Source: Bigelowiella natans CCMP2755
Taxonomy: Eukaryota; Protista; Cercozoa
NCBI GenBank assembly: GCA_000320545.1
Contig: ADNK01002368.1
Coordinates: 1-64,000, forward strand
DNA: 64,000 bases
Direction: 5' to 3'
The notes under the pieces are model-generated. The model ran no database searches and was not told the DNA's origin. It saw nothing but the letters and a program-made list of their open reading frames with translations. Both the position numbers and the translations under genes were made by a program. This document shows positions 1 to 64,000 of the stretch, piece by piece. Every line of letters begins with the position of its first letter. Position 1 is the first letter of the stretch.

Positions 1-40
1 CCTCTCTCTCTCTCTCTCTCTCTCTATCATCATCTCTCTT

Positions 41-92
<52 letters not shown>

Positions 93-94
93 TT

Positions 95-133
<39 letters not shown>

Positions 134-140
134 TCTCTCT
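1..140. repeat. (CT)n microsatellite tract, probably intronic
   Basis: Near-continuous CT dinucleotide run seen directly in the sequence. Confidence 0.95.
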
Positions 141-149
141 CTGTGCATC

Positions 150-456
150 GTGTGTTCAGTGGAAGCAACACGTCCACGCGGGTGGATGCGACAGGACGAG
201 AATGACAGCACGCGCGATCTGTCAGTATTAAAATATCCAAAGAATGGAATCGATAACGGAATGTTAGATATTCAGGTGGTCTCTCTCTGCTGCTGCTGCT
301 CACTAGTAGTGTTCGTTATGCTGCAACAAACAATATGATGATGATCATGATGATGATGAACATTAGGAATTATGATAATTATCCTAGAACAATACTCCTC
401 TCCTCCACGTCTTTTTTGAGTTTTCTACCCTTTTTCTAGCATTGATTGACAATATC

Positions 457-496
<40 letters not shown>

Positions 497-647
497 GATG
501 ATTGATGATAGGTCGAGGTGAAGATACCAGAATCCGTTTTCATCCCTGCTAATGCTCTCACGACGTGGCGAATTGGTCAGACAACAGCTTGTCTGTCTGC
601 AACAACATGTGGGGGGGGCAGGAGGTGGTGGTGTATGTATGTGTGTG

Positions 648-678
<31 letters not shown>

Positions 679-1107
679 CGTCGCTAATGATGGGTGGGTT
701 CTAATACAATATTTCCATACTTTTCTTTTTCTACAGGTTGGTGGGATGCCGAGAAGGAAACATGGGTGTTTGATGGTAAGTAAGTAAGTAATATTTGGAA
801 GATTATCTAACAATGAAAACGATGATGGATGCTAGTATGCACTTGTGCAGCACCACATAAAAAGAGTAGTTATTAAACTCGAAATTGGGTTTTTATTTCT
901 AGTCAGCAGATAATTGATTACTTACATTAGTGACTAACCCCTAAAAAGGTGTTAGAGAGGGATTCAAAATTGATGAGAAAACTCGTAGCCTTTCTTTAAA
1001 GGTTACTACTACTTACTACCGCTAGCTACCCTGTGTTCAAAGACATACAACATAACAATGTCCGTTTCCCCCTCTCCTGCTCTCAACTCACACTCGTATT
1101 CTACTAT

Positions 1108-1142
<35 letters not shown>

Positions 1143-1382
1143 GATCATGATTAATTGTTTAACTACAGGTATGGCGCATGGAGTGCTTTGCAATACTGCA
1201 GCCACGTTCACTAGACTTCCCGTATATCGAATGGCGTCTGATATGCAATAAGGAAGAGAAAGGTGGTAGTGAAATGATATTATGACACATAGATAATATG
1301 GCATTAGGAAGAATAATGTATAAATTGTTTAAGCATCACACCAGCAATTAATATGATGTGTGTTACACATACGATATACACA

Positions 1383-1421
<39 letters not shown>

Positions 1422-1556
1422 ACAATTCGAATGTGGATAAGAGCAAGCCACATACTATAGTAAATGGTGACTAAGATACTTTCGGACTTTTATCAAATAT
1501 GATGTGTGCTGCATTGGCTTTGCTGTTGTCCATCCATCATGACATATTATGTGTAG

Positions 1557-1592
<36 letters not shown>

Positions 1593-2853
1593 ACAACTAC
1601 TATGTATCATCTAGGACCTAGTGTAACCCTCACATTGACTGGCTCTCGATACGAAGTCAAAATTAAAATCTCTGCTGATGGTGCAAGACTTGTTTACCCT
1701 GAAATACCTTCATTCTCGGAGAAGCCAATGGCCACAGGTCGGCTAATACCTAACTTTACTGATTTCACTTGGCCACTAAGACTATATGTGTAAATGTTAA
1801 GTGCACTCACCAAAAATGACATTTCACGTACAGCTTGCTTCGTTTTGCCGCCTCCTCTTTCTATTCTTATACTGTTTCTATTCTTATACTGTTCTGTGTC
1901 TTAAGGATCGCTCCTTTTTGGCCTCCAGCGTGCAGGGCTTAACCTCATTCCGACACAGGAAGATGCTAAGTTTTGCTGCAAAACACCTAAGACGCAGAAA
2001 CTATTAGAGAAAGCAAACTCTTGCATTGCCAGCGTGGCAGGTAGTTCTACGCCACCCATTATTATTATTCCTTTGTCTCTATCCATGTATGTAAAATAAA
2101 AAAAGAACAAGAGTGTCAGCTTTCCGTGAAATTAGGAGATTCCACGGATAGTGTTTGTATCTACTCTTAACAATGACATAAACACTCTGCTACAGCTATT
2201 TACAACGCTGTTGTGTTGATTCCCATCTCGCATCATCATACTTCTCTCATACATAATAGGCGTTTTGGACATTATGAGCTCCAACTACTCGTGCTCTCAA
2301 GGACCGAACGCAGCACTCATCAAAATCAGGGAGAAAAACTACTCTCCTCCTCCTAAGGTATAGCTCAAACAAAAGTCAATGACAGCGCATGGGAAACTGT
2401 GTGCCCCTCATAATCCCACATACCTATCAATTTGATTCTAAGATGCAACTATCTTACCCTGCAGAAAGTTGTTGAGGAGAAGCAGGAAGAAGAAGAATCT
2501 GCTCCTGCTTTGAGCAAAGAGGAACTCAAACAATTGGAAATTCAGCGCGAAAAGGCAGCGGAACGTAAAGAGCTTATTGCTGTGATGACCAAGGAAACTG
2601 CTGAGGTACTAGTAGGGGTTGAGTTGTGAGAATTCGATGTTAGAACAGAGGAGGACGAATAGGGGATTATTCTATATTGTAATAAATCAGTTGTTCATCT
2701 TGAATAATGTCTTTATTTCCTTCATTGCTCTGTATTTGTTACTACTATCGCACTACTCTCTCCATAAGGATCGTAAGAACAAGGCAATATCTGACGACAA
2801 GGATGGCTGGAGAACGGTAAACAGATAGTATGTCCAAAAGGGGCCTCTGTCTA

Positions 2854-2885
<32 letters not shown>

Positions 2886-2891
2886 ATTACA

Positions 2892-2926
<35 letters not shown>

Positions 2927-2953
2927 TTTATTACATTTTTTAAAATATATTTG

Positions 2954-2997
<44 letters not shown>

Positions 2998-3514
2998 ATA
3001 TCTGATTATCTCGTCATCATACACACACACCATTAGGCTCTGGCACTCGACACTAAATGGATGCTTCCCAAAGCATCTAGGTTTCATCTCAGGAAAAATA
3101 AATACGAGGTATAGTCATGGCGGTGGAAATCTTCTCTCTCTCGTGCCATATGCGATTTCTTGTATTATATGTAGGTTGCTGAAGGCATGGAGACTCACTT
3201 AACTCTGAAACTGTGTGTATCTTCTGGTACTTTACACACTATAGCTTGCAAATGTTTGAGAGTAGGGTGAAACTGTACATAAATACATATTACATTCATT
3301 AGCAATGCGCAATAGAGTCTAATGAACATCACCATCATGTTTCAATTAGTGTTTCCTGATGCTGCCAAGGAATTTGCAAACGCCAATCTCCTCTTACAGA
3401 GAAACGTAAGAACCATAGATAGTGTACATTAAAAAACAACTTCGATTGATAATAGATCGTATTTCACAGGTTCGCCGTGTGCTGAATCTCGTCGACGTTC
3501 TTACTTTCCATTGA
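150..3514 (+). CDS. DNAI7: Dynein axonemal intermediate chain 7 / CASC1 (IC97)-like protein, 3' exons; 5' end probably outside the window
   Basis: Spliced exons read GWWDAEKETW, FAILQPRSLDFPYIEWRLIC, GPSVTLTLTGSRYEVKIKISADGARL, LLFGLQRAGLNLIPTQEDAK, RLWHSTL and NANLLLQRN-VRRVLNLVDVLTFH* (TGA 3512-3514). The order and wording resemble the Casc1 C-terminal domain as I recall it; no database search was run. Confidence 0.7.
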
Positions 3515-3779
3515 TCGATTAAATTTCGTGGGGTGAATTATTCTGTTACCTAGTGTTAATTTATGACGGCACACTTATTGGATACTCGTTATTCGTCTAG
3601 CAGTTGGTGGTGGTAGTCCGCTGCTACACACAAAGAACTACTGCAGGATGTTTGTGATGTAAAATTTAATACCATGATCGAATCCCTCATGCTAAAACAA
3701 GGGTGTCAACAATGAGCAATTAGAGTTTATTTGTTTTCACTTAACTTTCGAGCTTTCTTCATGACGCAATACCAAAATG

Positions 3780-4990
3780 GTGTGTCTAGGCGGCATTTCA
3801 GGTAAGCCCCTAAGACCATCTAGACATCGATCGTGGAGTTCTTAATGAAATGTCTTGATGGTGCATGTAGCATGTACTTAGATGGCTGGGTGATGCACAT
3901 ACCGCGCATCGTTTCATCGCATCACACGTTGCCCATTTGCACGCCCATGGTTAGAGCCCACACGTTGACGTCCCAAACTGCGATCGATGCATGCTGATCA
4001 TTGTGATGGCTGGACAATTCTGATATGGGTGCTGTCGGTGCCAATGAAATCATGACAAGCGCACGTGCGCAATGTGACAAGCAAGTAGACAGCTGATGAA
4101 CAATTACAATTAAGCCACCCAGCTGTCAGTCTAGCAATGGCCATGCATCGCATCTAGTCACATCTAGACATGCTAGCATGCAAAAAGTCGTATTGCTGTC
4201 CCGGCTGTTACACGCACAGACCAAGAGGCTGCCGCATCGTATGATGCGCAGCTTGCTTGCCCGTTGGCCCGCCTAGCTAGAGCCCACTTTTTGGCGCCCC
4301 AATCTGGCACTAGCTGTGACATGGCTAGCTAGCTAGCTAGCCCACACTGCGATGCTGGTCACTGCAATAGCTACACAGCTAGACAGCTAGCTAGACAGAC
4401 AATTCTGATGGAGACTGTGAGTGCCATGTTGTGAGTGCAAATAAATGGATGACACCATGCAACATAGCTAGATAGCTAGCTAGAGTCATGCTAACATGGC
4501 ACATTGTTGTCAGTGTCACATCTAGAAATCGCATTGAGCGCGCATCCACTGATTGACCACCACTAGCAGCTAGACCACTAGACCACATTGCAGCAAATCC
4601 ACATGACTAGATGAGTCTGCCTATAGCTGCAGTCGTCATGTCGTCATTGCAATTGCTAGATTGAGGCAACCTCACTGCTGGATGGACGGCTGCCTTTCTG
4701 GTTGCTGACTGCTCTGCACAGCGAGCTGTTCACCAAGTCGTCATACATCTAGCTAGCTAGGTGGCTCGTGTTTCATGAGCACGCTAGATGCACGTTTCGC
4801 CAGAATCATTCAACATGTCATGTGGCGTGCATGGCCAAACGTACGCGTAGAGTCGCCATCACTGGTTCATGCTAGCTGCAGGTCAACTTCTTTTAATTCA
4901 TCGGGGCCGTGCGCAGGCTCGATTCATACCACATTTTCGTCGTTTGTAACACAAACGTAAAATCTAGCTATGTCTAGAGCTAGAGATGTA
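3780..4990. other. CTAG/CATG/TGCA-rich decayed sequence, possibly a repeat or TE relic
   Basis: Dense CTAG, AGCT, CATG and TGCA words (e.g. ctagctagctagctag near 4325). No microsatellites and no coherent ORF. Confidence 0.45.
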
Positions 4991-5123
4991 CAAATTAACG
5001 AACGATAGATACGTTGGGAATTTATTTTTCTACGCAGACTAGCTACAAATTCACACACATTAGGCTCTATGTTTGGCAGCTTCGTACCCCCAGATTGGCA
5101 TAGCTTCGCTTAAATCATCGCGA

Positions 5124-6746
5124 TTACTTCAGTTTGAGGCGCTTAATTTTTTTTCTAGGTCTGCGATTCTTACCATTAAAACCCTGTACAGTATGTCGAC
5201 CGTTAGCCAATTCATTCATTGATAAATATACTTGGTTTTATTCTGAATCTGGGGTAATTTTTTACAGACCCGATTTGGCTGTCAAAGTGCTTCATCAGCT
5301 TTTCCTCCATTTGCGTCAGCTGTTATTTTTGGTTAAAATAGATGTAGTACAGATTTTTAAATATACAATGGTCGGTGAAATAAACCTTGGCAGCAACCAC
5401 TTCACTGATTTTAGATCCTTCTGAAGACCTTTTGGACGCGGGAGATCGCCTCCCACTTGACGCTGAAGCTTTGGTAAGTGTACGATGGTTGTTTCGTGAG
5501 GCAGATACATTTTTGCCATGACTGTTTCTTGTGTTCGATTTTGGTTTCCTAGCAGTAATGGCTTTGCCCTTTGGCTTGGATGGAGTGGAAGACTGATGAA
5601 CCTTCAAATAGACAGAAGTGAATGTAGACGCACAATACTTCTTGTTTTTCACTTTTTCACCTGCTGAAGTTTTGCAGAGGGATTAGCCACCTAGGAACTT
5701 GAATTTAGAATAATCTTCTACTTTGAATTCATGTGCACATTATATCTCACCTTATATTTCATCATATAGTCAGCGAATTCGTCATAAAGGACCATTCCAC
5801 CCCCATCAGCATCCATTTCCCGGTAAGCAGCTTCCAAGTCTTTTGGCTGAATTCGTGAGGATTTTAGTCAATTTTTAGGGAAGAAATCAAAATGTATATT
5901 AAATTACCTCAGGGAGATTCGTTTCCTTGGTTAGAAATGGCATCGCAGCTTTAAACTCTTCCAAACTGACCCGAAGATCGTCTGATGTATCCGCTTTGAG
6001 GAAATACATCTAGAGAGAAAGAGAAAATATTATATATTTTCTATGCCAGAGAGATTAATTTCATATTCCCACCAGAATTTGTAGGTCGTATCGAAGAAAT
6101 TCGATGAAAATTCGAAATTCTCTCTTCTCAACAAAGTCATCAGCCAGGCTCGCTTTTCTGTCAGAGGTAATTATTATTATTATTGTCGATGATGGTATTT
6201 TTTAACATTGTAAACCCTAAAGTAGCAGCTTTCTGATCTGGCGCTGCTGCCTTTGCAGCTTTGTGGGCCCTTTGGACAGATTTTGCGACAACGCGCTTGA
6301 CATCCACTCCATAGTAAAATTGGCCCATCAAGCCTTTTTCGATCTCGGCTAGACTAAAATTCAAAAAACAAGATCTCACCGAGTCCAACCGAATATCAAT
6401 TCAATGACCTCAAGAAACCGTTCCCATTTGGATCGAATCCCACAAAGATTTGAGCGCGCCGCAATTTCGACGTTTTACTCTGTAAAATTGTTAATTGTTA
6501 ATTGAGATCTTTTTTTCAATAAAATGATTTGTATACCGTATCTGAAGGGAGTCTTTCGTCGAAAAGTTTCCAATCTATGCTTTCGATGTCTTATTGGTAA
6601 GAAGAATGTTAGTATCCAAAAAATTGCCTTGGCAATGGGCAATGGGTGCATCTAAGGTTAAATAAACCTGGGGTCCCTTCCTTAAGCTTAAAGACTTGTG
6701 CGGGTTTTGCACGCCTTTTAGTTTCAGCACGGCGAGCCATAGACAT
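5124..6746 (-). CDS. Flagellar calcium-binding protein (calflagin)-like EF-hand protein, multi-exon
   Basis: ATG 6746. Short GT-AG introns join MSMARRAETK..., IDWKLFDERLPSD, FDPNGNGFLSLAEIEKGL, FLKADTSDDLRVSLEEFKAAMPFL and EMDADGGGMVLYDEFADY, followed by a basic low-complexity tail ending KIKRLKLK* (TAA 5124-5126). Three EF-hand-like loops in a calflagin-like arrangement. Confidence 0.8.
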
Positions 6747-6999
6747 GTTGGCGGTTCAATTGTGCAATGAATTCTCTGCCTTGCTTCGGTGCACTACAAA
6801 CTCATTGACTTCATAAGACCAAGGCGGTTTTTATGTCAAAATTTGGCTATTACCTTGACACGATGTAAAATCGTTCGTACAACAACCCAAACGAGGAGAT
6901 ACCTTGCTCTCACGCAGCACGATATGGCCGTTTTTTATTTTTCATCGTTTTTAGCAACTTGGTGCACCACCATGTTTTGTGTGTGTGTGTACCTGCTAG

Positions 7000-8370
7000 C
7001 TGTTGCAGTTTCCAGCACTGCGACAAGGTAATTTGTCGTCGCGCAAGGGGAATCTTGTGAAAATGTGGAAATTTCATTCAGTGCACTGTGTGACAAAACA
7101 TGGCAAACTCAATGAATCTGTCTTGAATGAATGATGATTGTGCGTGCGAATGTCTGTGTTGATTGAACATTGAACATTGAACATTGAACTTCGCATTGGT
7201 GCAAAATCCGCATGCGAACACAGACCGAGCTCCCCTCATCAATGATGGCTGGGTGGTGCTTCCAGCGTTGCACCAGTTGGCGGCTCGGGTGGTGCGGCGC
7301 GCCAGCTAGCTGGCGGCGTGCTCAACGAGACAAGCTAGCAAGGTGGTCAATGCCTACATGTGCGATCGACGTGGCAATGCACAAGCACGTCTGTTGCCTG
7401 CACAAGCCTGCTTTTTTGCTGACGCGTGTTGTTGACGTTGTTTGTGATTTGCACCACGCATCGGTGGCCGCCGCGAAAGGCCAGAAGGTCTGGAGGTGCA
7501 AAGGTGCAAAACTGGAAAAGTCAGAAGAGCGGGCTGGCGGCATGACTCGGTCGATTTTCAAGCACTCGTTGGCTCGCTGGCGGCGTGCGTGCGGTGCCAC
7601 GTGGGGTGATTTTTTGCACGCCCCAGAGCCCAGCTAGCCAGCTGCCAGAGCTTGCCAACACTAGCAACAACAAGGTGATGCATGCCTTTTCTTTCCTCGA
7701 TCATTCAAAATCGATCTTGCCAGCTAGTGATGGTGTTCAATCCAATTTCAACATTGCTGAACTGCGTCAAACATCCTGAATTTGAACAGTGCTCTGCACT
7801 CACATGTGCGATGCTCTGTCTGCGAAAAAGTGATGAACCAATTTTCAATGAATGCCGGCGGAGGCTGCAAGAGGTGTGAGCTAGTTCCAGAGCTCACGAT
7901 TGGACCAGCAAGACCAGAAGACGAGCTGCACAGGACAGCTAGACAGACCAGCTAGTCAGAAGTGAAGTTCGTGAGTTCTCCTCAACTTGGAACCTGCGTC
8001 TCGCGCTAGCGCGCACACGGTGTGCTAGTGTGCACTGCTAGACTGGTGTGGAACCACTGTCTAGCTAGCTAGCAGAACTGCAGCTTGCGATCAAGCTGCC
8101 ATTTGGCCATCAATGTCGACCAGTCCACGGCTAGACGGAGCAAGCTAGCAAGGCTAGATGACACGAATCAACTTGCGGGAAATGAAAATGACGTTTGTTC
8201 CACGTCACACGCAGTCCAATTTGACAGCATGCTTGCAAGCAAGATCACATGGAACTGCATTTCTGTGCAGCAATGATGATGTGAATTGGAACCAGAACAC
8301 GCAAAGTCACATGCTACAAAGTTTGCAATGTTGTCACAAAGTGCTGCTGCAATTTGGTGCAGTGTGTGGA
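7000..8370. other. Second CTAG/TGCA-rich decayed segment with broken reading frames
   Basis: Same word bias as 3780-4990. Reading frames are interrupted by TAG/TGA. A short (TTGAACA)n array lies near 7160-7190. Confidence 0.4.
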
Positions 8371-8378
8371 ACAAATTC

Positions 8379-10848
8379 CTAGTAAGGAATGAAGTCATCG
8401 CTGAGGGAATTTTGACGAATGATGATGCGCATCATGTCTTGCATTCTTTCCAGCATTTGGAACATTTCATCAGTGTTTGAATTTGCCACCAGTTCTCGGA
8501 CTTCTTGGCCTTGCATGTTTGTCAATTGCTCCAGGCCTCCTTCTAGATCAACTCTTGAGTCTTCCAGAAATTTATTTAGAGCTTTAATGTTAACACAATC
8601 GGAATCAAGGGTCATTAAATCATCACATGATTAAATTTTACTTGATAATGGGTCGGCATGATTGCTTGAGAGAAGGTAGTATTTTGTGTTTACCTGATTT
8701 TGCCTCATTGTCCATGTTGACATCTTGAACATCAACTGAATCCAGGGGATTCCCTTTGTTGGATCTGTCCGGATCCGGAGAGCCTGCTTCATTAGCTTGG
8801 TCATGTTGACGATTAGTTGGATCTTCAGAAGTTCGAATTGGATTTTGGCATCGAGCATCCCTGAGATCTGACATCGATTCTACAACTGTACGACCAATTG
8901 GCGAGATATTTTCCAAGCTTTGTGTTACCCGGGAATTCGATTGGGACAGTGAATGACTGCGCACTCTTCGAGAGACCTTAAACTCCGCACTTTCAGTATC
9001 GCTTGAGTCACCAACGACAAACATTGGTAGCTGGTCATGGGATACAGGAAGGTCATATTCTCTGTTCATTGCCTCCATCTGAATTGAGCTGATTTTACGA
9101 GCATGTTTAATGCGCTCATGAAAGCTGTCTTTAATATCTGATCTTTTTGTCGATGATATCGGGGGTTGTCCAGCTTCGCTCTGATGTTCGGCGTGCCCAA
9201 CCCCAAAAGCAGTGTTTGGATTCCTAGGCTTGCGCCTGCCGGAGCAAGCCTTCCACCAATGATTCCTATGGGCATCCCCATCATTTCGATTTTGCCTTCC
9301 AGGACCACCATGTAAATTAAATGTAATGATACCAGCTTCTTCGTCCCCTGATACTACTCTATGCAAACGAGGAGGGCAACATTCTCTGGGACACCTCAAC
9401 ATGCACAATGTGTTAAAAAATTCAGAGCAATAGCCAGTGTTCTCGCTTTCACAACGGAATGAAAATTGAATTGGGAGCCATGAAAAAGATAGAAGCCATC
9501 CCATGTAGAATATTGGAAAATAGAGTGACGCCTCAAAAGGTATAGACCTCCCGTTTTGTGATTCAAGACCTGGCCATTTACATAACAATCACAGATATCG
9601 CAATAAATTCCATCTTGCTCACCTGACGACATCCTCAAATCGCCAAGAATTATCCACAATCCCAAAGCCAATAAAATCACTGAAATTGAGAATCACAGTA
9701 GCACATCAACTAAAACTAATGTAATGTAATTTCACCCTTTAAGCCTGAATACCTGTTACTGTAATACCGACACACGCAATAGAGGCTGTAATTCGACATA
9801 TCTCGCCACTCAATTGACGGCATTGAGAATGTATTGTTCCAACATCAGAACGTTTTCCATTGCTTCCACGAACAGACTGATAACTGCTTATGGCCCTGGC
9901 AATAACACTTCGGAGATGCAAGAGACTCAATCCACAAATGAAAGTCACAACCGTGAGGACTATTGCAGATAGGACAATTTGCTGATAAACAAAACTTAAG
10001 ACATTTCAATATGAGGATATCGTTTAACATTTTCTCTACCCCTGCCACGAAGATGTAATTGCTGGTTTGAATAGCAGCAACGAGGAAGAGAAGCATCGCC
10101 ACAGCATGTGTTGATGCACACATCAGCAGATAAATGACTCTACGACGTCCATTTTCAGCACCAGTAATTCTTTCATCGGACGAACTACTGGAAACCCTAG
10201 AAATGAAATTGATTCAAAATGACACATTGCAATGAAACAGGGATGAGTTGTTTTCTTCACAACATTTCATTCACAGCGTACATGTAAATTGAAGTTGCAG
10301 TTTCGAAGGAAATGATTTCAGCTGATGAGCAAGTGATGTATTTCACAAAACAAGAAATTAATCTCAGATAGGAGGCTTCGAAGAGATCTTAAGTTCAAAC
10401 GTACGTGTAACTTTACACCTGCGTATGCAGTGCAGCACATCATCAAGACCGCCTCAAAAGTGTAAATCGTCGTTGTTGCTGCAAAGAATCGACCCTGTCT
10501 TTGGAGGTCAAGCGCAGACCCCACAAGGTTCGAAACTGCGATCGCGAATCCCACGCATTGGAGCCTTCTTTTCCATTTCATGCTGCCGTTAGTCACCTGT
10601 GTCATTTCATCAAGTCAACAATGTGGTTCTCGTTCACGTCTTCCCTTCTTCATTGTCTTTGTTGAAATTCCATGCATCCAGTGACCTGGCGCGAAAATGT
10701 AGGTCTTGGTGGTAATGGTGCTGAGGCAAGACATGAAAAAAAGCAAATCGCTGCCATGACAGAGAAACTTAGGCGCACAAGTGTGGAGGCCATCCCAAAC
10801 GATTTGCTGGCTACACGTTGCACGCGCAGCTTTGATGCTCACTTGCAT
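8379..10848 (-). CDS. Multi-pass (7TM-like, THH1/TOM1-like) membrane protein with long C-terminal tail; possibly a pseudogene; 5' end unresolved
   Basis: Hydrophobic exons DLLFFMSCLSTITTK, VGFAIAVSNLVG, TTIYTFEAVLMMCCTAYAG, VTFICGLSLLHL and VILLALGLWIILG. The intron at about 9571-9623 (GTGAGC...CCAG) joins the last of these in frame to the 316-aa ORF (FEASLYFPIFYMGWLLSFSWLP). A probable last exon reads ALNKFLEDSRVDLEGG...DDFIPY*. There is one in-frame TGA at 10615-10617. Confidence 0.5.
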
Positions 10849-11029
10849 TGATGCACAAGGAGGCGTGTTAGGGAATAATTCAGCCTGTCATTTATGTCGC
10901 AATGACCAAATCACATCCGTTACCACATCTTATAACTTTATAGGTGATGTACATGTTGCGACATCATCATTTCATTGCACTTGCTTGTTTTTATTGCACT
11001 AGACTGGATCTAGATCTATCTACTCGCAC

Positions 11030-11095
11030 AACGCTGATACTCATTTCATAACGAACGCCCTGATACTACTCATTTCACAACGAATGCCCTCATGT
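11030..11095 (+). repeat. Two diverged ~28-bp direct repeats immediately 5' of the predicted ATG
   Basis: ctgatactcatttcataacgaacgccc followed by tgatactactcatttcacaacgaatgccc. Confidence 0.7.
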
Positions 11096-12857
11096 CGATT
11101 CCTGTAGAAGGTCCATGTTTGCCTAGATTTAGTTCAGTTGTTCATTTTCCGACAAGAAAATATTTTCGATCCCCCTTGACAAAAATGATCAGACAGCCAT
11201 GTCATGTAATTAATTACCAGCGGTCCCAGCGGTCGTAGAAGGGACAGTCATTCAGACAGAAGTAGAAGGGACAGCCATTCAGACGAAAGGCAATGTTGTC
11301 GATGGACAGTCCATTCAGTCTAATAGCCCTTCGATGTCGATCCCGGAAAAGGATTGGCTGATCCGGGCTCCAAAATCGAGCTCAAGCCGACAGATTGGGG
11401 AGCTCGGATACCTTAGCGCTCATGACGAAATCGCCAAGACTCACTACGCTTTCGTTGCGTATACCGAAATCGACTTGAAACGTCAGAGATGGAGCTTTGG
11501 GGTCGCAGCGAAGGGATGTGCAAGCCTTAAGGTGGACCCCTACCGTTCTCTACGCTCGAAAATTTCCAAGGCTGCAGTGAAAGGTCTTCCATACTGTGTC
11601 GTAGGACATGAAATGAAATCGAGACCAGGAGATTCTAGGATGCTGCAGAATCGCATTTACTATGATCCAGACACGCTGCGAGCCACGAAATTCGCGTTGC
11701 ATGTCTGCATGCGCAATGCGGATGGAAGCGCGCAGTCAGAAAAGCTGCTCACACTCGAATGGCCCAATCCCCAGCTTCCAGAGGACAAAACTACGATAAA
11801 ATTGCCAAAAGATAGCTCGAGGTATAAGAACAAAGAACTTCTGCATCTGTCCCAGTACGATGTCATCGCTGATCGAGACTACGAGCTGCTTGCCTTCGTG
11901 CAGCACGATATTGACAAAGGAACCTGGAAGCTACACGTCAAGAGCTCGGTGACCGTGTCTAGTGTCATAGATCCCTTCAGCTCCCAATTTCTCGCTCAGC
12001 TCGAAAAAGCTGCTCAAAAAGGTCAGGCACATGCCCTATTTGGCCATTCCATCAAACCAGGCCCGGGCAATCCCAGGTTGATGGAAAATAGGGTTTATTT
12101 CAACAAAAACTTAAGGCCTACCCACATCGAGATTCGCCTTGCAACTCGCAAGCAGAATTCAGAAGCGCGCGAGACTTCCGTCAAGTCTGCGCCTTGGCCA
12201 GAGACAGAGGAGGCACAGAAAAGGACCGAGGCTAACAGACATCCTCTCATCTCCCCGCCCAATTCAAGTGACAGGAAACACGTTGTCCCATTGGGTTATA
12301 TCTGCTCGCGCGATAACATTGCATCCAGAGACTACGCCTTCTCGGCCTACATGGAGAAGCCCATACCGAACCCGAATGGAAAGTGGAAGCTCCACGTGCG
12401 GTCGAAAGAAACCGTTTCGTTGTCTCTCGATCCATTGGCTCGTTCTTTAGAGAGCCAAATTTCTTCGGCCGCAAAATCCGGTGTGGGGTATTGCCTTGTA
12501 GGCCACAAGATCATCCCGAAGCCCTCTGATGCGCGCAAGCTGGAACATCGTGTGTACTTCGACGCAAAGACCCTTCAGCCTACCAAGTTTGCTCTTCATC
12601 TCGTCACCCGGGACCCAGAAGGAAAGGCGAAACCAGAGAGGGTGTTGTGCTTCACATGGCCAGGAAATGAGGGGGAAACCTTCGTCGAAGGCAAGATCGC
12701 AATGAATGCGATGCCTGATTCACATGTGAAATTGCTCCAGCTTCTCTATGGGACAGTTTCTCCTCCTGTGATCGAATTACTCGACAAAGAAGAATTCCAT
12801 CGCAAAGGCCGCCAGCTGCTCGATGCCGTGTGGGCATCTGTGGAATCGATGAAATAA
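11092..12857 (+). CDS. Hypothetical protein with three copies of an unrecognised ~120-aa domain
   Basis: The 507-aa ORF (11334-12857) stays open upstream to 11221. A likely first exon at 11092-11110 (MSIPVE) splices in phase through an intron at 11111-11220. The internal repeats are at aa ~24-144, ~169-289 and ~320-443 of the ORF. Confidence 0.85.
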
Positions 12858-13249
12858 ATTCGTTCATGCCTGCATACCTGCTTGTGAATTTTTTTAGGCT
12901 CAAAAGCCTGTCCGATGAACTACATTGGCCGTGTGGTGGTGGTGACGGTGTTCGTTAAATTTGTGCACACACACAGGTGCTTTGAGCGCTGGCACGTCGC
13001 TAGGTCAAGCGTGCGCTATCACAGCGCGATGTCCACATCAATGAGACGGATACAATGAACGTGTTAAATTTTGTAAATTGTCATTCTTGTGTCGACATAG
13101 CATAGCTGTGCAAAGTCACACCCATCTAGCCATGCTGCGTGCGTGGCTACTGCGCATGTGAAACACGCACAAGCTTCAGTGCTGATTGTTGGTAGATGGA
13201 GCTGCGGATTGATTTGGACAGGTCGATTTCGTTGTGGTGCCATCAATTG

Positions 13250-14200
13250 AAATAAGGCCCCACAAATGATGGATGATGTCAGCTGGAAACAATGCTCAGA
13301 GAAGCATCTTCAGATGGAGCAGAGCACGCGCGCAGCACCGAGAACACTTCATTGAAACAAATGACTTTCCGGTCCTCCTAGCCTCGCATCGCAATGGGAG
13401 CCCCAACGACCATGCTGCTCTGTCGGCGCGCCATCGCCATCGCTGCAGATGTGCAGCGGGCTTTCTAGCTTCCATTGGTCATCGTCAGCCTTGAGAGCAT
13501 CAACGCACAGCGACAACTGATGATGGCGGCCAGAGGACAAAAACCCTGCAGCACTGCAAGCAGCTGGACAGGAACGATTTGCCCTGTTCGGAGCCAAGGC
13601 TTGTGGGATGTGTCACAGGTGCGCGTTTGGTTGGAGAGCGGGCACAAGCAGACGACACACACATGAACAAACCAACAAGCCATGCACATCCTCCACAACG
13701 GTGGGCGCTGTGCAGACCGCAAGTGCAACGGGCAACGCTAGAACGGGCACCGCCCAGAAACACACAGTGCCTCCTCCTAGCTCATTGCAAGAGACTGAAG
13801 GCGACGACGACAGCACTGACAGTGCGCGGCGACTAGGAACAAAGGCAACACACCAGGGGGCTTCGATGCAAAAGGAGAAGAATTTGGTGCATCACCGCGC
13901 ATCGCGCGCCGCATCGGCGAGTTCGGATTTTTTTCGTGTTGGTTGCTGTGATGAGTCCTGGCTGGCTTGACTGGTTCGACTTTCAAGCGAGTGAAGGACC
14001 TGAACTCTTTGTTGATTTGACTCTGAGTGGCAGAGCTCTTGAGTCAATGGGAAGGCGCAAGCGGCGCGACTTCAAGAATCACCTCCCCAAGCATGATCAC
14101 CCCGCGAGGGCTTGGTTGGAGTGGAACATTGAGAAAATGTGTTGGATCTCCCAGGGATCTCATGGTCATCTCTGACCAAAATCTCCAAATTGCAAAAACT
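13250..14200 (+). pseudogene. Decayed coding relic with weak SAM-like and TIR-like fragments
   Basis: Protein-like frames are broken by TAG/TGA. Fragments include WDVSQVRVWLES (SAM-like) and LVAVMSPGWLD (like the VLVLSPGALD motif of SARM1-type TIR domains). Similarity judged by eye only. Confidence 0.3.
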
Positions 14201-14585
14201 ACGACACTTTATTATTATTCGTTGTCGCATGAATAAATTTATCTTGATTTTGAACATGCGGCGCAGGCTGTTTCACCAGTTTTAACGGCAACTACGCTGC
14301 AACTAGATCTACGCTGATCGCGCGGTGGGGAAAGATGCAACATGTTGTGTTTGTGCAATGTGATGATGACATGTATGATGATTGAAAATGGTCTTAGCGT
14401 AGGTAGCGGGTGGAAGGTAGTCAGTGGCTAGATCATGGAAGTTTAGAGAGATCATTCTTACCAGATAATATCCGAAGCATCATTCATTCCTAAGTGAACA
14501 TTTTAAGTGAAAAGAGCAGCTCTTATTCGTTGAATAACCCAGCTACTCTTACAAACCCTTTACCTTTATGTTTCTGGGCATATAG

Positions 14586-17180
14586 ATGAGTAGACGGGCA
14601 GGATATGCTGCTTCTAATGGGGGCTATAATTCGAATCAACTCACAGGTATTATTCCAGAATATGTAGTAAATGCACATATGCATACATACCAGTTGCTCC
14701 CATCAAACGAGATAACTCTCCCTTAATATTCAGACTATGCTGATCAAATGAGAAGGAAAAGGGAAAACGCAGAGAGAATTCGAGAGCAGGTAATAATGAA
14801 TGAAAGGCATTAGAACTCTCTCGATCAATAGTGTATTTTTAATAGAGGAAAATGCGTCTGGAAAGAGAGGCAGCTCAAAGAAATGATGGTAAAATTGATA
14901 GGGTTCCGTTTATAATTCCTCCAATGCGTCGTCATTGTCATCACCTAAATCGATTTCTTTCTGGTTCTGTCTGCATATACTATCGTGAAATAAAAATAAT
15001 AATAATAGGCACATTTGGGGAGCCACCAGCAATACCCTCTCGACAGAGGTGACTAACCAGAACAAATGACCACCGTCTTCGTTACATATTTAGTAATAGT
15101 AGTAGTAGTAGTAGTGGTACTAGGTGTAACCCACCCAACCAATCACCCACACTTTTGATGTATTGATGAATATAACCTCTTCATATTCTACTACTTCTTC
15201 GTGTGATCTTGACAGTCGGCGTCAATCTGCAGTACCTCCTGGGTATGATCAACCGTCATCTGCTGGCTATTCAAACGGTGGTGTCTCTTCAAGGGTATTA
15301 GTAAGATTTTGCACGAATTTGAAATTACCATGATACGCCATTATATGTGGATTCCAGCTCGCGATATAAGCGAGTCGGTATAGTTATTATTATTATCTGA
15401 GATCATGTATGAATATGTTCACTCCTCATGTTGTGCCGTTACCGTTGTCGTCGTTGTTGGTTACTGAAAAAAAGGGAGGAGGAGGTTCAGTAGGTCGATC
15501 AAGAAGCCAGAGCCGAGGGAGGGGAGGAGGAGGTTACCCGCCTCAACATTCTCATCACCAGCAGCAGCAGCAGCAAGGAGGAAGCTACCATGAATATGGA
15601 AATAATGACTACTCTAGGGGTGGTGCTAACTACAACCACCACCACCAGAATTATCAGCAGCATTACTCTTCATCATCCCACCACCACGATTCCAGCAATA
15701 ATTCTCGGTAGTAGGTGACCATCACCCAATATTCATTGCATTTCATTCAATATTGCAGAAATGAATCAATAGTAGCAGCAATTCCCATACTGCAGGTAGT
15801 AAATGCAGCACTCTTATCGTTATCTGGTGAACATTAGGGTTCAGTCTGCAGATGTCGGTAGATCTTCCTCTTCTTCTTCGACGAGAGAACGCCAGCTTAT
15901 CAAGAGAGTCCAGGTGATCCAAGCTATAATATTATTTATTATCTCTCAGACGACAAGAAGATTACGAAGAAGAAGAAGAAGAAGAAGAACAACAACAACA
16001 ACAACAACAATACACCTGGACTTGTCTTTAACTGCAGCTGCTGCTGTGTGCGAATGATTTGATTTGTTTAGAGCTTGGAGGAGCAACTGAGATTATTGAG
16101 GCACCAGCAAAAACTATTCATAGCTTTCATGCAGACAGCAAACAAAAAGTTTATTTTTTTAGAGAATCAATTCGAAGATTTCAAGAGGTAATGGCGCTTT
16201 GGATTATTCACACATCCTCTTTCTTTGTTATTTCCATCTTTTGTAAGTTGATAGATACTGCAGAAGATGTTTGATTGTAGTAGTTGTTGTAGTAGTAACC
16301 CCAATCTTCTTCTTCTTCTTCTTCTTCTTCAGAGAGGGAAAGACCGCTCAGAAAGGAGGATCAGGAGGGATGCAGCAAAGCACCAGTAGTAGTAGTAGTA
16401 GTAGTAGTAAGGGGAACAATTCGTATCATTACTCTAAAAATCAGCATCATCATCATCATGATCGTCACGGTGGTGGTAGCGGTAGTGGTGGAGCTCACAA
16501 CAGATCAAATAGGGTAATAATAATATCTGTTTGCCAGGACATAGGAGATGTAGCAATACTTGTAGTAATAGTAGTAGTTATCGCAGACATTTTTGTTCAT
16601 TACCACCAGTAACAGCAGAACATATACCTCAAATCAGGATTTAACTTCTTCTTCATCATGTTAGCTAGAGTCCTCCTTATGGTGAATAGCTGTTCTTCTT
16701 ATTCTGCACGCACACAACAACCATAGGTTACACCGGGGGGTGTAACCTACTCCTCGTCGTCTCCGAAAGACAGTGCTGCTGCAGACCACCAAAAAGGAGG
16801 AGGATACTACGACGATTATAACAACAGCGGTATGATAAATTCAGAATTGAATAATAGTAATATGCTGCTGCTCCTACTCTCGTTTTATGATGAGATAGAT
16901 AGGGATTCATTTCACCTGATAATATGTGAATATTCATTTGAACGTTCGGTGATGATGATGATATATGTGATGATATGTCAGCAGCTGGTGGTGGTGATGT
17001 CGACGTCCGCAATGGAGGAGGAGGAAGGGGGAGAGGAGGAGATACTGGTTCAGGATATAGATCAAGCTCGCACCAGCAGCACCAGCAACAAACATCACAA
17101 CCTTCATCCGCGAGACGGTAGTTCTAGTATTAGTAATCCAATAATACTACGAGAATATCAGTACACAAGTCATTTTTTAA

Positions 17181-17254
<74 letters not shown>

Positions 17255-18497
17255 TATACACATGCCCACACTTCGGAGAGTGCATGAGTCCAACTCAGTC
17301 AGATATGAAAACACATGTGAAAAAATTTAAAGATGAAAATAACTATTATATATATTGGAGATAGAACAAGATGTTTCAACATTATCAATGACGACGACGA
17401 TGAGTCACCATAATGAACATATAATATAGACGTGCGGAAGCCCAGGAATATGCAACAAAATACGAACAGCAACAGAAGCAGAAGCAACGGCAGGAGAGAG
17501 AAAATAGTAGAAACAATATGATGCAGCAGCAGTATCATCAACAGGTGGTCATATGCAAACACATCATTAATTTGTCGTCGATTTTACAACTACTTACTAC
17601 AAGTATTCATACGAACAAAGTAGTTTAAATCGAGTCTTAAAAGCCCCCACTAGTACATCTTCTCTCCTCTTCTCATTCCTTCCATAACTGTTTCTTGTCC
17701 TATCTGTTTGGATTCGTTGTGTTCGCACTGTAACAAGGCGGGAGGGTACGATGATAGTCAATTTAATGGACAAGGAAAACACGATGACGGGGTAGGATGC
17801 ATGGCTTGTAGTAGTCGCCGAATGCACTCGATATATCATCATACATCGCCAATTTATGACTACGACTCTCTCTGTAAAGGAAAAGAGATCATACCTGATG
17901 ACAAAATATACCATCAAAGAGTAGTAGGCAGAAAAGAAGTACATCAAATGTTGATGAAATGTCTGGATTCTTGGGTCTCATCTTCTGCTTCTTGCTATCA
18001 TCATAATCATAGTCAATATAATTATACATATGTTGTTTGATTCAATCTTGTTTGTTCTATATCTTCTTTTCTTTTCTTTTTCACTATTATCATGCTGCTA
18101 CCTAATAGTTACCGGATGCTTTCGCTGAAGAACCTGTTAACCTTGAGCCTTGCCCCAATTGTGGTATGTATGATGAAACATTAAGATAATAATGATGATA
18201 ATGAGGAGTATGGCCCTATCATTAGCTACAAGAATGGCTGTTGCTGTTGATTGATTATGTTCATAGTCTATATAAAAACTATCATCATTATTCTCGTCAT
18301 TTTTCCATTCATTCAGGACGAAAGTTTAAACCGGAAGTGTTAGCCCGTCACATCCAAAAGGGTGTGTGTAAAAAGAAGAAGCGTCGTGCTTTCAAAGTCA
18401 AGAGGGTCGAGGAGAAGGTACTTCATTGCAACACTAACTACCACCGACGACAACAACAACATTAACAGCAGCAGCAGCAGAAACATTCATAGTGTTA

Positions 18498-18528
<31 letters not shown>

Positions 18529-19138
18529 CCTCCCTGCGGGGCTTTTAATCATCATCGTCATCATCATCATAATAAAAAATAATGCTTTTCCTGATGGTTG
18601 GGATTATTTCTCCTTCCCCTTAGGTGAAGAAAGACGTAACGTCTGAACAAAATTACGAGGCGGCCAAAGGTGTGTTTGCAAATGCACAGAGAGTGTAAAT
18701 GCACGATTTGTTGTTCACTTATTGCACAGTAGAGTATAAATAGTAGGTATAAAAATTAGTAGAATCTCCCTCAAATATTTTGTTTCTTTTCTCCCATAAA
18801 ACGTCTTTAAATTTAATCCTCTCAGCAAAAAAGAAAGCAATGCCAAAATGGAAAAGGTTTGCTTCTTCAAAAAAATCGATTTGTTGATATAAACTTCATT
18901 CAATTCACTGTTTTTCATGTAGTACCTTTATCGTCGTTGTTGTCATCATTAACTATGATACTTTATGAAGCATTGCCCAACGTACTCATCCTTCCTCTAA
19001 CAGAGATCGTGAAGCATTGAGAGCCGCTTTGAAGCAGGGAAAGATGATTACCCAAGCTCTTAAAGAGGTGATTTAGATGGTCACAGATTTGTTTGATCAA
19101 TCTCCACATCTAATCTCTCTCGCTCTCTCACTCTCTCT

Positions 19139-19174
<36 letters not shown>

Positions 19175-19188
19175 ATATAATCATAACT

Positions 19189-19235
<47 letters not shown>

Positions 19236-19734
19236 CAGGGAAGAGATATCAGGGATGTCCCGGTCGTTCCATCATCTGCAGCACAAGATGACAGGGTTCC
19301 GTGTCCTCACTGGTAGGGTAGATGATGATGATGGTGATTAAGTGTGAAATTCGTAATACAAATCTAGTACAATTCTATTATGATCTGGATGATTATGCAA
19401 ATGATGATGATTCATAGTCATTAATTTTATGTAAGTATTAGAATCCAACACCCAATTTGATTTTTTAACAACGCCTTGTGCTAAGGGTGTTATTTTGCCT
19501 TCCTTAAATTGATGATGAACATCGTTTCAATCGTTCAGTGGCCGCAAATTCAATGAAGACGTTGCAGCTCGACATATCCCGAGGTGCAAGAATATCAGAG
19601 CCAAGCCTAAGAGACTTATAGCAAAAAAACATCAATATGGAGGTAGTACCATTTTCCTTGTGGAATAATTTTCATCATTCCTCACACATTGCACATTGCA
19701 ATTAGGTGTTGCAAGAAGGGGCAGCAGAAGATAA
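14586..19734 (+). CDS. C2HC zinc-finger domain protein (ZC2HC1-like)
   Basis: Probable start MSRRAGYAASNGG, followed by long low-complexity exons. Two C2HC fingers: EPCPNC-G-RKFKPEVLARHIQKGVC and VPCPHC-G-RKFNEDVAARHIPRC. A REALRAALKQGK linker lies between them; stop TAA 19732-19734. Confidence 0.8.
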
Positions 19735-20816
19735 TCAATATTATGCAAGTCTTACATTAATCATTTCAGATGAGAAAAGTAATAGTTGCATACTGACGAT
19801 CAGCAATACACAATTTCGAATCCCTTGTTACGGTTAACTTTTGTGTCAGAGTGTGAGTGGGTGAGTGCATTATGATTATGACAAATTGTCGATCTTATTG
19901 TATAACAAAATAAATCGTATACATTTCATGAGGAAGTTTCAATATATTTTGTTCACTTCTCAACCATTTCTATGAGGAATCATACCTCCATGGAGTAACT
20001 GATATGATCTAATATCCATCATGTTACTTCGTATTTGATGTAGTAACATTCATATTAAACTCATAAAATCTAGCTACCATGCTAAAGCTTTCAGTGAATA
20101 ATACCAACTCAATTGACCAAATATAAAGAGATATGCATGGGCCACTACTGACGAATTGTACATATGACAAATTTACATATGTTGCGAGCATTATACCACC
20201 ACGAAAGGCATAGCTTGCGGAAGTGAACAAATACAATTTAGGCGCTACACGCATATAATAGACATTGTAGCCGCAGCTTTGCACAACTATACTAATTATT
20301 AGGATGTCAATTGAAGAAAAATCATTTCATTATCCGTCTCATATATATGATAAAACATTGTGCATTGCGCGCACATACAATTGTTATATTGTAGAATCGA
20401 AACTGCTTAAATAATTTCAGCGCTGTAATCGCAGCTTTGCACAGCTACATTAGGATGCATTTCTGGCGATCTTGTTTATATACGCCCCGTGCAAAGATTC
20501 GCTGAATGCCCGTTGAGAATCTGGGAATGCTAATATTAATTGTCGCGCATAGCATGTTGTGTTTATTGCGGTATGATATATACAACAAATGTCACACCTA
20601 GCTAGCTAGTTAGATGCAATCACAACGTGAATTGCTGCGCACGCACACGTCGTCTCACAGCATGTCGGGCATCTACATACGTGCGTACATCTAATTTTTC
20701 TAGCTATACGTATCGTATAGCTTGCCGCATTGCTTCGGGACATTAGCTTCATGATTGTGAAACTTGCTAATGCTGTGATCCTAGCGATTTGGAATGCGCT
20801 CCAGGCTCCTTGAGTC

Positions 20817-21954
20817 TCAAAACTCAAGCTTGATCCCACCTTTTTTACCCCCGGATTTCTCGGCATCTTTCGACAGCTGAGCAAGCTTTTCCTTATAGGC
20901 CTGATCCTCCTCCACTGTTGTGTTAACGAGAACATGGAAGAAACATGAATGCATTGCCATGAATGCATCGAGATGAATGTAGTAGTGCTAGGGTAGTGGT
21001 AGTAGTAGTAGTAGTAGCAGCAGCAGCAGAAGAAGAAAATAGGATACTTGCAGCTCTCCCACCCCCCGTACCTGTTGGTCCGGTTGTAGCATCAGAGCTG
21101 GTTTTCTGTGCTTCTTTCTTTTGATTCTATTTCACACATAAAAAGAAAACAAAGAAAACAACACCAAACCCCCATTGCGATGATAAGGACACAGCAAGTT
21201 CAAACAGAATAAGTGGTAAAGAACCTCCTCCTCCTTTTTTTTCTTGGCTTCAGCTGCCTTATCCGCATTTGTCCAGATCTTTAGAGCTTTCTCAGGAGCA
21301 GCGGGACGAGGTCTTGAAGCCACGCTGATGGCAATCCCATTCCTACGAACCAAGTTTTTCAGCGGTTAGATGTCCAACCAAACAATTCACGATGTAATAA
21401 TCTGGAAACATTATCTTGAGAGAGACTATGTGAAATGATCTTAATACGTCCGTTGTTTTCCAAGGAATCATTTATGTCGTTACTACTGCTGCTGCTTCTT
21501 CTTCTTCTTCTTCTACTACTACTACTAACACTACTACTACTGTAATTTACTCGGTTGCTCTCTTTCCTCCTCGTTGTGGCCTCTTGAATCGTGCTCTCCT
21601 AAATATTGCATAAACAATAAGACAGATGAATAGCTCAGAGAAGGAGGTGGTAATAGGAGAGATGATATTGACTCATATGAGTCGAAGGAAATCTTTATTG
21701 TTGCTGTTGTCTTATTATTAACTACTGCCAGAAGCAGAAACAATACATATATAATCGTTTGCCTCTAATACTCTAATGCAAAAGTAGTAGTGCGTGCAGT
21801 AGTACTAGCAAATGACAGACAATGGTACAACTACTACTACCCACCCCTTAGCCGTAGATTTTTTCTCGGAAGGTTTTGATTTGACGGAAGTGGCAAGGTC
21901 GCAGAAGATCAAAGTTCCTTCACTTCGGACGCCAAGTGCTTGCTGTAACCTAAT

Positions 21955-21996
<42 letters not shown>

Positions 21997-22082
21997 AGGC
22001 TAGAATTTTTGTCCTATCTTTGAAGCAGATGATGACATATTGGACAACGATATTGACAGCAATGGAGCTCTTCTAACAGTTA

Positions 22083-22119
<37 letters not shown>

Positions 22120-23352
22120 CCATCATAGTATTACCAGTCACGCACAGCGGCTACTACTTACTACTACCTACCTACCTCCACCTTTACCTTTGTCAAACGC
22201 GAGACGATAATCTCCCTGATATTCCATGCCATGGCATAATTGCGACAGACGTACCAGAAAGAGAGAAATAATTATACACAATAATTCGTAAACAGCTGGA
22301 GGTTGGCTGATATGTGTATCATCAGCAAGGTGTTCTTTATTTCAAGAGGGGAATAATGGATTTAGAGGTAGATAATATCACTAAGACGACATAGAGCATC
22401 AGCAGCAGCATTATAGGCTAAATTAAGAAATAGTAGTAGTAGTAAGTAGTAAGAGTAGTATTAGTAGTAGTAGTAGGAGTGGCAGCCGTAGCCGAAGTAG
22501 TAACAAGAGGGAGCCGCACTCACACAGCAGCAGCCATAAACAACAGGTTTCAGGTACTACTACTACTACCTTCTTCTGTGGAGACGGTCATGATCTCTTT
22601 CAAACTGATGGACGAAAACCATCTGATTCTTCTTCTTGTCAAATACCTACAAGATCAAGAAGAAGAAGAAGAAGAAGCATGTCTCATCATCATCATCATC
22701 GATCAAAACAACAAATTGGTAATAATACGTATTGATGATGATAGATCTTCGACATTACTCTAGTACCTCTGGCTTGGGGATTTTCTGGATCACCAGGGAA
22801 TCACCGTCGCGAAATTTGCGGAAACTCTTCAGTCCACGATTGAGCTATTTTATTATTTAAAATCATCTTCACCGTGATTGTTACTATCTAGCTACCATGA
22901 TTTGTTATCATTTATTAGTGAGGGTCATCATCATCATCATTTTCAACCAACCACCAAAGAAAAGCAGTTGTTTGGTTAGAAGTACATACTGCGCAAGTGC
23001 TCTGAAAGATGGCTCCTGGGCCTCCCTGCAATAAAGTTAGTAGTAGTAGTAGTAGTAGTAGTAGTAGCAGCAGTGATGATTGATGAGTGTGTACCAAGGA
23101 TCTGGTAGTGGTGGAAGTAGTAGTAGTCGTAGAAGTATAAACAGATGTCACAAAAGTACAAGAATAATAGCAAAGCCGCAAATCAAGTAGGTAGCCTTAT
23201 TGCCAATGATTGTCACGTTGTTCCCCACATCATCATTATCATCATAATTATCATTATCATGATCATCATCACCTTGAGCTTTTCACGGATACGCATATGC
23301 TTGAGCTCGTACCTGGAACCAGGAATAGCAGCAGATATTGTAGGTATAGTTT

Positions 23353-23386
<34 letters not shown>

Positions 23387-23490
23387 TATAGTAGTAAGCG
23401 GAAGCACAAAACAAAATGATGCACTGTTGAGAATACACATTATCTAAATATACTGCTCGAAATAGCTCTCATTATTCTCTTGAACAACAT

Positions 23491-23542
<52 letters not shown>

Positions 23543-24217
23543 GTATCGACGATGCTGTTTTCCATTTTGACGAAATTCCACCGAAAATATTGAGTTTTAT
23601 CATTTCAGTTCATAATTCAATGATGGGACGTCATGATAACAAAATGCTACGATCGTACTTGTTTCCTCCTTTTCCATTCGGCTTTGCATCGTTGAGATAT
23701 CTGCAATTAGGAAGTAAGGTAATAGTTATCTATTTGTAGCAGGCAGCAGTTAATTTTGAGGTGAATTGATTGATTGATAATAGTCTCTCCTCTCCATCTT
23801 GATCTTCATCTTTGTTCCCACCATAGCATCAGCATCATCATCATTAGCATCAACACTATTATCACCAACTAACATCTCTACCTGAGCAAATCCTGAAATA
23901 GGTCCTGAACCTTCTGGGTTTCTAGCACAGGAACTTTGAACAAGTACGCCATCTTACCGTCAACCTAATCAAAATAACAAAAATAACAATTATGAGAATG
24001 AGAATACACGACGAGATGATAGATAGATAGATAGATGGATATATTGTAGTACTAGTAGCAATAGTCATATCGAGCAGCAAACAAGGGGGGGGGATCAAAA
24101 AGGAGGAAATGAAATAGTTGCGTCAGCCATGATGCGGTATTCTTAGTTTATCTTCGATGTAAGCGAGAAAAGGAGGAAGAACCCGCAAGTAGCCGTAGTA
24201 TTACCATTACTGTGGTG

Positions 24218-24249
<32 letters not shown>

Positions 24250-24477
24250 AATTCTTATTATTATTCTCTAGTTATCATTATTACATCGGGGTCGTAATAG
24301 TAGAACTTAAGGTTGGACTCCCCTTTCCTCAAAGGCCTCCCCTTCTCCACATACACGTACTGTGACGACATGAACTTGAGGTCTTCAAGTGTTTGGTCCT
24401 CGTCCTAGTCATTAGGAGGAGGAGGAGGAGGATTGCCTCATCATAATATGCCAAACCAAACGATAACCCTTCTTCTT

Positions 24478-24508
<31 letters not shown>

Positions 24509-24587
24509 AATTTACAACCGCATCATCCTTGTTTCTCATTTTCCTCATAATCCTCCTTCTCTTGATGATCATCATCACCAGCCATTA

Positions 24588-24620
<33 letters not shown>

Positions 24621-24709
24621 CTTGAATTGTTCTGCCTTCGCGTTCCTTTTCAGCCTGAAATCATCCACATGCTCGAGGCCGAGGATTGGTAACCTGGAAA
24701 ACATGAAAA

Positions 24710-24754
<45 letters not shown>

Positions 24755-25203
24755 CCAAAATGGAAGATCATTATCGTACTAGTCGAATTTCTCCGTTGTT
24801 GTGTCCTCTCCCTCCTCCTCCTCCTTCTCAGTTCTTCGGTCCCCAAAGGAGAGGGTAAGACTTTCTAGACATTATGATGTTCAATTGTCCAGGTGCATGT
24901 AATAATGGTGGTGGTGATGATGATGATCACGGTAATAAATAACAGTTCTTTGTGTGCTGCTGCTGCTGCTGCTGCAATGATGCCGTTCTTCTTCTTCATT
25001 CGTAGTATAGCACATACATAGCTTGTTTGAGTTGCTTTAGGGTTTTATTCTTTGAAACCGTGACGATAGGATTGCTGTTATCGTCCTCTCCTTCCTACTT
25101 TGTCATCATCGTCATCACAATCACATAGTAATAGTAGATGTGTCCATAGGTAGTTGTCTGTCATATATCCCCTCTTGTTCTTGTTCTTGTTCTCATTCAC
25201 GGC

Positions 25204-25247
<44 letters not shown>

Positions 25248-28200
25248 GTTTGACCTTCTCAGTCTTCTTGACGAGATTAAACTCTACGCTGATCTGCCCG
25301 ACTGTCTTATCATACCTAATGAGATATGTAATGATGACGATGATGATGACGACGACGACAGTATAGAGAAGGGCCGAAGAAGAAAGAGAAGGAGAAGGAG
25401 AAGGAGAAGGAAAGAGAAAATAAATAAAAGGACAATGTTGCTAGGCTCTTCTTTATATGCCGGTAGTAGTGGTAGTAGTAGTAGTAGTAGTAGTAGTAGT
25501 TGTAGTTGTAGGTCCATTATTACTCTTGGATGAGTTTGGATGGTTCCCCTTCCACGATTCTTTCAGCGTAGAGCAAACAGCCTGAAAGAAGAGGAAGAAG
25601 AAACTCAATGGATACGTGGAAAAGAACAAGCTTCACCAATTTTCACCATCATTTTCCATGCAGTTGTCGTGTTTATTGTTATCATCGTTGTTGTCGTCCG
25701 TCATCATCGATGCTCGAGAAGTACGTTGTCCAGGGAGATAAGGTGGTATTATTATATAGCATCAAGACACAACTAGTATGTACCAGGGGGAACATTCAGG
25801 GTTTGGATGGAGGGTTCCGTGCCACGATCCTTGAGGGTCTTAGCGCTGTCGTTGATGATCTCGGACTTTGTAGTATCTAGCTTAATCAGCCTCACCGAGG
25901 ACCTACCACCGTTCTCCACTTTCAGCACCTTCTCACAACAACAACAACAACAACAAGAAGAAGAAGAAGAGGAGGAAGAAGAAGAGGAACAAAGACAAAC
26001 CCAACAATTGCATTAATAACATGGCACTGCACATCATTCATTGCGCCACACTTAATACAACATTGCCTCTGTTTTTGTTCAGAGATAGGAATATGAAGCC
26101 CATCTTAGACGCTAACATTGGATATGGTTCCTCAGCTTTAAACATGGATAATTGATTTTTGGGCAATAAGCATTTTTCTCATTCCACCATCTCCCTGCTT
26201 AAGAGGAAGATGCATGCGAAATCAAATAATTACCTTCTCGATCTCCTTGCACACCTCGTCGAATGCAGCTGTTTTGTCAACCTATATATGTAGAAAAATA
26301 CAGAGAAAAAAGAAGAAGAAGAAGTAGAAGATAATCATCATCATATCGTAATGGATAAACAGCAAAGAAAACATGTAGTACACTTTGAAGGGATTCATCA
26401 ATACATAACCATAAGAATATATCCGAATTATATTGTAGCGTCCATCGTCATCGACATTATCATTATCATCTCGCAAACACACCATGAGCGTTGAGACTTT
26501 AAGGCCCTTTGTGTCGGAATAGTGGAGTTGCTGCAAGATCAGCGGTATGTTTTCCTCGGTAGCAAAAATGGTGCGCAGTGGAACAGCATTGGGATTGATT
26601 ACTGGCCAATCTTCCCCTATTGTGTTATATTATTTTTTTTTTTTTTTTTGCTGCAAACAATACATTTTCTTACAATATAGCTAAATTGTAGCCAAAAAAA
26701 AGAAAGAGATATTACGATGAATGCGTTCCATCAGTATGCCATATAATCAAAGCTACCTTTGTTCCTCGTCTCCAGTATCAAGGACATGTTGCGATGAAAC
26801 TTTAACTCTTCAAGAGTTGCCTTTTTCATGGTAGTAGTAGGTGTGTGTGCTACTGCTGGTACGTGGCTAGTTGTAATTACTTTTGTGTGTATAACATACA
26901 TAATTATACTAATATACCTCTTCTTCTTCTTCTTCTTCTTCTTCTTCTTTCTTCTTCTTCTACCTTTGGATCGAGATCATCCTGTGCCCATCCCATTGCT
27001 GGGTCGTATCGTCGTAAGCGTGTGTCTTGCGGCTCAAACTTGGAGTCAATGGCGGCCTTCTTCAGAACTGCAGAGAGCACCTCCGCAACGGTAACCCCTT
27101 AGAAACAAAAGAATGGGATATTAAACCGACATCTGAAAGGTTGACGGCAGGATGGTTGTTGGTGGTAATAATTGCAAAATGAGTGTGGTGCAACACCTTT
27201 GTCCATGTCCTGTTTGATCTCAGTGTTGTCATAGTAAACTGTCATGCAAATGAGTCTACGAAGCCGCTCGTATTCGGCACGCTCTTTCTCCCATTCCTCA
27301 TCCTAGGAGGAGGAAGGTGGGAGACAGGAAAAGAGGTTAGTACGTGGCATACGTTCGTCGTTATATATGATATTAGTGTGGAACATAGTGGTCTACCACC
27401 CACCTCCGCTTGGACAACTTTAAGCAGCTCATCTGGAATCATCTTGTCGGTTGCATCGTCCTTTGGAATCTTGGAACGGTCAATGTACATCAACAGATAT
27501 GCGCTTGTTCCCTGACATATAAGAAGAAAAAGAACAACAACAACGAAAAGAAGAAGAAGAAGAAGAAGAAGAAGAAGAAAGGGGCATCAGTTAGGATGGT
27601 GGTAAGAATAATAACGATGACAGTGCCTCACAAGAAAAATAGTCTCAAAATAGTCTCTCTCCTCCTCCCCCCCCTTCCCCAAAACCCCAAAACTTCATTT
27701 TTGATCATTTACCTTTCCATTGCCGTGTGCCAGCGCAAGGACATCCTCCCCTGAGATGATACACGTCGTGGATATATTAACTAGATCAGTAATGCTTTTG
27801 TCTGCTTTTGGCAAACAATATTTGGAAGAGGAAGAAAATGTAGAAGAAGAAGAAGAAGAAGGGAGATCGTGGAGCTACAAAGGAGCTATATCGCTGTCTC
27901 CTCTTGTTACTGAAGACAATAATAGCAACACCTTCCTTGGCCTCAAGCGGTGAGACCACTGCGTCATTGAAACGGTACCTGTATGGCGAATAAAAAATGC
28001 ACAGAAAAGAATAATTGATGGTTTTGGTGGTGTAAAAGCCTATTGGTTGTGGAGAGAAAAATACAGGAAAAAATGGAGTCAAGCAATTTGGCTTTAGTTC
28101 AATACCATTACTCTACAAAGATTCCATAAATCCTAACACTATCATCATCGTCATCAACATCTTCACACATCCTTCTTCTACATAAAATACTTTCATCATC

Positions 28201-30700
28201 GTGATTATCAGTATGTTATTATTCTCCTTTCGAACATTTTTTAGAGAACAGGTACCATTTATTGTCTTTGAAAGACTTTATGTAGGAGTAATAGTGACCA
28301 CCACGAGCTGTGCCACTGTGTTTTATTGTAGTAAACAAAGTAGATTTGAGTCAATTCCCATTAAATATGAATCCTCCTGATTTGTCATCGGTTGTGTTTT
28401 TGTGAATGTAACAGTACCTGTGCATCATAATCGCAAAGAGATCGTACGGCAGGCCACCCTACGAGAAGATGACGAGAAGAACCAGAACATGAGGGGGGGG
28501 GGGGGGGGGAGAGGAAATGATTAATTCGACCACAAGCCGGTATAACAAAATGATTGGAGTAATCTCATCAGTAAAGGACGGGTATGGCTAAATAAGTGGA
28601 TATATCGTACTACCGTACTACCATTACTACCTCTTTGGTCTCTTCCACATACTTATTCATATCGATGGTTTCTGCCACAGTAACCTTTTGATTGACCTTG
28701 ACTCGCTGCATCAACTGCCAATTCATCTTAAATCGACTGAGAGCGATAGTCAATACAGTTGGTAGTTTTGCCTGTAGTAATGAGTAGAAACCGGTGTTAA
28801 TGAATGGGAAGGGTGGATTGCTATTGTTATATTAAAAGCCAGCATTTAATAATGTGAAACGACCAGGATAATTCTCTTTTCAGCATCGACTTTCTCCTTG
28901 GTCTTAGGATGCCTCCATCTGTGACAAGTATAATCATGATGTAAGTATGTATCAACAACTAGAATGTGCCAATAAGGGGGGGAGGTTAGTCGTAACTAGT
29001 ACATAATCGCAATCGATCTATGTACGCTAGAACAGACCTGTTTCCTTCAATGAGCTTTTCAGGCGCTAGAAACTTCTCAATGCCTTTTTCCACACTGAAA
29101 TAAAGAACATCTTCTATGTGAATGATAACCATGGTGATTTCAACGTGAGCATATTCGTCTTGCATACCAAGATTTTTTCTAAATTAGAATGAAGGGTAAT
29201 TTAATTGAAGAGAACAGGCGTATTCGGAGGTAAAGGGGTATAAATAGAGAGAAAAAGAGAGAGTGGGTGAGTGAGAGAGAGGGAGGTAGAAAGAGGGGGA
29301 GTGTATGCATCTGTGCAACTGATGGATAATATAATGGCAGTGTAGGGCTGATAGAATTACGAGTCGACATCCTCTGAGAGAGCCAGCTGCAGTTGGTCAA
29401 ATTTGCTGTCGATTCTCCTCTCATATCCGTCTAGAAAGTAGAGAAGATTTGCAGTAAGAACCCTCGGCCACAGAGGAATTGTTGATTGATGCTGTTCAAC
29501 TCTTTATTTATTTGAGACGACAAATACGTACTAATACCTGTCAGTGCTTTGAGGGAATCGATAGAAGTGCCCATGTAAAGGGTGTTCGTAAATGAGTTGT
29601 TTGGATCAACATGTAGCGTTTTCTCCAGTGCATCAAACAGGACTTTCATGAGTTCCTAACGATTTCGAAGATTCATGCACATGAGTCAATTTAGTATCAA
29701 GGTGCTGCATTTTGCTGATGTCCTTTACCTGGACGTCGTTCTGCTGAAAAGACTGTGCACGATCCCAGTGGAATGAAATGGTAAGGCCCTGGTATGCAAA
29801 AGTAGGTAGGTAACCATGATGATGAATGACACATGAGCAAACACAAAACAAGGATAGTTTGGTGAAATAGAATAATCTGAGTGAAGATTGGAAGGGCACG
29901 CGATACAGTCGTTGTTGCGTCTACTTTCATGGAAAAACTTATTTTTTTTAATTTATTTATTTTTAAGTACTTAATATAATTGTGGCTGTAGTTATATCTT
30001 CATTACTATCGTGTAATGGAGACATATTGCCACCGTGCATCATCTTCTCTCTATACCTTGGTATTTACAGCTGGTTGTTTGGACTTTGCGAGGCGTGCAA
30101 ACTGTTGAAATATCATTTAAAATAGTAATAAGATACTAAAAAGAAAAATAAGTAGGTGAAACGCTCGTTTTCAGAATAACTGTTTGACCAGAAGTTGGAG
30201 CTGGTAAGGAATGCAAAACTTTGGGTCGCCATCCCTCTCCTTATCGTATCTTGGTTGTCATAATGAATGAAAGTGATGATTGGAAGAATGAGAATAAACA
30301 TATTGAATAGGACAACCGAAACTCAAAGATCGAAGCTCTGAACTGAGGCGTCATATACAAGGCCTGAAGCATGCTGTTAAGGTAGCATGTTGCTCCCTGT
30401 TTTAAATTAGATATATCAATCGCGATGCATCTTAATGCTTCAATATTTAAATACGTCATAAAAACCTGGTTGAACAGCCCCACGAAGCCTGTGTGGCTTT
30501 TCCCACAAAATATGAACTGGAAATAGAGTATTAATAACTTTTAACATTCTGACAATGAAAACTGAGTGCATGGGGTACCTTCCCCCCGCCCCCAATTGGA
30601 CGTTCCTGTGGTTTTTTCGTTTCTTTCGCTTCACTCATAGCGCTTGAAGTTTATTTGTCTGAATTTTATTTGAAGAGTGGACCGACAATAGTTGAGGGCC
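20817..30700 (-). CDS. Ubiquitin carboxyl-terminal hydrolase (USP47/USP40/USP7-type C19 peptidase) with long C-terminal region; start may lie up to about 31440
   Basis: Cys box [48 protein letters not shown], His box HSGTARGGHYYSYIK and RFNDAVVS. Downstream ubiquitin-like segments (TVAEVLS...TRLRRYDP), then EKALKI. The last exon ends GGIKLEF* (TGA 20817-20819). Confidence 0.88.
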
Positions 30701-31653
30701 ATGAAATCCTTGAATTCGCTAGCTTGCAAATGCATATTTGTTGAAGCATCAGAGGAAAACATGTGGGGAGCATGAGGGAGATGCATGAGGAAACATATAT
30801 TATAGTAATTCAATATACAAAGTAATTGGCTATGTAAGAAATTATTCTTCTCAATTGGTTTCGCTGAGGTGTGAAGGGGGGGGGGGGCGGGGGATCTAGA
30901 GTCTACGTGTAAAAGATTCCACCTTTCTGAGAATCTTCGCCCACCCGCGAAGCTATTCGGTGCAAGTGTTGTTCAGCAACTCACAATACAATTCCAGGTA
31001 CTTATTTAGCTACGACATCCACATGAGATAGACGTACAACAAAATAGAACTTTTGTGAGATTTTTTCTTCGTTTATGTCTGTACAATCCCGAATTCGGAA
31101 GTCGCATGGTTTCAAATGATGCCTCTTGCAATCTGATTTGCTGTTGTAACGATCGATCCTCAAAAATGATCATTGAGTGCTATTATTTAGCGAATTCGAA
31201 CTTGCGACAAGCTAATGTGCGCTCTCAAAATTGCAAAATGCACATTTCACAGCTGCATCACTAGAGAAATGCAGGGAACTTTTGTGATTGTAGAGGAATA
31301 CGGGAGCGACGCGGTCCACGAGCAACTCGTAGTGAAAGTTTGATTAAAATAACATGAATATGAAGCTAGAGACATCCAATTATATATGTCGCTGCTACAA
31401 TACAAATCCACGGATTTCTTCTCGGAAATCAGTGTCAAATTCTCGATATGGATTTCCAGTAATCACGGGACTTTCCAAAAGAAAATTGATAAAGTATATC
31501 ATACTTTAGAAGAGACATAGAGATAAAGAACAAATGACTGAATATTAGAGCCTATGATCAGCGTGGCCCGAAGAATTTGAATCTGCATTTCCAGAGAGAT
31601 CCTAATCGACGTCGCCCCCCCCTCAGTCCGTGCCTTATTTTCTGATTAAGGCA

Positions 31654-34295
31654 TGATTGTCTATTTCGCATATGCTACCGCCGCCCTTGTGCTGGCTTTT
31701 GCGGCATACATTATCTTGGTAAGAACACACAAAGTTTCCATTTGTTTCTACCCCATTAAGTGACCATGGCCTGAGAGCAAAATAGTTTCTCGATGATCCG
31801 TAATTTGAGTGAAAGCTGCGTTTATTTCGTCCGGAAAGTGGTTAGAAGGATTCCGTAGTAAGATATATGCAGACACATAACTATTGCAGATAAATCCAAA
31901 GTCATCAAATTATTATTCCATTGAGAAGTCCTTTGTGGTCGCCTCCCTTAGAGCGCCTCCAGTCCGGTGAGGACGAAGGAAGGGAAGTCTCTTGCTCTTC
32001 CACCGGTGCGAAAAAATGCATTTACACATAGTTCTATCATTTATTATGAAAATCCAAGATATTGCGCGATAACTGATATTCTACCTACGAGATATCATGG
32101 TGAGAAATGCTTACAATATCAGGTTTTTTCTCCTAGCATTCCACTAATTGGAGGCCTTGTTGAGTTCATGAAGCACCCGCTTGAGGCTGTACGCAAGGGC
32201 TACAAAAAGCATGGAGACATCTTCACTATTTCAATGTTAGGGAAACGCCTAACCTTTCTCGTTGGGCCGAAAGGTGGAAAATTAACTCTTACAGATATTT
32301 GTACATACACACATATGCGCACATGTATGTAGAAAAATAAATATTTGTATACATCGTGTTGATTCATCTGAATCACTGTGTATTTTCGCTGTTGCATATA
32401 CCTGCTTACGTGTCTTGCAGCTGGGGAGGTGTTTTTCTCCGCAACAGATGCCGAGCTGGGTCAAGAGGAAGTCTACAAATTTATGACAGCGGTCGGTTGC
32501 TGTCCTGGGCAGAATTTGTTATATTTTATGTGCGATGCTCTTTATGGTTAATAATTAGTCACATATGTGGATCCCTTGCTATCACTGCTTTTGCCTGATA
32601 AAGATATATCGTAATAATGTGAGCAGGTTTTTGGAAAAGGCGTTGTCTATGACTGCCCAGCTAACATAAGGTGATCATTTCGTTGTAGTATACACCACAA
32701 CCTTCTATATAATGAACACGAATCTAATAATACAGTCTTTATGGCTCGTTTCTTGCCCTCTTTGTCATTCCCGTCTTATTAATCTCCTTTTTACGACATG
32801 CATCTTCGATTTCGTGTTCTTGATTGTCGCAACTTCAGATCTCAACAATTCAAGTTTCTTGGCAAGGGCCTCAAAACTGAGCGGTAGGGGGGGAGACTGA
32901 AAGAGAGTGGACAACACGAACCTGCATTCAAAGACACACGCATTAACATGTTTATATGCCGAGGTTGAAGGATGGATTTGTAGTTCATTTGCATTGTAAA
33001 TTCTGACAAAAGATCATATAGTCGATTCTTGTTTTTGGCCCCCGTCCTTGCTTAGTCTAAAGTCATACGTGCCATTGATCATGGAGGAATGCAAGAAGTA
33101 TTTAGATGAAAAGCTAACCGGGGAGGTAATACTAGTATTAGCACCACCTATATTAGCACCACCTATATATATCATTTCTCGTCGTTAAGGGCAAATGTTT
33201 GGCTGCATATATCAGTTCTCTCTTCATTATGACCAAAGTCTTATGCTGTTTGATTCTCATTCTCCCTTCTCCTCACAATCCCCCCTCTTTCCAGAGCGGA
33301 GAGATCGACATTTTGGACACAATGAGCGAGATGCTAATTCTGACGTAATTGAATTGATTGTTGCCAGCATCCATTCATTGATTTACAATGTTTCGGAGCA
33401 TTTTACTTACCTACCCGCGGTAGCTACTTTCCCATCTCCTCCTCTCCTCCACCCCATATTTCTGATGCCTTCTCTCCCTTTCTACGTTCCTTGTTGTAGC
33501 TCATCCCGTTGCTTGATGGGAGAAGAAGTGCGGAAAAACCTATTTGGCCAGGTGCTACACCACATGAATCAATTCCCTTCTTATTAAGATCATTGAGACA
33601 GCAGCTGTGACCAATCACGCTGATGTGATGATGAAGATGATGACGATGATGATGATGACGATGATGCTGGTCCTGATATACTCGCGTCTTTTTGTTGATC
33701 TTTAAAAGGTTGCAGCACTGTACCACGACCTCGATCAAGGTAGTCGAAAAGTAGTAACAGTAGTGAAGAGATTCACCGCCGAGTGTCAAGAAGGAAGAGG
33801 AGGAAGAGGATAGCTACTTTCGGGGATGATGGAAGAGAAACGATGTATATATGAGGGCGGGGAGGAAGGAAAGAGAGCGATAGAGAGAGAGAGAAGGAAC
33901 AGAAGGACAAAGATGAAGAAAAGGACTAGCACTCGGATCAAACAGCAATCCCTCCTAACGAATATCATGATGCTATGTTGTAAGGCATCACCCCATTGTC
34001 TGTCTTCTTCCCAAATCTTCCTACACCTGCACACCGACGACGTGATATTGCTCGAGCCGAGATGGTCAAGCTCTTTGGCAAGGTCATAAGTCTACAATCT
34101 CGATTATCTTTGCTGCTTTTGACAACCAAACGCATGAAAGAGAGCAAAGAAGAATATTATGACTAACACAAACTGCTTTTGTTGTGTAATAAATTCAATC
34201 TTAGGTTATTCGTGAAAGACGCAGTAGGAAGGATATCGATACTTCAGATATGCTTGGGTGCTGTTAAGATAAACACTCCCGTTTGACTCCCTCTT

Positions 34296-34337
<42 letters not shown>

Positions 34338-34546
34338 AATGGCCATGGAAGCACATAAGTACTTTCTCGAGGGAGATTGGATGATTGGGTAGAGGTGGGA
34401 GGAAATGGGAAATATGTTCTCTGTTCAGTATTGATGATAATAAATTCGTCGTCTTTGTTGAAGGTATCTTTGCACTGTGCGCTACAAGCCAGCTAAGGGT
34501 AATAATCATATTGCAAAATAGATTTGAGAACATAGTGTTAATGAGT

Positions 34547-34583
<37 letters not shown>

Positions 34584-35298
34584 ATGTAGAGCAAGTATGA
34601 ACCACTTATTAAGTTATAAATCGTCGTTATTCAGGCGAGAAGGAGGGCCGTCTCCTCACTGTTGATGAGATCACGGGGTGAGTAGTAAGTGGTAATGATG
34701 GTGGTGGTGATGGTGGTGCGGTATCTAACGATGAATGGAGAAGAATAATGATGATATGTAAATCTAATAACGTTTTATGTCACCACATTGGTCGCAATCA
34801 TCATCATCATCATCATCATCATCAGATTTCTCATCGGCCTGCTTTCGCTGGGCAACACACCTCTTCAGTAACCTCCACGTGGTCGGTGTTGTAATAACCC
34901 AGATAAAGGGTGGGGGGGGGGGGGGTAGTGTACTAATGGGAAGACACGAAAATTGTTAAGACGACAACAACGTATGAAACATCGCCAAGCTCCTCACTGT
35001 CCATGCTAAAATACTAGCTGTTGTTGCTTCTCCTGTTGGTGCTGTCACTGCTAAAGCATCATCATCATCATCATCATCATCATCGTCATCACCACCACCA
35101 CCATCCTATCCTATCTACCTTCTTATCATACCCTCGACCGACAATCCCCTACCCTCCAGGTCGATCTTGTACATGATGCATACCAAATCTAGAGGCTATT
35201 ATGACAGAATGTGCAAAGAGCTGGCGGATTTCGGCGACAAGAAGAAGGTGAGATTTTTTTTCAGATATAATATAAATATATATATATATATATATATA

Positions 35299-35338
<40 letters not shown>

Positions 35339-36219
35339 ATGTTAATGTAATAGATATTATGGTCATCATATTATAAAACGATCGAGTACAAGGACTTTCT
35401 TCTTCCCCCGTCCCCCCATTGTTTCTATTGCAGTCTTTCCTCCTCCTCCTCCCCCGCCTCATCATCATCCTCCTCTTCCTTGTCCCAATAATCCGTCCTT
35501 TATTCGTCGGTCTCTCTGTGGTTCCTCTTTTCTTCTCCTTCTTCTTCTTTACAGGGGGGTACTGTGGAGGTTGATTACGAGGATACAACGAAGATGAAGT
35601 ATTCACATTCAAATAGAAATAGTGTGTGTGTGTGTGTGTGGGAGAGAGAGAGAGAGAATGAAGAGTAAAAAGTAGGGCGGGTTTGGGTCGTCGTTTTACA
35701 ATCGCCAACAGTAATAACAACAATCATCATCATCATCATGATCATCTCTCTCTACTACCAATCCAGATTCACAGAAGCTTGCATCCAAGAGGGCCTACGC
35801 ATGTACCCCCCCCTTATTCTACTTATGCGCATGGCACGGAAGGTAGCAAAGCTGGTATGGTAGAGGGGGTGTTGATTCAAGAAGGGATTGGAGTTTAGCT
35901 TATCGATTTCTTCGAGCTTCTTTTCATATCTCACTACAGCAGTGAACTTAGATAGATTGTAGGCGACTATTGTCTATCATCATCATTATCATTTTAGAAT
36001 TATTGGAAGAACGAATTACACACGCACACACACACACACACACATACAGGGGCGTGAATACGGCAAATACGGGATACCGAAGGGAGACATCGTTGTTACG
36101 TCCCCCGCAGCATCTATGCGCCTTAACAACATCTTCAAGGTTCTACTCACCACAAGGGCGGGGGGCTGATGCAAGAATGATCTACTTGAGGCAGAAAAAA
36201 CAAATATTATTTCAGGGAG

Positions 36220-36271
<52 letters not shown>

Positions 36272-36728
36272 GGAGATGAATGTTATCTATGTCGAGCCAC
36301 CAGATCACCATCATCGTCAGTTTTTTAGATCTAATTTTTGCAATGATTTTGTCCTTCCCGCGCTGTTTGTTTCTGTTCTTTTTCCTCCCCCTCCTCATCT
36401 TGCTTCTTCGTTGCATCGTCGTCTTACTACCCAGGGCGCTGATTCTTACAACCCTGAGCGATGGTTCGCTGCTAAGGTAACAATCAAGTAGAAACGTACG
36501 ATTCATATTGAGGGGGGGGGGGATTAAGGGAGGATCGAGCACATGCAAAATGATTCATCTCACCGCCACTAACATTGAATAATATACTACTACAGGACCT
36601 TCCTAGATACTCTTTCATTGGATTTGGTGGTGGTCGCCACGCATGTTTGGGCGGAGCTTTCGCGTAATCACACACACACACACAATATATAGATATTAAA
36701 AAATCTATATTTATCAATTCATTCATTC

Positions 36729-36774
<46 letters not shown>

Positions 36775-37387
36775 TACAAAAGCTGCATGATATGATAGAT
36801 AAGTAGTGTTTGATTCCTTGAATGTAATGAAATGAAAAGTAAGAGCAGTTATCATCTCGCTCCACACACACAGTTGATTCATGCTCTCATCCCCATTCTT
36901 GCCCCCTTCCTCAATGCGGCTAATCAGATACCTGCAAATGAAATGCATTTTCACTGTACTCTTCAACACCTATGACCTCGAAGCTGTTTCCGACAAAATG
37001 CCACTGCCCAACTACGCAGCGATGGTAGCAAAATAAGAGAGAGGAGTATGTAGTAGCCTGATCTTGCAAATACAAGCACGCACGCACTCATGTATTCAGA
37101 CCGCTATCTATCACGACGACTTCGGGATCATCTTGTGCATCTTTATCATGTTTATTATGCAGTAGGAAGCAGGAATAATTCGTATCGTATGCTGTACGAC
37201 TACTACTACTACTACTTTACTACGCATCATCATCAGCATCATCATCATCATGATCATCATCATCATCAGGTGGTGGGACCTCACCATGGAAAAGAAACAC
37301 GTGTGCGCTACCGTCGAAAGAGCCCTCAAGACATCCAAAAGTCTCTTGACCTCAAAATACCCGAGATCCGGACGGAGAGGTGAAGAC

Positions 37388-37425
<38 letters not shown>

Positions 37426-37775
37426 GACAATGAATGATAGCGAGGAGGGACGTGGGAGGGGGGGGAGGATAGAAAAACTGGCCACAAGCACTTGGCAGGA
37501 TAACCACATGTGAAAGAAGACCAAAACAACTCCATCTGACCCACTCTGTTCCCATTGGAATATTACCAGCAAAATAAGCAATGATTGTAGTTGTGTTTAT
37601 CAATATGTTAATACATGTACCGAGCAGCTCAAAACTGCTGCCCCCCGATGACAAGAAGGCAGAGGAATTCACGTTAGAAGAGGTGGTGTCGACTATATGG
37701 ACCCTGCCCCGCCCTCATGTCCCTTCTCTTCCTTTCTATCAAGAACGTGGTTCCACCTCCTACAGATATGATATA

Positions 37776-37817
<42 letters not shown>

Positions 37818-37926
37818 TTCAGGTGAAAAAGCACAACACGGAGAAGGATCTTTGGGTTGTGGTAGATGACCTTGTCTTCGATATCAGCGAATATGTTCCG
37901 CAGCACCCTGGGTACTTCTTCTTCTT

Positions 37927-37957
<31 letters not shown>

Positions 37958-37961
37958 CCGT

Positions 37962-38031
<70 letters not shown>

Positions 38032-38517
38032 GTAGAAGTGCCACTACCTAGAAAGTAACAATTAACTTAGTAAGAGAACAATGATGCGTTATATATAAGC
38101 TGCTGTGTTCTCGTCCCGTATCTTTCCTTCATTGCGAACTATGGCTACCTGTGTTTGCTGCTTGTGTACCACTTGGCTTATTATTCATACACACACTCTA
38201 CCCCTACCCCTCCCCCTCCCCCTCCTACAGAGGACTCAAGATCCTCAACAACGCTGGTGGAGACTCAACAAAAGGCTTCAAAGGTGATGATAACGGTGGT
38301 AGTGTGGGTAGCGTGTGCGCGCGTGCGTGTGTGCGTGCGTGCGCGCGCGTGTGTGTGTGTGTGTGTGTCGCGACGATCGTGTGAACAGAATTACTCGCTA
38401 TTCTTGTTGCTAATGATTTCTTTTGAATCCTTGCCACTCCCAACAGGCCCTCAGCACCCGGCACATGTGATGAACACTATTATGGAATTTTACAAGGGAA
38501 AACTCAAGAAAGAATAA
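31654..38517 (+). CDS. CYP51: Sterol 14-alpha-demethylase (CYP51) with a C-terminally fused cytochrome b5 domain
   Basis: N-terminal anchor MIVYFAYATAALVLAFAAYIIL, then IPLIGGL..., EEVYKFMTAVFGKGVVYD, I-helix ALFAGQHTSSVT, EXXR (QEGLRMYPP), PERW and heme motif FIGFGGGRHACLG, with CYP51 end VVGP...RVRYRRK. A phase-compatible intron at 37380-37627 leads into FTLEEVKKHNTEKDLWVVVDDLVFDISEYVPQHPGGLKILNNAGGDSTKGFKGPQHP...EFYKGKL. CYP51 identity is high confidence; the fusion is somewhat lower. Confidence 0.88.
37628..38517 (+). other. Cytochrome b5-like heme-binding domain exons (3' part of the CYP51 gene model)
   Basis: Four exons with consistent phases. Both axial His motifs are present (HPGG and QHP), and there is no C-terminal membrane anchor. 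Confidence 0.92.
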
Positions 38518-39412
38518 GCGTATCATCATCATCCAAGAAAAATCTTGGTCGAGATTGCAACCGTTTGTGGCGCGAGTGCCTAATCATCAGTTGAATCTTG
38601 TCATGTGCTGCTTACGGGTCCTATGATATGTCCTCGATCACTGTGCAATGCATGCGCACAATGTCTACGTCATAAACCTCACGTAGTAGTTCCTGCAAAA
38701 TATGTGCATATCTTCTGTGGCGCTAATTGTTCGCGATCGAATGACTCTAGGACTAGCAGACGGCTCGCAATGCATGTGCGGCTAATACGAGCTTGTCGGG
38801 CTAAAAAATTAAGGCTTAAATGTATAGCGCCGACCTGCTGAAAATGCATCAGCTTTTTAATTCTGGCTGCTTGAGCGGTGCGATGCTTAATTTTCATAGT
38901 TGTTTAATTGCTGCCTTGCTAGCTTGTGCGCGCTGTAGACGTATACACCGCAAAATTCGAAGTTAGACACGCCTTGTTAGGACATGTATGTCATCACATA
39001 CACGCCTTTGCTGGTATAAACCATGATATGTATTTTGAAAAAAATTAAAATTATAAAACCAGTCTCACATATTTGTTATGCGGCAATTATCGAGACATAT
39101 GTGTGGCGATAGGGAAAATGCGCCTATTCGATCAGAATGCCGGCAAAATAAATAGCGGATACTGATTGTGTTTCTCATCGTGTTTCTCTTATGTTCGTGC
39201 ATATCACATGTAAACATACAGCAAGCCATGGGATAGCATGCTGCAACGTGCACATTGTTGTTTATATGCAGCACTTTTTGAATGAGTAACATGGTATCGT
39301 ATGGCACATCTCAGTCCGTTGTCGCTCATTATACAAATTTTGGTATTGGCAATTTCATCATATAATTAATTTTGTGTGTCATTAATCATTATTATCAGGC
39401 TACACATCATTC

Positions 39413-40006
39413 TCATCGGTGTTGAAATAGCAAGGCGTGGCACTTCACTATGTTGCTTGCAAGCTCTTCGGATGGTAGGCGCATATCGCACCGATGAACA
39501 TGAACGATATGAGGATGGCCAGAGCTTGTCTTGATCTTCTGTTGGAGATGATCGACGAATCCTGCTGTTGCTGCTGCTGCTGATGATGATAATGACGGCA
39601 AGGTTACTGCAGGAGTAGCAATCGTTGTGATATCATCATCATCATCATCAATCCCATATCTCATACCGTTGGCATAGTCTCCTTCATTCTCCAAACATAT
39701 CTCATTTATGCCCCCAGCTTTCGAGTGATTGCTGGCCTTGATTGATGGATGCAAATTTTCGATCCGTTCTGCCTCCAGGGTGGAATAGCATGCTTCGAGA
39801 AATCTCCGGGCTCTAATTGACAAAAACATTGAAGGGACTTGTCATTCTTATCGATACATCGTCGTCAGCAGCCTTATGCACTTATTGAATGGTTCAGGAT
39901 GATAATCTCTGGAAAGTAGGAGCAACTGCTGCTGCAGCAGGACAACTCACCTTGCATGGTCGTTTTTGTACGGGAAAACAGGATGTTCTAGCCGTCTCGT
40001 TACCTG

Positions 40007-40042
<36 letters not shown>

Positions 40043-41700
40043 TGTTGAAAGCGAAAATTGGCCTCATCGTCTAGTACACACAACATCGCTAGATCGTACC
40101 CTTTCGCAGCAGGTTTGGATTGCTGCCTGCCTTGACTCATCAAAGAACTCAAGAACTCTGATGAAAATTAAGAAACGATAAAATGATGTAGCTGCTTCTG
40201 TCGACGTCATGATCATCATCAAATCAGTAGTATGGTACTACATGAGGATATCTGGCTTTACAATCCGAACGTATGCTGCGATGCTGCCCTGCCACAGTTG
40301 AAGTTGCATGAGTATAGTCAGTAGTAATAGAGATAACAATGATGCATAGAGGTGCTGAGAAGATTTTAGTTTTATAGGCAGTGGGAGGTGTAAAAGGATT
40401 GCTCCTCGTATTAACAACCGTTTTTAGATTGCATGTATCGAGGTAATAAATGAGATTTTTGCCGGACGTCCTAGAAACAGAATAGTTAATAGCAATTGTG
40501 AGGATGATTAGGAGGATGAGAATGATCATTTTGGTTGTGGTATATTACATAAGCGACGATGATGTCGAAGATGGTGTTTCTGCTGCTGCTGTCTTCGTTC
40601 TTCCCTCCCCACTCAATCTCTGTGGATGTAGAAGAGAGGGTATGTGATCAGAGAGGTTGCAGCAGCATATCGATGGTTGTGTGCAATTAGAAAACAGCAT
40701 TATCATCATCATCATCATCATCATCATTATCCTCATCATCATCGGTTGTCCGCACACCGTTCGTAAGTATGCCGCAGCTTCCTTTCTAGCCCTGTTCCTA
40801 CCAACCAATCCTCCTTGACGACATTCGTTCAGCACACGATCACGCTCTATATGCACGAACTTCCACCACAGAAATCAACAAATATATTGGCACGACAGAA
40901 AGATGCAAATTAGCTGCTAGCAAGACAGGTCCTGCAAGAACCAACTTTGATGGATTTCTTGGCTATATTCTGTAGTCTAATCGTTGCCATAGAAACAGCA
41001 GCAGCAGCTGTTTGCTCTGTATAATAACCATCAGCACCTGTATATTCTTCATATACGCTGTTGTCCTAGAGAGTAGCTTTCCCAGATTCGTCTTTCCAGA
41101 GCCTGGAATGCCCCTCGGAACCATCAATATCTGAGAGAGAAAATGTGTTTGTCGTCGTATATATCCTAATCGAGATAGAAGATGGAGGAGAGAGAGAGAG
41201 GGGACGCTGGAGAACTACTTGCGTAATCATTACAGTATATTCATTCAGCGCGCACCTTCTCCTTTCTGAGAAGCATTACTAGTGTCAATGCATACCTACA
41301 TTACAACATAATAAGACTCTTAGCAGCATTTTCAAACCACCACCACCATCAACATTATCATCATCATCGTCGTCATCATTGCTGAATGGTATGTAAACCC
41401 ATTGAATCCCCCCCTTACCATTTTTCCTCAGAAAACGCACTCCTAGGCTAGAATGTGATTTATTACTCACTACAATAAAGTCGTCGTATGAGGATTTTGA
41501 ATAATCGTCTATCCTACTCTGTATTTGGAAATGCGTCTAAGCACTTCATCCGAGCCACGTAGTAGCCACTGCTGCCGCAGCAGCCCTCATGCTCATCTTC
41601 ATGTTCGTCATCATCACCGTCATCATCATCCTGCCCCGTTAATCTGTCTAATAAAATACACATACACACATATCTTTTTGAAAATGGATCTTGCATCCAT
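39413..41700 (-). CDS. P-loop kinase-like protein (AAA_33 / tRNA-ligase-kinase-like); exon structure approximate
   Basis: Walker A exon ILMVPRGIPGSGKTNLGKLL, then FVHIERDRV, LIYYLDTCN, TCCERVRS, RLEHPVFP, FLEACYSTLEAE and RCDMRLPSEELASNIVK. Confidence 0.6.
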
Positions 41701-41940
41701 TGATGATAAGTTATTTAGTTTTAAAAAGAGATGTGGAAGACACGATACCAATATCACGTCGGAGAGACTTCGGGCTACAAGATTCGTATATAATGGCGAA
41801 AATCCTGTGCTCGCATGATCTTTGAGTCATTGAAAAATGGAAGAAAACATTAGTAGTGTAGCACGGTTGTATGTAGTCGTAGTAGTAAGCAGTAGCACGC
41901 TCTTAGATTGTGTTTATACAAGACGTGTAAATAACGCTCA

Positions 41941-42794
41941 CTACCGAATGCGTTTTGTCTTTTCGGCTCCGAGGCCGTTCCGTCCTGTCAAATCAGCGGA
42001 TGAGAGAGAGAAAGGGGAAGATGGGGGGGGGGGAGGGGGGGGCACCTGAACCGACGAACAAAACATCGTACGATTTGCCTCTCCCTATACATAAGATTAG
42101 CTTGTAAGAACTTGGGTAGGGGGAGGGAGGAGAGTAGAGAAGAGAATGTAAATCTGATAATTGATGATCATGAGAATCATACTGAATATCACCGCAAGTA
42201 CCTGCTTTATCTTCGATCGCAAGTTTCTCAGTAAGAGTCTATCCATAGCATTGAAAGCATGAAATATCAAAGTAACACAAACTGTAACAATATTTGAGGA
42301 TTAAGAAGCGTTTGCTGCTTCGCTCAGTCTCTTTAGACTAAAGACAATATTCCAAAATACACGCACACATACACACACACACACACACACGCACACACAC
42401 ACACACGCACACTCATGCGCATACCTTCACAGCGTCTTCTCGATTCTTTGCCTGAGTCAGCAAGGCAGCTTCGCATCGGCCATCACTCATTCCATTGAGT
42501 GCCTCCTTGGAAGATTCTGGTGAAACCTGACAGCAATGGCTCTTTTTATCCTCTTCAGTGATGCTTAAGAGCATGTCCTATATAGATAAAAAGAAAAAGC
42601 AAAGCATAACATCAAATAATGGAAAGTGGGGGGGGGGGGGGGGGAGGAAGAGACATTGACCTGTAGAACTAAGGCGTCCGGGGTGATAACATGTGAGGAA
42701 TTGAAGGAAGAGCTGTGTTTAATAGTATAATGATGATCAAGACGATGAATGATGATGAATGATGATGATATAGACGATATGATGTATGTGTTTA

Positions 42795-42835
<41 letters not shown>

Positions 42836-44865
42836 AATGACCTTGCGATTAAGAAGGGTACGACAACGTCTCTTCCAAGCACCCACAGTGAGGAGGAGGA
42901 GGAGGAGGGGGAACAGCTCACACTAAACAACCATACCAATTGGATGTTGTGAAGAGAACAATCAATATATCCTTAATTTGCTGACAATTCTCTCCATGGA
43001 GAAGAGGGACCAATGCATAGGCAGCACCAATCACACTTTCGATCATTACAATATTGAAAATCGTGATAAGTTGTGCTATTACGTCGAAACGATGTCTTCG
43101 ATCCACTTCCTTAGTACCTCATACCTTGATTAGAAACCATCATCGCCGCCCCATTACTATTAAACGAGTAGCAGCATGTGTTTGCTGCTGCGTCAGACAA
43201 AATAAATCCATACTGATAACAAATGATACTGCTTACACCACAGAACATTTCTTTCGATAACATTCAACTGCTTATGAATGCACCGCCACCACCACAAATT
43301 CATACTACATCTGATTAGCAACGAGGAGGTTTCCTTGGTGGAAGCTATCACAGTGAGATACGTATCTGATCTAGTAGCGACAACAACACACAGGTTTAGG
43401 ATCTGGAGTAAATAGTTTATCACCATCCATCCAACCAATGAAGTATTCATCATCCATATGAAGCAATCAGGGTTATGCACACAAATTCCACCCCATACGT
43501 GATTTGCCGCCGAGGTCATCAAATGGAGGGGACCGAGAGCAGAATGGCGGGGAGCGTCTTTACTTCCAATCTATACAAGGATAAAACAGCACAGCGTCTT
43601 ACGTGCATCCTCACTATATCAGATAACTAAGAAAACGATGACTTGATAGGAGACGGAGGCTATGGCAGGGAAAAACTGAGATTTGAGGTCAGAGCTTAGC
43701 GATCGGACTAAAGCAAGGTCATCTGTGAAAGATTTTTTTTTAATTAGGTCAGAGGATGATGATGCGATATCAACGCAAAGCAGCGCACAGAACAGTGTTG
43801 TTTGTGTGATTATGTCGCATGCGGTATCTCTACCCTAGCAACAGTTACCGTCACGAAGAGAAGTACAGTTACCAACCATAGATGGTAACGAAGATGTCTT
43901 TTCGAGTAGGTAGTGGATCATAATGCGCCCAGAAGAATATTTTCCTTTGGGGAGCTTTCTCTGTGGAGAACCGCCGCTTTTGGGGGGAGGAAGAAGCCGA
44001 ATGCAAACCTACGGTGATGTAGCATCCCATCATCATCACCAGGTTACCAGTACCACTTCATCCACATGGTGCTGCTCAGTAAAGAAACAATGACTATCTC
44101 TATCTTCGTTGCTGCGGTGCTGTTCCGTGCTCTTTTCATAAAATGACGACCTCTTTCCATTTCAAGGAGTGAGGTTTCTCCAACGTAGCCTGTAATTGGA
44201 TCATACACTGTGTGCTGTGGTGATGTGAGGTGTCGTTTGGTTTTCGTGAGTGAAGAAAGTGACAGCATTGTGAAGGAGAACATTGAGAAGAAGCTCATGA
44301 AAGCAGCGTCGGACGGAGGCCACCACAGTATGGACGCCAGGGTCTTCAGGAAGTGCTCTGATAACTTCTCCCTCAGAATTACTCACGGAATATCTCCCAA
44401 ACCATCGACAATTCTGTTTCAACAGACGGGTGCAGAGCAGTGAGCAATGATGGCGGCATATTCGGGATCAGAGAATGAGTGCTGAACACCTCCTCCACAT
44501 TGATTGAAGGTGCTGTTTCGACTTCGATTCTGTCGCCATTACGAGGATAATGAAGAAGTTAGACATTAGGTTTGCTTCTCAAGACGAACCCACTACCCGT
44601 ATGATCTTGAGAGATTTGCGACGAGATTCTCCAAGAGACGGCCTATTTGAAAGGGGGCGGGGCGGCACATTAGTTTAGAGCACAGGAATGCACATTGCTG
44701 GCGAGCAGTCAATGAATTGTTATCCGCAGCCGTTTTAGAGAAGCCGCAAATGGCGGCTATGAAGGTCGCGTATCTGGTGTGATGTGGGTTTCGGAAACAG
44801 CCATTCCAAGAGTTGTTTGCTGTTTTAAGAAGAATATCTACGATGTTTTGCGCATCAGAACTCAT
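41941..44865 (-). CDS. Hypothetical multi-exon protein with hydrophobic, probably transmembrane segments
   Basis: ORF MSSDAQNIVDILLK..., with exons EHFLKTLASILWWPPSDAAFMSFFSMFSF, DVIAQLITIFNIVMIESVIGAAYALVPLL and DMLLSITEEDK...EDAVK. Probable end AEKTKRIR*. No family recognised. Confidence 0.5.
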
Positions 44866-45068
44866 CGAATGCTACTCACGTTCAAAAACCATGTCGCAAG
44901 TGCAAATTCCCATGTGTTTCACCCAAAATGTTGATTATATTTTTTGGGTTGCAAACCAGTCGCGTTGTCTCACGATGGGGTAACGAACAGCACGAATGAT
45001 GGCCACAACAAGCAGCAGCAGCAGCAGCAGTTTCCCCTGATCGGAACAATTGGGAGGGAGGGAGGGAG

Positions 45069-46019
45069 TTGATGGGCTGTGCTCCTTCAGTCGTCGTGCC
45101 TCCCCCGAAGGATGGTACGCATAAGAGTGAGGAATCCATTCCAAATTCAATACAAGAGTCGGAGGAGAAGGATAAACAATTTGGGAATAATAAGGGTGAA
45201 GAGAAGCAGCCAAACAAAGAACCTGTAGACAAACAGCCCCAACCAGAGCAAGAAGATGGTGGGGTAATCAACGAAAAGGGTGGAAATGCAGTAAGAAATG
45301 ATGATACGAAACACTCAAAAGCTAGGCAGAAAAAGAATACGACTGAAGAGAATTTTGTGAAGGGCAGTATTGTCCGGTATAAAGATCGTGAAAATGTGAC
45401 AGTGGTAGGCGTCCACCATGACGACCCAACAGAGGTGTATTACACTATCAAAAAGGCTGATGGCGATGAAGTGAACACGGTTTTCAAATACCTGAAGTGG
45501 ATAGACAAAGATGACATCGGCAGCAATGCAGCAGTAGATAAGGAGAAGGTGGAAGATGGATCAGCAGCAAAAGAGCATACGAATTCTAATGATCAGAAGC
45601 ACAACAGAGGTATGACCACAGAGGCTGCTTCGAAAAATGCTGAAAGCCTCGAAGCAAAGGATAAGATCAATTCTAGCGGCGAGAATGAGGTAGGATCTAA
45701 TGGCCAAGCTGGGTTAGATAAAAGCTCAAAAGACCATGACACAGCGACAAGGGATCGAGAAGAACAAGCTGGCGACATGAAAGACAAACAAAACAAACTC
45801 GATGCTGACAGTCCATCATATCTCTGCTATAGCAGTGATAACCTCCTTCCAGACATCGACCGATCAGCTTTTGATGAAGCATTACCTATGCCAAATAACA
45901 GTGACCCCAATAGCGCTTATCCATACCCAGAAGCCCATATGGACATAAATTTGGCGAAGAAAGTTCTTAGACATAGAAATGGCACTGAGAAAATGGTGCA
46001 TAGGTTAAATAATGGCTAA
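45069..46019 (+). CDS. Single-exon acidic protein with an MGCxxS acylation-type N-terminus and a small SH3/Tudor-like module
   Basis: Microsatellite-free 316-aa ORF. Second codon begins MGCAPS. Central segment FVKGSIVRYKDRENVTVVGVHHDDPTEVYYTIKKADGDEVNT. Confidence 0.75.
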   Translation: MMGCAPSVVVPPPKDGTHKSEESIPNSIQESEEKDKQFGNNKGEEKQPNKEPVDKQPQPEQEDGGVINEKGGNAVRNDDTKHSKARQKKNTTEENFVKGSIVRYKDRENVTVVGVHHDDPTEVYYTIKKADGDEVNTVFKYLKWIDKDDIGSNAAVDKEKVEDGSAAKEHTNSNDQKHNRGMTTEAASKNAESLEAKDKINSSGENEVGSNGQAGLDKSSKDHDTATRDREEQAGDMKDKQNKLDADSPSYLCYSSDNLLPDIDRSAFDEALPMPNNSDPNSAYPYPEAHMDINLAKKVLRHRNGTEKMVHRLNNG

Positions 46020-46740
46020 CGAGAGTGTGAGCCAGAGAGAAATTATTGGAAGTTGATATAGCTTAAAGATGCACTGCCTCGTGCGGTGTGTACTGCAGTG
46101 TCATATGCTTGATATATTGACTGTAGCTGTTATGTGATAATATAGATTATATATTGTTCCGTGACTACTGCCGGATGGATAATGATAGACTATGTGCAGT
46201 ACATCTAGCAGATGCTGTGCTTATGCGCGTGTATCGTTCAATCGATCGTAGCTTCGTTCGCTTATTCACGTGCGTTCGTGCATATAGGCTAGAACCCGTA
46301 CACATGTGTGTTTTGAACAATAAGAAAAACAAGTGTGCATAACCCAACAATATAAATTGCGTGCTCATCAGCAACGCTACAAGTTTGTCACATATCGGCA
46401 GCCAGTTATAGCATACAATACTTACTTATTTCTTGCGTATTTATCTGATAACTTGCACACACGCATTGCGTCCGCAGGATGCATGAAGGCACATGTGACG
46501 ACATCTCAGCTTAAGCCATCATGATACTAGGCTAAAAACTACTAGTACTATCTAACTCAACTACTACTACTAGGCTATTCCACCTTTACGATGCGATTAC
46601 TTACAGATATCTGGATGTCATTATATCATTCACGGGAAACGAATGAAAAATGTCGCGTCTACATGACCATAGCTAGTTGCTAAGCCTGGTGAAATTAAGC
46701 CCTGTACGACGTACACATACGTGTGCGTTTATGCACAATG

Positions 46741-48424
46741 CTACTTCATGCCTGCTGTTATCAAACCGACTTCGCTGCAATTGAAATACCGGGCGCCGAA
46801 ATAACCTGAGAAATATGGTTTACTTAGAGAGGGCTTCTTGATGATAAACAGGTCTCGACCTGAGTATGATCTAACTCGTCGTGGGTTTGTTATACTTGAT
46901 AGTGACAAGAATCAGGAGTAAAAACGGCAAATACGATGTGTCATCGTCATTCGTCGTTGTCGTAGTACAACGCAGCGAAGGGCTCAAAAGAACACATTTT
47001 CACAATCTCTCAACTGTTGAATCCGTGTATCAAAAGAAGTTGGCACATGACTACTGCATACCTAATCCAGGGATGACGAAAAACTTTTCGTTCAGTCCTT
47101 GATCAACCCAAGAACAAACGATCCGCACCTTGACGATCGATGAAGAAGAGGAATAAGAAGGGGCAGGAAGATATGAGATGAGAAGAGGGGTGGGAAATAG
47201 TGCTGTACAAGCACGAATTGAAGCAAAATATTTGACGGTGCTCTCCTGCATATAGTAGCTAAGGACTAAATGATGATATATCGGTAGTATCAATACCTTT
47301 GGAAAGTTCCTACTAATAGAGAGAAGTCCTACGGTATACAGCAGTAGCAAGCGTGCCACCACCACCACCAGCAGCAGCAGCAGCAGCAGCAGGAGGAGGA
47401 GGAGGAGGAAGAGGAAGAGGAGGAGGAAGAGAAGGAGTGGAAAGTACAGGGGAAATAGTGAGAAATGGATGGGGGAGGAGGAAGGGAAAAAGTCAATAAG
47501 ACCCCATGGCCAATGATACTGAATCTACCAGAAGGCATGCTTGAAAGCATGGACAATTCATATTTGTGCCATGTTCATCAGAACGAAGAACATCATTCGT
47601 TTTTTATGATAATCTTTTGTGATTTTTTGTGGAAGCCCCTCTTCCTTTCTACCCTGAGGTGCGGCGATGATGCAGCAGAGGATTATTTGCGATTCTTCGA
47701 CCTGAAAACCATCACATCACGACGATGTTACTTTGTTACTCGTAATTACATTATGATTAAGGTGGATGATGAAGCTGATAGTAACACAACCCCGTGATCT
47801 AGAAGAATTCTGAGAGCCATCTCACACGTGTTTGAAGTTGATATCACAGGGTCCATTAGAAGCACTACGAGCCATTAAAAAACACATCATATCGAGAAAG
47901 AGGAAGAAGAAGAAGAAGAAGAAGAAGAAGAAGAAGAAGAAACATGAGTCAATGTCCCTACTCAAGATTATCGAGAGGATAATCGTTTCTCTAGTTTCTC
48001 TCTCTCTCTGAGTGTCGGTATACTACATCATGCGCGTGAAAATGTCAAAATCGGGTTCTGCTATGACAACCATCAAGGAAAACATTGATGATTTTCCTTT
48101 CGCGACATGCAGCGGCAGTGGAAAGTGGAAGGGGGGGGGGGGAGGGGGGGGGCAACACCTGGGGCTGTGTCGAGATTGCGAGGAAACCGACAGTAATATA
48201 GTCGCGGGCCATCTGACTTGTCAATACTCTGTGCTATGATCATTTTCCCGATCTTTACCTGAATACGTGTTTGTGAATGTTATTGTTGAAACCGCTAATA
48301 GCGCCGAGAATGAACAAGAAGGATAGGTAAAAAGAGCAGCTGTGGTTAATGTTAATGAGGAACTGTTTGGGGTGGTGAGTAGATGACATATGTATTCTTC
48401 TATTCGTTATGGATGGAGTGTGTA

Positions 48425-48486
<62 letters not shown>

Positions 48487-48869
48487 CTGGAACGATTTCT
48501 CTGAGGGAATGTTCAATAGCCTGAATAACAAAAACACACACACGCACGCACACGCGATAAAATGAAAATAAAAATCATCATCGCTAACAACATCAACATA
48601 AGCAAACAGCAATAAATTTACAAACAATGCACACACACCACACTACACACATGTATATATTCCTTAATATCTGCATGCGCGTACGAATAAGAATATGAGG
48701 AAATGGTGTTGCATTGCTGCACCTGCCCCCCACGAACGATGCTGACACCGAACACGAGCGGAGGTGTTACAGCTGGAAAATAACAACAAGAAGGAGGAGG
48801 AGGAGAAGCCGACACTTCAAAGCTGCGATTTGTGGGTATAATTTAACACTTATAATGTTCCAGTAAAAG

Positions 48870-48903
<34 letters not shown>

Positions 48904-50601
48904 AGGCTCAACGAGGAGGAGGTCGTCCGTCATCACTTCTAACTCACACTTTCGATTCTTCACATCCGCTTCTCTATTATAGCATGAAAGCAGCATGAAT
49001 AGATGAAACGATAAGTACTACTCTCTGAGGCCGATTGTTCCTTATCAAGATGAAAGCTCTCATCATCCTGAAACAATGACTTTCTAGGGCTCCGAGCTGC
49101 TGTGCGTACAAATAATCGACGAGGGTTGGTGCGCAATACGTCATCATTCAGAGAAATAGAATAATGATGATAATCATGATGATGTTGATGATAATACACA
49201 CGAATAATGGTCATCCATCCTTCAAATGTGAATTTTGAATGAGGAAAGTATGTTGCGTGCTGTTCCATAAGCACGACATGAGTCCGCACATGTCATGTAA
49301 AAGGTACTCACAACAGAGAACAGGGCGAGTAGGAGGGTGATGATGACGATGACGTTCTCAAATTTTACTACCCTTCCTCGTCGATGACATTCCCTGACAC
49401 GTTGGAGAGGAGGGGGGGGGGGGGTTGTAGAAGAAGTTGAGCATCATCGGTTATGGATTTACATGGTGGATGTTATATATTCGCTACCATTGCTACTCCT
49501 AATGCCTCTGCAATGAGCAAACGTCCAACCCTAAAGATGAATATGACGATACCGACGCATAAAATGCTTGTAGGAAACAATTGGAACGGAAAAGATCTTT
49601 AAAAAAAAATCTCCACACTATTTGGGATGCCATAATCTATTTATATCATCCGTGCGTATTTGAATCCCCCCCCCCCCTCTCCCCGCAAACAACTCAACTG
49701 TTCGTAACGCTACCTATGAGAAGCGTGCCGGAAAACATGGCATGATGTATTGTTGTCGCGCAATACCTACAGAGGCCGATAATCGAGGTAAAAAAAGGGG
49801 GGGGGGGGGGGAATAGGATGAAACTAAAGGTGCCTTTTTTCAGTCCCTTTTGTCCACTCGTATGAATCATACACGTTGATTGAGTAGTAGCGTGATTATC
49901 TTTGAGTGCCTATCCACCCCATCTCTCTCTCTCCCCCCCCTAACGTCTTACCCTTCATCATCAACTACCGTGTGCGCTGCTCGTAGCATTGGTGTAGGGG
50001 TGAGGATGGTGACGGTCTTAGGAAGAAGCTGAATCAACTTGTCCTTCGATACGTTCAAAAACCTGCAAAATCCTTCTGAGAAGACGTCGCCACAATCACA
50101 ACTACCACCACCATCACCACCAGCAGCAGCAGCATCTTCATCACCACAGTGTTATTCTTATTACTACTACTACTGCTACCTCATGCGTTTTTTGAACTTA
50201 TCTCGAGAATTCAGTAGTCCACGCTGCTTTAACACAGCCTTTACATGCTGGACCTATCATCAATATGTATATACATAATACACAATGCAAGAAAATCGTT
50301 GATGAGACTACATTTCCCTCTGCATTTGTGTCAATGACAGCAAAGGTCTATATGAGAAGTAAGGAAGGGAAAGACGTGGATGTTCGATTGTTTCACTTCC
50401 AAAATTGGTGATGAAACGCCACCAGGACGAAAAAGCAGCAGCAGCAACAGCAGCACTAACAATTCCGTTAAATCCGAAGTGTAAGAACAAGACACGACGA
50501 GAGAATGAGGTATAATTCTATACTGCTCTTTCGCTTCCCCCCCCCCCCCCCTCTCCTCCATTTACTTACCAATAAGTTTATGGCGACGTAGTTATCTCCG
50601 C

Positions 50602-50674
<73 letters not shown>

Positions 50675-51782
50675 CAGTATGATCTACACTGGTATTACAG
50701 TTGCATCATTAGTAGATCAAAACAAACGAAGAGGTAGAAGCAGAGCAACAGAGAGAAGATAAAGATAAAGATGATTAAGAAGAAGAGGAAAAAGAAGACA
50801 CCCTTCTCCAACAAGAGCATTCACACATCCAGCCTCTCTCCCCGCTACTACAAAATATCATGTTTTTCTAATTATTCGGTTCTTCTATTTCTCGGTACAA
50901 GAGGTGCACGCAAGCAAGCAATCATGGTACGTACCCCCTTGGCACTATCAGGTCCGCATATCTCTGTATTTATTTAAGAGGGGGGGGGTTAAGGGGGAAG
51001 GAATTCGGTGTAGGAGAAGACAACGAACGTACGTACACGCGTGTACCCGTCTTTCTGCTTCGAGTGATCATCGTCACTATCGTCATCATCGTCATCATTA
51101 TCATCATCATCATCATCATCATCATGCGTAGTCTAAAGCAGCAATGTCATCATAGCCGAGTAGTACATTGAAAGCAGCAGCAGCAGCAGCAGCAGCAGCA
51201 TCAAAATGGTAGAAATAGTGTTGCATTTCAAAAGATGGATGATGATGGACCTTCGTTGGGAAGATGTAGTCATCGAAGGACGGCTTTACGGTCTTCACGT
51301 ACCTTTGTTCCAAAATTCACTCTTAATTTTATTCTTCCCCGCAAATCCCACAACGACAACGATGAGGACTTTTAACACTTCTAGAAATCAAGAGGCATGA
51401 TAGACTATATCGATGACCCCCTCCCCCCCGACCCCCCTCCAATCCCTTTAATCTTCGTCGTTAGTTTTCTTGTCTTTCTTCTTCATGCATAGTGGTGACT
51501 ATTGTTACTGGGCGAGAATATCATCCAACTTGCGGCCTCTTTCCCTAATATCTCTCTTTATGCGGCTGAAAGAGAGATGATGAGAAAAGCAAGAATAGCA
51601 CCACCACCACACACACACACACACACACACATAAGACGATAAGATTTTGGAGGTGGGAAAAAAGGAGGGGAGGGGGGGAGGAGGAAGAACAAGTACATAC
51701 CGTGCTAATCGAAGATCGGAGTCGGTGTCCACAAATACCTTTAAGTATTGGGTAGCAGTAGTAAGAAGTTGTTGTTGTTCAA

Positions 51783-51870
<88 letters not shown>

Positions 51871-52846
51871 CGCCGCAGCACTGCTCCGTCATAATTATCA
51901 TCATCATTATCATGTGCTTTTACTACTTTGATGTCCATGAGCTCACGTAAGGGTTTGTCGTGGAGCACGAGGATTCCCTTTTTAAAAAGAGAGCGAGAGA
52001 GGGGGAAGGGGAGAGGGGGGGTAAGCAAAAGAAAGAAGAACGAATGGGAAAACCTACATAATTTGTATCTTTGTTATGGAAGCCACATGAAATTTGTCGT
52101 CGTTGGAACAACAACAAGTTTATCGATGATAATAGTAATGATCATAATCATCATCACCATCACAATACATCATCCATGATTCCTCACCTCAATGATAACA
52201 ATATCAGCTCCATACACGGTGTCCTTCTTCTTCTCCCTCGAATTCGTACTGAAGTCGTAGCGCGGCACATCCACGCTCCGCCCAGATCGTATCGCCGCGA
52301 TTGTCCTTCATTTGGAAGAATTATCATGACGAAGAAAACCACATTTTAGGATAGGTTACTTCTGGAAGAGAGGCCAATCGAATGCCGAGGGATGGTCCCA
52401 GTTAAACTTGCCGGCTTCCACAATCTGAGGCAACACACGCAACAATAACAACAACAGCAACATCAGCAGCAACAACGCCTCATAGCACATTATATTCAGG
52501 TAAGCATTACTACAAAGAGAAAAATGATGATAAAGCTAGCATGGTTTAGTATCAGAGAGAGAAGTAGTACTTTGTGCTCTGCAGGCGTAAGGTTTCGATA
52601 GAACCTGTTATCGAGTATGTCAGTGCAATGGAGGGGGGGGGGGGGGGGGGGTGGACAAAGAAAGGCCATTAACCAGGAAATAGTGTTTGAGCGCGTGGTA
52701 ATTTATTATGCGGTTATGATGCAGTAATAATAACGATCTATGTGTTTTTAACACAATAGACGTTGTATGTGGTTACCTATCCATAGATAGTAGCACAACC
52801 CACGGGATACCTAGTTAATGTTGGAGAGAGAACGCCAATATATATC

Positions 52847-52896
<50 letters not shown>

Positions 52897-53575
52897 TCTA
52901 CTTTATAAACTTGGTCGAATAGTAACAGTAGTAACTTCTGGTGATAGTTGCAGCGACGATAAAACAATGATGATGATGATGATGATGATGCGAGGATGGT
53001 TGAGGTGATGAATGTCGTCATGCTGCACGTATTTATTTCTCATCGGAACGTAACCACTCCCTACCTAATTTATCGATGATTTTTCTGCACACAGTTGTCT
53101 TGCCGCTTGCAGTACCGCCTAGATGAGGACCACAAGTGGTGATGATTATGACGAGAGCGAGAAATGAAGCTAACGATATGATCTGCGAGTAATGGGAAGA
53201 CAGAAGTCTTTCGGCAGTGGCAGCAGGTAGCAGTAGCACATACCAGTGACCCCGATGACTAGCGGTTCAACTCGAGTTCCCTTTCAGATGATATCGATGA
53301 CCATAGCAATGAAGAGATGAATCAATTATGGGAGAGGAGGGGGGGGGGGGGGGGGGGGGATGAGATTTTCCCTTCTAGTTTGGATTTTAACATTAGTTGA
53401 AGGATGCTCAGAAACTGAGGGGAGTCAATATTTGTGCGTGCATGCGTGCGCGCGCGTGTATTCTCTAAGCTGTGTTCTCGTTGTGTGCTAGTCCTATTCG
53501 TTGCTATCATCGAAGATGGGAAAGATTATGGATCACAGAAATTACCTTTGTATTATACCACGGAGATCGTGCAAC
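46741..53575 (-). CDS. Uridine kinase / uracil phosphoribosyltransferase fusion (UCKL1/UKL-type); 5' end unresolved
   Basis: [60 protein letters not shown] and YVKTVKPSFDDYIFPTK (kinase). UPRT part: GVSIVRGG, VKIGKMIIAQ...GPRLYYCRFP, VLLMDPVIST, IIAAPQG and VDQGLNEKFFVIPGL-GYFGARYF. Stop TAG 46741-46743. Confidence 0.9.
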
Positions 53576-53584
53576 CTACAATTG

Positions 53585-53682
<98 letters not shown>

Positions 53683-54099
53683 ATGTAAATTAACGCTGCA
53701 ACAGGACACGACGATAATCCGTTGGACTACTACACAGTTGATGATACGTCTATGGAAGAAATTAGTCATCATTTGATTGTGCGGTGAGTGACTGCTGCTG
53801 TGCTCGCAACCTTCCAGAGCTGTCTTTTCCTTCGACTATATTGGGGCACTGTGAAGGACATCATCAAGTGAAATAGGGACCGGATAGATAAAAGGTCGTA
53901 TGAAGTCAGAAAGGTCAGTGCACATAGCATACTATTGAAATTATTACGGGGTCCTTTCAGCGGAGATGCGGTTGGAGTCTCCACTTCCCAATCAGAAACC
54001 ACGCTGATGATGTAAGAAAAGATGATGCGTTGGTGCATGGAGTCGTCGTGTTGTTATGTAGAAGAAGTCGTAGTAGTACCTGTCGCTGGTCCTTTCAGA

Positions 54100-55420
54100 T
54101 AAGGCCCTTATAAATGGCCTGCTTGCCCTGGTTGCTCCAGCCGCTGCTTTACGAAAGCATCAAATTCAAATATCTAAACATGATGTACTTCTTTTTGCAA
54201 AAGTAGGTACCAAAGGGCGGCTTTTTGGATTCCCGGTCGCTGAGATTCTCTGACACATAGGCACGTATAACGAGCGGTAAAGAGCACGGCTAAGACGGCG
54301 GAGTCATACATCATTCTTGTTAAAACATCTGGTCAGTCTCACCCTCCTCTGGGCTGCAGCCCTCCCTTCTTTCATCCATATTTGTGTATTCCGGAGAGAT
54401 AAAGCTCAGCTAGGCCAGGAGGTGTGCGAAGAAAATTCAATGCGGATGTTCCTGGATACCCTGAGGCTTTGAATAGGCATAAAGGATAATATTACACGAA
54501 ATATTGCCGATTCAATCTGACAATGTTTCTCAGAAAAACATATATTTCTGTCCCTCTTTTCACCAGCACCAAGCTGTCATATTACCGATGAGCAGGATGT
54601 ATTACGGGGCAAAAAGGCCTTCTATGAAGAATTAAGTCCCTTCCAATTTTCTTCCATATCACGTATACGACAACGAAAATATCGAATATAAGTCGTAAAT
54701 CGTGGATGTTTTCCCTTCTGCGACAAAGAATCGCAAACCCCTCTGTTTGCTCTCCATCTGCTAACGAAGTCCATCCCTCCGGTCTTCGAACAATCGCCAT
54801 CTCTACCTCTCTGCATTTTTGCCTGGCAGGAGGAAAAACAGGAATAAGTTCGTTTAAAGGTAAAACCTTTAGCTTTATCCTATTGTTTATTCCTTCCAAA
54901 AGGTGGGAAAACGTAAAGAGGTTGGAACAAAAGGGCCAAAACTTTGTTACCAATCCTCCTCCTTACCCCTCAAATACACGAAATGAGATTGTTTTTTGGC
55001 CAGAGAAGATTTCAGTCTTAAGTTCATTTTTTGCATTTTATTTTCCAAATCTCAAGGGAGGAGATTCAACTCCGCCCATTAACTCCTTTCTGTGCAGGTA
55101 GCAGGTGTGTTGTCCCCCAGAGGTAGGTCTCCACAGTAGTTTCCGTCGCTAGATTTCTCCAACGATGGATCAGCCTTTCTGGGAAAATGAGACTCTGGGA
55201 GATGCAATGGGGAGAGGAGGAGGAGCATTGGGCGAAGAGGAAGCTTTTCTTCCAGAAGGGTACCAGACAGTGTTAAGTAGCCAGAAAAGGAGAAGTAGTA
55301 GTAGTCGTAGTAGGTATACAGACGTCGCATACTCTTTCGCCTTCCCCTCACTACTACTTCTCTTTGTCTCGCTATCCTTCTGTTCTTGAACATTCGTGTT
55401 GCTGCTTTTGTTCTTTGCAT
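54100..55420 (-). CDS. Unidentified spliced coding sequence; a separate gene or a 5' extension of the uridine kinase gene
   Basis: Three minus-strand exons join in phase: ...ETYLWGTTHLLPAQKG-TEIFSGQKTISFRVFEG-QKCREVEMAIVRRPEGW. There is a GTAAGG donor near 54966 and a polypyrimidine-CAG acceptor near 54828. Both ends are uncertain. Confidence 0.4.
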
Positions 55421-55432
55421 CTTCTTCTAAGA

Positions 55433-55803
55433 ATGGATGACGATATCCCTCTCTTCGACGATGACGGCCCAGCAATACCCAGCCATGGACGCGGAACAAA
55501 GCGACCACGAACCAGCAGCGAAGGCGACTCCGCTAGAATTCCCCTTCCAGTAGCACTTCCCGTGCCTGTGGACACAAAGGAGTCGAAGCCCTCTAGTACT
55601 GTCGCTTCTGGCTCAGGAGCTCCAAAGATTATCGCAAAAACGAAGGGGGGGGGGGCATCAACTGCGTCGTCCTCTTACACTATTAGCAGTGTCACCAATC
55701 AGGGATTCGGCGATATTATGGAGGCAGAAGATGGAGCGTGGAATTTCGACGACCTTGATGGCACACACACACACACACACGCCCATATATTTTCCAATTT
55801 GGC

Positions 55804-55847
<44 letters not shown>

Positions 55848-55864
55848 ATATAATATAGTCTTTA

Positions 55865-55903
<39 letters not shown>

Positions 55904-56597
55904 CATTCACAGGAGAGCCTAACCAGCATGTTAAAAAGAGAAAGCAGCAAGAAGAAGATCAAGAGGTAGTACAGAGCTGCCAATCCGAATCATATCATCG
56001 CGACAATCGCAGAGGCAACACACCTGATGATAACAGCATGCAAACAAATGCATTGACCCTTTACACGCCACTGTCTCAGACGGGGTATATGAGGGAGATA
56101 ACAAAGCAGAATCTCGTTAATCTGATGTTGCTGGAATAAATATGATCGTTGAGAGATCTCTTCCGTGCCATGAAACTTGTATGTGATGTGGTGCAATGTG
56201 GTGAGTGCTAGCTGAATTTGTTCTTCCCAAAGGAGAGCGACGAGCCACTTGATTCCGAAGCCAGGTACCGGATATCCCATTCACCCCCCCTCTCTCTCAA
56301 ATTTAATTCTCCTCCCTCCTCCCCCCCCTCGCAGCCAAGATGAAGTCCACGAAGGTCGGGGAAATATTTGCCTCAGTCGTGGGAAATGAAAACTTCAAGG
56401 AGGCCGGGCAGGTGTTGCAGACAGATGTTTTTACAATGGGGTAGTGGGGGAGGGGAGTATAGTGGGAGTTAGTAGCGATTACACAGCATTAAGCAAACAA
56501 TGAGCATTCAGCGCTCTCTTAGCAGGAAAGGGTAGCTTCCTCGTCCATCATCATCATCATCATCATCACCTGATACAGCCACGACTACTACTCTGTG

Positions 56598-56634
<37 letters not shown>

Positions 56635-56768
56635 ATATAGGTCCGCAAAAACGACTACGTGTACCTCAATTGGGATAAGGGCTACGAAGTCTGGGAGGTC
56701 ATGAACAGGAATGAGAACAAATCGGTAAATAATCAGCATATAGTAATCTAATCGCAAGTCGTTAGAAG

Positions 56769-56807
<39 letters not shown>

Positions 56808-58815
56808 ATCATCATCGTTTTCCAAACGGGAGTGAGATTAGTGCCTCCCTCTCTCTCTGTTTATTTTCCACACATTCAGGGTTGGTAGAGGATGGGATTG
56901 CTGGGATACTGCGGAACCTTAGCGACGGATACAAGGTGATAATAATCATGATCATGATCATGATGTTCATACAGATATAGGGATGTTGCAACGACTTGTC
57001 TGACTAGTGATAGATCAGTTTTGAAATTCAAACACTATCCTCCTCCTCCTCCTCCTCCTCCTCCTCCTCCTCGTCCTCCTCCTCGTCCTCAATGACATTC
57101 TCTTTCCCCGCTCCCTCTCCCCCTTACCCCGAAGTCGATTGAGCAAGAGTGCAAGGTACTGGAAGGAAACACAAGTTTACTCAACAAAACGATGGTTATC
57201 AAGATCACCATACTGGCAAGTCCTATTGAGGTACTCCTAATAACCACATAAAGGGTAGAGGAGAGGATGGAGAAGAAGAAGAAGAAGAAGTAAAGTAAGG
57301 AACCTATTCAAAAAGATATATATATATATATATACATAATATAATATAGTCTTTAACATGTGTGTGTGTGTGTGTGTGTGTAATATTATGGGCGATGATG
57401 ATGATGATGTCGTAGGTGCCTTCGATTGACGAGGATATCACGCGAGCGCTAGAGGAAATAAGCAGATCAGATCTGTGGGTTTCTGTCCGCCAAAAACGTG
57501 AGCAACGGTCAGTGAGTGAATGCTTCTTCCAACAAGAAATAATAACAGAGAGAATACCATAGTGCCGTAGTATTCCTTCTGATTGAGAATGAGCAAAGAC
57601 AGTTTTACCACACATCTCGGTAAAATCTTTCCCCCCGCCTCCTTTTATTAACGCGGCGCTCTACTTTGCGCAATTGATAATAGGAGGAAAAAAGCTATGA
57701 TGAAGGCGAATAAATCCGGTGAGAAGATAATGCCATGTAGCTCGTCCCAACGCTTAACCTTAATTGTTTCTTTACTTCTATTTTCAGAAAACGGTATCAA
57801 TACTATCAAGCAAGAACATTGGCAAGGAAATGGTACAGAAAATAGTGAAAGGGGGAGAGGGGGAGAGGAATTTTGTATCGATTTCATATAACAAAGAGAT
57901 TTGCGACGCGGTGATGATCATCTTTCCCCTCCCTCCCCCCCTCTTTCCGGTAGGTATTAAAGGGCCAATGGGTTTGGGGATTGACGAGGGAGCTGCTCCA
58001 TCTATGCCAAACGGCGATTCAGCAGGGAAAGGAGGAGGAGGAGGAGGAGGCGACAATGACTCACGTACGTAAAACGACGAGAACACGGAGCCGATAATGA
58101 TGATGGTGATGATGATAATGATGGTGATGATATGATGATGATAAGCAATCCCCCTTCTCTCTCACTCTCCTTCTCTCCCTCCCTCCCACTTTCTCATTAC
58201 ATATTTTGTTGGCCATTGCAGAGATAGTAAAAACGGAGGTTCACATCGATCTGGACAATGACTTCGATAAGGTACTATTTAAGTAGAGGTCTTTACAGAG
58301 AGACGCTAGTGATGATAACATAATCATAATGACGACGATGAAAATAGCTGCTGAGTTGCTGCTGTACACACATAACCAACGTGTAATCGGAATCATCTAC
58401 ATAGTTTTTCTCATCATACACACAACATCTTGTAAACCAACGTATATCTGTTCCTTCACCTCTCATCCCTCTCTTCCCCGCTCCTCTTTTTCGTAGCTTT
58501 TCAGCAACAGCGACCATGAGAACCTCACTGAGAAAGAGCCATCGTACAGGGTCTCAGCTAAACTCTATGGGTACTAGTTGTAGTAGTAGTTGGAGCAGAT
58601 TGTCTTCCGACCGACATTCTCCGGCTAGCTTCCTCGCCCCCCCCACTTCGCCTTTCCCATCTTTGCTATCTTCGTCATTGTAATTCTTCGACTTTTTCTT
58701 TTTCTAATTAGTTACCAAAAGCAAGGACTGCACTGGATGTGTGAGCAAGAAAGAGAAAGGTGGACAAACGTTATACATCTTTTTTTGCCTCCCACCCCTG
58801 AAAAATTAACACGCA

Positions 58816-58856
<41 letters not shown>

Positions 58857-59810
58857 TCACACAGGCCTTTGGATGGATTTGGCTGGGGAGAGATGAAGGA
58901 AAAAGGTATTAGCTGCTAATTCGGCCACTCTGCCATGATTATACGTTAATAATCACCACTACTGTCCTTTCCGCTCTCTTCTTGGTCTCCCCCCCCTTCC
59001 AATCTATAAGCTAATTTTGGAGTGTATTCACTTGACATGGCGCATGATTTTTGTTCTGCGACATGACTCTCGCAAAAAGGAGAAAAAACATACCGATTTT
59101 TTGGCAATGAACATTCCGAATCGTTATTCTCTGATATTGCGCGCTATTGGTGGTAGGGAAAGTGGTGGGCTGGAAGAATAAATTCACGAAAGAGGAGCGC
59201 AAAAAGCAGCCGGATAGATGGTCGATAACCAACATCACTACATTCATTTCAGTGCAATACATAACACACACACACTCGAAGTGCGGCCGATATCGAGGCA
59301 GCAGCCGTGCTCGTATATTTGCTCACTTGATTGAATCTGTGGTTGTGATGATGTAGGAGGGGAGGCATACTGGCGGACGAGATGGGTCTTGGAAAGACTA
59401 TTCAAATTATCTCTCTAGTGGCGGAATCAGCACGAGATAAGTCCGTTATTAACGACCATCACCATTTCTACAAAGATGACGATAATCAATCATCAAATCC
59501 GCTAATACTATTCCACATGCTCCTCTGGCGCTATTTGTGTGAGTAACAGTCCCCTCCATTGTTTCGTCCTCGCTGATATAAGCACCATCACCCCCACCCC
59601 CCGTGACCACCACTCCTCCGTCCCCCATTAGGCTCAACCAACTCAACATGTCGGGGCCACGCACGACCTTGATTATATGCCCTCTATCTGTCATCACCAA
59701 TTGGGAGGTAAAAGAAGAACAAGAAGAAGAAGAAGAAGAAGAAACCACTATGAGACGACTGCTGCGATGAAGGAAACAAACACCTCAACAGAAAAACAAA
59801 AACATACAGC

Positions 59811-59841
<31 letters not shown>

Positions 59842-60954
59842 GTCATCGTTATCGTCGACGGGGAGTAAGCATCCATTGTCTTCTTCCGTCTAATCTATCC
59901 ACCCCCCCCCCATCAGATGCAGGCGAAGAAGCACATTCGATTAGACAACCGTCTTAGCATCCATACCTACCACGGTAGCCAGCGTATCAAGGACGAAAGG
60001 TCGATTTTATTTATGATTATAAGAGCAGAAGCTAATCGGGAGTATTAGCCTGGATATTTACGACAAGTAGAAATATATCTAAGCGGAAAAGATCCATCAT
60101 ATTCCTGCATTATCTCGTGATCTCTTACTTTCTAACCCCCCCCCTCTCCCTCGCCTTCCGCATCTAATATCTAGCAAATTGAAAGACTATGACGTCGTGA
60201 TAACTACCTACGAGATTGTGCGGCAAGAATGGAAGATGGGGTCGTCGAAGACCAAGGGGGGGAGCAGCAGCGGGGATAAGAGCGAAGTAGTAGTTTCTGA
60301 GGAGATGAAGAGAAAACAGCAACGTGCTCTCATCAGCTGGCAGCAGGCGTGCGACGTGGCGACACGCAATGGGAGAAATCCTCCTGAGAAACCGAAGATC
60401 CTAAGAGATATGAGCGGTGCTGGTAGCGGTGGGAAGAAGCAGCGGGGGAAGAAAAGCAAGAGCTCTTCCGGCAAAAAATCCAAGGTTCTGGGGGGGGAGG
60501 GGTGGACGGTGTGTTTAAATGCGTCTTACAGATTAGCTTTAATATGATCTTCTCCTCTTCTTCTTCTTCCTACCTCTCGTAATGCCACTACAACCAATAT
60601 GATCTATCTTTCTATCGACGTTTCTCTCACTTCTCTTCCTTCCCCCCCCCCCTCCCTCTCAATACCACCATGCAGTCCGAGAACGGGACTTTATTCAGGA
60701 TGAAGTTTCTTCGCGTGGTCCTCCTCCCCCCCATCTCCTACTACTTCTTCTTTCTCACAATGATATATTCTCCACCGATGATGACTGAAAACTCAATGAC
60801 GACGACGACGAGGACAGTACTATTTCTAAGATGAGGACACAATACTAACACAACTGTTGGGTTGTTCGTTCACCCCGCAACAGAGCCGTTCTGTCGTATC
60901 GTGTCTCATCACGTTGCTAGCTAATAGTTAGTAATCACGGCCAATAACCTTTGC

Positions 60955-60988
<34 letters not shown>

Positions 60989-62749
60989 TGTGTGCGTCTT
61001 CTTCTCCGCTTTGATGTCTCCTATATAGGTACTCGATGAAGCTCATACGATACGTCATAGGAATACGCTAATGTCGCAGGCATGTGTCGCTCTAAAGGTG
61101 TGTATAATTAATAATTAATAGGAAGAAGAAGATACCATGATGGCACTGCTACCACCTCTTCGACCTTGCATGAATAATAATGCGTTGTAAACGTACCTAG
61201 CGAGCGAGTGCGTCTCTTAGCAAGCTTCCACCCCCCCCCCCCCCCCCCCCTTTTTCATCATCTAGGCTGAAAGGCGCTGGTGCATTACAGGAACGCCCTT
61301 TCAAAACACGGTGACAATTCATTCTTGCGATTCGAAGAATGAGGGGGGACGACGACGATGATGATGATGATGATGATGACGCAGCGCTTATAGAGAAAAA
61401 TATCACTGAACGTCGCGCTAGAAGTATCTCAGCGTGATTAGCGCATCAGTACAGAAATCGTCAACGGTGTTTCTCTTTCGATTATGATGAATGTTATTGC
61501 TATGATCTCGCTGATGATGACGATGATGATGGTTGTGTTCAGATCGATGATGCGTTTGCATTGCTGTCATTCATTCGCGTGGACCCCTTCGGAAACTATC
61601 CATTTTGGTTATAATAGCACAGATCATATTCTCCTCCCTCCGTCATAAAATGCAACACTTTAATCAAAAGCTAAGACTTTACGTGCAACCATATAACAAC
61701 GACGACGACGAGAATAGTGATCAATTTTATACCGAATCTGTATCATTCGTGGATGATCCTTTCATGATGCACCATCACTCGCAGGTCCGAGTATGTTTCC
61801 GGCCCACTGAAGAATCAGGTATGTGTGCGCCAAAGAGAAAGGGGGGGAGGGGGGGGGGGGGCGACTAGAAGATGTTAATAACCGTCGTTGCTGTTGGTAG
61901 AACAACCGTGAGGAAGGAATGGAGCGCCTGCAGAAGATAATGACAGCAATTTGCCTCAGAAGGTAAGTTGGAGATGTCATTTATTTATGCTGCTGCTTTA
62001 TATATATATGTGGTGTTGTTGCATGCTCTATTGCCACTCACACACACTCTCATTAATGCATCACTTCTCATTTCTCCTCAATAGGAAAAAATCGGATAAG
62101 ATAAAGGGCCGTAACATCCTCCCACTGCCGCCGAAGAAGGACATCATTCAGAAAATAAAGCTCTCTGATTATGAACAAAAGGTGAGCGCATTGCGTGATG
62201 TGTGTGCGTGTGGGTGCGTGTGGGTGCGTGTGGGTGCGTGTGTCGGACGATGATGATGATGATGATGATGATGATAACATCTACGGTGGTGGTTGTATAT
62301 CAGATCTACGATGCCTTAGCAAAGTCCGGAAAGAAGAAATTCAGGTAGTAAGGGCAATGCTGCATATGGAGGGAAAATGCATGTGTGCGGTGTCGTCGTC
62401 CCACTGCGCTTTCATTCACACATCACTCACTTTGCTTTCCTCCTCCTCCTCCTCCTCCTCATATTCGTGAATGGCAAGATCCATGATGCGGTCGGATATC
62501 TTGCGCAAAGAGCAGTACGCATACGTGCTGCAGATGTTGCTCCGTATGCGGCAGGCTTGCGACGACATCAACCTAGTTCCTTCCAAGTACCACAACGGGT
62601 ACGGTTTTCTTTCATCGTGTAGTTAGTTACAGCAGTATATAATGTTGGTGCTGTTTGTTGGTACTACTACTTCTTTACCACAGATTTATCTCTACTGAGC
62701 ATCTCAATTGGAGTGAGCAGGTAGGAAAAGAGCCGTAGTTGTGTGTGCT

Positions 62750-62790
<41 letters not shown>

Positions 62791-63252
62791 ATACCATGGA
62801 ACTAAGTCGCCAACTTTTCTTGCTACGTATAAGCATCTCCTTCTGGTTCTTCATTATTGTCGTGTCCTCCTGCCGTCGTTTCCTTTGTCATCCGAACGAT
62901 TTTGCTTTGCCGCAGATTCTATCAATGTGGGAAAATGGCGCGGGCGACGAGTGCACGATCTGCTACGGTTCCTCCAACAAACAATTATCTTGTCTGCCGC
63001 TGCAACTGCTGAATCTCGTACGCATTGAATAATCCCCTCCTCTTGCTTTTCCTCCTGAAGGCAAACCCGAGGACCCTTGCATCGCATCAGGATGCGGACA
63101 CATCTACTGCAAGTCTTGTATGGAAGAGGCCATTGAAAAAGCTGAGAAGGAAGAGGAGGAGGGGGGTAGTGGCATGGGTCTCATGTGTGCGGAATGTGAT
63201 CAGGTAGAAGCAGAAATTGTAATAGTAAACAGTGGTGGTGGAGGTAGTAGTG

Positions 63253-63283
<31 letters not shown>

Positions 63284-63818
63284 AACCATTGTCTACAAAT
63301 TCATCGTCGAGCCATCTCATCATCATAATCGTTACATCGTGACTTGCTGCAGCCGATTCAAAAGAATGAGATCCTGACCAAAGAGCAGATGGACGAGTTG
63401 AAGAAGCAGGAGAGCGAGCGGGAGAAGAAGCGCATGGAGAATGCGAAGAATTCAAACTTTAGATCTTCGAAGGTATTGCTTGTGTTTATAGTGTGTGCGT
63501 GTGTCTGTTTAGTGTTACCGTAATCATCTCATCATCTGATGAGCTCATCATCATCATCATCATCATCATCATCACCACAACCATTTAGATGAAAACGCTT
63601 CTAAAGGCACTACAGAAGATCGGTGAAATGGACAGGACATTCAAGGTGTGATGATGATGATGATTGTACTCCTAGTAGTAGTTGTTGTTGTTGTAGTAGG
63701 GATGATAGTTCTGGTGGTGGTGGTGGTGGTGGTGGTGGTAAGGTGTCCCACGAGAAGCTAAATTGTGAGACAAAAATAGAGCTTGAATACTAAGATGTGT
63801 ATAGTGTGTAGTAAGTAT

Positions 63819-63898
<80 letters not shown>

Positions 63899-64000
63899 TG
63901 ATTTGTGTACTACTACATACATACATACAGGCAGTTATCTTCTCGCAGTTCACTTCCATGCTCGACATCGTGAAAACGGTTGCTTGCATGCTTGTCAGAA
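55433..64000 (+). CDS. RAD5/RAD16-type SNF2 family helicase with RING finger; 3' end outside the window
   Basis: GGILADEMGLGKTIQIISL (about 59370), TLIICPLSVITNW, DYDVVITTYE, VLDEAHTIR, RWCITGTPFQN and QMLLRMRQAC. C3HC4 RING (CTIC...CGHIYCKSC...CAEC) at about 62950-63200; VIFSQFTSMLD near 63940. Confidence 0.92.
55820..55900. repeat. Compound (TA)n-CATAATATAATATAGTCTTTAACAT-(GT)n unit, copy 1
   Basis: The unique core is identical to the copy at about 57315-57385. Confidence 0.85.
57315..57385. repeat. Compound (TA)n-CATAATATAATATAGTCTTTAACAT-(GT)n unit, copy 2
   Basis: The unique core is identical to the copy at about 55820-55900. Confidence 0.85.

What the first reader, a model, noticed from the sequence alone, without database searches (positions are those of the whole stretch)
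31654..38517. CYP51 sterol 14-alpha-demethylase apparently fused in frame to a cytochrome b5 domain
Seen in sequence: after the normal CYP51 C-terminus (VVGP...RVRYRRK) the frame continues SPQDIQKSLDLKIPEIRTE. A GT donor at 37380 (GAG AG|gtgaag) and an AG acceptor at 37627 (cag|C TCA AAA) are phase-compatible. Splicing them gives ...RTESSKLLPPDDKKAEEFTLEEVKKH..., a ~30-aa linker and then a complete b5 domain with both heme His motifs (HPGG, QHP) and no membrane tail. Established knowledge: microsomal CYP51 normally takes electrons from a separate NADPH-P450 reductase; cytochrome b5 can support or modulate P450 turnover; and free ER b5 normally has its own C-terminal anchor. Inference: this is a two-heme enzyme tethered by the P450 N-terminal anchor and carrying its own electron relay. 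I do not recall a described eukaryotic CYP51-b5 fusion, but I cannot check the literature.
Basis: partly seen in the sequence, partly recalled or inferred. Interest (0 to 1): 0.88.

Follow-up and report, generated by a model that had tools for sequence, protein, structure and literature searches.

The report
CYP51 fused to cytochrome b5
This alga (Bigelowiella natans) really does make its sterol 14-demethylase (CYP51) as one protein with a cytochrome b5 domain on its tail, and the b5 is the same special type that was shown in 2025 to feed electrons to CYP51 in plants, so the fusion is natural evidence that this partnership is old and widespread.

Summary
Confirmed. The window is Bigelowiella natans (chlorarachniophyte) nuclear DNA. 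A 27-exon gene (CDS 31653-38517, + strand) encodes a 600-aa protein: N-terminal membrane anchor, CYP51 P450 domain, about 32-aa polar linker, C-terminal bis-His cytochrome b5 domain with no tail anchor.

The proposed splice (GT at 37380, AG at 37627) is real. A de novo assembled 2,037-nt transcript contig is identical to the spliced window except at two bases, crosses that junction in frame and carries one 600-codon ORF.

Intact fused ORFs also occur in three other B. natans transcript assemblies and in six to seven other chlorarachniophytes. A 63%-identical relative encodes the fusion as one intron-free genomic ORF. More distant fusions occur in Fabomonas and many environmental protists, some with two b5 domains.

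The b5 is of the plant CB5LP type (GPQH motif, 54% identical to rice CB5LP). CB5LP was reported in 2025 as the essential electron carrier of plant CYP51 and described as plant-exclusive.

The gene models are already public, but I found no paper describing the fusion. Electron relay is inferred, not shown. The scan's earlier notes cover only this genome and hold nothing comparable.

The parts
31605..38700 (+). Whole transcribed unit of the CYP51-b5 fusion gene (27 exons, 26 GT-AG introns of 118-404 nt rich in microsatellites)
   Evidence: Transcript contig L001 (2,037 nt) aligns from 31605 to 38700 in 27 blocks. It ends in three A's that the genome does not template.
31653..31718 (+). Exon 1 coding part: start codon and N-terminal membrane anchor (MIVYFAYATAALVLAFAAYIIL)
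   Evidence: Mean Kyte-Doolittle hydropathy over 19 residues is 2.04.
31952..32005 (+).
   Evidence: Present in transcript L001 and in protein P0001. AG/GT borders.
32123..34677 (+). Exons 3-14 of the P450 domain: 32123-32273, 32421-32491, 32627-32670, 32839-32883, 33056-33125, 33295-33344, 33500-33551, 33709-33739, 33985-34082, 34205-34257, 34464-34498, 34635-34677
   Evidence: Exon 3 alone hits solved CYP51 structures at E = 1.2e-9. The CYP51 B'/C signature VYKFMTAVFGKGVVYD spans exons 4-5.
34826..34881 (+). Exon 15, I-helix (FLIALLFAGQHTSSVTSTW in transcripts). In the window it is frameshifted: one T is missing at 34843-34845, 34837 is G rather than C, and an in-frame TAA follows at 34869-34871
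   Evidence: JGI model P0115 skips this exon. Five transcript-derived proteins are intact.
35160..37024 (+). Exons 16-22 of the P450 domain: 35160-35247, 35555-35598, 35767-35842, 36050-36139, 36435-36476, 36596-36663, 36928-37024. The heme-thiolate Cys codon is at 36644-36646 within FGGGRHACLG
37270..37379 (+). Exon 23: end of the CYP51 fold (VVGPHHGKETRVRYRRK) plus the first 19 residues of the linker
   Evidence: Solved CYP51 chains align up to about residue 492-494 of P0001.
37380..37627 (+). Intron 23 (248 nt, GTGAAG...CAG, holds a (CTG)n run). Removing it joins CYP51 to b5. If retained, TGA at 37381-37383 ends the protein one residue later. It also holds an in-frame ATG at 37581
   Evidence: Removed exactly in L001: the junction sequence GGACGGAGAG|CTCAAAACTG lies at transcript nt 1574 onward. 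Splice-site scores.
37628..38517 (+). Exons 24-27 (37628-37682, 37823-37911, 38231-38283, 38447-38517): rest of the linker and the cytochrome b5 domain. Axial His codons at 37904-37906 (HPGG) and 38455-38457 (GPQHP). TAA at 38515-38517. No tail anchor

Best explanation
This is one gene of Bigelowiella natans encoding a 600-aa ER-anchored sterol 14-alpha-demethylase (CYP51) whose C-terminus carries a cytochrome b5 domain on a polar linker of about 32 residues. The linker is moderately conserved among chlorarachniophytes and unconserved beyond them.

Shown:
- The mRNA is spliced across 37379|37628 into a single ORF.
- The architecture is conserved in other chlorarachniophytes and in more distant protists.
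- Both b5 heme-ligand histidines and the P450 cysteine ligand are invariant.
- The b5 belongs to the GPQH-type, tail-less subfamily that includes plant CB5LP.

Inferred: the b5 domain is the enzyme's tethered electron carrier. An external flavoprotein (NADPH-P450 reductase and/or NADH-b5 reductase) reduces the b5 heme. The flexible linker lets b5 dock on the proximal face of the P450 and deliver electrons for the three successive oxidations of the 14-alpha-methyl group. The P450's own N-terminal helix replaces the N-terminal anchor that stand-alone CB5LP proteins carry.

The protein is not self-sufficient, because it has no flavin or NAD(P)H domain.
For: Identity of the organism and the transcript:
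- a 600-aa protein (P0001) is 100% identical to exon 3.
- it is encoded on a 2,037-nt transcript contig. Its cluster holds three complete MMETSP ORFs of 600 aa and the JGI B. natans model 79359.
- the contig equals the 27 spliced window exons at 2,031 of 2,033 positions and crosses the 37379|37628 junction in frame.

Domains and fold:
- Pfam p450 at 3.6e-60 (residues 43-474) and Cyt-b5 at 2.1e-18 (residues 527-597).
- residues 36-492 match solved CYP51 structures. The best is Acanthamoeba CYP51 (E = 6.7e-128, 46-47% identity, TM-score on the target 0.88-0.92).

Conservation of the fusion:
- 25 of the 120 listed hits are fused, always with b5 C-terminal and with no tail anchor.
- named members are Norrisiella sphaerica, Lotharella globosa, Amorphochlora amoebiformis and Fabomonas tropica.
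- a 63%-identical homologue is a single uninterrupted 1,803-nt ORF on 38-44 kb genomic scaffolds.
- the Amorphochlora transcript maps to its genome across the joint.
- both axial His residues are invariant in 25 fused b5 domains.

b5 subfamily:
- the b5 profile's best stand-alone hits are plant 'cytochrome B5-like protein' (CB5LP) sequences. 107 of 120 carry G[PD]QH, 82 have an N-terminal membrane helix and none a C-terminal one.
- 54% identity and 94 bits to rice CB5LP, against at most 57 bits to any solved canonical b5.
- PMC13155568: CB5LP binds CYP51 and is required as its electron carrier in Arabidopsis.

Structure prediction:
- AlphaFold2 model with mean pLDDT 85 and pTM 0.79; both domains fold confidently.
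Against: - No protein-level evidence: the 68-kDa polypeptide, its two heme spectra and its activity have not been observed.
- The window as assembled has a frameshift in the I-helix exon. Taken literally, this copy could not make an active P450. I attribute it to assembly error because same-strain transcripts are intact.
- I could not get coordinates of the predicted model, so docking of b5 on the proximal face is not tested.
- No canonical tail-anchored b5 sequences were in the b5 tree. The CB5LP assignment therefore rests on scores, motif and topology.
- The donor GT overlaps an in-frame stop, so an intron-retaining unfused isoform is possible in principle.
Confidence: 0.82

Rival explanations
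1. Two adjacent genes. CYP51 ends at TGA 37381-37383 (...RTER). A separate N-anchored b5 gene starts at ATG 37581 (MIVVVFINMLIHVPSS..., in frame with the b5 exons). The fused reading would be a coincidence or a minor read-through product.
For: - An in-frame stop lies right at the donor, and an in-frame ATG lies 47 nt upstream of the acceptor.
- The 13 residues after that ATG are hydrophobic (mean hydropathy 2.6), loosely like the N-terminal anchor of stand-alone CB5LP.
Against: - Four complete transcript ORFs and one partial one join the domains.
- No 512-aa product is in the cluster, and no 47-150-aa protein shares even three 5-residue words with this b5.
- The gap would leave only 197 nt for a 3' UTR, promoter and 5' UTR.
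- The hydrophobic stretch is too short for a membrane helix.
- Relatives encode the fusion as one intron-free ORF.
Confidence: 0.04
2. The fusion protein is real, but the b5 domain does not carry electrons to the P450. It would act as an allosteric effector or a stabilising or heme-handling module, as b5 does for the CYP17A1 lyase reaction or as MAPR/Dap1 proteins do for CYP51.
For: Established knowledge: b5 can stimulate some P450s without electron transfer, and Dap1/PGRMC1 (b5-fold) proteins bind and stabilise CYP51.
Against: - Both axial histidines are invariant in all 25 fusions. This is the bis-His redox-heme arrangement, not the Tyr-ligated MAPR type.
- In Arabidopsis, a CB5LP variant described as devoid of electron-transfer ability fails to support CYP51 (PMC13155568).
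- Tandem-b5 versions look like an electron wire rather than an effector.
Confidence: 0.1
3. This copy is a pseudogene: the 1-nt deletion in the I-helix exon is real and the locus no longer makes active CYP51.
For: - The window sequence has the frameshift and a premature TAA at 34869-34871.
- The JGI gene model had to skip the exon.
Against: - The transcript contig that otherwise matches the window at every base, including the strain-specific Ser in exon 2, is intact at this site.
- The other 26 exons are flawless.
- The two differences lie 7 nt apart, a pattern typical of a local assembly or sequencing error.
- CYP51 is normally essential for sterol synthesis.
Confidence: 0.03
4. The fused transcripts are assembly chimeras of two overlapping or neighbouring mRNAs.
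For: De novo transcriptome assemblers can join adjacent genes.
Against: - The join is an exact GT-AG intron removal that keeps the frame.
- It recurs in independent assemblies of several strains and species.
- It matches intron-free genomic ORFs in relatives.
Confidence: 0.01

Closest known systems
Plant CB5LP (Arabidopsis At1g60660) working with CYP51A2 (Zhao et al., Sci Adv 2025, PMC13155568)
   Same: - Same b5 subfamily: GPQH motif at the second heme ligand, and the domain ends about 21-24 residues after it with no tail anchor. Identity to rice CB5LP is 54% without gaps.
- Same partner enzyme, CYP51.
- Both are held at the ER by an N-terminal helix.
   Different: - In plants the two are separate genes and CB5LP has its own N-terminal anchor. 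Here the b5 is covalently joined to the C-terminus of CYP51 and uses the P450's anchor.
- The paper calls CB5LP exclusive to plants. Here it appears in Rhizaria, an ancyromonad, oomycetes, Palpitomonas and many uncultured protists.
Methylococcus capsulatus CYP51-ferredoxin fusion (MCCYP51FX; P450 domain PDB 6mcw)
   Same: CYP51 with its immediate one-electron carrier fused to the C-terminus through a linker. The P450 domains are homologous (264 bits; TM-score 0.90). Both still need an external reductase.
   Different: The carrier there is a 3Fe-4S ferredoxin in a soluble bacterial protein. Here it is a heme b5 domain in a membrane-anchored eukaryotic enzyme.
Self-sufficient P450s fused to a diflavin reductase (CYP102A1 P450BM3, CYP505 P450foxy)
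   Same: The redox partner is fused C-terminal to the P450 domain.
   Different: Those carry FMN/FAD/NADPH domains and need no other protein. This protein has only p450 and Cyt-b5 domains and cannot take electrons from NAD(P)H by itself.
Enzymes with a fused cytochrome b5 domain (front-end fatty-acid desaturases, Scs7 sphingolipid hydroxylase, nitrate reductase, sulfite oxidase, flavocytochrome b2)
   Same: Same logic: a b5 domain tethered to the enzyme it exchanges electrons with. The b5 folds are homologous.
   Different: None of these acceptors is a P450. I found no described natural P450-b5 fusion in the searched literature.
Canonical tail-anchored microsomal cytochrome b5
   Same: Same fold and bis-His heme ligation. 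Known to supply the second electron to some P450s.
   Different: The canonical form has GHS rather than GPQH at the second ligand and a C-terminal membrane anchor. It scores lower against the fused domain: at most 57 bits with the single sequence and at most 85 bits with the profile, versus 94 and 118-128 bits for CB5LP.

Membership tests
CYP51 (sterol 14-alpha-demethylase, P450 family 51) | P450 fold with the heme-thiolate motif FxxGxxxCxG | tested here: met
   FGGGRHACLG, Cys codon at 36644-36646. Pfam p450 E = 3.6e-60. Invariant in 23 aligned fusions.
CYP51 (sterol 14-alpha-demethylase, P450 family 51) | More than 40% identity to family members (the P450 nomenclature rule), with CYP51s as best matches | tested here: met
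   46-47% identity to Acanthamoeba CYP51. The top 55 solved-structure hits are all CYP51.
CYP51 (sterol 14-alpha-demethylase, P450 family 51) | CYP51 signature segments: B'/C region YxxF/LxxxVFGxxVxYD and I-helix AGQHTSS | tested here: met
   Both are present in the transcript-derived protein (VYKFMTAVFGKGVVYD; LLFAGQHTSS). In the window the I-helix motif is interrupted by the 1-nt gap.
CYP51 (sterol 14-alpha-demethylase, P450 family 51) | Catalyses 14-alpha-demethylation of obtusifoliol or lanosterol-type sterols | not testable with these tools
   Needs an enzyme assay.
Cytochrome b5 heme-binding domain (PF00173) | Domain score above Pfam's cut-off, with both axial histidines present | tested here: met
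   66.5 bits against a cut-off of 23.7. H558 and H581 are invariant in 25 fusions.
Cytochrome b5 heme-binding domain (PF00173) | Binds heme b and is redox active | not testable with these tools
   Needs spectroscopy.
CB5LP-type b5 (plant cytochrome b5-like protein subfamily) | b5 domain at the extreme C-terminus, no C-terminal membrane anchor | tested here: met
   The protein ends 23 residues after GPQH. Range is 21-24 in all fusions and the median is 22 in stand-alone homologues. None has a C-terminal helix.
CB5LP-type b5 (plant cytochrome b5-like protein subfamily) | Closer in sequence to CB5LP than to canonical b5, with the GPQH motif at the second ligand | tested here: met
   No canonical b5 was included in the tree, so this rests on scores and motif.
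CB5LP-type b5 (plant cytochrome b5-like protein subfamily) | Small stand-alone protein with its own N-terminal transmembrane helix | tested here: not met
   Here the domain is the tail of a 600-aa P450. It is a fused derivative of the subfamily, not a CB5LP protein in the architectural sense.
CB5LP-type b5 (plant cytochrome b5-like protein subfamily) | Transfers electrons to CYP51 | not testable with these tools
   Shown for Arabidopsis only (PMC13155568).
Self-sufficient P450 (P450BM3-like) | Contains flavin and NAD(P)H-binding reductase domains | tested here: not met
   Only p450 and Cyt-b5 domains were found.

The most novel reading that the evidence does not exclude
The tail-less GPQH-type b5 (CB5LP) is not a plant invention. 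It would be the ancient, dedicated electron carrier of CYP51 across eukaryotes. It stays separate in plants, oomycetes and Palpitomonas. It is fused to CYP51 in chlorarachniophytes, an ancyromonad, probably thraustochytrids and several uncultured marine lineages, in some of them twice in tandem, and it is lost in animals and fungi. In the fused lineages CYP51 may draw both electrons through b5, making sterol demethylation independent of direct P450-reductase docking.
Probability: 0.35. Interest if true: 0.8.

Novelty: new variant of a known kind. Interest (0 to 1): 0.68.

Why it matters
CYP51 is the most conserved P450 and the target of azole drugs and fungicides. How it obtains electrons was thought settled (P450 reductase, with b5 optional) until a 2025 study showed that plants need a special b5, CB5LP.

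A natural covalent CYP51-CB5LP fusion, conserved in several distant protist groups, is 'Rosetta stone' evidence that the partnership is real. It also indicates that the partnership is much older and wider than plants.

The fusion offers a ready-made single-polypeptide system for studying P450-b5 electron transfer and docking. It shows that 'plant-specific' needs revising. It may also be a useful scaffold for engineering b5-assisted P450 catalysts.

Tried and rejected
- My first hand-built 26-exon model missed exon 2 and read a stop in the I-helix exon. The transcript alignment corrected it.
- A word-indexed search with the single b5 domain found no candidate at all. This is useful as a negative for a stand-alone product but gave no homologues. 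Repeating it with a 25-sequence alignment worked.
- The highest-scoring stand-alone hits of that search (P0261-P0272) are tandem b5 proteins of another type whose score is the sum of two domains. I rejected them as relatives and used them as the outgroup.
- Three short hits (P0264, P0266, P0270) are C-terminal fragments of fusions, not stand-alone proteins.
- I tested whether the intron at the domain joint is positionally conserved, which could hint at exon shuffling or regulated retention. It is not: Amorphochlora has it 9 codons upstream, in another phase, with no immediate stop.
- DNA for two environmental loci (P0124, P0169) could not be fetched. Only the gene tables are available.
- The structure model gave no coordinates, so heme-to-heme geometry could not be measured.
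- Eight literature searches found no description of a CYP51-b5 or natural P450-b5 fusion. The library lacks most subscription journals, so this is not proof of absence.
- The taxon label of one fused protein (MMETSP0961, taxid 87120) resolves to a fungus and is probably a typo for 87102, Aurantiochytrium. I left it unverified.

Full report
**What is in the window.**
Reading 31000-39500 on the + strand shows a eukaryotic gene of many short exons. The introns are short, GT-AG and full of microsatellites. I assembled the exons by eye and by script.

The last P450 exon (37270-37379) runs past the usual CYP51 end (RVRYRRK) for 19 more residues. It ends at a GT (37380) that overlaps an in-frame TGA (37381-37383). 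An AG at 37626-37627 opens an exon in the matching phase. Four exons (37628-37682, 37823-37911, 38231-38283, 38447-38517) then encode a complete cytochrome b5 domain ending in TAA at 38515-38517.

One b5 exon alone hits Pfam Cyt-b5 at 1.4e-8 and solved b5 structures. One P450 exon alone hits solved CYP51 structures at 1.2e-9.

I scored the splice sites against matrices built from the gene's other introns. The candidate donor (5.8 bits) and the intron length (248 nt) are typical. The acceptor (-0.4 bits) is weak but within the range of the confirmed introns.

**Independent proof of the splice.**
I searched 1.8 billion representative proteins with the 50-residue exon 3. This returned a 600-aa protein, P0001, 100% identical over the exon.
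- P0001 contains the CYP51 part, the linker and the b5 domain exactly as predicted.
- It is encoded on a 2,037-nt contig from a JGI-hosted transcriptome assembly, as a single ORF annotated p450 + Cyt-b5.
- Its 90% cluster holds three complete 600-aa MMETSP ORFs, a 363-aa fragment, and the JGI gene model Bigna1 79359 of Bigelowiella natans. This names the organism.

Aligning the contig to the window gives 27 blocks from 31605 to 38700. Spliced together, the window exons equal the transcript at 2,031 of 2,033 positions. The transcript crosses 37379|37628 exactly and in frame. The contig ends in three A's that the genome does not template, which is consistent with a poly(A) site about 180 nt after the b5 stop.

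**The frameshift.**
The only two differences between window and transcript lie 7 nt apart in exon 15. Base 34837 is G in the window and C in the transcript. One T is missing from the run at 34843-34845. As assembled, the frame shifts between LIGLL and AGQHTSS, the I-helix core of every CYP51, and meets TAA at 34869-34871.

The JGI model skips this exon and is 581 aa. All five transcript-derived proteins read FLIALLFAGQHTSS. P0001 shares the strain-specific Ser of exon 2 with the genome model, so it comes from the same strain. I therefore read this as a local assembly error, not a pseudogene.

**Is the fusion conserved?**
A search with P0001 listed 120 CYP51s, of which 25 carry both Pfam domains. 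In all 25 the b5 follows the P450. The protein ends 21-24 residues after the second heme ligand, and the linkers that could be measured are 28-49 polar residues with little sequence conservation between lineages.
- Seven of them are 63-80% identical to B. natans. Named members are Norrisiella sphaerica, Lotharella globosa and Amorphochlora amoebiformis.
- The 63% homologue is a single uninterrupted 1,803-nt ORF on 38-44 kb metagenomic scaffolds and in an NCBI assembly, flanked by ordinary eukaryotic genes. There the fusion needs no splicing at all.
- Two further environmental fusions are likewise called as single ORFs on 38-kb and 10.8-kb contigs. Their DNA could not be fetched.
- In Amorphochlora the transcript maps to the genome in 25 exons across the joint. 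The linker intron sits 9 codons upstream of the B. natans one, in another phase.
- More distant fusions (38-48% identity) include Fabomonas tropica (an ancyromonad), two EukProt proteomes and many marine metatranscriptome clusters. Two of these clusters carry two b5 domains in tandem.

On a tree of the P450 domain alone, 23 of the 25 fusions fall on one side of a branch. One pair lies elsewhere. At least two to three gains or losses are therefore needed.

**What kind of b5.**
In an alignment of the 25 fused b5 domains, both axial histidines are invariant, within H-x-G-G and G-x-Q-H-P. A profile of this alignment finds, among small proteins, mainly the plant 'cytochrome B5-like protein' (CB5LP) of angiosperms, Selaginella, Klebsormidium, Chlorokybus and prasinophytes. 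It also finds proteins of the oomycete Aphanomyces and of Palpitomonas.

Of the 120 best hits, 107 carry G[PD]QH, 82 have an N-terminal hydrophobic helix, and none has a C-terminal one.

| Comparison | Score |
|---|---|
| B. natans b5 domain vs rice CB5LP | 54% identity over 82 residues, no gaps, 94 bits |
| B. natans b5 domain vs best solved canonical b5 | 57 bits |
| Fused-domain profile vs plant CB5LPs | 118-128 bits |
| Fused-domain profile vs solved canonical b5 | at most 85 bits |

In a b5 tree the fused domains are mixed among stand-alone GPQH-type proteins and separated (99% SH-aLRT) from a different tandem b5 type used as outgroup. Resolution is poor and canonical b5 was not included.

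**Why that matters for mechanism.**
Zhao et al. (Sci Adv 2025, PMC13155568) report the following for Arabidopsis CB5LP:
- It is an ER protein with reversed topology: N-terminal anchor and C-terminal b5.
- It lies next to CYP51A2 in vivo.
- It raises CYP51A2 activity in yeast microsomes 4.6-fold with NADPH, but only if it can transfer electrons.
- Moving its anchor to the other end does not matter.

They describe CB5LP as exclusive to plants. The B. natans protein joins the same two partners in one chain. The most economical reading is a tethered electron carrier, reduced by an external flavoprotein and delivering electrons to the P450 heme.

The protein has no flavin domain, so it is not self-sufficient in the P450BM3 sense. 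Its closest architectural analogue is the CYP51-ferredoxin fusion of Methylococcus capsulatus, whose P450 domain is among the structural matches.

An AlphaFold2 model built on 23 fusions is confident for both domains (mean pLDDT 85, pTM 0.79). Its P450 part superposes on Acanthamoeba CYP51 with a TM-score of 0.88-0.92. I could not inspect the inter-domain geometry.

**Rivals.**
- Two separate genes: this is contradicted by the transcripts. No 512-aa product is in the cluster, and no small protein shares this b5 sequence. Only 197 nt would separate the two genes, and relatives encode intron-free fused ORFs. A minor intron-retaining or internally initiated isoform cannot be excluded.
- A non-redox role for b5: possible, but disfavoured by the invariant bis-His ligation and the plant data.
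- Pseudogene and chimeric-assembly readings are unlikely for the reasons given above.

**Novelty.**
[quoted passage not shown] Eight full-text searches found no paper that describes a CYP51-b5 fusion or any natural P450-b5 fusion. A paper on sterol synthesis in Schizochytrium, a lineage that may carry the fusion, does not mention b5.

I rate it a new variant of a known kind, namely a redox-partner fusion of a P450. Its main value is as evolutionary evidence that the CB5LP-CYP51 partnership predates and extends beyond plants. The scan's earlier notes cover this genome only and contain no comparable finding elsewhere.

Noticed in passing
window 34826-34881 (34837 and 34843-34845): The genome assembly differs from the same-strain transcript by a G/C substitution and a missing T, 7 nt apart, in the I-helix exon of CYP51. 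This frameshifts the exon, and the JGI gene model skips it (581 aa). It is probably a local assembly error in the reference genome.
   Followed up: partly
proteins P0125, P0126, P0240 (not in the window): Some environmental or MMETSP CYP51 fusions of about 710 aa carry two GPQH-type b5 domains in tandem after the P450.
   Followed up: partly
proteins P0290, P0332 (Aphanomyces), P0305 (Palpitomonas bilix): Stand-alone, N-anchored, GPQH-type b5 proteins (CB5LP-like) exist in oomycetes and a cryptist. This is at odds with the published statement that CB5LP is exclusive to plants.
   Followed up: partly
protein P0385 (cluster of P0162): This fused CYP51-b5 is labelled MMETSP0961 with TAXON_ID 87120, which NCBI resolves to the fungus Rhizopogon burlinghamii. 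Taxid 87102 is Aurantiochytrium limacinum, so the label is probably a typo. If so, thraustochytrids (industrial DHA producers) would carry the fusion.
   Followed up: partly
L005:8632-8818 (Amorphochlora amoebiformis genome): The intron in the CYP51-b5 linker lies 9 codons upstream of the B. natans one and in a different phase. The intron at the domain joint is not positionally conserved between chlorarachniophytes.
   Followed up: yes
window 11334-12857: An unusually long single-exon ORF (507 aa) built of three similar units of about 120-160 aa, also flagged by another first-stage note. I did not examine it.
   Followed up: no
window 31700-38450 (introns of the gene): Nearly every intron carries one or more microsatellites: (CAT)n, (GA)n, (CA)n, (TA)n, (CTG)n. 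Several acceptor sites lie directly at the end of a (CAT)n run (catcatcag|).
   Followed up: no
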